The translations under genes were made by a program, and so were the position numbers. Source: Escherichia coli (lineage in GTDB: Bacteria > Pseudomonadota > Gammaproteobacteria > Enterobacterales > Enterobacteriaceae). From it: a DNA stretch of 64,000 bases. The notes beneath the pieces are model-generated. The model saw only the letters and a list, made by a program, of their open reading frames with translations, did no database searches and was not told the origin of the DNA. Positions 1 to 64,000 of the stretch are shown here, piece after piece. Location of the stretch: assembly GCF_022846255.1 (NCBI RefSeq), contig NZ_AP025682.1; one strand, 5' to 3'. Numbering within the stretch: the stretch's first letter is position 1; every line of letters begins with the position of its first letter.

Positions 1-335
1 CCACTAAATAATTAGCTAGAACAATAAGAATAATTTTGGGCAGTAAAGACAGGATGTAAACTACACTTATTCCAGTATGTTGGTTATCGTAGTTATATAT
101 GATGAGCTCTAAAGTCCGCTTCTCGCTCATAACAGACATTCACTACAGTTATAGTAGAAGGTATGCATGCTGAGTGGGGAAAGTGTGAAAGAAAAGAAGA
201 CTGCTGCGTCGTTTGTCGTCACGTTTATCTTCATTGGTTATGCAAGTAGTAATACAAGATGGGACAAAACTGAGGCACACATAGCTTTGTACTGGATTGC
301 TAGGCTTTGTGCTCTTCGATAGTGGTTAAGGTGGA

Positions 336-1493
336 TCACTCCACCTTTTCATCAATCCAGTCCGCCCACCATTGCATCATTTCTCTGCGTTTATCGAGAT
401 ACTGAGCATGGTTGTAAATCCCACGCACAGATCCGCCGTTGGCATGTGCCAGTTGCACTTCAATAGCGTCAGCAGGCCATTCGTGCTCGTTCATAATTGT
501 GCTGAATTCATGCCTGAATCCGTGACCGCTTTCCAGACCCTCATAGCCGATTTGTTTGATCACAAGCAATACCGCGTTCTCGCAGATTGGCTTCTTCTTA
601 TCGTTGCGCCCGGCAAAAACAAACTCTGATACTGGTTTAGTGATGGAGCTTAGCGTAGTGAGAAGTTCAACCACCTGGTCTGACATAGGAACAACATGAA
701 TCTTGCGGCCCTTCATCACACTGGCGTCGATAGTGATAATCCTGTTTTCAAAATCGACGTTCTTCCATTGCATGGAGCGAAGCTCTTTCGTTCTTAGGGC
801 TGTGTAGCGTAAAACTTTGGTCGCAATGAGCGATATGATGCTTCCTGAAAATGTTGCCAGTGCTTTGTTGAATGCAGGGATCTGGTCTGCTGGGAGAAAC
901 GGGAAGTTCTTCTTGCGGTATCCCTTCATGGCGTCAGCAAGGTCAGGTGCCGGGTTATATTTAGCCCTACCAGTGACAATAGCGTAACGGAAAACCTCGC
1001 CGCATCTTCTGCGGGCTTTGTTGGCTCGCTCCATTGCACCGCGATCTTCAAATCTGCGGATTACTTCCAGCAGTTGCATCGGCTCAATATCCTGAATTTC
1101 AAGGCCGCCGATGATAGGTAAAATGTCGTCATCAAACATTTTTGCAAGTTCAGTTGCATAGCCTACTGACCAGACTTGCTTCTTGTGCTCGTACCATTCC
1201 TTGTAAATCGCACTAAAGGAATTGTTGTTAGACGAAGCCTTTTTCGCTTTTACCGGATCGATGCCAACCGAGATGTCTTTCCTCGCGGTCCATGCTTTAT
1301 CTCTTGCCTCCTGCAAAGTCATTAGCGGATATTTTCCTACGGTCAGGATTTTCTCCTTACCGTCAATCTTGTAGCGAAGCTGCCATACCTTTTTCCCTGA
1401 CACAGGGACATAAAGGTACAGGCCATTACCATCGAGTAGGCGGTATGGTTTTTCTTTCGGCTTTGCTGCTTCAATCTGCTTAACGGTGAGCAT
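336..1493 (-). CDS. intS: Prophage integrase IntS (tyrosine recombinase, P4-like)
   Basis: ORF-track frame 336..1529; translation MLTVKQIEAAKPKEKPYRLLDGNGLYLYVP... has an integrase N-terminus and a catalytic C-terminal domain. Start placed at ATG 1493 (385 aa); an upstream in-frame GTG at 1529 is possible. Confidence 0.9.
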   Translation of the reverse strand: MLTVKQIEAAKPKEKPYRLLDGNGLYLYVPVSGKKVWQLRYKIDGKEKILTVGKYPLMTLQEARDKAWTARKDISVGIDPVKAKKASSNNNSFSAIYKEWYEHKKQVWSVGYATELAKMFDDDILPIIGGLEIQDIEPMQLLEVIRRFEDRGAMERANKARRRCGEVFRYAIVTGRAKYNPAPDLADAMKGYRKKNFPFLPADQIPAFNKALATFSGSIISLIATKVLRYTALRTKELRSMQWKNVDFENRIITIDASVMKGRKIHVVPMSDQVVELLTTLSSITKPVSEFVFAGRNDKKKPICENAVLLVIKQIGYEGLESGHGFRHEFSTIMNEHEWPADAIEVQLAHANGGSVRGIYNHAQYLDKRREMMQWWADWIDEKVE

Positions 1494-1654
1494 GGGTAAA
1501 AATCCGGTGGGTAAAATTATTTTATCCACTTTTTACCCGTCATGGAGTGCGGCTGTCAACGATCTGACGCGAACCATTACGAACTGTGAATCTACGGAAG
1601 GCTTGATATTCAGGGGATTTTGCGGACTGGTACGGATGGGAGCGAACTGATAAA

Positions 1655-1729
1655 TGGTGTCCCCTGCAGGAATCGAACCTGCAATTAGCCCTTAGGAGGG
1701 GCTCGTTATATCCATTTAACTAAGAGGAC
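1655..1729 (-). tRNA. argW: tRNA-Arg (anticodon CCU)
   Basis: 75-nt sequence whose reverse complement reads GTCCTCTTAGTTAAATGGATATAACGAGCCCCTCCTAAGGGCTAATTGCAGGTTCGATTCCTGCAGGGGACACCA: cloverleaf-compatible, CCT anticodon, encoded CCA end. Confidence 0.85.
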
Positions 1730-1804
1730 AATGCGGCATGAGTATACCCGCTAATGGACTACGGAGTAAGTACACAGCCGCTCGATTGCTTAAACCCTCG
1801 CCAT

Positions 1805-2737
1805 TTATGCCGGGTTTTTATCATTTTTCTTAATGTTTTCCGCACGTTCTGCTTTTTGGCGTGCTTCTGCTTTGCGCTTGTTGCTCATGTCGTTACGAAT
1901 CTGTGCATGACTCATTAACGCGAAGATAAAGGTGCCGCCGCAGATGTTCCCCGCTAAAGTAGGTAGTGCGAAGGGCCAGATGAAATCGCTCCAGTGCAGC
2001 GTACCGTTAAACACCAGATAGAGGATTTCTACAGAACCGACAACGATGTGGGTGGTGTCACCCAGGGCAATAAGCCAGGTCATCAATATAATCACCACAA
2101 TCTTTGCCGCACCCGCTGCAGGAAACATCCATACCATAGTGGCGATCAGCCAGCCGGAAATGATCGCGTTGGCAAACATCTCGCTGGGGGTGTTCTTCAT
2201 CACATCCATGCCGATTTTGACAAATGCATCGCGAGTTTCTTCATTGAAGATTGGCATATATTCAAATGCCCACGCCGCAATACCTGTCCCGAGAATATTA
2301 CCCAGCAGCACGACGCCCCATAACCGCATAAGTAAGCCAACGTTGCTCATTGTCGGTTTTTGCATGACGGGTAGTACCGCAGTCACGGTGTTTTCGGTAA
2401 ATAATTGCTGGCGGGCCATAATGACGATAATAAAACCAAAGGTATAACCGAGATTCTCCAGCAAGAAGCTGCCCGGCACACCTTCCAGTTCGACATGAAA
2501 TATCCCTTTTGCCAGTAATGAAGCGCCCATCGACAGGCCCGCCGCAATGGCTGACCACAGTAGCGCCATTGCGTCGCGTTCCAGCTCTTTTTCACCATCC
2601 TGGCGGATATGCTCATGAATTGCCATCGCCCGGGAGGGGAGTCGGTCTTCATCTATTTCTATTTTTTTGCCGCGCTCTTTTTCTTCGCTCTCAACTTCAA
2701 TTTCGTCGCTGTGTTGATCAATTTTGTCGTTGTCCAT
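1805..2737 (-). CDS. yfdC: Inner membrane protein YfdC, formate/nitrite transporter (FNT) family
   Basis: 310-aa ORF with multiple hydrophobic helices; recognised as YfdC from sequence and position next to argW. Confidence 0.9.
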   Translation of the reverse strand: MDNDKIDQHSDEIEVESEEKERGKKIEIDEDRLPSRAMAIHEHIRQDGEKELERDAMALLWSAIAAGLSMGASLLAKGIFHVELEGVPGSFLLENLGYTFGFIIVIMARQQLFTENTVTAVLPVMQKPTMSNVGLLMRLWGVVLLGNILGTGIAAWAFEYMPIFNEETRDAFVKIGMDVMKNTPSEMFANAIISGWLIATMVWMFPAAGAAKIVVIILMTWLIALGDTTHIVVGSVEILYLVFNGTLHWSDFIWPFALPTLAGNICGGTFIFALMSHAQIRNDMSNKRKAEARQKAERAENIKKNDKNPA

Positions 2738-3030
2738 GGTCTCTTCTCTTGAATTAGCACGTATAGCTAAAGCGTAGCGGCTTTTTTGCTCGCAACTGGC
2801 GGGAGTTACTCTGAAAATGTAGAAAAGGCCGCGTTTGCCTTTTTCTGTTTCTATAGAATCAAGTAGCCTACAGGGCGGCGATTACCAGGCTATGATCAAA
2901 TCAGCAAATCAGGGCGTCTGGACATCAGTTGACGTGCTGTTACAATCGCCCACACCTAAACAGGCGGATACGGTATCGTTCCGTCATGGATGGCAAACTG
3001 CATAAGCCATAAAAAAACAGGGAGACATTT

Positions 3031-3786
3031 ATGAAGCTTCGCCTGTCGGCGCTTGCTCTGGGAACTACGCTTCTGGTGGGGTGTGCGAGTTCCGGTACAG
3101 ATCAGCAAGGGCGTTCTGACCCGTTAGAAGGGTTTAACCGCACTATGTACAACTTCAACTTCAATGTATTAGACCCGTATATTGTTCGACCGGTCGCTGT
3201 CGCCTGGCGTGATTATGTTCCGCAACCTGCGCGTAACGGTTTGAGCAACTTTACCGGCAACCTTGAAGAACCTGCGGTGATGGTTAACTACTTCTTGCAG
3301 GGCGACCCTTATCAGGGGATGGTCCACTTTACCCGCTTTTTCCTGAATACCATTTTGGGAATGGGCGGCTTTATTGATGTTGCAGGGATGGCGAACCCGA
3401 AACTGCAACGGACTGAACCTCACCGCTTCGGTAGTACGCTTGGTCATTATGGTGTGGGTTATGGGCCGTACGTTCAGTTACCGTTCTACGGTAGCTTCAC
3501 GCTGCGTGATGACGGTGGTGATATGGCGGATGGTCTTTACCCGGTTCTTTCCTGGCTGACCTGGCCGATGTCTGTGGGTAAATGGACGCTTGAAGGGATA
3601 GAAACTCGTGCGCAGTTGTTGGATTCCGACGGTCTGCTGCGTCAGTCCTCCGATCCTTATATTATGGTGCGTGAAGCGTACTTCCAGCGTCATGATTTCA
3701 TCGCTAATGGCGGTGAACTCAAACCGCAGGAAAATCCGAACGCGCAAGCGATTCAGGATGATTTAAAAGATATCGATTCTGAATAA
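3031..3786 (+). CDS. mlaA: Intermembrane phospholipid transport lipoprotein MlaA (VacJ)
   Basis: 251-aa ORF with lipoprotein signal peptide and lipobox (LLVGCASSG). Confidence 0.93.
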   Translation: MKLRLSALALGTTLLVGCASSGTDQQGRSDPLEGFNRTMYNFNFNVLDPYIVRPVAVAWRDYVPQPARNGLSNFTGNLEEPAVMVNYFLQGDPYQGMVHFTRFFLNTILGMGGFIDVAGMANPKLQRTEPHRFGSTLGHYGVGYGPYVQLPFYGSFTLRDDGGDMADGLYPVLSWLTWPMSVGKWTLEGIETRAQLLDSDGLLRQSSDPYIMVREAYFQRHDFIANGGELKPQENPNAQAIQDDLKDIDSE

Positions 3787-3791
3787 GAAAC

Positions 3792-3824
3792 AAAAAAGGT
3801 GAGTCGCAAAACTCACCTTTTTTC
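3792..3824. terminator. Bidirectional intrinsic terminator between convergent mlaA and fadL
   Basis: Stem AGGTGAGT / ACTCACCT with loop CGCAAA, flanked by an A-run upstream and a T-run downstream, so it works on both strands. Confidence 0.65.
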
Positions 3825-3843
3825 TTATTAAGCTAACGCGTTA

Positions 3844-5184
3844 TCAGAACGCGTAGTTAAAGTTAGTACCGAACAGCCAGGCTTTACCTTCAGACTCGAA
3901 CTGATATGGGCCTTCGTTAATTTTCACGCTCTGACCGTGCATATAAGAAACACCAACGTCGACTGAAGCGTCTTTATTAAATGCGTAAGTCGTACCTGCA
4001 CTCAGCCAGAAACGGTCCTGGTCCGGAATGGAGATAGAACGATTCTGTGCCGGAACTGGGCTGTCATCAAAGGCGATACCGGTACGGAAGGTCCAGTTAT
4101 CATCGTAGTAATAAGTGGTACCCAACGCGATGCGGTAAGCATCTTTAAAGCCTTCATGTTTCTGGAACAGCGTGTCGCCACTCGTTGAGGTCGCTTTCAG
4201 CTGCTGGAACTGACTCCAGCTGGTGTAAGCCAGGCTATAGTGAATTGCCCACTGCGGAGCAACACGGTTATAACCCGACACTTCCCACATTTCAGGCAGG
4301 TTCAGCGTCAGATAACCTGACTGCGTTGCGCCACCTGTCGCGGTAGGAATTGGCAAACCGTAGTTATTAAAAGCCGGGTTAAGATCGCTGCTGTAGTTAC
4401 CCTTGAAGTCAATTTTCACTTCAGAGCGGTAGGTCAATGCGTAGCGGTTGTTTTTATCCAGTTCATACAGGATACCGGCGTTCCAGCCAAAGCCCCACTG
4501 GTTACCGTTCAGGTGAGCGATTTTGGTATTACTGTCGATGCCGTTGGCGGTAGCTGCTAATGCTTGCCCCTGAGGAGTCAGCCAAGCAGGAGATTGCCTA
4601 ATCTGACCAGCCACCAGTTGCCCCAGATCGCCTGCGAAACGTTCAATTTTCGCGCGAGCGTAGACGGCGTTGAAACCAAGACCAAAGCTCCATGCATTAT
4701 TTAAGCGATATGCACCGCTTAAGTTCAGGTTCATGGTTTCGAGGTCGGTGGTACCACCGACAGAACCGCCTGCATAAGTATCGTTAAACTCTGTCGCCAG
4801 ACCATAGTTAGAGGTAATTGAAGCCCCCCAACCAAATTGGTCGTTAATCGGTGCAACAAAGTGCATGTTCGGAACCCATGCCGTAGGCGCGATGTTATCG
4901 GCTTTCAGGCTACGACCAGACGGAGACGTTCCGCTGATATTTACATCCGGATCAATATAAACCGCACCCGCAGAAAATGTCGGGCGGTCAAACATGGTAA
5001 TCAATGCGGGGTTACGGCTAACGTTACCTGCATCATCGGCAATTGCACCTTCCCCTGAATAAGCCCGGCCCAGGCCAGAGGAAGAAAATTCGTTTAACTG
5101 AAAGCCTGCCGACCAGGCCTGGGTGGAGATAAGTGCCACTGCGACTGCGAGAGCAGACTTTGTAAACAGGGTTTTCTGGCTCAT
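3844..5184 (-). CDS. fadL: Long-chain fatty acid outer membrane transporter FadL
   Basis: ORF-track frame 3844..5190; start trimmed to the third codon ([27 protein letters not shown] signal peptide); ends in the aromatic beta-barrel terminus ...NFNYAF. Confidence 0.93.
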
Positions 5185-5270
5185 GACCATAACCTCAATG
5201 ATTTATTTTTATACAAACTATGTTACGTGCTGTAACAGGAGCGCGAAGTGTAGGGTCTGAGGTACATCTT

Positions 5271-5310
5271 AGAAATCAGACCAGTGGCGAGAGTATAGGT
5301 CGGACCAGCT
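5271..5310 (-). promoter_or_regulatory. Two FadR operator-like sites in the fadL promoter/leader
   Basis: Minus-strand reads AGCTGGTCCGACCTATA (5294-5310) and CACTGGTCTGATTTCT (5271-5286); both fit the FadR TGGTCNGACC core. Confidence 0.6.
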
Positions 5311-5555
5311 GGAATGTTGCAAGTATGTTTCTATTTTTTTTCAGATATGATCTAAGAAACGCGATCCAGCTGGCAAAATTGGGAGGTGGCGCACTCATGG
5401 ATTCGGGTGAATTTTGTTTTAGATCATTTTTAAGTGTGATTTCGGTCACTTATCCGATTTTGCAGAATTAACAACTGGAGCAGCACTTTCCGGAAGCGTA
5501 AAATATCCACAACGTTTATCTGGCACCTTGGGTGCACATACAGAGGAAATCAACG

Positions 5556-5840
5556 ATGAGTAAATGTAGTGCTGATGAAACCCCGGTTTGCTGCTGTATG
5601 GATGTTGGCACCATTATGGACAACTCCGACTGCACCGCGTCTTACAGCCGTGTGTTTGCAAACCGCGCAGAAGCAGAACAAACGCTGGCGGCGCTGACTG
5701 AAAAAGCCCGTAGCGTGGAATCCGAACCGTGCAAAATCACCCCGACTTTCACTGAAGAGTCTGACGGTGTGCGCCTGGATATCGATTTCACTTTTGCCTG
5801 CGAAGCTGAAATGTTGATCTTCCAGCTGGGTCTGCGTTAA
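5556..5840 (+). CDS. yfcZ: UPF0381 family small protein YfcZ
   Basis: 94 codons from ATG 5556, preceded by GAGGAA; translation MSKCSADETPVCCCMDVG...; the ORF-track upstream extension was rejected. Confidence 0.88.
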   Translation: MSKCSADETPVCCCMDVGTIMDNSDCTASYSRVFANRAEAEQTLAALTEKARSVESEPCKITPTFTEESDGVRLDIDFTFACEAEMLIFQLGLR

Positions 5841-5856
5841 TTCCTCTCGGGTATAT

Positions 5857-5893
5857 ACGCCCCTGTCAGTTCCTGGCGGGGGCGTTTTATTTT
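5857..5893 (+). terminator. Intrinsic terminator downstream of yfcZ
   Basis: GC stem ACGCCCC ... GGGGCGT followed by TTTTATTTT. Confidence 0.55.
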
Positions 5894-5976
5894 CTCTTCT
5901 ACTTTTCTCTCTGTGTCATAGCTCCCACTTTCCCTTTTCTCCACTTGGCTAAATGTAAAAAAATGGTTAAGACTAT

Positions 5977-5993
5977 GATCAGGTCAGACCACT
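5977..5993 (-). promoter_or_regulatory. FadR operator-like site upstream of fadIJ
   Basis: Reverse complement reads AGTGGTCTGACCTGATC, a close fit to the FadR consensus, about 30-45 bp upstream of the fadI start. Confidence 0.55.
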
Positions 5994-6020
5994 TTATTTA
6001 TTATTTTACAGGGGAGTGTT

Positions 6021-7331
6021 ATGGGTCAGGTTTTACCGCTGGTTACCCGCCAGGGCGATCGTATCGCCATTGTTAGCGGTTTACGTACGCCTTTTGCCCG
6101 ACAGGCGACGGCTTTTCATGGCATTCCCGCGGTTGATTTAGGGAAGATGGTGGTAGGCGAACTGCTGGCACGCACCGAGATCCCCGCTGAAGTGATTGAA
6201 CAACTGGTCTTCGGTCAGGTCGTTCAGATGCCTGAAGCCCCCAACATTGCGCGTGAAATTGTTCTCGGTACTGGAATGAATGTGCATACCGATGCTTACA
6301 GCGTTAGCCGCGCTTGCGCTACCAGTTTCCAGGCGGTTGCAAACGTCGCAGAAAGCCTGATGGCGGGAACTATTCGAGCGGGGATTGCCGGTGGGGCAGA
6401 TTCCTCTTCCGTATTGCCAATTGGCGTCAGTAAAAAACTGGCGCGCGTACTGGTTGATGTCAACAAAGCCCGCACAATGAGCCAGCGCCTGAAACTTTTT
6501 TCTCGCTTACGTTTGCGTGACTTAATGCCGGTGCCTCCGGCAGTGGCGGAATACTCCACTGGATTACGGATGGGGGACACCGCAGAGCAAATGGCGAAAA
6601 CCTACGGCATCACCCGAGAACAGCAAGATGCACTGGCGCACCGTTCGCATCAGCGTGCCGCTCAGGCGTGGTCAGAAGGTAAACTCAAAGAAGAGGTGAT
6701 GACTGCCTTTATCCCCCCTTATAAACAACCGCTTGTCGAAGACAACAATATTCGCGGTAATTCCTCTCTTGCTGATTACGCAAAGCTGCGCCCGGCGTTT
6801 GATCGTAAACACGGGACGGTAACGGCGGCGAACAGTACGCCGCTGACCGATGGCGCGGCAGCGGTGATCCTGATGACTGAATCCCGGGCGAAAGAATTAG
6901 GGCTGGTACCGCTGGGGTATCTGCGCAGCTACGCATTTACTGCGATAGATGTCTGGCAGGACATGTTGCTCGGTCCAGCCTGGTCAACACCGCTGGCGCT
7001 GGAACGTGCCGGATTGACGATGGGCGATCTGACATTGATCGATATGCACGAAGCCTTTGCCGCCCAGACGCTGGCCAATATTCAGTTGCTGGGTAGCGAA
7101 CGTTTTGCTCGCGACGTACTGGGGCGTGCACATGCCACTGGCGAAGTGGACGAGAGCAAATTTAACGTGCTTGGCGGTTCGATTGCTTATGGGCATCCCT
7201 TCGCAGCGACCGGCGCGCGGATGATTACCCAGACATTGCATGAACTTCGCCGTCGTGGCGGTGGATTTGGTTTAGTGACCGCCTGTGCTGCGGGTGGGCT
7301 TGGCGCAGCAATGGTTCTGGAGGCGGAATAA
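6021..7331 (+). CDS. fadI: 3-ketoacyl-CoA thiolase FadI (anaerobic beta-oxidation)
   Basis: 436-aa ORF with thiolase family signatures, including the C-terminal ...[13 protein letters not shown]. Confidence 0.95.
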
Positions 7332-9475
7332 TGGAAATGGCATCAGCGTTTACTCTTAATGTTCGTCTGGACAACATTGCTATCATCACCATCGACGTAC
7401 CGGGTGAGAAAATGAATACCCTGAAGGCGGAATTTGCCTCGCAGGTACGCGCCATTATTAAGCAACTCCGTGAAAACAAAGAGTTGCGTGGCGTGGTGTT
7501 TGTCTCCGCGAAACCAGACAACTTCATTGCTGGCGCAGACATCAACATGATCGGCAACTGCAAAACGGCGCAAGAAGCGGAAGTACTGGCGCGGCAGGGG
7601 CAACAGTTAATGGCGGAGATTCATGCTTTGCCCATTCCGGTTATCGCGGCTATTCATGGCGCTTGCCTGGGCGGCGGGCTGGAGTTGGCGCTGGCGTGCC
7701 ACGGTCGCGTGTGTACTGACGATCCTAAAACGGTGCTCGGTTTGCCTGAAGTACAACTTGGATTGTTACCCGGTTCAGGCGGTACCCAGCGTTTACCGCG
7801 TCTGATAGGTGTCAGCACAGCATTAGAGATGATCCTCACTGGAAAACAACTTCGGGCGAAACAGGCGGTAAAGCTGGGGTTGGTGGATGACGTCGTTCCG
7901 CACTCCATATTGCTGGAAGCCGCTGTTGAGCTGGCAAAGCAGGATCGCCCATCTTCACGCCCTCTACCTGTTCGCGAGCGTATTCTGGCGGGGCCGTTAG
8001 GTCGTGCGCTGCTGTTCAAAATGGTCGGCAAGAAAACAGAACACAAAACGCAAGGTAACTATCCGGCGACAGAACGCATCCTGGAGGTTGTCGAAACGGG
8101 ATTAGCGCAGGGCACCAGCAGCGGCTATGACGCTGAAGCACGGGCGTTTGGCGAACTGGCGATGACGCCGCAATCGCAGGCGCTGCGCAATATCTTTTTT
8201 GCCAGTACGGAAGTGAAAAAAGATCCCGGCAGTGATGCGCCGCCTGCGCCATTAAACAGCGTGGGGATTTTAGGTGGTGGCTTGATGGGCGGCGGTATTG
8301 CTTATGTCACTGCTTGTAAAGCGGGGCTTCCGGTCAGAATTAAAGATATCAACCCGCGGGGCATAAATCATGCGCTGAAGTACAGTTGGGATCAGCTTGA
8401 GGGCAAAGTTCGCCGTCGTCATCTCAAAGCCAGCGAACGTGACAAACAGCTGGCATTAATCTCCGGAACGACGGACTATTGCGGCTTTGCCCATCGAGAT
8501 CTGATTATTGAAGCGGTGTTTGAAAATCTCGAATTAAAACAACAGATGGTGGCGGAAGTGGAGCAAAATTGCGCTACTCATACCATCTTTGCTTCGAACA
8601 CGTCATCTTTACCGATTGGCGATATCGCCGCTCACGCCGCGCGACCTGAGCAAGTTATTGGCCTGCATTTCTTCAGTCCGGTGGAAAAAATGCCGCTGGT
8701 GGAGATTATTCCTCATGCGAGTACATCGGCGCAAACCATCGCCACCACGGTAAAACTGGCGAAAAAACAGGGCAAAACGCCAATTGTCGTGCGTGACAAA
8801 GCCGGGTTTTACGTCAATCGCATCTTAGCGCCTTACATCAATGAAGCTATCCGCATGTTGACCGAAGGCGAGCGTATTGAGCATATCGATGCCGCGCTGG
8901 TGAAATTTGGTTTTCCGGTAGGCCCAATCCAACTTTTGGATGAGGTAGGAATCGACACCGGGACTAAAATTATTCCTGTACTGGAAGCCGCTTATGGAGA
9001 ACGTTTTAGCGCGCCTGCAAATGTTGTTTCTTCAATTTTGAACGACGATCGCAAAGGCAGAAAAAATGGCCGGGGTTTCTATCTTTATGGTCAGAAAGGG
9101 CGTAAAAGCAAAAAACAGGTCGATCCCGCCATTTACCCGCTCATTGGCGCACAAGGGCAGGGGCGACTCTCCGCACCGCAGGTTGCTGAACGGTGTGTGA
9201 TGTTGATGCTGAATGAAGCTGTACGTTGTCTGGACGAGCAGGTTATCCGTAGCGTGCGTGACGGGGATATTGGCGCGGTATTTGGCATTGGTTTTCCGCC
9301 ATTTCTCGGTGGTCCGTTCCGCTACATCGATTCTCTCGGTGCGGGTGAAGTGGTTGCAATAATGCAACGACTGGCCACGCAGTATGGTTCCCGTTTTACC
9401 CCTTGCGATCGTTTAGTTGAGATGAGCGAGCGTGGGGAAAGTTTTTGGAAAACAACTGCAACTGACCTGCAATAA
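7331..9475 (+). CDS. fadJ: Multifunctional fatty acid oxidation complex alpha subunit FadJ (enoyl-CoA hydratase / 3-hydroxyacyl-CoA dehydrogenase)
   Basis: 714-aa ORF; ATG overlaps the fadI stop (TAATGG), suggesting translational coupling; carries crotonase-fold and NAD-binding [10 protein letters not shown] motifs. Confidence 0.95.
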
Positions 9476-9611
9476 GAAGGTCAAAGTTATATGAATCCGC
9501 GCTGAATGGCGGAGTGTTGCTCAAAATGTAAACTCATATTGACTATACTTACGCCATTGAGGTAAAAAACAGCGTTTCATTCGGTGAATGGATAAGGCAC
9601 AATGCCGGCCA

Positions 9612-9648
9612 CCGTTTTCTTTCTCTGGTTTCAGATGAAAGAAAACGG
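9612..9648 (+). other. Perfect 12-bp inverted repeat (hairpin) in the fadJ-sixA intergenic region / sixA leader
   Basis: CCGTTTTCTTTC - 13-nt loop - GAAAGAAAACGG, about 30 nt upstream of the sixA start; no U-tract follows. Confidence 0.45.
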
Positions 9649-9677
9649 GCGAATCTGGTTAACAAAAGCGGTGCAAT

Positions 9678-10163
9678 ATGCAAGTTTTTATCATGCGTCA
9701 CGGCGACGCAGCCCTCGATGCCGCCAGTGATTCGGTTCGTCCTCTGACCACTAACGGTTGTGACGAATCTCGCCTGATGGCGAACTGGCTGAAAGGTCAA
9801 AAAGTGGAAATCGAACGCGTTCTGGTGAGCCCGTTCCTGCGAGCCGAGCAAACACTGGAAGAAGTAGGGGATTGTCTGAACCTGCCTTCCAGTGCAGAAG
9901 TTCTGCCGGAGTTAACGCCCTGCGGCGATGTTGGTCTGGTCGGCGCCTATTTGCAGGCGTTGACCAATGAAGGTGTTGCTTCGGTACTGGTGATCTCCCA
10001 CTTACCGTTAGTCGGGTATCTGGTTGCCGAGTTATGTCCGGGCGAAACGCCGCCTATGTTTACCACGTCAGCGATTGCCAGCGTAACGCTTGATGAAAGC
10101 GGAAAAGGCCAATTCAACTGGCAAATGAGCCCTTGTAATTTGAAGATGGCAAAAGCAATTTAA
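9678..10163 (+). CDS. sixA: Phosphohistidine phosphatase SixA
   Basis: 161-aa ORF starting MQVFIMRHGDA (RHG histidine-phosphatase motif). Confidence 0.92.
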   Translation: MQVFIMRHGDAALDAASDSVRPLTTNGCDESRLMANWLKGQKVEIERVLVSPFLRAEQTLEEVGDCLNLPSSAEVLPELTPCGDVGLVGAYLQALTNEGVASVLVISHLPLVGYLVAELCPGETPPMFTTSAIASVTLDESGKGQFNWQMSPCNLKMAKAI

Positions 10164-10171
10164 GCAATCAA

Positions 10172-10208
10172 TGCCCGGTTACGTGCGCGTACACCGGGCA
10201 GTTTCTCC
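10172..10208 (+). terminator. Probable intrinsic terminator after sixA
   Basis: Stem TGCCCGGT / ACCGGGCA with a 13-nt loop, followed by GTTTCTCC. Confidence 0.45.
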
Positions 10209-19171: not shown

Positions 19172-20257
19172 ATGGCTGGAAACACAATTGGACAACTCTT
19201 TCGCGTAACCACCTTCGGCGAATCGCACGGGCTGGCGCTCGGCTGCATCGTCGATGGTGTTCCGCCAGGCATTCCGCTGACGGAAGCGGACCTGCAACAT
19301 GACCTTGATCGTCGTCGCCCTGGGACATCGCGCTATACCACCCAGCGCCGCGAGCCGGATCAAGTCAAAATTCTCTCCGGTGTTTTTGAAGGTGTTACTA
19401 CTGGCACCAGCATCGGATTGTTGATCGAAAATACCGACCAGCGTTCTCAGGATTATAGTGCGATTAAGGACGTTTTCCGTCCAGGTCATGCCGATTACAC
19501 CTATGAACAAAAATACGGCCTGCGCGATTATCGCGGCGGTGGACGTTCTTCCGCCCGCGAAACCGCTATGCGCGTTGCAGCAGGGGCGATTGCCAAAAAA
19601 TATCTCGCCGAGAAATTTGGCATTGAGATTCGCGGCTGCCTGACCCAGATGGGTGATATTCCGCTGGAAATCAAAGACTGGTCGCAGGTCGAGCAAAATC
19701 CGTTTTTCTGCCCGGACCCGGACAAAATCGACGCGTTAGATGAACTGATGCGCGCGCTGAAAAAAGAGGGTGACTCCATCGGCGCGAAAGTCACCGTCGT
19801 TGCCAGTGGCGTACCCGCCGGACTTGGCGAGCCGGTTTTTGACCGCCTGGATGCCGACATCGCCCATGCGCTAATGAGCATTAACGCGGTGAAAGGTGTG
19901 GAAATTGGTGATGGTTTTGACGTGGTAGCGCTGCGTGGCAGCCAGAACCGTGACGAAATCACCAAAGACGGTTTCCAGAGCAACCATGCGGGCGGCATTC
20001 TTGGTGGTATCAGCAGCGGGCAGCAAATCATTGCCCATATGGCGCTGAAACCGACCTCAAGCATTACTGTGCCGGGGCGCACGATTAACCGCTTTGGCGA
20101 AGAAGTTGAGATGATCACCAAAGGCCGTCACGATCCGTGTGTTGGGATCCGCGCGGTGCCGATCGCTGAAGCGATGCTGGCGATCGTTTTAATGGATCAC
20201 CTGTTACGGCAACGGGCGCAAAATGCTGATGTGAAGACTGATATTCCACGCTGGTAA
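19172..20257 (+). CDS. aroC: Chorismate synthase
   Basis: 361 aa, [20 protein letters not shown]... Confidence 0.95.
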
Positions 20258-20259
20258 AA

Positions 20260-21084
20260 ATGAACAAAACTGCGATTGTGCTGCTGGCCCTGCTTGCCAG
20301 TAGCGCCAGCCTGGCAGCGACGCCGTGGCAAAAAATAACCCAACCTGTGCCGGGTAGTGCACAATCGATAGGCAGTTTTTCAAATGGCTGTATCGTCGGT
20401 GCTGACACGCTGCCGATACAGTCCGAACATTATCAGGTCATGCGTACCGATCAGCGTCGCTATTTCGGACACCCGGATCTGGTGATGTTTATCCAGCGTC
20501 TGAGTCGCCAGGTGAGCAATCTGGGTATGGGTACGGTGCTGATTGGCGATATGGGGATGCCTGCTGGTGGTCGTTTCAACGGCGGTCACGCCAGCCACCA
20601 GACTGGACTGGATGTCGATATCTTCCTGCAACTGCCAAAAACACGCTGGACCTCCGCGCAGCTCTTGCGCCCGCAAGCGTTAGATTTAGTTTCCCGCGAC
20701 GGTAAACACGTTGTCCCGACGCTGTGGAAGCCGGAAATTTTCAGCTTGATTAAACTCGCCGCGCAGGACAAAGACGTCACGCGCATTTTTGTTAATCCGG
20801 CGATTAAACAACAACTTTGCCTTGATGCGGGCACCGATCGCGACTGGTTACGCAAAGTGCGGCCCTGGTTCCAGCATCGCGCCCATATGCATGTACGACT
20901 ACGTTGTCCTGCCGATAGCCTGGAGTGTGAAGATCAACCTTTACCGCCACCGGGCGATGGTTGCGGGGCAGAACTGCAAAGCTGGTTTGAACCACCAAAA
21001 CCGGGAACAACAAAGCCTGAGAAGAAGACACCGCCTCCGTTGCCGCCTTCCTGCCAGGCGCTACTGGATGAGCACGTGATCTAA
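20260..21084 (+). CDS. mepA: Penicillin-insensitive murein DD-endopeptidase MepA
   Basis: 274-aa ORF with signal peptide; starts 3 nt after the aroC stop. Confidence 0.9.
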
Positions 21085-21893
21085 TGGAAACGTTTAATAG
21101 CCTGTTTATGGTTTCCCCGCTGCTGCTGGGAGTTCTCTTTTTTGTCGCCATGCTGGCGGGATTTATCGACTCGATTGCCGGTGGCGGTGGGTTACTCACC
21201 ATTCCGGCATTGATGGCGGCGGGGATGTCTCCGGCTAACGCGCTGGCAACCAATAAACTGCAAGCCTGCGGCGGCTCTATTTCCGCCACTATCTACTTTA
21301 TTCGCCGCAAAGTGGTTAGTTTAAGCGATCAGAAACTCAATATCGCCATGACCTTTGTCGGCTCAATGAGCGGCGCGCTACTGGTGCAGTATGTTCAGGC
21401 CGATGTCTTACGGCAGATTTTACCGATCCTCGTAATTTGTATCGGTCTTTATTTCTTACTGATGCCAAAGCTGGGTGAAGAAGATCGCCAGCGCCGGATG
21501 TACGGTTTACCCTTCGCGTTAATTGCAGGTGGTTGTGTCGGTTTTTACGATGGATTTTTTGGCCCGGCTGCCGGATCGTTTTACGCGCTGGCCTTCGTTA
21601 CGCTGTGCGGATTCAACCTCGCCAAAGCCACTGCTCACGCCAAATTACTTAACGCAACGTCAAACATTGGCGGTCTGCTGTTGTTTATTCTCGGCGGCAA
21701 AGTGATTTGGGCGACGGGCTTTGTGATGCTGGTGGGGCAGTTCCTCGGCGCGCGCATGGGTTCACGACTGGTGTTGAGCAAAGGACAAAAGCTGATCCGC
21801 CCGATGATCGTTATCGTCTCGGCGGTGATGAGTGCAAAATTACTTTACGATAGCCACGGACAGGAGATCCTCCACTGGTTGGGGATGAACTAA
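21084..21893 (+). CDS. yfcA: TauE/SafE-family inner membrane protein YfcA
   Basis: 269-aa polytopic membrane protein; start overlaps the mepA stop. Confidence 0.85.
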   Translation: METFNSLFMVSPLLLGVLFFVAMLAGFIDSIAGGGGLLTIPALMAAGMSPANALATNKLQACGGSISATIYFIRRKVVSLSDQKLNIAMTFVGSMSGALLVQYVQADVLRQILPILVICIGLYFLLMPKLGEEDRQRRMYGLPFALIAGGCVGFYDGFFGPAAGSFYALAFVTLCGFNLAKATAHAKLLNATSNIGGLLLFILGGKVIWATGFVMLVGQFLGARMGSRLVLSKGQKLIRPMIVIVSAVMSAKLLYDSHGQEILHWLGMN

Positions 21894-22441
21894 TGAACAG
21901 TACACACCACTATGAGCAGTTGATTGAGATTTTTAATAGCTGCTTTGCCGATGAATTTAATACCCGTCTGATTAAAGGCGACGACGAACCGATCTATCTT
22001 CCTGCTGATGCGGAAGTACCGTATAACCGAATCGTCTTTGCTCATGGCTTTTATGCCAGCGCAATTCATGAGATTTCGCACTGGTGTATTGCCGGAAAAG
22101 CGCGCCGTGAGCAGGTTGATTTCGGCTACTGGTATTGCCCGGACGGTCGCGATGCCCAGACGCAAAGCCAGTTTGAAGATGTTGAAGTGAAGCCGCAGGC
22201 GCTGGACTGGTTGTTCTGCGTGGCGGCGGGATATCCGTTTAATGTTAGCTGCGACAATCTGGAAGGGGATTTCGAACCGGACCGCGTGGTGTTTCAACGG
22301 CGGGTACATGCGCAGGTAATGGATTATCTGGCAAACGGCATTCCCGAACGTCCGGCACGCTTCATTAAAGCACTACAAAATTATTATCACACGCCGGAAC
22401 TTACGGCGGAACAGTTCCCGTGGCCGGAAGCGCTCAACTGA
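21893..22441 (+). CDS. epmC: Elongation factor P hydroxylase EpmC (YfcM)
   Basis: 182-aa ORF; start overlaps the yfcA stop. Confidence 0.85.
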   Translation: MNSTHHYEQLIEIFNSCFADEFNTRLIKGDDEPIYLPADAEVPYNRIVFAHGFYASAIHEISHWCIAGKARREQVDFGYWYCPDGRDAQTQSQFEDVEVKPQALDWLFCVAAGYPFNVSCDNLEGDFEPDRVVFQRRVHAQVMDYLANGIPERPARFIKALQNYYHTPELTAEQFPWPEALN

Positions 22442-22474
22442 AGCCAGCGCCACGTTTTACAATGAGGAAAGAAG

Positions 22475-22753
22475 ATGATCGCGGAGTTTGAATCACGCAT
22501 TCTGGCATTAATCGACGGTATGGTTGACCATGCCAGTGATGATGAGTTGTTTGCCAGTGGGTATTTGCGTGGCCACCTGACATTAGCCATCGCAGAACTG
22601 GAAAGTGGTGATGACCACTCCGCCCAGGCGGTACATACAACCGTTAGCCAGAGTCTGGAAAAAGCCATTGGCGCGGGTGAATTGTCGCCGCGTGACCAGG
22701 CGCTGGTTACCGATATGTGGGAACACCTGTTTCAGCAGGCCTCACAGCAGTAA
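22475..22753 (+). CDS. yfcL: Small uncharacterised protein YfcL
   Basis: 92-aa [38 protein letters not shown]... Confidence 0.8.
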
Positions 22754-22760
22754 GTTGTGA

Positions 22761-22857
<97 letters not shown>

Positions 22858-22873
22858 ACAATGCCAAAGCAGA

Positions 22874-24946
<2,073 letters not shown>

Positions 24947-24974
24947 CTATTAATTGGCTGATCGGACTTGTTCG

Positions 24975-24990
24975 GCGTACAAGTGTACGC
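24975..24990. promoter_or_regulatory. FabR operator palindrome in the fabB promoter
   Basis: GCGTAC-AAGT-GTACGC perfect palindrome about 50 bp upstream of the fabB start; matches the FabR operator as I recall it. Confidence 0.6.
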
Positions 24991-25038
24991 TATTGTGCAT
25001 TCGAAACTTACTCTATGTGCGACTTACAGAGGTATTGA

Positions 25039-26259
25039 ATGAAACGTGCAGTGATTACTGGCCTGGGCATTGTTTCCAGCATCGGTAATAACCAGCAGGA
25101 AGTCCTGGCATCTCTGCGTGAAGGACGTTCAGGGATCACTTTCTCTCAGGAGCTGAAGGATTCCGGCATGCGTAGCCACGTCTGGGGCAACGTAAAACTG
25201 GATACCACTGGCCTCATTGACCGCAAAGTTGTGCGCTTTATGAGCGACGCATCCATTTATGCATTCCTTTCTATGGAGCAGGCAATTGCAGATGCTGGCC
25301 TCTCTCCGGAAGCTTACCAGAATAACCCGCGCGTTGGCCTGATTGCAGGTTCCGGCGGCGGTTCCCCGCGTTTTCAGGTGTTCGGCGCTGACGCAATGCG
25401 CGGCCCGCGCGGCCTGAAAGCGGTTGGCCCGTATGTGGTCACCAAAGCGATGGCATCCGGCGTTTCTGCCTGTCTCGCCACGCCGTTTAAAATTCACGGT
25501 GTAAACTACTCCATCAGCTCCGCGTGTGCGACCTCCGCACACTGTATCGGTAACGCAGTAGAGCAGATCCAACTGGGCAAACAGGACATCGTGTTTGCTG
25601 GTGGCGGCGAAGAGCTGTGCTGGGAAATGGCTTGTGAATTCGACGCGATGGGTGCGCTGTCTACCAAATACAACGACACCCCGGAAAAAGCCTCCCGTAC
25701 TTATGACGCTCACCGTGACGGTTTCGTTATCGCTGGCGGCGGCGGTATGGTGGTGGTCGAAGAACTGGAACACGCGTTGGCACGTGGTGCTCATATCTAC
25801 GCTGAAATCGTTGGCTACGGCGCAACGTCTGATGGCGCAGACATGGTTGCTCCGTCTGGCGAAGGCGCAGTGCGTTGCATGAAGATGGCGATGCACGGTG
25901 TTGATACCCCAATCGACTACCTGAACTCCCACGGTACTTCGACTCCGGTTGGCGACGTGAAAGAACTGGCAGCTATCCGTGAAGTGTTCGGCGATAAGAG
26001 CCCGGCGATTTCTGCAACCAAAGCAATGACCGGTCACTCACTGGGCGCTGCTGGCGTACAGGAAGCTATCTACTCTCTGCTGATGCTGGAACACGGTTTT
26101 ATCGCCCCGAGCATCAACATTGAAGAGCTGGACGAGCAGGCTGCGGGTCTGAACATCGTGACCGAAACGACCGATCGCGAACTGACCACCGTTATGTCTA
26201 ACAGCTTCGGCTTCGGCGGCACTAACGCCACGCTGGTAATGCGCAAGCTGAAAGATTAA
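25039..26259 (+). CDS. fabB: 3-oxoacyl-[acyl-carrier-protein] synthase I (KAS I)
   Basis: 406 aa, [18 protein letters not shown]..., active-site SSACATS and C-terminal ...[16 protein letters not shown]. Confidence 0.95.
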
Positions 26260-26265
26260 TTCGGA

Positions 26266-26301
26266 GTAGGTCGGATAAGACGCGCCAGCGCCGCATCCGA
26301 C
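26266..26301. repeat. REP element
   Basis: GTAGGTCGGATAAGACGCGCCAGCGCCGCATCCGAC. Confidence 0.65.
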
Positions 26302-26335
26302 GTTACGCGCCAATGCGGCCTCCGGCACTAACGCA

Positions 26336-26362
26336 AAAGGGAACCCGATGGTTCCCTTTTTC
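26336..26362 (+). terminator. Intrinsic terminator downstream of fabB
   Basis: AAAGGGAAC / GTTCCCTTT stem followed by a T-run. Confidence 0.7.
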
Positions 26363-26520
26363 ACATCATTGACAATCGCCGCCAGTTCCAGGCAAACTTC
26401 CCGCTTTGTCGATTTCCTTCAGAAAAGACGTACGCGTTAAATCCTGCCAACGCACCGTAACCCTGAAACCAGAGAGATGAGACGGGGATACTCCTCGCCT
26501 TGCGCTGCATTCTGGAGTAA

Positions 26521-28694
<2,174 letters not shown>

Positions 28695-28792
28695 TACGTA
28701 TCCTTATACCTGAAATCTTCGCAAGTATGCCTGGCCGCGAGATTATGGCACACTTGTCTGGTTAACTCTCGTCTCATACAGGTAACACAAAC

Positions 28793-29929
28793 GTGAAAAT
28801 CCTTGTTGATGAAAATATGCCTTATGCCCGCGACTTATTTAGCCGTTTGGGTGAGGTGACCGCGGTTCCCGGGCGTCCAATTCCCGTCGCTCAACTGGCA
28901 GACGCGGATGCGCTTATGGTGCGTTCGGTCACGAAAGTGAATGAATCTTTGCTGGCAGGAAAACCCATTAAATTTGTTGGCACTGCCACCGCGGGGACCG
29001 ACCATGTCGATGAAGCATGGTTAAAGCAGGCGGGAATTGGTTTTTCCGCTGCACCTGGCTGTAATGCGATTGCGGTAGTGGAATATGTTTTCTCCTCCCT
29101 GCTGATGCTTGCCGAACGCGATGGATTTTCACTGCACGAGCGTACCGTGGGGATCGTTGGCGTTGGTAACGTTGGTCGTCGTTTACAGGCGCGACTGGAA
29201 GCTTTAGGGATCAAAACCTTACTTTGCGATCCGCCCCGCGCCGACCGTGGGGATGAGGGGGATTTCCGCTCGCTGGATGAATTAGTCCAGCATGCGGATA
29301 TTCTGACTTTCCATACGCCACTCTTTAAAGATGGTCCGTACAAAACGCTGCATCTGGCGGATGAAAAACTGATCCGTAGCCTGAAACCAGGAGCGATCCT
29401 GATTAACGCCTGCCGTGGCGCAGTCGTCGATAATACTGCCCTATTGACCTGTCTGAACGAAGGCAAGAAGTTAAGCGTAGTGCTGGATGTCTGGGAAGGC
29501 GAACCGGAACTCAACGTGGAATTGCTGAAAAAAGTGGATATCGGCACGCCGCATATCGCAGGCTATACCCTGGAAGGTAAAGCACGCGGTACTACGCAAG
29601 TGTTTGAAGCCTATAGCAAGTTTATTGGGCATGAACAACACGTTGCGCTGGATACGTTGCTGCCCGCGCCAGAGTTTGGCCGCATTACGCTGCATGGCCC
29701 GCTCGATCAACCGACGCTGAAAAGGCTGGTGCATTTGGTGTATGATGTGCGCCGCGATGACGCGCCACTGCGTAAAGTCGCCGGGATACCGGGTGAGTTC
29801 GATAAGCTGCGCAAAAACTATCTTGAGCGCCGTGAATGGTCATCTCTGTATGTGATTTGTGATGACGCCAGTGCGGCATCATTGCTGTGTAAACTGGGTT
29901 TTAACGCCGTTCATCATCCGGCACGTTAA
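28793..29929 (+). CDS. pdxB: Erythronate-4-phosphate dehydrogenase PdxB
   Basis: 378 aa from GTG 28793 ([16 protein letters not shown]...); D-2-hydroxyacid dehydrogenase NAD site [12 protein letters not shown]. Confidence 0.9.
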
Positions 29930-29994
29930 TCTCTTCTTCATGCTCTCTGCTGTAACATTGGCAGGGAGCTTTGCTATTTCTGGAGTAAACCACC

Positions 29995-31008
29995 ATGTCT
30001 GAAGGCTGGAACATTGCCGTCCTGGGCGCAACTGGCGCTGTGGGCGAAGCCCTGCTTGAAACGCTGGCTGAACGTCAGTTCCCGGTTGGGGAAATTTATG
30101 CACTGGCACGTAACGAAAGCGCAGGAGAACAACTGCGCTTTGGTGGTAAGACAATCACCGTGCAGGATGCCGCTGAATTCGACTGGACGCAGGCGCAGCT
30201 GGCGTTTTTTGTCGCAGGCAAAGAAGCTACCGCTACCTGGGTTGAAGAAGCGACCAACTCAGGTTGTCTGGTGATCGACAGCAGCGGATTGTTTGCTCTC
30301 GAACCCGACGTACCGCTGGTGGTGCCGGAAGTAAACCCGTTTATACTGACCGATTACCGCAACCGGAATGTCATCGCCGTACCAGACAGTCTGACCAGCC
30401 AGCTGCTGGCGGCACTGAAACCGCTAATTGATCAGGGCGGTTTATCACGTATCAGCGTTACCAGCCTGATTTCAGCCTCCGCCCAGGGCAAAAAAGCGGT
30501 CGATGCGTTAGCGGGGCAGAGTGCTAAATTACTCAATGGCATTCCGATTGACGAAGAAGATTTCTTCGGGCGTCAGCTGGCGTTCAACATGCTGCCGTTA
30601 CTGCCGGATAGCGAAGGTAGCGTGCGTGAAGAACGTCGTATCGTTGACGAAGTACGCAAAATCCTGCAGGACGAAGGGCTGATGATTTCGGCAAGCGTCG
30701 TCCAGGCACCGGTATTCTACGGTCATGCCCAGATGGTCAACTTTGAAGCACTGCGTCCGCTGGCGGCAGAAGAAGCGCGTGATGCGTTTGCTCAGGGCGA
30801 AGATATTGTGCTCTCTGAAGAGAACGAATTCCCGACTCAGGTAGGAGATGCTTCTGGTAGTCCGCATCTTTCTGTTGGCTGCGTACGTAATGACTACGGT
30901 ATGCCGGAGCAAGTCCAGTTCTGGTCGGTGGCCGATAACGTTCGCTTTGGCGGCGCGCTGATGGCAGTAAAAATCGCCGAGAAACTGGTGCAGGAGTATC
31001 TGTACTAA
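29995..31008 (+). CDS. usg: USG-1 protein (aspartate-semialdehyde dehydrogenase paralogue)
   Basis: 337 aa with N-terminal NAD(P)-binding VLGATGAVG. Confidence 0.88.
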
Positions 31009-31820
31009 TGTCCGACCAGCAACAACCGCCAGTTTATAAAATTGCGCTGGGCATTGAGTACGACGGCAGTAGGTATTACGGCTGGCAACGGCAGAATGAA
31101 GTCCGCAGTGTGCAGGAGAAGCTGGAAAAGGCGCTCTCCCAGGTGGCGAACGAACCCATCACCGTCTTCTGCGCCGGGCGTACTGACGCAGGGGTACACG
31201 GTACCGGGCAGGTGGTGCATTTCGAAACGACCGCGCAGCGCAAAGACGCTGCGTGGACGTTAGGCGTAAATGCGAATTTACCTGGTGACATCGCCGTGCG
31301 TTGGGTTAAAGCTGTACCTGATGATTTTCATGCCCGATTTAGCGCCACGGCTCGCCGTTATCGCTACATCATCTACAATCATCGGCTGCGCCCGGCGGTA
31401 CTGAGTAAAGGAGTAACCCATTTTTACGAGCCGCTGGACGCTGAACGGATGCATCGGGCTGCGCAATGCTTGCTGGGCGAGAATGATTTCACCTCGTTCC
31501 GTGCGGTGCAGTGCCAGTCCCGGACCCCGTGGCGCAACGTTATGCATATTAATGTCACGCGTCACGGTCCTTATGTGGTGGTAGATATCAAAGCGAATGC
31601 CTTTGTACATCATATGGTCAGGAATATTGTCGGCAGCCTGATGGAAGTCGGTGCCCACAACCAGCCGGAGAGCTGGATAGCAGAGTTGCTGGCGGCAAAG
31701 GACAGAACGCTGGCGGCAGCAACGGCAAAAGCGGAAGGGCTATATCTGGTCGCGGTGGATTACCCTGACCGATATGATCTTCCAAAACCGCCAATGGGCC
31801 CGCTATTTCTGGCGGACTAA
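31008..31820 (+). CDS. truA: tRNA pseudouridine(38-40) synthase TruA
   Basis: 270-aa ORF; start overlaps the usg stop (TAATG). Confidence 0.93.
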
Positions 31821-31843
31821 CGAGAATAATGCTCGGAACATTT

Positions 31844-31872
31844 CAGGCTGTAGCCAACGTAGTTACAGCCTG
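31844..31872 (+). other. Hairpin between truA and dedA
   Basis: CAGGCTGTA / TACAGCCTG, 9-bp stem with 11-nt loop; no U-tract. Confidence 0.4.
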
Positions 31873-31902
31873 ATAGATGACGAGTACAAGGCATAGGCAA
31901 AT

Positions 31903-32562
31903 ATGGACCTGATTTATTTCCTCATCGATTTTATCCTGCACATTGACGTGCATCTGGCAGAGCTGGTCGCGGAGTACGGCGTCTGGGTTTATGCCATTTT
32001 GTTCTTAATTTTGTTCTGTGAAACCGGTCTGGTGGTAACGCCGTTTTTACCGGGTGATTCATTGCTGTTTGTTGCCGGAGCGTTGGCATCACTGGAGACC
32101 AACGATCTCAACGTCCATATGATGGTGGTGCTGATGCTGATCGCCGCGATTGTGGGTGACGCGGTCAATTACACTATCGGGCGGTTGTTCGGTGAAAAGT
32201 TATTCAGTAATCCCAATTCGAAAATTTTCCGTCGCAGTTATCTCGACAAAACCCATCAGTTTTATGAGAAACATGGCGGCAAAACGATTATTCTCGCCCG
32301 TTTTGTGCCGATCGTCAGAACGTTCGCCCCGTTTGTTGCGGGAATGGGCCACATGTCGTACCGTCATTTCGCCGCTTATAACGTGATTGGCGCACTGTTG
32401 TGGGTACTGCTTTTTACCTACGCAGGCTATTTCTTCGGCACGCTCCCCTTCATTCAGAGCAACCTTAAACTGATGATTGTTGGCATTATTTTTGTTTCAA
32501 TATTGCCAGGTGTTTTCGAATTTATTCGCCACAAACGCGCAGCGGCACGCGCCGCAAAATAA
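31903..32562 (+). CDS. dedA: DedA-family inner membrane protein
   Basis: 219-aa polytopic membrane protein. Confidence 0.9.
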
Positions 32563-32717
32563 AAAGTAACTCTGCGGTTCGACCACTTTTTTATCCAAAG
32601 TTTCGGGCTGTTATGTTTTAATGTGCAACATTCATGGTCTGTTGGGGGCAAAAATGGCATTATGCGTCCCCAAAGATAAAACTGGCATCGAACCAGGTTC
32701 AGACAGAAAGGTCCCTA

Positions 32718-33632
32718 ATGAGCTGGATTGAACGAATTAAAAGCAACATTACTCCCACCCGCAAGGCGAGCATTCCTGAAGGGGTGTGGACTAAGTGTGA
32801 TAGCTGCGGTCAGGTTTTATACCGCGCTGAGCTGGAACGTAATCTTGAGGTCTGTCCGAAGTGTGACCATCACATGCGTATGACAGCGCGTAATCGCCTG
32901 CATAGCCTGTTAGATGAAGGAAGCCTTGTGGAGCTGGGTAGCGAGCTTGAGCCGAAAGATGTGCTGAAGTTTCGTGACTCCAAGAAGTATAAAGACCGTC
33001 TGGCATCTGCGCAGAAAGAAACCGGCGAAAAAGATGCGCTGGTGGTGATGAAAGGCACTCTGTATGGAATGCCGGTTGTCGCTGCGGCATTCGAGTTCGC
33101 CTTTATGGGCGGTTCCATGGGGTCTGTTGTGGGTGCGCGTTTCGTGCGTGCCGTTGAGCAGGCGCTGGAAGATAACTGCCCACTGATCTGCTTCTCCGCC
33201 TCTGGTGGCGCACGTATGCAGGAAGCACTGATGTCGCTGATGCAGATGGCGAAAACCTCTGCGGCACTGGCAAAAATGCAGGAGCGCGGCTTGCCGTACA
33301 TCTCCGTGCTGACCGACCCGACCATGGGCGGTGTTTCTGCAAGTTTCGCCATGCTGGGCGATCTCAACATCGCTGAACCGAAAGCGTTAATTGGCTTTGC
33401 CGGTCCGCGTGTTATCGAACAGACCGTTCGCGAAAAACTGCCGCCAGGATTCCAGCGCAGTGAATTCCTGATCGAGAAAGGCGCGATCGACATGATCGTC
33501 CGTCGTCCGGAAATGCGCCTGAAACTGGCGAGCATTCTGGCGAAGTTGATGAATCTGCCAGCGCCGAATCCTGAAGCGCCGCGTGAAGGCATAGTGGTGC
33601 CACCGGTACCGGATCAGGAACCTGAGGCCTGA
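32718..33632 (+). CDS. accD: Acetyl-CoA carboxylase carboxyltransferase beta subunit
   Basis: ORF-track frame 32634..33632; start trimmed to ATG 32718 ([11 protein letters not shown]...); 304 aa with zinc-finger CDSCGQVLY...CPKCDHH. Confidence 0.95.
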
Positions 33633-33640
33633 TAACTGAT

Positions 33641-33670
33641 AAGGGCAGGGCCACTGGCTCTGCCCTTTTG
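33641..33670 (+). terminator. Probable attenuating terminator between accD and folC
   Basis: AAGGGCAG / CTGCCCTT stem followed by TTTTG. Confidence 0.55.
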
Positions 33671-33701
33671 CTATTCTCACCGTAACGAATCAGCGGATAC
33701 C

Positions 33702-34970
33702 ATGATTATCAAACGCACTCCTCAAGCCGCGTCGCCTCTGGCTTCGTGGCTTTCTTATCTGGAAAACCTGCACAGTAAAACTATCGATCTCGGCCTTGAG
33801 CGCGTGAGCCAGGTCGCGGCGCGTCTTGGCGTTCTGAAACCAGCGCCATTTGTGTTTACCGTTGCGGGTACTAATGGCAAAGGCACCACCTGCCGTACGC
33901 TGGAGTCGATTCTGATGGCGGCAGGGTACAAAGTGGGCGTCTACAGTTCGCCGCATCTGGTGCGTTATACCGAGCGCGTACGTGTGCAGGGTCAGGAATT
34001 GCCGGAATCGGCCCACACCGCTTCTTTTGCGGAGATTGAATCGGCACGCGGTGATATTTCCCTGACCTATTTCGAGTACGGTACGCTCTCGGCGTTGTGG
34101 CTGTTCAAGCAGGCACAACTTGACGTAGTGATTCTGGAAGTAGGGCTGGGCGGTCGTCTGGACGCAACCAATATTGTCGATGCCGATGTCGCGGTAGTAA
34201 CCAGTATTGCGCTGGATCATACCGACTGGCTGGGGCCAGATCGTGAAAGTATTGGTCGCGAGAAAGCAGGTATCTTTCGCAGCGAAAAACCGGCAATTGT
34301 CGGTGAGCCGGAGATGCCTTCTACCATTGCTGATGTGGCGCAGGAAAAAGGTGCACTGCTACAACGTCGGGGCGTTGAGTGGAACTATTCCGTCACCGAT
34401 CATGACTGGACGTTTAGCGATGCTCACGGCACGCTGGAAAATCTGCCGTTGCCGCTTGTCCCGCAACCGAATGCCGCAACGGCGCTGGCGGCACTGCGTG
34501 CCAGCGGGCTGGAGGTCAGTGAAAATGCCATTCGCGACGGGATTGCCAGCGCAATTTTGCCGGGACGTTTCCAGATTGTGAGCGAGTCGCCACGCGTTAT
34601 TTTTGATGTCGCGCATAATCCACATGCGGCGGAATATCTCACCGGGCGTATGAAAGCGCTACCGAAAAACGGGCGCGTGCTGGCGGTTATCGGTATGCTA
34701 CATGATAAAGATATTGCCGGAACTCTGGCCTGGTTGAAAAGCGTGGTTGATGACTGGTATTGTGCGCCACTGGAAGGGCCGCGCGGTGCCACGGCAGAAC
34801 AACTGCTTGAGCATTTGGGTAACGGCAAATCATTTGATAGCGTGGCGCAGGCATGGGATGCCGCAATGGCGGACGCTAAAGCGGAAGATACCGTGCTGGT
34901 GTGTGGTTCGTTCCACACGGTCGCACATGTCATGGAAGTGATTGACGCGAGGAGAAGCGGTGGCAAGTAA
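33702..34970 (+). CDS. folC: Bifunctional folylpolyglutamate synthase / dihydrofolate synthase
   Basis: 422 aa with ATP P-loop VAGTNGKGTT. Confidence 0.95.
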   Translation: MIIKRTPQAASPLASWLSYLENLHSKTIDLGLERVSQVAARLGVLKPAPFVFTVAGTNGKGTTCRTLESILMAAGYKVGVYSSPHLVRYTERVRVQGQELPESAHTASFAEIESARGDISLTYFEYGTLSALWLFKQAQLDVVILEVGLGGRLDATNIVDADVAVVTSIALDHTDWLGPDRESIGREKAGIFRSEKPAIVGEPEMPSTIADVAQEKGALLQRRGVEWNYSVTDHDWTFSDAHGTLENLPLPLVPQPNAATALAALRASGLEVSENAIRDGIASAILPGRFQIVSESPRVIFDVAHNPHAAEYLTGRMKALPKNGRVLAVIGMLHDKDIAGTLAWLKSVVDDWYCAPLEGPRGATAEQLLEHLGNGKSFDSVAQAWDAAMADAKAEDTVLVCGSFHTVAHVMEVIDARRSGGK

Positions 34971-35616
34971 GTTTCAGAATCGGTTAGTGGGCACGATCGT
35001 GCTGGTGGCGCTGGGGGTGATTGTACTTCCAGGGCTGCTGGACGGGCAGAAAAAACATTATCAGGATGAGTTCGCGGCTATCCCGCTGGTGCCGAAAGCG
35101 GGCGATCGCGATGAGCCTGATATGATGCCAGCCGCCACCCAGGCGTTGCCGACGCAGCCGCCGGAAGGCGCAGCGGAAGAGGTGCGGGCAGGTGATGCCG
35201 CAGCACCGTCGCTCGATCCGGCCACTATTGCAGCCAATAACACCGAGTTTGAACCGGAACCTGCACCGGTCGTCCCACCGAAGCCGGTGGAGCCGCTTAA
35301 GCCAAAGGTTGAAGCACCACCTGCGCCGAAGCCAGAACCGAAGCCGGTCGTGGAAGAAAAAGCAGCGCCAACGGGTAAAGCCTATGTTGTACAACTGGGG
35401 GCGCTGAAAAATGCCGATAAAGTGAATGAGATTGTCGGTAAGCTGCGCGGTGCCGGTTATCGGGTTTATACGTCGCCATCCACGCCAGTGCAGGGTAAAA
35501 TTACCCGTATTCTGGTTGGGCCAGATGCCTCGAAAGATAAGCTGAAAGGTTCGCTGGGTGAGCTCAAGCAACTTTCTGGCTTAAGTGGTGTGGTAATGGG
35601 CTATACACCGAATTAA
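34960..35616 (+). CDS. dedD: Cell division protein DedD (SPOR domain)
   Basis: ORF-track frame from TTG 34942; start trimmed to GTG 34960, overlapping the folC 3' end; N-terminal transmembrane helix, Pro/Lys/Glu-rich linker, C-terminal SPOR-like region. Confidence 0.85.
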   Translation: MASKFQNRLVGTIVLVALGVIVLPGLLDGQKKHYQDEFAAIPLVPKAGDRDEPDMMPAATQALPTQPPEGAAEEVRAGDAAAPSLDPATIAANNTEFEPEPAPVVPPKPVEPLKPKVEAPPAPKPEPKPVVEEKAAPTGKAYVVQLGALKNADKVNEIVGKLRGAGYRVYTSPSTPVQGKITRILVGPDASKDKLKGSLGELKQLSGLSGVVMGYTPN

Positions 35617-35625
35617 TACGGTCTT

Positions 35626-35781
35626 GCCTGATGCGACGCTGGCGCATCTTATCAGGCCTGGGCTGGAGTAGCCCCGTAGGTCGGATAAGGCGTTTACGCC
35701 GCATCCGACAGTCGTTGCCTGATGCGACACTGGCGTGTCTTATCAGGCCTACGCTGGAGCAGCCCCGCGCCGCATCCGACA
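35626..35781. repeat. BIME cluster (at least four REP units in alternating orientation)
   Basis: Repeated GCCTGATGCGACG...CTTATCAGGCCT and GTAGGTCGGATAAGGCGTTTACGCCGCATCCGACA units. Confidence 0.75.
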
Positions 35782-35873
35782 CGCATTGCACGATGCCGCA
35801 AAGGCATAAAAAGTCGATGGCGTTGAATATTTTTTCAGCGCCATTTTTATTGATGCGCGGGAAGGAAATCCCT

Positions 35874-35889
35874 ACGCAAACGTTTTCTT
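35874..35889 (+). promoter_or_regulatory. PurR operator (PUR box) of the cvpA-purF operon
   Basis: ACGCAAACGTTTTCTT matches the PUR box consensus ACGCAAACGTTTGCGT; a TAGAAT -10-like hexamer lies 8 nt downstream. Confidence 0.7.
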
Positions 35890-35945
35890 TTTCTGTTAGA
35901 ATGCGCCCCGAACAGGATGACAGGGCGTAAAATCGTGGGACACAT

Positions 35946-36434
35946 ATGGTCTGGATTGATTACGCCATAATCGCGGTGATTGCTTTTTCCTCTCTGGTTA
36001 GCCTGATCCGCGGCTTTGTTCGTGAAGCGTTATCGCTGGTGACATGGGGTTGTGCTTTCTTTGTTGCCAGTCATTACTACACTTACCTGTCAGTCTGGTT
36101 TACGGGCTTTGAAGACGAACTGGTTCGAAATGGGATTGCCATCGCGGTACTGTTTATCGCTACCCTGATCGTTGGTGCTATCGTGAACTTCGTGATAGGC
36201 CAGTTGGTGGAGAAAACGGGGTTGTCAGGCACCGATCGGGTGTTGGGCGTCTGTTTCGGTGCGTTGCGCGGTGTGTTGATTGTTGCTGCCATTCTCTTCT
36301 TTCTCGACTCCTTTACCGGGGTGTCGAAAAGCGAAGACTGGAGCAAATCACAGCTGATCCCGCAGTTCAGTTTTATCATCAGATGGTTTTTTGATTATCT
36401 GCAAAGCTCGTCAAGTTTCTTGCCCAGAGCGTAA
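35946..36434 (+). CDS. cvpA: Colicin V production membrane protein CvpA
   Basis: 162-aa hydrophobic ORF MVWIDYAIIAVIAFSSLVSLIRG... Confidence 0.9.
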   Translation: MVWIDYAIIAVIAFSSLVSLIRGFVREALSLVTWGCAFFVASHYYTYLSVWFTGFEDELVRNGIAIAVLFIATLIVGAIVNFVIGQLVEKTGLSGTDRVLGVCFGALRGVLIVAAILFFLDSFTGVSKSEDWSKSQLIPQFSFIIRWFFDYLQSSSSFLPRA

Positions 36435-36470
36435 GTGCTCTGAGATGTGGCTTAACGAGGAAAAAGACGT

Positions 36471-37988
36471 ATGTGCGGTATTGTCGGTATCGCCGGTGTT
36501 ATGCCGGTTAACCAGTCGATTTATGATGCCTTAACGGTGCTTCAGCATCGCGGTCAGGATGCCGCCGGCATCATCACCATAGATGCCAATAACTGCTTCC
36601 GTTTGCGTAAAGCGAACGGGCTGGTGAGCGATGTATTTGAAGCTCGCCATATGCAGCGTTTGCAGGGCAATATGGGCATTGGTCATGTGCGTTACCCTAC
36701 GGCTGGCAGCTCCAGCGCCTCTGAAGCGCAGCCGTTTTACGTTAACTCTCCGTATGGCATTACGCTTGCCCACAACGGCAATCTGACCAACGCTCACGAG
36801 TTGCGTAAAAAACTGTTTGAAGAAAAACGCCGCCACATCAACACCACTTCCGACTCGGAAATTCTGCTTAATATCTTTGCCAGCGAACTGGACAACTTCC
36901 GCCACTACCCGCTGGAAGCCGACAACATTTTCGCCGCCATCGCTGCTACAAACCGCTTAATCCGCGGCGCGTATGCCTGTGTGGCGATGATTATCGGCCA
37001 CGGTATGGTTGCTTTCCGCGATCCAAACGGGATTCGTCCGCTGGTACTGGGGAAACGTGATATTGACGAGAACCGTACAGAATATATGGTCGCTTCCGAA
37101 AGCGTTGCGCTCGATACGCTGGGCTTTGATTTCCTGCGTGACGTCGCGCCGGGCGAAGCGATTTACATCACTGAAGAAGGGCAGTTGTTTACCCGTCAAT
37201 GTGCTGACAATCCGGTCAGCAATCCGTGCCTGTTTGAGTATGTATACTTTGCCCGCCCGGACTCGTTCATCGACAAAATTTCCGTTTACAGCGCGCGCGT
37301 GAATATGGGCACCAAACTGGGCGAAAAAATTGCCCGCGAATGGGAAGATCTGGATATCGACGTGGTGATCCCTATTCCGGAAACCTCGTGCGATATCGCG
37401 CTGGAAATTGCGCGTATTCTGGGCAAACCGTACCGCCAGGGCTTCGTTAAAAACCGCTATGTTGGCCGCACCTTCATCATGCCGGGTCAGCAGCTGCGTC
37501 GTAAGTCCGTGCGCCGTAAACTGAACGCCAACCGCGCCGAGTTCCGCGATAAAAACGTCCTGCTGGTCGACGACTCTATCGTCCGTGGCACCACGTCTGA
37601 GCAGATTATCGAGATGGCACGCGAAGCCGGAGCGAAGAAAGTGTACCTCGCTTCTGCGGCACCGGAAATTCGCTTCCCGAACGTTTACGGTATCGATATG
37701 CCGAGCGCCACGGAACTGATCGCTCACGGTCGCGAAGTAGATGAAATTCGCCAGATCATCGGTGCTGACGGGTTGATTTTCCAGGATCTGAACGATCTGA
37801 TCGAAGCCGTTCGCGCTGAAAACCCGGATATCCAGCAGTTTGAATGCTCGGTGTTCAACGGCGTCTACGTCACCAAAGACGTTGATCAGAGCTATCTCGA
37901 TTTTCTTGATACTTTACGTAATGACGATGCCAAAGCCGTGCAACGTCAGAACGAAGTGGAAAATCTCGAAATGCATAACGAAGGATAA
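36471..37988 (+). CDS. purF: Amidophosphoribosyltransferase
   Basis: 505 aa, MCGIVGIAG... (N-terminal nucleophile Cys) and PRPP-binding [13 protein letters not shown]. Confidence 0.95.
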
Positions 37989-37997
37989 CACCTTCGC

Positions 37998-38022
37998 TCA
38001 GGGTGCCGGTCTGGCACCCTGA
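37998..38022 (+). other. Perfect 10-bp hairpin between purF and ubiX
   Basis: TCAGGGTGCC - GGTCT - GGCACCCTGA; no U-tract follows. Confidence 0.45.
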
Positions 38023-38082
38023 CTTGCAACTCCCGTCGAAATCCTGCAAAGTCTGCCTGCAAGTCTGACAGGGCAACTATTT

Positions 38083-38652
38083 ATGAAACGACTCATTGTA
38101 GGCATCAGCGGTGCCAGCGGCGCGATTTATGGCGTGCGCTTATTACAGGTTCTGCGCGATGTCGCAGATGTTGAAACGCATCTGGTGATGAGCCAGGCCG
38201 CGCGCCAGACCTTATCTCTTGAAACGGATTTTTCCCTGCGCGAAGTGCAGGCGTTAGCTGATGTGACGCACGATGCGCGCGATATTGCTGCCAGCATCTC
38301 TTCTGGTTCTTTCCAGACGCTGGGGATGGTGATTTTACCCTGTTCAATCAAAACCCTGTCCGGCATTGTCCATAGCTATACTGATGGCTTACTGACCCGT
38401 GCGGCAGATGTGGTGCTGAAAGAGCGTCGCCCGCTGGTGCTCTGCGTGCGTGAAACACCATTGCACTTAGGCCATCTGCGTTTAATGACCCAGGCGGCAG
38501 AAATTGGTGCGGTGATTATGCCTCCCGTTCCGGCGTTTTATCATCGCCCGCAATCCCTTGATGATGTGATAAATCAGACGGTTAATCGTGTTCTTGACCA
38601 GTTTGCGATAACCCTTCCTGAAGATCTCTTTGCCCGCTGGCAGGGCGCATAA
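38083..38652 (+). CDS. ubiX: Flavin prenyltransferase UbiX
   Basis: 189 aa, MKRLIVGISGASGAIYGVRLL... Confidence 0.9.
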   Translation: MKRLIVGISGASGAIYGVRLLQVLRDVADVETHLVMSQAARQTLSLETDFSLREVQALADVTHDARDIAASISSGSFQTLGMVILPCSIKTLSGIVHSYTDGLLTRAADVVLKERRPLVLCVRETPLHLGHLRLMTQAAEIGAVIMPPVPAFYHRPQSLDDVINQTVNRVLDQFAITLPEDLFARWQGA

Positions 38653-38833
38653 CTCCGCTGTTGCCCTGTTTCAGGGCAATTTTGCAACCGCGATCAAATC
38701 CTCGACATTTTGTTCCTTTCGATGAATCGAAACGCTGCGATTCAACCGCCATACCTGCTATCTTCAACTCTAGGACAATAATGCAACGTCTTATTAACAT
38801 ATTTAACGTTGAATGTTACTGTTGTCGTAAAGA

Positions 38834-38849
38834 TGGCATAAGACCTGCA
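38834..38849 (+). promoter_or_regulatory. Sigma54-type promoter (-24 GG / -12 GC) upstream of argT
   Basis: TGGCAT-N7-TGCA with exactly 10 nt between the GG and GC dinucleotides, about 70 bp upstream of the argT start; nitrogen (NtrC) control of argT is established. Confidence 0.5.
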
Positions 38850-38917
38850 TGAAAGAGCCTGCAAACACACAACACAATACACAACATAAAAAAGCCATTT
38901 TCACTTGAGGGTTATGT

Positions 38918-39700
38918 ATGAAGAAGTCGATTCTCGCTCTGTCTTTGTTAGTCGGTCTCTCCGCAGCGGCTTCCAGCTATGCGGCGCTACCGGAGACGGT
39001 ACGTATCGGAACCGATACCACCTATGCGCCGTTCTCATCGAAAGATGCCAAAGGTGACTTTGTTGGCTTTGATATCGATCTCGGTAACGAGATGTGCAAA
39101 CGGATGCAGGTGAAATGTACCTGGGTTGCCAGTGACTTTGACGCGCTGATCCCCTCACTAAAAGCGAAAAAAATCGACGCCATTATTTCGTCGCTCTCCA
39201 TTACCGATAAACGTCAGCAGGAGATTGCTTTCTCCGACAAGTTGTACGCCGCAGATTCTCGTTTGATTGCCGCCAAAGGTTCACCGATTCAGCCAACGCT
39301 GGATTCACTGAAAGGTAAACATGTGGGTGTGCTGCAGGGATCAACCCAGGAAGCATACGCTAACGAGACCTGGCGTAGCAAAGGCGTGGATGTGGTGGCC
39401 TATGCCAACCAGGATTTGGTTTATTCCGATCTGGCTGCAGGACGTCTGGATGCTGCGTTACAAGATGAAGTTGCTGCCAGTGAAGGATTCCTCAAGCAAC
39501 CTGCTGGTAAAGATTTCGCCTTTGCTGGCTCATCAGTGAAAGACAAAAAATACTTCGGTGACGGTACCGGTGTAGGGCTACGTAAAGATGATGCTGAACT
39601 GACGGCGGCGTTTAATAAGGCGCTTGGCGAGCTGCGTCAGGACGGTACCTACGACAAGATGGCGAAAAAGTATTTCGACTTTAATGTCTACGGTGACTGA
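38918..39700 (+). CDS. argT: Lysine/arginine/ornithine-binding periplasmic protein
   Basis: 260 aa with signal peptide; close paralogue of HisJ (shared ...[32 protein letters not shown]...). Confidence 0.9.
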
Positions 39701-39920
39701 TACGTCGCAGGGAAACTGTACCTGATGGAATGATCATCATGGTGCACGCCAGGTTTGTTGCACTATCGTGGTGCATTGAAATGCATACTTAAGCATTTTT
39801 AATGAAAAATAATACGTCTAACGGGGCGGGATATTTTGCCTTGATGGTCAATTTTATGGCACGATAAGTGTAACAAACCTGTAAATATTCCCTATAAAAA
39901 GACTGTCAGTTGAGGACATT

Positions 39921-40703
39921 ATGAAAAAACTGGTGCTATCGCTCTCTCTGGTTCTGGCCTTCTCCAGCGCAACTGCGGCGTTTGCTGCGATTCCGCAAAA
40001 CATCCGCATCGGTACCGATCCGACCTATGCGCCATTTGAATCAAAAAATTCACAAGGCGAACTGGTTGGCTTCGATATCGATCTGGCGAAGGAGTTGTGC
40101 AAACGCATCAATACGCAATGTACGTTTGTCGAAAACCCACTGGATGCGTTAATCCCGTCCTTAAAAGCGAAGAAGATTGACGCCATCATGTCATCGCTTT
40201 CCATTACGGAAAAACGTCAGCAAGAAATTGCCTTCACCGACAAACTGTACGCTGCCGATTCTCGTCTGGTGGTGGCGAAAAATTCCGACATTCAGCCGAC
40301 AGTCGAGTCGCTGAAAGGCAAACGGGTAGGCGTATTGCAGGGCACCACCCAGGAGACGTTCGGTAACGAACATTGGGCACCAAAAGGCATTGAAATCGTT
40401 TCTTATCAGGGGCAGGACAACATTTATTCTGACCTGACTGCCGGACGTATTGATGCCGCGTTCCAGGATGAGGTCGCTGCCAGCGAAGGTTTCCTCAAAC
40501 AACCCGTCGGTAAAGATTACAAATTCGGTGGTCCGTCTGTTAAAGATGAAAAACTGTTTGGCGTAGGGACCGGCATGGGCCTGCGTAAAGAAGATAACGA
40601 ACTGCGCGAGGCACTGAACAAAGCCTTTGCCGAAATGCGCGCTGACGGTACTTACGAGAAATTAGCGAAAAAGTACTTCGATTTTGATGTTTATGGTGGT
40701 TAA
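39921..40703 (+). CDS. hisJ: Histidine-binding periplasmic protein
   Basis: 260 aa with signal peptide; type II periplasmic binding fold. Confidence 0.9.
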
Positions 40704-40792
40704 TCGCCATCGGTGAAAGAAAGTCCGCTCCCTTCGGGTAACCGGAGGGAGACAAGAGGCGGTAATTCACCACACACGACAGGACAGGCAGC

Positions 40793-41479
40793 ATGTTGTA
40801 TGGGTTTTCAGGTGTTATTTTACAGGGTGCGCTCGTCACGCTGGAGCTGGCTATCAGCTCTGTAGTGCTCGCTGTAATCATCGGTTTAATTGGCGCTGGC
40901 GGTAAGCTCTCGCAAAATCGGCTTTCGGGCCTTATTTTCGAAGGGTACACCACGCTGATTCGAGGCGTGCCGGACTTGGTGTTGATGCTGCTAATTTTCT
41001 ACGGTTTGCAGATTGCACTAAACACGGTGACGGAGGCGATGGGCGTCGGGCAGATTGATATTGATCCGATGGTCGCAGGTATTATCACTCTCGGTTTTAT
41101 CTACGGTGCTTACTTTACCGAAACGTTCCGTGGCGCGTTTATGGCTGTGCCGAAAGGGCATATAGAGGCGGCGACGGCGTTCGGTTTTACTCGTGGGCAA
41201 GTGTTTCGGCGGATTATGTTTCCGGCGATGATGCGTTACGCTCTGCCAGGCATTGGCAACAACTGGCAGGTGATTCTCAAATCTACCGCTTTGGTTTCGT
41301 TACTCGGCCTGGAAGATGTGGTCAAAGCCACGCAGCTGGCAGGCAAAAGTACCTGGGAACCGTTCTATTTCGCTATCGTCTGCGGCGTGATTTACCTGGT
41401 TTTCACCACCGTTTCCAATGGTGTGCTGCTGTTCCTTGAGCGCCGCTACTCCGTGGGTGTGAAGAGGGCTGACTTGTGA
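40793..41479 (+). CDS. hisQ: Histidine/lysine/arginine/ornithine ABC transporter permease HisQ
   Basis: 228-aa polytopic permease. Confidence 0.9.
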   Translation: MLYGFSGVILQGALVTLELAISSVVLAVIIGLIGAGGKLSQNRLSGLIFEGYTTLIRGVPDLVLMLLIFYGLQIALNTVTEAMGVGQIDIDPMVAGIITLGFIYGAYFTETFRGAFMAVPKGHIEAATAFGFTRGQVFRRIMFPAMMRYALPGIGNNWQVILKSTALVSLLGLEDVVKATQLAGKSTWEPFYFAIVCGVIYLVFTTVSNGVLLFLERRYSVGVKRADL

Positions 41480-42192
41480 TCGAAATCTTACATGAATACT
41501 GGAAACCACTGCTGTGGACTGACGGTTATCGCTTTACTGGCGTGGCGATCACCCTGTGGCTGCTGATTTTGTCGGTAGTGATAGGCGGAGTTCTGGCGCT
41601 GTTTCTGGCGATTGGTCGCGTCTCAAGTAATAAATACATCCAGTTTCCAATCTGGTTATTTACCTATATTTTTCGCGGTACGCCGCTGTATGTTCAGTTG
41701 CTGGTGTTCTATTCCGGCATGTACACGCTGGAGATTGTTAAGGGAACCGAGTTCCTTAACGCCTTTTTTCGCAGTGGTCTGAACTGTACCGTGCTGGCGC
41801 TGACGCTTAACACCTGCGCTTACACTACCGAGATTTTTGCCGGGGCAATCCGTTCAGTGCCGCATGGGGAAATTGAAGCCGCCAGAGCCTATGGCTTCTC
41901 GACCTTTAAAATGTATCGCTGCATTATTTTGCCTTCTGCGCTGCGTATTGCGTTACCGGCATACAGCAACGAAGTGATCCTGATGCTGCACTCTACTGCG
42001 CTGGCATTTACTGCCACGGTGCCGGATCTGCTGAAAATTGCCCGCGATATTAACGCCGCCACGTATCAACCTTTTACCGCCTTCGGCATTGCCGCGGTGC
42101 TCTATTTAATCATCTCTTATGTCCTGATCAGCCTCTTTCGCAGAGCGGAAAAACGCTGGTTGCAGCATGTGAAACCTTCTTCAACGCACTGA
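41476..42192 (+). CDS. hisM: Histidine/lysine/arginine/ornithine ABC transporter permease HisM
   Basis: 238-aa permease; start overlaps the hisQ stop (GTGA). Confidence 0.9.
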
Positions 42193-42199
42193 GAATACG

Positions 42200-42973
42200 A
42201 TGTCCGAGAATAAATTAAACGTTATCGATTTGCACAAACGCTACGGCGAACACGAAGTGCTGAAAGGGGTTTCACTGCAAGCGAATGCCGGAGATGTAAT
42301 TAGCATCATCGGATCGTCGGGATCGGGGAAAAGTACCTTTCTGCGCTGCATTAACTTCCTCGAAAAACCGAGCGAAGGATCGATCGTGGTCAATGGCCAG
42401 ACGATCAATCTGGTGCGCGACAAAGATGGTCAACTCAAAGTCGCCGATAAAAATCAGCTGCGCTTACTGCGCACACGCCTGACGATGGTATTCCAGCACT
42501 TCAATCTCTGGAGCCATATGACGGTGCTGGAAAACGTCATGGAAGCGCCGATTCAGGTGTTGGGCCTGAGCAAGCAGGAAGCGCGCGAGCGGGCGGTGAA
42601 GTATCTGGCGAAAGTCGGGATAGACGAACGTGCGCAGGGGAAATATCCGGTGCATCTTTCCGGCGGTCAGCAACAGCGTGTTTCCATCGCAAGGGCGCTG
42701 GCAATGGAACCGGAAGTTTTACTGTTTGATGAACCTACCTCGGCGCTCGATCCTGAACTGGTAGGCGAAGTGTTGCGTATTATGCAGCAACTGGCAGAAG
42801 AGGGGAAAACCATGGTGGTGGTGACTCACGAAATGGGCTTTGCTCGCCATGTTTCTACTCACGTCATTTTTCTCCATCGGGGGAAAATAGAGGAAGAAGG
42901 CGCGCCGGAGCAGTTATTTGGCAACCCGCAAAGCCCTCGTCTGCAACAGTTCCTTAAGGGATCGCTGAAATAA
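42200..42973 (+). CDS. hisP: Histidine/lysine/arginine/ornithine ABC transporter ATP-binding protein HisP
   Basis: 257 aa with Walker [13 protein letters not shown] signature LSGGQQQRV and Walker [12 protein letters not shown]. Confidence 0.95.
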
Positions 42974-42979
42974 TTCCCC

Positions 42980-43009
42980 CTCCGGTAGCTAACGCTGCCG
43001 GAGTATTTT
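42980..43009 (+). terminator. Weak terminator-like hairpin after hisP
   Basis: CTCCGG / CCGGAG stem with 12-nt loop followed by TATTTTC. Confidence 0.35.
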
Positions 43010-43169
43010 CAAGGGAAATTTGCGAGTCCGCTTCCGCTGAAATGTAAAAGTTGCAGCACGCTAAAAATACTTCTGAATTCGCTGTCCAAAGATAAAAACT
43101 GCCTGCTGCATTGGGTGTTAATCGTGGTTATTGTCGCGTCATCTTAAATTTGAGGGGTGACGGAACGCC

Positions 43170-44060
43170 ATGACAATATCGACAACTTCCACGCCGCATG
43201 ATGCGGTATTTAAATCTTTTTTACGCCATCCAGACACCGCCCGGGATTTTATTGATATTCATCTCCCCGCGCCGCTGCGCAAACTGTGTGATTTAACGAC
43301 GCTTAAACTGGAACCAAACAGTTTTATTGATGAAGACCTGCGGCAATATTATTCCGACCTCTTGTGGTCTGTGAAAACGCAGGAGGGAGTGGGTTATATT
43401 TATGTGGTGATAGAGCACCAAAGTAAGCCGGAAGAATTAATGGCTTTTCGCATGATGCGCTATTCCATTGCGGCGATGCAAAACCATCTTGATGCAGGCT
43501 ATAAAGAGCTTCCATTGGTGATCCCGATGCTGTTTTATCATGGTTGCAGAAGTCCTTATCCTTATTCACTCTGCTGGCTTGATGAATTTGCCGAGCCTGC
43601 TATAGCCCGCAAAATATATTCATCGGCTTTTCCGCTGGTGGATATTACCGTGGTGCCAGATGACGAGATTATGCAACATCGCAAAATGGCGCTGTTGGAG
43701 TTAATTCAGAAACATATTCGTCAGCGCGATCTGTTGGGATTAGTCGACCAAATTGTTTCGCTGCTAGTTACAGGGAACACTAATGACAGACAGCTAAAAG
43801 CCCTGTTTAATTATGTATTACAAACGGGGGATGCCCAGCGTTTCCGTGCATTTATTGGTGAGATAGCGGAACGCGCACCACAAGAAAAGGAGAAACTGAT
43901 GACCATTGCTGACAGATTACGTGAAGAAGGCGCAATGCAGGGCAAACACGAAGAAGCCCTGCGCATTGCTCAGGAGATGATGGAAAAAGGATTTGACCAC
44001 GAAGTCATCCTGACGCTGACCCGACTTTCACCAGACGATCTTATCGCGCAAAGCCACTAA
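43170..44060 (+). CDS. rpnB: Recombination-promoting nuclease RpnB (YfcI; transposase_31 / PD-(D/E)XK-like)
   Basis: 296-aa [36 protein letters not shown]..., typical Rpn/YhgA-like N-terminus. Confidence 0.85.
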
Positions 44061-44107
44061 CCCTGTAACACCGGGAGTTAACTGGCGGATGTTTGCAGTA
44101 AACCACA

Positions 44108-45001
44108 TCAGCGAACGACATCCGCCAGCGCCTCTTCTAAATCGTACCAGCGAAACGCAAAACCCGCTTCTTCCAGCTTTTTTGGCAGCGTGCGTTGACC
44201 GCCTAATACCAGAACTGAAGATTCGCCCATTAACAACCGAATGGCGGTCGCAGGGACGCGCAAAATGGCCGGGCGATGCAGCGCATGACCCAGTGCATGG
44301 GCAAATTGTTCATTGCGCACCGGGTAGGGCGAAACCATATTAAATGGCCCGCGCAGCTCTTTATCCAGCAGCCAGAGAATACCGTTGACCATATCATCAA
44401 TATGAATCCAGGCCAGATACTGCCGACCAGAGCCAATCGGCCCGCCCAGGCCAAAACGAAATGGCGGCAGCATTTTACCGAGAATACCGCCATCCGGTGC
44501 CAGCACTACGCCGGTACGCAGCAGGCACACTCGCGTTTTGTCACTTTGTGCCCGGCAGGCAATTTCTTCCCAGCGGGCGCAGAGTTTATGGGTAAATTCG
44601 TTATGCGGCGGTTCCTCTTCGGTAACCACCACTTCACCTAAGTCGCCATAATAGCCCGTTGCCGAGCCGGAAATGAGTACCGACGGCGGCGTGTCGCTGG
44701 CATTAATCAAATCGACCAGTTTTTGCGTGATATTCCAGCGGCTTTGGCAGAGACGCTCTTTTTGCTCGTGAGTCCAGCGTTTATCAGCAATCGGCTCTCC
44801 GGCCAGGTTGATTACCGCATCAACGCCGTTGAGGTTACTTTGATCGGCAAGCCCTTGCCATAGTGTCACCCGAGGGCCGAGAACAGAACTGGCTTTCTGC
44901 GGGTTACGCGTCATTACCGTGATTTGATGGCCCAGCTCCAGCAAACGTGGAATCAAATGGCGACCAATTAATCCCGTCCCTCCGGTGATCACTATGTTCA
45001 T
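44108..45001 (-). CDS. yfcH: NAD-dependent epimerase/dehydratase-family protein YfcH
   Basis: 297 aa, N-terminal Rossmann motif [16 protein letters not shown]. Confidence 0.85.
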
Positions 45002-45021
45002 GCAGCCTCCCGATATGGCGG

Positions 45022-45384
45022 TTAACGCTGCCAGCTTAAGGTCATGGATACCGAATCGGCGTAGCGCAGCGCGTGCAGTTTATCGATCTCCACTTCAGCA
45101 TACGTCACCCAGTGATGTTCACGTGCGATATCGAGCACATCCTGAGTTAATTTTTCCAGCAAAGAGAAACGGTTATTCTCTACATGCTGAATAATGTTTT
45201 TCGTTACGGTGCGATAATTCAGCGCATCGTTGATATCTTCGCTAGTGCGCGCTTTATCGGCGGGGTAGTGGATCGTCACATTGATAACAATATCCTGACG
45301 GTTGTTAATTTCTTCTTCCTTAATTCCGATAAACGTACGTAAACGAAGGTTCTTTATACGAATAATAGCGGCAGGTTGTGCCAT
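45022..45384 (-). CDS. folX: Dihydroneopterin triphosphate 2'-epimerase
   Basis: 120 aa, [25 protein letters not shown]... Confidence 0.9.
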
Positions 45385-45440
45385 TGCAGGTTCTCCGTTG
45401 TTTTACTTAGAATGAAATAATACACGAGAACCTGTTTCTG

Positions 45441-46917
<1,477 letters not shown>

Positions 46918-46920
46918 TGA

Positions 46921-47475
46921 GTGATGAAACTGATGTTTGCATCGGACATTCATGGGTCGTTACCGGCGACGGAACGTGTTCTGGAGTTGTTTGCCCAAAG
47001 CGGTGCCCAGTGGCTGGTGATCCTTGGCGACGTGTTGAATCATGGCCCGCGTAATGCTTTACCGGAGGGTTACGCGCCAGCCAAAGTCGCTGAACGGCTT
47101 AATGAAGTGGCACATAAGGTTATCGCTGTGCGCGGCAACTGCGACAGCGAAGTGGATCAAATGCTGCTGCATTTCCCGATAACCGCGCCGTGGCAACAGG
47201 TATTACTGGAAAAACAACGTCTGTTTTTGACGCATGGTCATCTTTTTGGCCCGGAAAATCTACCTGCTTTAAACCAGAACGATGTGCTGGTGTACGGTCA
47301 TACCCATCTGCCAGTGGCAGAACAGCGGGGGGAGATTTTCCACTTCAACCCCGGCTCGGTGAGTATTCCGAAAGGCGGTAATCCGGCGAGTTATGGCATG
47401 CTGGATAATGACGTACTTAGTGTAATCGCACTCAATGATCAAAGTATCATTGCGCAGGTCGCGATTAATCCGTAA
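46921..47475 (+). CDS. yfcE: Metallophosphoesterase (phosphodiesterase) YfcE
   Basis: 184 aa from GTG; calcineurin-like motifs DIHG, GDVLNHG, GNCD, THGH, GHTH. Confidence 0.85.
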   Translation: MMKLMFASDIHGSLPATERVLELFAQSGAQWLVILGDVLNHGPRNALPEGYAPAKVAERLNEVAHKVIAVRGNCDSEVDQMLLHFPITAPWQQVLLEKQRLFLTHGHLFGPENLPALNQNDVLVYGHTHLPVAEQRGEIFHFNPGSVSIPKGGNPASYGMLDNDVLSVIALNDQSIIAQVAINP

Positions 47476-47532
47476 TTTACCCACAACTCAAAATGCGCCG
47501 TAAGAGCGCCAGAAAAAGAAGGTTTCCTGATA

Positions 47533-48075
47533 ATGGAACAGCGTCGTTTGGCAAGTACTGAATGGGTGGATATTGTCAATGAAGAGAACGAAGTCATTGC
47601 ACAAGCCAGCCGGGAACAAATGCGGGCACAGTGTCTGCGTCATCGTGCAACTTATATCGTCGTGCATGATGGCATGGGCAAAATTCTGGTCCAGCGTCGT
47701 ACCGAGACAAAAGACTTTTTACCCGGCATGTTAGATGCGACCGCAGGCGGTGTAGTCCAGGCCGATGAGCAACTGCTGGAATCCGCGCGTCGCGAAGCGG
47801 AAGAAGAGTTGGGCATTGCCGGTGTCCCCTTTGCCGAGCACGGGCAGTTCTATTTCGAAGATAAAAATTGCCGTGTCTGGGGCGCGTTGTTCAGCTGCGT
47901 CTCTCACGGTCCCTTCGCTCTACAGGAAGATGAAGTCAGTGAAGTTTGCTGGCTGACGCCGGAAGAAATCACCGCACGCTGCGATGAGTTCACTCCAGAC
48001 TCGCTGAAAGCGCTGGCGTTGTGGATGAAGCGCAATGCCAAAAATGAAACCGTAGAGACTGAAACGGCAGAATGA
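47533..48075 (+). CDS. yfcD: Nudix hydrolase YfcD
   Basis: 180 aa with Nudix box-like [24 protein letters not shown]. Confidence 0.85.
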
Positions 48076-48078
48076 AAA

Positions 48079-48100
48079 AAGAGCCGCAATTGCGGCTCTT
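48079..48100. terminator. Bidirectional terminator between convergent yfcD and yfcC
   Basis: AAGAGCCGC - AATT - GCGGCTCTT perfect hairpin flanked by an A-run upstream and a T-rich run downstream. Confidence 0.7.
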
Positions 48101-48107
48101 AACATTT

Positions 48108-49628
48108 TTAGTGGTAGCCCATCAACTGAGCGCCGATCACCACGACGCTGGACATAATAAACAGCAGTCCAAGCAGTGTCGCGCCCACCTTCAGCCAGTT
48201 ACGGAAGTCCACCCGGCAAACACCGAGCGTTGCCATTAACGAAGCTGAGGTCGGGTAAATGATGTGGCTGAAGCCATCACCAAACTGGAACGCCAGAACG
48301 GTAACCTGACGGTTTACACCGACCAGATCGCCAAGCGGTGCCAGTAACGGCATGGTTAACGCCGCCTGACCAGAACCAGACGTCACGAAGAAATTAAATA
48401 CCGCCTGGAAGAGCAACATAAACCAGGCCGCGACCGCGTTATCCAGACCGCTAATGGCATTGGCAATGCTGTTGAGGATGGTATTTAACACGCTGGCATC
48501 ACCCGCTTCACCATTACCGACCAGCAGCAAAATCCCTTTGGCGAAACCCACCAGCAGGGCAGGGGCGATCATCATTCGCGCTCCTTCGGTAAAGGATGAA
48601 GCCATGGTATTAACCGTCATGCCGTTAAGGCGGAAAACAACGCCGATGATGCCAATCACCAGACCCATGGTGAAGAACTGGCTGGCAATTTCAGGAATAA
48701 ACCAGGCATTAACGATCACGCCCCAAATCACCCAGACCATTACGGCGGTCAGGACAATTAATACCAGCCAGTCACCAAAGGTAAACGGACGTTGTTCAAC
48801 ATCCGCCTGCTTTTCACGAAAGAAGCGGTCGGACTCATGCACGCGTGACAGAAGAGGATTCTTTTTCACTCGTGAGGCGTACACCATGGTAAAGATCAGG
48901 CCAATCAGAGTGGCGATAACCCACACCACGATGCGCAACCCGGAGCCAGAAAGCACCGGAACGCCGGCAATCCCCTGAGCAACAACCACACAAAACGGGT
49001 TCATCCACGAACTGGCAAAACCGATTTGCGTGGCGATATAGGTCACCAGGACGGTGGTAATACTGTCATAGCCCAGCCGGACCATTAGCGGTGCGATGAT
49101 AATGGCAAAGGCGACGGCCTCTTCTCCCATACCAAATACCGCGCCGCCAAGTGAAAACAGAATAAAGAGCGCAGGAATAAAGAGAATTTCATTTCCGCGG
49201 GTATGGCGAATAAGCGCCAGGATACCGTTATCAATGGTTCCTGTACGCATCACAATGCCAAACGCGCCGCCAATCACCAGCATAAACATGATGATGCCAA
49301 CGGCTGTCCCGTATTTCGATCCTGAGGTTAACCCTTCAAACGGGAAGTTCATCAGGCCCGGGCGTTCATCGCCCGTCGTGAACAGCTGTACGCGGTGATA
49401 CTCAGGTTCGCCTGCTTCGTTAGTCAGAATGCGAAATGAGTGTGGATCTACGACTTTGCGTGTTTTTGTTTGACCATCAACCTGATACTGCACTTCCTGA
49501 CTGTCAAACATGCCCACCGGAACTACCCAGGTGGCAAGGCTGGTTAAAATGGCAACAAAAAAGATAATCACCAACGTATCGGGCATTGCCCATCTTCTTG
49601 TTGGTTTAGATTCAGTGATTGCGGACAT
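48108..49628 (-). CDS. yfcC: Putative inner membrane transporter YfcC
   Basis: ORF-track frame 48108..49649; start trimmed to ATG 49628 (MSAITESKPTRRWAMPDTLVIIFF...); 506-aa polytopic protein. Confidence 0.85.
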   Translation of the reverse strand: MSAITESKPTRRWAMPDTLVIIFFVAILTSLATWVVPVGMFDSQEVQYQVDGQTKTRKVVDPHSFRILTNEAGEPEYHRVQLFTTGDERPGLMNFPFEGLTSGSKYGTAVGIIMFMLVIGGAFGIVMRTGTIDNGILALIRHTRGNEILFIPALFILFSLGGAVFGMGEEAVAFAIIIAPLMVRLGYDSITTVLVTYIATQIGFASSWMNPFCVVVAQGIAGVPVLSGSGLRIVVWVIATLIGLIFTMVYASRVKKNPLLSRVHESDRFFREKQADVEQRPFTFGDWLVLIVLTAVMVWVIWGVIVNAWFIPEIASQFFTMGLVIGIIGVVFRLNGMTVNTMASSFTEGARMMIAPALLVGFAKGILLLVGNGEAGDASVLNTILNSIANAISGLDNAVAAWFMLLFQAVFNFFVTSGSGQAALTMPLLAPLGDLVGVNRQVTVLAFQFGDGFSHIIYPTSASLMATLGVCRVDFRNWLKVGATLLGLLFIMSSVVVIGAQLMGYH

Positions 49629-49817
49629 AGCGCAAATATTCCCTTGCACAAAACAAAGTGGTAAGTATGCAAATTGAGATGGCGCAATTCATTGATGCAG
49701 CGCAGTTAAGCAAGATAATCAGAAAGGATTAATGCAAATTAAGAGAATAAAAAACCGGAAATAGTGACTATTTCCGGTTCAGATATCCGCAGCGTAAAGC
49801 TGCGGATGATGACGAGA

Positions 49818-51962
49818 TTACTGCTGCTGTGCAGACTGAATCGCAGTCAGCGCGATGGTGTAGACGATATCGTCAACCAGTGCGCCACGGGACAGGTCGT
49901 TAACCGGCTTGCGCATACCCTGCAGCATCGGTCCGATAGAGATCAGGTCAGCAGAACGCTGTACCGCTTTGTAGGTGGTGTTACCGGTGTTCAGATCCGG
50001 GAAGATGAACACGGTAGCGCGACCTGCAACCGGAGAGTTCGGTGCTTTGGATTTCGCAACGTCAGCCATTACCGCAGCGTCGTACTGCAGCGGACCGTCG
50101 ATCATCAGGTCAGGACGTTTTTCCTGCGCCAGACGAGTTGCTTCGCGAACTTTTTCTACGTCGCTACCAGCACCAGAAGTCCCGGTGGAGTAGGAGAGCA
50201 TAGCAACGCGCGGTTCGATACCGAAGGCCGCAGCGGAATCTGCGGACTGAATCGCGATTTCTGCCAGCTGTTCTGCGGTCGGATCCGGGTTGATCGCACA
50301 GTCACCGTAAACGTAAACCTGTTCCGGCAGCAGCATGAAGAACACGGAAGATACCAGGGAGCTGCCCGGTGCAGTTTTGATCAGCTGCAGCGGCGGACGG
50401 ATGGTGTTTGCGGTAGTGTGAACAGCACCGGAAACCAGACCATCAACTTCATCCTGTTCCAGCATCAGCGTACCGAGAACCACGTTGTCTTCCAGCTGTT
50501 CGCGGGCAACGGTTTCGGTCATGCCTTTGTTCTTACGCAGTTCGACCAGACGACCAACATAGCTTTCGCGAACCACTTCTGGATCAACGATTTCAATGCC
50601 TGCACCCAGTTCTACACCCTGAGACGCTGCAACACGGTTGATCTCTGCCGGATTACCCAGCAGTACGCAAGTTGCGATACCACGTTCAGCACAGATAGCG
50701 GCTGCCTTAACGGTACGCGGTTCGTCACCTTCCGGCAGAACGATACGTTTGCCCGCTTTGCGCGCAAGTTCAGTCAGCTGATAACGGAACGCCGGCGGAG
50801 ACAGACGACGGCTGCGCTCAGAAGTGGCCGTCAGAGAATCGATCCAGTCAGCGTTGATGTAGTTAGCAACGTATTCCTGAACTTTCTCGATACGCTCGTG
50901 ATCGTCAACCGGAACTTCCAGGTTGAAGCTCTGCAGGCTCAGAGAAGTCTGCCAGGTGTTGGTGTTCACCATAAATACCGGCAGGCCTGTAGCGAAAGCA
51001 CGTTCGCACAGTTTAGAAATGCGCGCGTCCATTTCGTAGCCGCCAGTCAGCAGCAGGGCACCGATTTCTACGCCGTTCATGGCAGCCAGGCACGCGGCAA
51101 CCAGCACGTCAGGACGGTCTGCGGAAGTCACCAGCAGAGAACCGGCACGGAAGTGCTCCAGCATGTGTGGAATGCTGCGTGCGCAGAAAGTGACGGATTT
51201 AACGCGGCGAGTATTGATGTCGCCTTCGTTGATGATGGTCGCATTCAGGTGGCGAGCCATATCGATCGCACGAGTCGCGATCAGGTCAAAGCTCCACGGC
51301 ACCGCGCCGAGAACCGGCAGCGGGCTGGATTCTTGCAGCTTCGCCGGATCAACATTGTTTACTTTAGCTTTGGAAGAGTCGTCGAAAATCTCGGACAGAT
51401 CCGGGCGAGTACGACCCTGTTCATCAACCGGTGCGTTCAGTTTGTTAACGATAACGCCGGTGATGTTGGTGTTTTTGGCACCGCCGAAGCTGTTGCGGGT
51501 CAGTTCGATACGCTCTTTCAGCTGTTCCGGGGTGTCAGTGCCCTGAGACATAACGAAGACGATTTCCGCATTCAGCGTTTTAGCGATTTCGTAGTTCAGA
51601 GACTGGGCAAACTGGTGTTTACGTGTCGGGACCAGACCTTCAACCAGAACGACTTCAGCGTCTTTGGTGTTAGCGTGGTAGTTCGCGATGATCTCTTCCA
51701 TCAGCACATCTTTCTGATTGCTGGAAAGCAGACCTTCAACGTAGCTCATTTTCAGCGGTTCAGCGGCCGTCGTGGTGGAAGAGTTCGCACGCACGATAGT
51801 CGTAGTCTGATCGGGCGCATCGCCACCGGTACGCGGCTGAGCGATAGGTTTGAAAACGCTCAGACGAACGCCTTTGCGTTCCATTGCACGGATCACGCCA
51901 AGGCTGACGCTGGTCAGACCGACGCTGGTTCCGGTAGGGATCAGCATAATAATACGGGACAC
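49818..51962 (-). CDS. pta: Phosphate acetyltransferase
   Basis: 714 aa, [31 protein letters not shown]..., full-length Pta with N-terminal regulatory and C-terminal catalytic domains. Confidence 0.95.
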
Positions 51963-52008
51963 GGTTTATCCTCTTTCGTTACCGCCGATTTGGCGGGTTA
52001 CAAAACAG

Positions 52009-52031
52009 CACCGCCAGCTGAGCTGGCGGTG
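52009..52031 (-). other. Perfect 10-bp palindrome in the ackA-pta intergenic region
   Basis: CACCGCCAGC - TGA - GCTGGCGGTG immediately downstream of the ackA stop; on the transcribed strand it is followed by CUGUUUUGU. Possible partial terminator or processing site. Confidence 0.45.
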
Positions 52032-52036
52032 TGAAA

Positions 52037-53239
52037 TCAGGCAGTCAGGCGGCTCGCGTCTTGCGCGATAACCAGTTCTTCGTTGGTTGGGATAACCACC
52101 GCAGGACGGGTACCTTCTTTGTTGATGAAACCAGATTTGCCGAAACGTGCAGCCAGGTTGCGTTCATGATCAACTTCAAAGCCCAGCACGCCCAGTTTGC
52201 CCAGAGACAGTTCACGAACCATCGCGGCATTTTCACCGATACCACCGGTGAATACAACAGCGTCCAGACGACCATCCATCAGCGCAGTGTAGGCACCGAT
52301 GTATTTGGCCAGGCGGTGGCAGTAAACGTCCATTGCGCGCTTCGCGTCTTCTTTCGTCGCGTAGTTGTCTTCAACATAGCGGCAGTCGCTGGTCACTTCG
52401 GTCAGACCCAGCAGGCCAGACTCTTTGGTCAGCAGTTTGTTGATTGCGTCAACGCTCATGCCCAGGGTGTCGTGCAGGTGGAAGATGATCGCCGGATCGA
52501 TATCACCAGAACGGGTACCCATGACCAGACCTTCCAGCGGGGTCAGGCCCATAGAGGTGTCAACGCATTTACCGTTGCGGATAGCAGAAACGGAACCACC
52601 GTTGCCCAGGTGGCAGGTGATGATGTTCAGTTCTTCTACCGGTTTGTTCAGCATTTTTGCCGCTTCCTGGGTTACATAGAAGTGGCTGGTGCCGTGCGCG
52701 CCGTAACGACGGATGCCGTGCTCTTTGTACAGGTTGTACGGCAGGGCGTAGAGGTAAGACTCTTCCGGCATAGTCTGGTGGAACGCGGTGTCAAATACAG
52801 CAACGTTTTTGTCTTTCAGCTGTGGGAAAGATTTCAGAGCTTCTTCGATACCGATCAGGTGAGCCGGGTTGTGCAGCGGTGCAAAAGAAGCTGCATCTTT
52901 GATACCCTGAATAACAGACTCATCGATCACTACGGAGCTGGTATACTTTTCGCCGCCGTGTACGATACGGTGACCGATAGCGGTCAGCTGCGCAGACAGT
53001 TCTGGTTTTTGTGCCAGAATAGTATTAACGATAAAGTTGAGCGCTTCGCTGTGAGCGGCGCCTGCACCTAAAGCCGCTTCCTGTTTATTGCCGTCCATTT
53101 TCCATTTGATACGTGCTTCGGGCAGGTGGAAACATTCGGCTAAACCAGAAAGGTACTCTTCACCATTTACTGCATCGATGATTGCAAATTTCAGTGAAGA
53201 ACTACCGCAGTTCAGAACCAGTACTAACTTACTCGACAT
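52037..53239 (-). CDS. ackA: Acetate kinase
   Basis: 400 aa, [23 protein letters not shown]... Confidence 0.95.
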
Positions 53240-53576
53240 GGAAGTACCTATAATTGATACGTGGCTAAAAAAACGTCAGGGAGCCATAGAGCGTAGCGCA
53301 TGATGACACTGACATTTATGATTAACATCATGCACTGCAAATTTTTTTTGCATGATGGAAGAAATATCTTGAGTCTATGCCATTTTGCGTAATTTTCAGC
53401 CAATGGCATAATGTATATGAATTTGACGACTCAATGAATATGTACTACTTAGGCCTTCAGGCTGCTAAAGGATACCTGATAGTGGGTATGGAAGACAAAA
53501 TGTTTTGAACGTTGTCCCGCTGAGTTGTGAATTTGCACAAATTTTTGAATCTTTATATGTGAAGTTGAGGTGAAGC

Positions 53577-54032
53577 ATGTCAACGCCGGATAATCGTTCT
53601 GTTAATTTTTTTAGCTTGTTTCGCCGGGGACAGCATTACTCAAAGACGTGGCCGCTGGAAAAACGCCTTGCCCCGGTCTTTGTCGAAAATCGCGTTATCA
53701 AGATGACGCGTTATGCGATCCGTTTTATGCCGCCGATCGCCGTATTTACTCTCTGCTGGCAGATTGCCCTGGGCGGTCAGCTTGGGCCGGCAGTTGCCAC
53801 TGCGCTGTTCGCTTTAAGTTTACCCATGCAGGGATTGTGGTGGCTGGGCAAACGTTCTGTAACGCCATTACCCCCTGCAATCCTTAACTGGTTTTATGAA
53901 GTTCGCGGTAAATTGCAGGAGTCTGGACAGGTGTTGGCACCCGTTGAAGGCAAGCCTGATTACCAGGCATTAGCTGACACGCTTAAGCGCGCCTTCAAAC
54001 AACTGGATAAAACTTTCCTTGATGATTTGTAA
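53577..54032 (+). CDS. yfbV: UPF0208 inner membrane protein YfbV
   Basis: 151-aa ORF with two hydrophobic helices; divergent from ackA. Confidence 0.85.
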
Positions 54033-54036
54033 TTGA

Positions 54037-54609
<573 letters not shown>

Positions 54610-54619
54610 GGAGGCCCGC

Positions 54620-55270
54620 GTGCGGTGCAAAGGTTTTCTGTTTGATCTTGATGGAACGCTGGTGGATTCCCTGCCTGCGGTAGAACGGGCGTGGAGCAAC
54701 TGGGCCAGACGTCATGGGTTATCGCCGGAAGAGGTGCTGGCTTTCATTCACGGTAAACAGGCGATCACCTCTCTGCGCCATTTTATGGCGGGCAAATCCG
54801 AGGCAGACATTGCCGCCGAGTTTACGCGTCTGGAGCACATCGAGGCCACGGAAACCGAAGGTATTACTGCGCTTCCGGGGGCAATCGCCTTACTCAATCA
54901 TTTGAATAAAGCAGGTATTCCGTGGGCTATTGTGACTTCTGGCTCCATGCCGGTAGCGCGAGCGCGTCATAAAATAGCGGGGCTTCCCGCGCCAGAGGTG
55001 TTTGTAACCGCTGAGCGGGTGAAGCGCGGAAAACCAGAACCTGATGCGTATCTGTTAGGCGCGCAGCTGCTGGGGCTTGCGCCGCAGGAGTGTGTTGTGG
55101 TGGAAGATGCTCCCGCTGGCGTGCTTTCAGGTCTGGCGGCGGGTTGCCATGTTATTGCGGTTAATGCCCCGGCAGATACCCCGCGCCTGAATGAAGTCGA
55201 TTTAGTCCTCCACAGTCTGGAGCAAATTACTGTGACCAAACAGCCAAATGGCGATGTTATTATTCAGTGA
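54620..55270 (+). CDS. yfbT: HAD-superfamily sugar phosphatase YfbT
   Basis: 216 aa with HAD motif I FLFDLDGTLVDS. Confidence 0.85.
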   Translation: MRCKGFLFDLDGTLVDSLPAVERAWSNWARRHGLSPEEVLAFIHGKQAITSLRHFMAGKSEADIAAEFTRLEHIEATETEGITALPGAIALLNHLNKAGIPWAIVTSGSMPVARARHKIAGLPAPEVFVTAERVKRGKPEPDAYLLGAQLLGLAPQECVVVEDAPAGVLSGLAAGCHVIAVNAPADTPRLNEVDLVLHSLEQITVTKQPNGDVIIQ

Positions 55271-55356
55271 AACACCTGATCATGATTTAGCCCCGTCTCG
55301 TCGGGGCTTTTTTATGGCAGAATCAAGTTATCCCCCTCAATTAACAAGGATAAGTT

Positions 55357-57189
55357 GTGAACGGTGAATTGATTTGGGTTCTTTCATTACTGGCCGTTGC
55401 CATCGTCTTGTTTGCGACGGGCAGAGTGCGTATGGATGCGGTCGCTTTGTTTGTTATTGTCGCGTTTGCATTAAGCGGAACGCTGACGGTCCCCGAAGTA
55501 TTTTCCGGCTTTTCCGATCCTAACGTTGTCCTGATTGCCGCCTTGTTCATTATTGGCGATGGTTTGGTCCGTACCGGTGTTGCCACTGTAATGGGGACAT
55601 GGCTGGTCAAAGTGGCGGGCAACAGTGAAATCAAAATGTTGGTTTTGTTGATGCTGACCGTCGCGGGGCTTGGCGCGTTTATGAGTTCAACCGGCGTTGT
55701 CGCTATCTTTATTCCCGTGGTGTTAAGCGTTGCCATGCGTATGCAAACGTCGCCGTCGCGTCTGATGATGCCGTTAAGTTTTGCCGGGCTGATAAGCGGC
55801 ATGATGACGCTGGTGGCGACGCCGCCGAACCTGGTAGTCAACAGTGAATTGCTGCGTGAAGGCTATCACGGCTTCAGTTTCTTTAGCGTAACACCTATTG
55901 GCCTGGTCGTGCTGGTGCTGGGTATTTTGTATATGTTAGTGATGCGTTTCATGCTGAAAGGGGATACCCAGACCCCACAACGCGAAGGCTGGACGCGCCG
56001 AACCTTTCGCGATCTTATCCGTGAATATCGACTGACCGGGCGTGCGCGACGTCTGGCTATTCGCCCCGGATCGCCAATGATTGGTCAACGGCTGGACGAT
56101 CTCAAATTACGTGAACGTTATGGTGCTAACGTCATCGGTGTTGAACGCTGGCGGCGTTTTCGTCGCGTTATCGTGAACGTTAATGGGGTTTCTGAATTTC
56201 GCGCGCGTGACGTTTTGCTTATTGATATGTCTGCGGCTGATGTCGATCTCCGGCAATTTTGTAGTGAGCAATTGCTGGAGCCGATGGTACTGCGCGGCGA
56301 GTATTTTTCTGACCAGGCCCTTGATGTGGGCATGGCAGAGATTTCATTAATTCCTGAGTCAGAACTTATTGGTAAATCGGTGCGCGAAATTGGTTTTCGT
56401 ACCCGCTACGGATTGAATGTGGTGGGGCTAAAGCGCAATGGTGTGGCGCTGGAAGGTTCGCTGGCGGATGAGCCTCTGCTGCTGGGCGATATCATTCTGG
56501 TTGTTGGTAACTGGAAACTGATCGGTATGCTGGCCAAACAGGGCCGCGACTTCGTAGCGCTGAACTTACCGGAAGAGGTGAGTGAAGCATCGCCCGCGCA
56601 CAGCCAGGCACCCCATGCCATTTTCTGTCTGGTGCTAATGGTGGCGTTAATGCTGACCGATGAAATTCCTAATCCTGTTGCCGCTATTATCGCCTGCCTG
56701 CTGATGGGGAAATTCCGCTGTATAGATGCTGAAAGCGCCTATAAATCCATTCACTGGCCGAGCATTATTTTGATCGTTGGGATGATGCCATTTGCTGTGG
56801 CATTACAGAAAACGGGAGGTGTCGCGCTGGCGGTGAAAGGGCTGATGGACATTGGCGGCGGTTATGGGCCACATATGATGCTGGGTTGTTTGTTTGTCTT
56901 GTCGGCGGTTATTGGGCTATTTATTTCTAATACCGCGACGGCGGTGTTGATGGCTCCGATTGCGCTGGCTGCTGCCAAAACGATGGGGGTGTCGCCTTAT
57001 CCATTTGCGATGGTCGTGGCGATGGCAGCATCCGCCGCCTTTATGACACCGATATCTTCACCTGTTAACACACTGGTTTTAGGTCCGGGGAATTACAGCT
57101 TCAGTGACTTTGTTAAGTTGGGGGTACCGTTCACCATTATCGTGATGGCGGTTTGTGTGGTGATGATCCCGATGCTGTTTCCGTTTTGA
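55357..57189 (+). CDS. yfbS: Putative anion transporter YfbS (permease with two internal TrkA-C-like domains)
   Basis: 610-aa ORF; hydrophobic N- and C-terminal halves flank a soluble central region. Confidence 0.85.
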
Positions 57190-57194
57190 CAAGA

Positions 57195-57246
57195 GCCTGA
57201 TGTCGCATCCGGTGCTTATTGCCTGATGCGACGCAGACTCCGGCTG
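57195..57246. repeat. REP-like palindromic units
   Basis: GCCTGATGTCGCATCCGG... and ...GCCTGATGCGACGCAG between convergent yfbS and yfbR. Confidence 0.55.
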
Positions 57247-57247
57247 C

Positions 57248-57847
57248 TTACAGCGGTGAATCCTGGCTAATCTCATCGAGCGAAAGATGGAAGCTGGGAA
57301 CAAATACTTCCATGAAGTAGTCCATCTCCTGGCTGCGGCGCGCTTCAAGCGTCGCTTCCAGTCGCGTTTTTGCCAGCAAGAATTCATTATTTCCGGCCGC
57401 AAGTTCTTCCAGGCATTTCAGATATGCACACAGTGCATCTGCCTGTTTCACCAGCGATTTTTCTTCATCGCTATATGCATGCTCGTCAATTAACGGCGCA
57501 AAGATATCCTGCAGCTCTTCCGGAACCATATCGACCAGTTTTTGCTGAGCGATTTTTTCAATAGCCTTGTATTCCTGAGCGATTTGCGAATTGAAGTATT
57601 TCACCGGAGTAGGGAGATCGCCGGTGAGCACTTCTGAAGCATCGTGGTACATCGCCAGTAAAGCGATACGTTCGGCGTTGACATTACCGCCAAATTTACG
57701 ATTTTTGATAGCTGCCAGCGCATGGGCGACCATCGCTACCTGCAAACTGTGTTCGGACACATTTTCCGTCCGCACGTTGCGCATTAGCGGCCAGCGGTTA
57801 ATGAGTTTCAGGCGGGAGAGATGGGCAAAAAAATGGCTCTGTTTCAT
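57248..57847 (-). CDS. yfbR: 5'-deoxynucleotidase YfbR (HD domain)
   Basis: 199 aa with HD-domain residues (…[13 protein letters not shown]… …[16 protein letters not shown]…). Confidence 0.85.
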
Positions 57848-57930
57848 AGTGACCTTACGTATGATGACATCATCAGGTCATTGTGGCGGGATAACACTGC
57901 CGGATGCAATCTCCGGCAGTGAAATTAAGA

Positions 57931-59148
57931 TTACAGCTGATGATAACCAGAAAGGAAACGCGCGAACTTGCTCAAAGACAGCTCGATATCATCGACACGC
58001 GGTAGCGTGACAATGCGGAAGTGATCCGGCCACGGCCAGTTGAATGCCGTCCCTTGCACCAACAGGACTTTTTCCTGCAACAGGAAATCCAGCACCATTT
58101 TCTGATCGTCGTGAATGTTAAAGCGTTTGGCGTCGATTTTCGGGAACATATACAGCGCACCACGAGGTTTCACGCAGGAAACGCCCGGAATATCGTTGAT
58201 CAATTCCCACGCGCGGTTACGCTGCTCATAAAGACGACCGCCAGGGGTAATAAATTCACTGATGCTCTGATAACCACCCAGCGCGGTCTGAATGGCGTGT
58301 TGCGCAGGAACGTTAGCACACAGGCGCATTGAAGCCAGCATTTCCAGACCTTCGATGTAACCTTTGGCGTGTTTTTTCGGCCCGTTCAATACCATCCACC
58401 CCTGACGGAAGCCTGCAACGCGGTACGTTTTCGACAGTCCGTTAAAGGTAATGGTCAGCAGGTCAGGTGCCAGCGGCGCAATGGAGTGATGCTCAGCGTC
58501 GTCGTAGAGAATTTTGTCATAAATTTCATCGGCGAAGATAATGAGATTATGCTGACGTGCAATCTCCACAATCTCCATTAAAAGCTCTTTGGAATATACC
58601 GCGCCGGTTGGGTTATTTGGGTTGATAATAACGATCCCACGCGTACGAGGCGTAATTTTAGCGCGAATATCATCGAGGTCCGGGAACCAGTCAGAGGATT
58701 CATCGCAAAGATAATGCACCGCTTTACCGCTGGAGAGCGAAACCGCTGCGGTCCATAGTGGGTAATCAGGTGCAGGAACCAACATTTCGTCCCCGCTGTT
58801 CAGCAATGCCTGCATTGCCTGAACGATAAGCTCCGATACACCATTGCCGATGTAAATATCTTCCACGGTAACATCACGCATGCCACGAGCCTGGTAGTGC
58901 TGCATGATGGCTTTACGCGCGGAGTAAAGACCTTTGGAATCGCAATACCCTTGAGCGGTAGGCAGGTTGCGTATCACGTCAACGAGAATTTCATCTGGCG
59001 CGTCAAAACCGAACGGGGCAGGGTTGCCGATGTTCAGTTTCAGTACCTTGTTACCTTCTTCTTCCAGGCGTTTTGCTTCTTTCAGCACCGGACCACGGAT
59101 GTCATAACAGACATTCTCTAATTTGCTGGATTTTTCAATGGGGGACAT
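57931..59148 (-). CDS. alaA: Glutamate-pyruvate aminotransferase AlaA (YfbQ)
   Basis: 405-aa class I aminotransferase (…NGLSKTYRVAGFRQGW… PLP-lysine region). Confidence 0.9.
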   Translation of the reverse strand: MSPIEKSSKLENVCYDIRGPVLKEAKRLEEEGNKVLKLNIGNPAPFGFDAPDEILVDVIRNLPTAQGYCDSKGLYSARKAIMQHYQARGMRDVTVEDIYIGNGVSELIVQAMQALLNSGDEMLVPAPDYPLWTAAVSLSSGKAVHYLCDESSDWFPDLDDIRAKITPRTRGIVIINPNNPTGAVYSKELLMEIVEIARQHNLIIFADEIYDKILYDDAEHHSIAPLAPDLLTITFNGLSKTYRVAGFRQGWMVLNGPKKHAKGYIEGLEMLASMRLCANVPAQHAIQTALGGYQSISEFITPGGRLYEQRNRAWELINDIPGVSCVKPRGALYMFPKIDAKRFNIHDDQKMVLDFLLQEKVLLVQGTAFNWPWPDHFRIVTLPRVDDIELSLSKFARFLSGYHQL

Positions 59149-60064
59149 GAATCTTGACCTTTTTTGCTGTTATCGCCACTCCCTGCCGTGGAAGTCAGCT
59201 TAGAACAATGTACTCCCCCAGGACGGTGTTTTGAAGGTCTGCAGAATAAGATTTTGCCAGAGGGGAAGGCTCGATTGTGCTGTTAATAACTTAATAATGG
59301 CAAAATAATGAGGTGCATATGCTTAATAAGTAATGTTATGTAGTGAATTGTTCTGATTATTAATTGTAAGTGTGGTTTTTTTATCTGTAAGATAATTGTG
59401 TGAAAATGCCTCGTTTAAGAATTCACTACTGAATCGCGATGATGATATTTCCGCATTACGGAGAGTTTAACAGCGTGATGATTTCCGAGGTGTCACAATG
59501 GGGGCAAGGCGTGAAACTATTGTTAAGCGGAATTAATGAATGGGGATGATGCTAATTAATTATTATTTAATATTCAAAAAGGTTTTGTTGTGCTTATTAA
59601 TAATAGAAGATTACTTTGCCTAACATAACATAACTTTGCATCAGATAATTCGCAATGACCCTTATAAATAAAAGGTTTTTGGGGTAAAATGCTTGCATAA
59701 ATGACGGATCCCTGCTCTTGATGCCGCCTCACCATTGCTGTTTGTACGTGTTCGCGTATGACCAGCGATGCTGTACGAGAGTGGAACAAGGACTCACATT
59801 TACATTTATACAAACACGCGCATGTCATAAATAGAAAAGAGTGAGTAACTTAATAGATATGCGATCCCTGAAGATATATTCTGTGATCTACTTCAGGCAT
59901 TATAACGGAACAATGTGAGTCACTTTTTTAGTGCAACTCATATGCATTTTTACTTTCGTCCGGGTTCCGGATGAAACTGCCAGGGAGGCACATTACAAAT
60001 GGAATTGCTTGTTTGTGTGTGCACAGCATTAACCAGCTCAGTATGAGCCGCCAGTAAGTGATAA

Positions 60065-61006
<942 letters not shown>

Positions 61007-61050
61007 TCGACGGACCATAGATAATTTCTGAGACAATAGTGTAAAAACGA

Positions 61051-61088
61051 GCCGCTGGGGGTGTTTTAAACCCCAGCGGCTTTTTTTT
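61051..61088 (+). terminator. Intrinsic terminator after lrhA
   Basis: GCCGCTGGGG / CCCCAGCGGC 10-bp stem with 9-10-nt loop, followed by an 8-T run. Confidence 0.8.
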
Positions 61089-61634
61089 AGTAAAAAGCCT
61101 TCCTCGTATCGTGCAGAACGCACAAAACTGTTCATTTTTCAATCACCAGAGATTCACGTCCCGAACGCACAAATAATCGCCTGAAAAAAATCACCTGCTA
61201 CAATGATGTTAAAAATACGTAAATTTGTTGCTGCGTTTTTGTTATGGAATGACAAAAGCGTGTCACAGATCAAGAAAATACTCTCTTTTGGGGGGAGGAA
61301 TCGACACAAATTCCTGTCAAAATAGACCCGTATTTTTTCCATTGCTTCACAACGGACACGATTCAACAACATCTAATTATCCTGGAGTCGTCAAGGATCT
61401 GGGGTGAAAGGGCATTAAATGCTAATGGTGTTGATATTATGTAAACTAATGTGAAGAAACTTTTGTTAAAGTTGACAAAAGGTTATAGAAAGGAGTAAAA
61501 GACCACATCAATTAGCTGTATAAAAGAATTTCTACAGTGATTGTAAGGTTTTTTTTATTCCTCCCCATGAATCGATGTGGCGTCCATCTGCCGTGAAGAG
61601 CAGTGAATCTGGCGCTACTTTTGATGAGTAAGCA

Positions 61635-62078
61635 ATGAGTATGTCAACATCCACTGAAGTCATCGCTCATCACTGGGCATTCGCTATCTTTCTTATCGTT
61701 GCCATTGGCCTGTGTTGCCTGATGCTGGTAGGCGGTTGGTTTTTAGGCGGTCGCGCACGCGCGAGGTCGAAAAACGTGCCGTTTGAATCCGGTATCGACT
61801 CGGTCGGCTCCGCCCGCTTACGCCTGTCCGCCAAGTTTTATCTGGTGGCCATGTTCTTCGTTATCTTCGACGTTGAAGCGCTGTATCTGTTCGCATGGTC
61901 AACCTCTATCCGCGAAAGCGGCTGGGTAGGCTTTGTGGAAGCTGCAATTTTTATTTTTGTGTTACTGGCAGGTCTGGTTTATCTGGTGCGTATTGGCGCG
62001 CTGGACTGGACGCCCGCGCGTTCACGCCGCGAGCGTATGAACCCGGAAACGAACAGTATCGCTAATCGTCAACGCTAA
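61635..62078 (+). CDS. nuoA: NADH-quinone oxidoreductase subunit A
   Basis: 147 aa, [26 protein letters not shown]... Confidence 0.95.
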
Positions 62079-62093
62079 CCGCGAGGCATTAAG

Positions 62094-64000: not shown

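Follow-up and report, generated by a model that had tools for sequence, protein, structure and literature searches.

Control of the nuoA-N operon has been under study since 1995, and the closest described system to the region treated here is the lrhA-nuoA region of Escherichia coli K-12. In strain MG1655, a 630-bp gap lies between lrhA (b2289) and nuoA (b2288), with no annotated feature inside it. The experimental data for this region all come from K-12 or EPEC, strains other than the source of our sequence, and they place several activities in the gap. An RpoD-holoenzyme SELEX peak falls in the spacer, with the promoter given as TTGACA-18-TAAAAA (Shimada et al. 2014, PMC3946193), and two ArcA ChIP-seq regions have been resolved upstream of nuo (Park et al. 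2013, PMC3798270). Direct binding and repression at the nuo promoter have been reported for CpxR, whose consensus is GTAAA(N5)GTAAA (Guest et al. 2017, as cited in PMC8831704), and a predicted 21-nt pairing of the small RNA RyhB over the ribosome-binding site and start codon has been validated by compensatory mutations (Chareyre et al. 2019, PMC6497325). A further published study, known here by its reference title, deals with DNA topology and with Fis, which binds the nuoA-N promoter DNA at several sites. [quoted passage not shown]

The same region was analysed in a 64,000-nt stretch of E. coli DNA, hereafter the window, and compared with its counterparts in K-12, in complete E. coli genomes and across Enterobacteriaceae. 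The interval is very probably the standard enterobacterial nuo control region, performing three separate jobs: a terminator for lrhA, a regulator platform with its promoter, and a leader for nuoA. It is real, ordinary and already known, and nothing unusual is hidden in it; the first-pass annotation, which had seen nothing anomalous, came to the same conclusion. The importance of the region here is slight beyond correct annotation, with two additions: a cross-genus map of its invariant bases and a conserved stem-loop in the nuoA leader.

The lrhA-nuoA interval and the lrhA terminator

The interval is bounded by two genes on the same strand:
60068-61006, + strand: lrhA coding sequence, LysR-type regulator LrhA (312-aa ORF; the stop codon ends at 61006)
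61635-62078, + strand: nuoA, NADH:quinone oxidoreductase subunit A, first gene of the nuoA-N operon (147-aa ORF)

The LrhA protein is 99.4% identical to the product of K-12 lrhA, the nuoA DNA is 100% identical to that of K-12, and a NuoB ORF lies 3′ of the NuoA ORF in the window. The spacer occupies 61007-61634 (628 bp), so the control region of about 630 bp drawn by the first-pass annotation is exact, one ORF ending at 61006 and the next starting at 61635. Its description of about 550 bp of AT-rich DNA before nuoA is likewise borne out: the 546 bp at 61089-61634 have a G+C content of 38.3%, against 49.7% in lrhA, 53.4% in nuoA and 51.5% in the whole window.

The spacer is 98.3% identical to that of K-12, and the flanking genes and their order are identical. 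Differences cluster in the first 150 bp, where nine substitutions fall in 61016-61143, and from 61229 to the nuoA start the two sequences are the same save for one base in the -10 hexamer, TAAAAG in the window and TAAAAA in K-12; TAAAAG is the form found in most other E. coli examined. The 2-bp difference in length reflects one A lost before the terminator and one A lost from an A-run in the distal ArcA site, the latter allele being found in 1 of 5426 complete E. coli genomes. The terminator, the -35 hexamer, the ArcA site sequences (the distal one with its one-A deletion) and the RyhB site are common to the window and K-12.

The spacer was found in 5423 of the 5426 complete E. coli genomes, in single copy and always on the chromosome, and its closest match among them is in strain 118UI (99.7% identity). 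Beyond the species, a NuoA scan with one genome per species yielded 80 loci from Escherichia, Citrobacter, Salmonella, Enterobacter, Klebsiella, Raoultella, Kluyvera, Kosakonia, Buttiauxella, Cedecea and other genera. A co-oriented lrhA homologue lies immediately 5′ of nuoA in all 80 species, and the spacer measures 623-634 bp in most of them. Since the spacer is present in nearly every E. coli genome and conserved across these 80 species, its architecture goes beyond what chance would leave.

The first element of the interval begins 43 nt past the lrhA stop codon:
61049-61088, + strand: intrinsic (Rho-independent) terminator of lrhA (12-bp stem 61049-61060/61071-61082, 10-nt loop, T8 at 61081-61088)

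RNA folding of 61040-61100 gave a terminator fold of -29.3 kcal/mol (z = -4.5), and none of 200 shuffled sequences was as stable. Among 79 distinct Enterobacteriaceae sequences, compensatory changes occur at 10 of the 12 stem pairs; the paired fraction of cells is 83%, falling to 31-57% once the partner is shifted by 1-3 columns, and these slid controls score no higher than 0.21 for covariation, compared with 0.525 for the stem in register. The terminator that the first-pass annotation had placed at 61051-61088 is this feature, and fold and covariation agree in making it real and conserved. In the relatives, the hairpin always carries an A-run on its 5′ side and a T-run on its 3′ side, and with an A-run upstream and a T-run downstream the terminator looks bidirectional. 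A simple promoter/terminator scan missed it because the scan accepts only loops of 3-8 nt. The structure is thus real and conserved across Enterobacteriaceae, termination itself being predicted; this conserved element, 43 nt after the lrhA stop codon, would end the lrhA transcript.

The nuoA promoter and its upstream platform

One major promoter is recognised for nuo:
61472-61510, + strand: core sigma-70 promoter (-35 TTGACA 61472-61477; 18-bp spacer; -10 TAAAAG 61496-61501; starts at 61507, major, and 61510)

The -35 hexamer matches the consensus at 6 of 6 positions and the -10 hexamer at 4 of 6, the latter being a poor -10; a strict consensus scan did not call the promoter because it demands T at the final -10 position. 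Start-site mapping in MG1655 lists nuoA starts with 4218 reads (128-nt UTR) and 1744 reads (125-nt UTR) (Kim et al. 2012, PMC3415461, supplementary file 2), and the upstream sequences given there, ending in ...GGAGTAAAAAACCACA and ...AACCACATCA, correspond to 61507 and 61510 in the window. The interval 61439-61505, which takes in the entire core promoter along with the proximal ArcA/Cpx box, is almost invariant across the 80 species, and conservation extends over most of the leader as well. Promoter mapping and regulator ChIP data had been named by the first-pass annotation as its checks, and both exist in print: the former places a strong nuoA promoter at 61507/61510, and the latter, for ArcA, gives two sites in the spacer.

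Two other starts are in circulation. A PBAD-nuoA fusion starts at TCTAATTATCC, which is 61372 in the window (Chareyre et al. 2019, PMC6497325), and the numbering of the published ArcA positions (Park et al. 2013, PMC3798270) refers to two starts, which in the window fall at about 61372 and about 61546. The data set of Kim et al. 2012 holds no start between those of nuoA and lrhA, and none at 61372 or 61546. We take 61507 as the major nuoA start. With three start sites in use (61507/61510, about 61372, about 61546), the picture of one major promoter may be an oversimplification.

In the same data set, the lrhA start site is represented by 11 reads (Kim et al. 2012), several hundred-fold fewer than the nuoA starts, and nuoA has a strong promoter of its own, as the first-pass view of a terminator insulating the operon would have it. 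The conserved terminator and this excess of nuoA reads together argue that lrhA and nuoA are separately transcribed. Both also weigh on a competing reading, in which the two loci form one functional unit, either through LrhA binding the spacer and regulating nuo or through lrhA read-through feeding nuo expression materially. The adjacency kept in 80 of 80 species speaks for such a unit, as does a secondary statement, given without data, that LrhA regulates 'NADH-dependent electron transport' (PMC7242855). Set against these are the strong covarying terminator between the two genes in every genus, the disparity in reads, and the targets that the literature does assign to LrhA, which are others: it is described as a regulator of flhDC and motility, type 1 fimbriae (fim) and RpoS (rpoS/RprA). 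LrhA has no usable motif, and our literature search, whose coverage did not extend to Bongaerts et al. 1995, found neither LrhA binding data nor any text documenting an effect of LrhA on nuo, or the lack of one. That paper (Mol Microbiol 16:521) reportedly saw nuo expression without significant change upon lrhA disruption, which also counts against the single unit. Such a unit is therefore improbable. The remark of the first-pass annotation on a reported action of LrhA upon nuo is unsupported, the sole pointer found being the loose secondary statement, and the idea of LrhA as a known nuo regulator is corrected here, partly on the result reported in 1995.

The DNA between the terminator and the promoter serves as a platform for regulators of nuo. 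A MAFFT alignment of the Enterobacteriaceae loci shows near-invariant blocks at 61206-61215, 61226-61240, 61249-61283, 61290-61302, 61310-61325, 61352-61370, 61408-61428 and 61439-61505, and the platform can be divided as follows:
61089-61205, no strand assigned: variable linker from the terminator to the conserved module (mean identity to the window 0.25-0.43; unconserved between genera, insertions tolerated)
61207-61248, + strand: distal ArcA-P site 'nuoA2', three direct repeats, from the ChIP-seq of Park et al. 2013; coincides with blocks B1/B2
61249-61325, no strand assigned: near-invariant blocks B3 (61249-61283), B4 (61290-61302) and B5 (61310-61325), identity 0.8-0.96 among 81 sequences
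61352-61370, no strand assigned: invariant block B6, ACGGACACGATTCAACAAC, directly 5′ of the distal start (about 61372) implied by the numbering of two papers
61408-61458, + strand: block B7 (61408-61428) and proximal ArcA-P site 'nuoA1' (61428-61458; three direct repeats 11 bp apart)

An ArcA-P operator is defined by TGTTA-like direct repeats, with centre-to-centre distances of 11 bp (or 22 bp), that ArcA occupies in vivo, and both ArcA sites are of this kind. The published sequence of 'nuoA2', TGTTAAAAAATACGTAAATTTGTTGCTGCGTTTTTGTTATGGA, recurs in the window save for one A absent from its A-run, and that of 'nuoA1', GTGTTGATATTATGTAAACTAATGTGAAGAA, is identical and lies at -79 to -49 from the 61507 start (both sequences from Park et al. 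2013, PMC3798270). Inside the proximal site, at 61441-61455, GTAAA-CTAAT-GTGAA resembles the CpxR consensus, with a 9/10 match to GTAAA-N5-GTAAA. The multi-factor promoter region proposed in the first-pass annotation is thus well founded, with two ArcA ChIP-seq sites, reported direct repression by CpxR, the sigma-70 SELEX peak and the RyhB pairing site. Regulation by NarL, IHF and FNR, and three Fis sites, are reportedly described in older work (Bongaerts et al. from 1995 and Wackwitz et al. from 1999). Blocks B3-B5 are read as putative factor-binding DNA, for which NarL, IHF and FNR from this older literature are the candidates. The Fis sites of Wackwitz et al. 1999 may lie in the variable linker at 61089-61205.

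The blocks keep their distances. One inter-block distance is 45 bp in 77 of 81 sequences, that from B3 to B4 is 40 bp and that from B4 to B5 is 22 bp (each in 80 of 80), and the later ones measure 39±1, 65, 23 and 31-32 bp, almost constant even where the intervening sequence diverges. The extra spacer DNA of outlier species consists in every case of large insertions upstream of block B1, a tandem repeat in Intestinirhabdus and palindromic elements of about 120 bp in Kosakonia oryziphila and in one Buttiauxella. Fixed block spacing across the family suggests that the factors bound to this 265-bp module are held to a particular geometry. We infer from the alignment that, on bent DNA, they would work jointly in a set three-dimensional arrangement, the fixed spacing representing phasing. 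The published work on Fis and the DNA topology of the nuoA-N promoter would, going by its title, fit such a geometry. For those working on nuo, the cross-genus comparison provides a map of invariant bases and evidence of fixed spacing.

Conservation of this kind might also point to a separate gene in 61206-61370, encoding a small protein or a small RNA on either strand. A 40-aa ORF at 61203-61325 covers exactly B1-B5, its end coinciding with the drop in conservation, but in most genera, among them Escherichia (E. albertii), Citrobacter and Salmonella, stop codons cut it off after 4-13 codons, and the conservation across its blocks lacks third-position relaxation. The small protein was rejected, the ORF being broken in most genera. 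For an RNA, a G/C-rich palindrome at 61281-61298 seemed covarying by eye and is followed by a T-rich run on the minus strand; set against this, none of its pairs is changed on both sides and shuffled sequences did equally well. The appearance of covariation arises because the G-run permits many pairing registers, and the RNA hairpin, or minus-strand terminator, was rejected for want of a compensatory pair and because shuffles were as good. The Kim et al. 2012 data list no start site between those of nuoA and lrhA, the upstream blocks have no Rfam match, and B1/B2 are already accounted for as a mapped ArcA site. A separate gene here is very hard to credit, and the blocks are best taken as parts of the nuo regulator platform.

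A long-range pairing between GGGGAGGAAT (61292-61301) and its exact 10-nt complement ATTCCTCCCC (61557-61566) was also considered and rejected. Where one arm differs (GGCAT in Citrobacter and Salmonella, GATGAAT in Buttiauxella), the other shows no compensating change, and the pairing is further disfavoured because its upstream arm lies outside a transcript that starts at 61507.

Taken together, a single major sigma-70 promoter (TSS 61507) would drive nuo, with about 300 bp of AT-rich regulator platform upstream. ArcA binds this platform at two mapped sites, CpxR is reported to bind it directly, and NarL, IHF, FNR and Fis are further regulators in the older literature. Through their combined action, nuo transcription would be adjusted to oxygen, nitrate, growth phase and envelope stress.

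The nuoA leader

A transcript that starts at 61507 carries a leader with its own conserved features:
61507-61634, + strand: nuoA 5′ leader, 128 nt (5′ hairpin, U8 tract, CCUCCCC, covarying stem with inner hairpin, then ribosome-binding region)
61620-61646 (bounds estimated), + strand: RyhB pairing site over the ribosome-binding site and start codons, including the invariant UAAGCAAUG at 61629-61637

The window is identical to K-12 across the RyhB site, and the ribosome-binding region of the leader pairs with this iron-starvation small RNA, repressing nuoA translation. Prediction of the duplex with the RyhB core is marginal (-23.6 kcal/mol, a value equalled or bettered by 46 of 1000 shuffles), and folding of the duplex with the whole RyhB molecule gave no informative signal.

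Upstream of the pairing site, the 5′ hairpin has its core at 61516-61521/61532-61537, the U8 tract lies at 61549-61556 and CCUCCCC at 61560-61566. RNAalifold on 74 distinct leaders gave an outer stem, 61577-61584/61611-61618, that encloses a hairpin formed by 61588-61592 with 61598 and 61600-61603. Pairing reaches 97.9% in the outer stem, where three pairs carry double-sided changes (in 15, 14 and 20 sequences), and 100% in the nearly invariant inner hairpin. For the whole leader structure it is 89%, compared with 19-45% for slid controls. The 5′-proximal hairpin is weaker, with compensatory changes at 4 of 6 pairs, 68% of cells paired and a mean z of -1.0 in per-species folds. CCUCCCC and the stretch at 61629-61637 within the RyhB site are invariant or nearly so. 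An upstream ORF in the leader, AUGAAUCGAUG..., was rejected as a candidate: it is without a Shine-Dalgarno sequence, and some genera have GUG as its start codon or lack the codon altogether (UUUAAA).

These features raise the question of whether the stem-loop (61577-61618) and CCUCCCC constitute a dedicated cis-regulatory RNA element, a platform for a protein, Hfq and a small RNA or a ligand, that would act on the translation of nuoA or the stability of its mRNA beyond occlusion by RyhB. The well-paired outer stem with its three covarying pairs is what such an element would display, and the near-invariance extends to the inner hairpin, its loop GUGAAGA/AGCAAGA context, CCUCCCC and the rejected upstream ORF sequence, so that the unpaired bases of the leader are more constant than structure alone needs. 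The leader has no match in Rfam at E ≤ 1 (the sole match in 59100-62100, at 19.6 bits against a gathering score of 97 and with E = 0.17, overlaps the terminator on the minus strand and is taken as chance), and our literature search found no paper on a nuoA leader element. Against this reading, the invariant sequence could equally serve at the DNA level, as an operator lying 3′ of the promoter, or provide RNase E/Hfq context to the established RyhB regulation; the predicted fold leaves the ribosome-binding site unsequestered, none of the data point to a ligand or protein, and the covariation amounts to three pairs among related sequences. A dedicated element is thus possible but unlikely. It is similarly doubtful that the leader holds an undescribed, Enterobacteriaceae-wide structured RNA that is a regulatory module in itself, for example by docking Hfq or a protein, rather than a passive leader. 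Such an element, if real, would set the translation or decay of the 15-kb nuo mRNA, and the conserved stem-loop is a cheaply testable lead for nuo regulation.

Comparison with other respiratory promoter regions

In its general plan, the nuo region resembles further respiratory promoters of E. coli that take several inputs. Those of cydAB, cyoABCDE, sdhCDAB and pdhR-aceEF-lpd also have long AT-rich upstream DNA with more than one ArcA direct-repeat site by ChIP-seq. Repression by CpxR is common to nuo and cyo, and repression by RyhB to nuo and sdh. The nuo region differs from the cydAB, cyo, sdh and pdhR type in its upstream neighbour, which is co-oriented and ended by a terminator, whereas theirs is a divergent gene. 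Across 80 species, the distances between its regulatory blocks stay fixed along a stretch of about 265 bp, a property examined for nuo alone among these promoters. The nuoA-N promoter region of Pseudomonas putida serves the same operon and is likewise under nucleoid-protein control, with several Fis sites upstream of nuoA and two promoters; it belongs to another organism, has other neighbouring genes and bears no detectable sequence relationship to the region described here.

Block spacing upstream of nuoA and spacer insertions in other species

The near-invariant DNA blocks of 61206-61477, upstream of nuoA, are set at distances of 45, 40, 22, 39, 65, 23 and 31 bp, which are nearly constant across about 80 species. 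This fixed spacing persists in these species even over linkers whose sequence is not conserved, and in the outlier species every large spacer insertion sits upstream of block B1. In Intestinirhabdus alba, B1 and the −35 lie 256 bp apart rather than 265 bp, approximately one helical turn less. The lrhA-nuoA spacer of this species (locus L018) measures 937 bp, a length due to a unit that is repeated three to four times in tandem upstream of block B1:

L018, spacer bases 1-520: tandem repeat with a unit of ~78 bp, containing …GCGCTGGTGTTGAAAAACGGCCAGCAGCTTTATCTGCGCGCCGCTCCAGGGGCGGTGGCTTTGCGAAACATATCTCCCTCT…

The loci of Kosakonia oryziphila and a Buttiauxella assembly (L063 and L079) carry inserted imperfect palindromic elements of ~120 bp, resembling ERIC or MITE sequences, within the first ~130 spacer bases, after the stop codon of lrhA and before the terminator. 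A contig named ‘Chryseobacterium sp. 18061’ (L062) harbours an lrhA-nuoA locus typical of enterobacteria and closely similar to that of ‘Citrobacter sp. 18056’, both originating from one project; the contig looks like a case of contamination or mislabelling.

Spacer divergence within Escherichia coli

Within E. coli, the lrhA-nuoA spacer is far more diverged than the flanking genes, sharing 94.0-94.4% identity with strains AH20J067 and 8178 (loci L002 and L003, 1201-1829), compared with 98.3-99.3% for lrhA, nuoA and nuoB. The changes relative to these two strains form a dense cluster at 61400-61450, overlapping block B7 and the proximal ArcA site. A spacer identity of 90-95% was found in 1043 complete E. 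coli genomes, and the divergent allele is E. albertii-like at several positions.

Variation also affects individual elements. The window carries G as the final base of the −10 hexamer, at 61501 (TAAAAG), as do the four other non-K-12 E. coli that were aligned and E. albertii; the equivalent base is A (TAAAAA) in K-12 and the majority of other genera. Within the distal ArcA site, the A-run at 61211-61215 comprises five residues in the window versus six in nearly all E. coli, and an exact match to the five-A allele was retrieved from a single one of 5426 complete genomes (strain CUVET19-1426); the shorter run represents a rare allele or else stems from a sequencing error in the homopolymer.

Start sites and leader of nuoA

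Three differing start sites are in circulation for nuoA. The pair at 61507/61510 corresponds to the nuoA starts mapped genome-wide (Kim et al. 2012), from which the two others, at 61372 and ~61546, implied by the numbering used in Chareyre 2019 and Park 2013, differ. The ~61546 position lies directly before the U-tract of the leader and could be a processing site or a reverse-transcriptase stop. The distal position adjoins an invariant block:

61352-61372: invariant block ACGGACACGATTCAACAAC, adjoining the distal start at ~61372 implied by the numbering of two papers

No recognisable −10 hexamer was found in this block, and no start is recorded at ~61372 by Kim et al. 2012, whose profiling also reports a minor start at 61653 (40 reads), 18 nt within nuoA and attributed to nuoB.

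Further downstream, the nuoA leader contains at 61577-61618 a covarying stem around an invariant hairpin, preceded on its 5′ side by an invariant CCUCCCC at 61560-61566. This element had no match in Rfam, and no paper describing such an element was found in a literature search.

The divergent alaA-lrhA spacer

On the other side of lrhA, the divergent alaA-lrhA spacer (59149-60067) is 919 bp long with 38% G+C, and its GC skew is strongly positive over 59200-59700. An lrhA start with a 371-nt leader, equivalent to ~59697 in the window, was mapped by Kim et al. 2012, and the spacer has been singled out as a long multi-factor region (Shimada et al. 2014).
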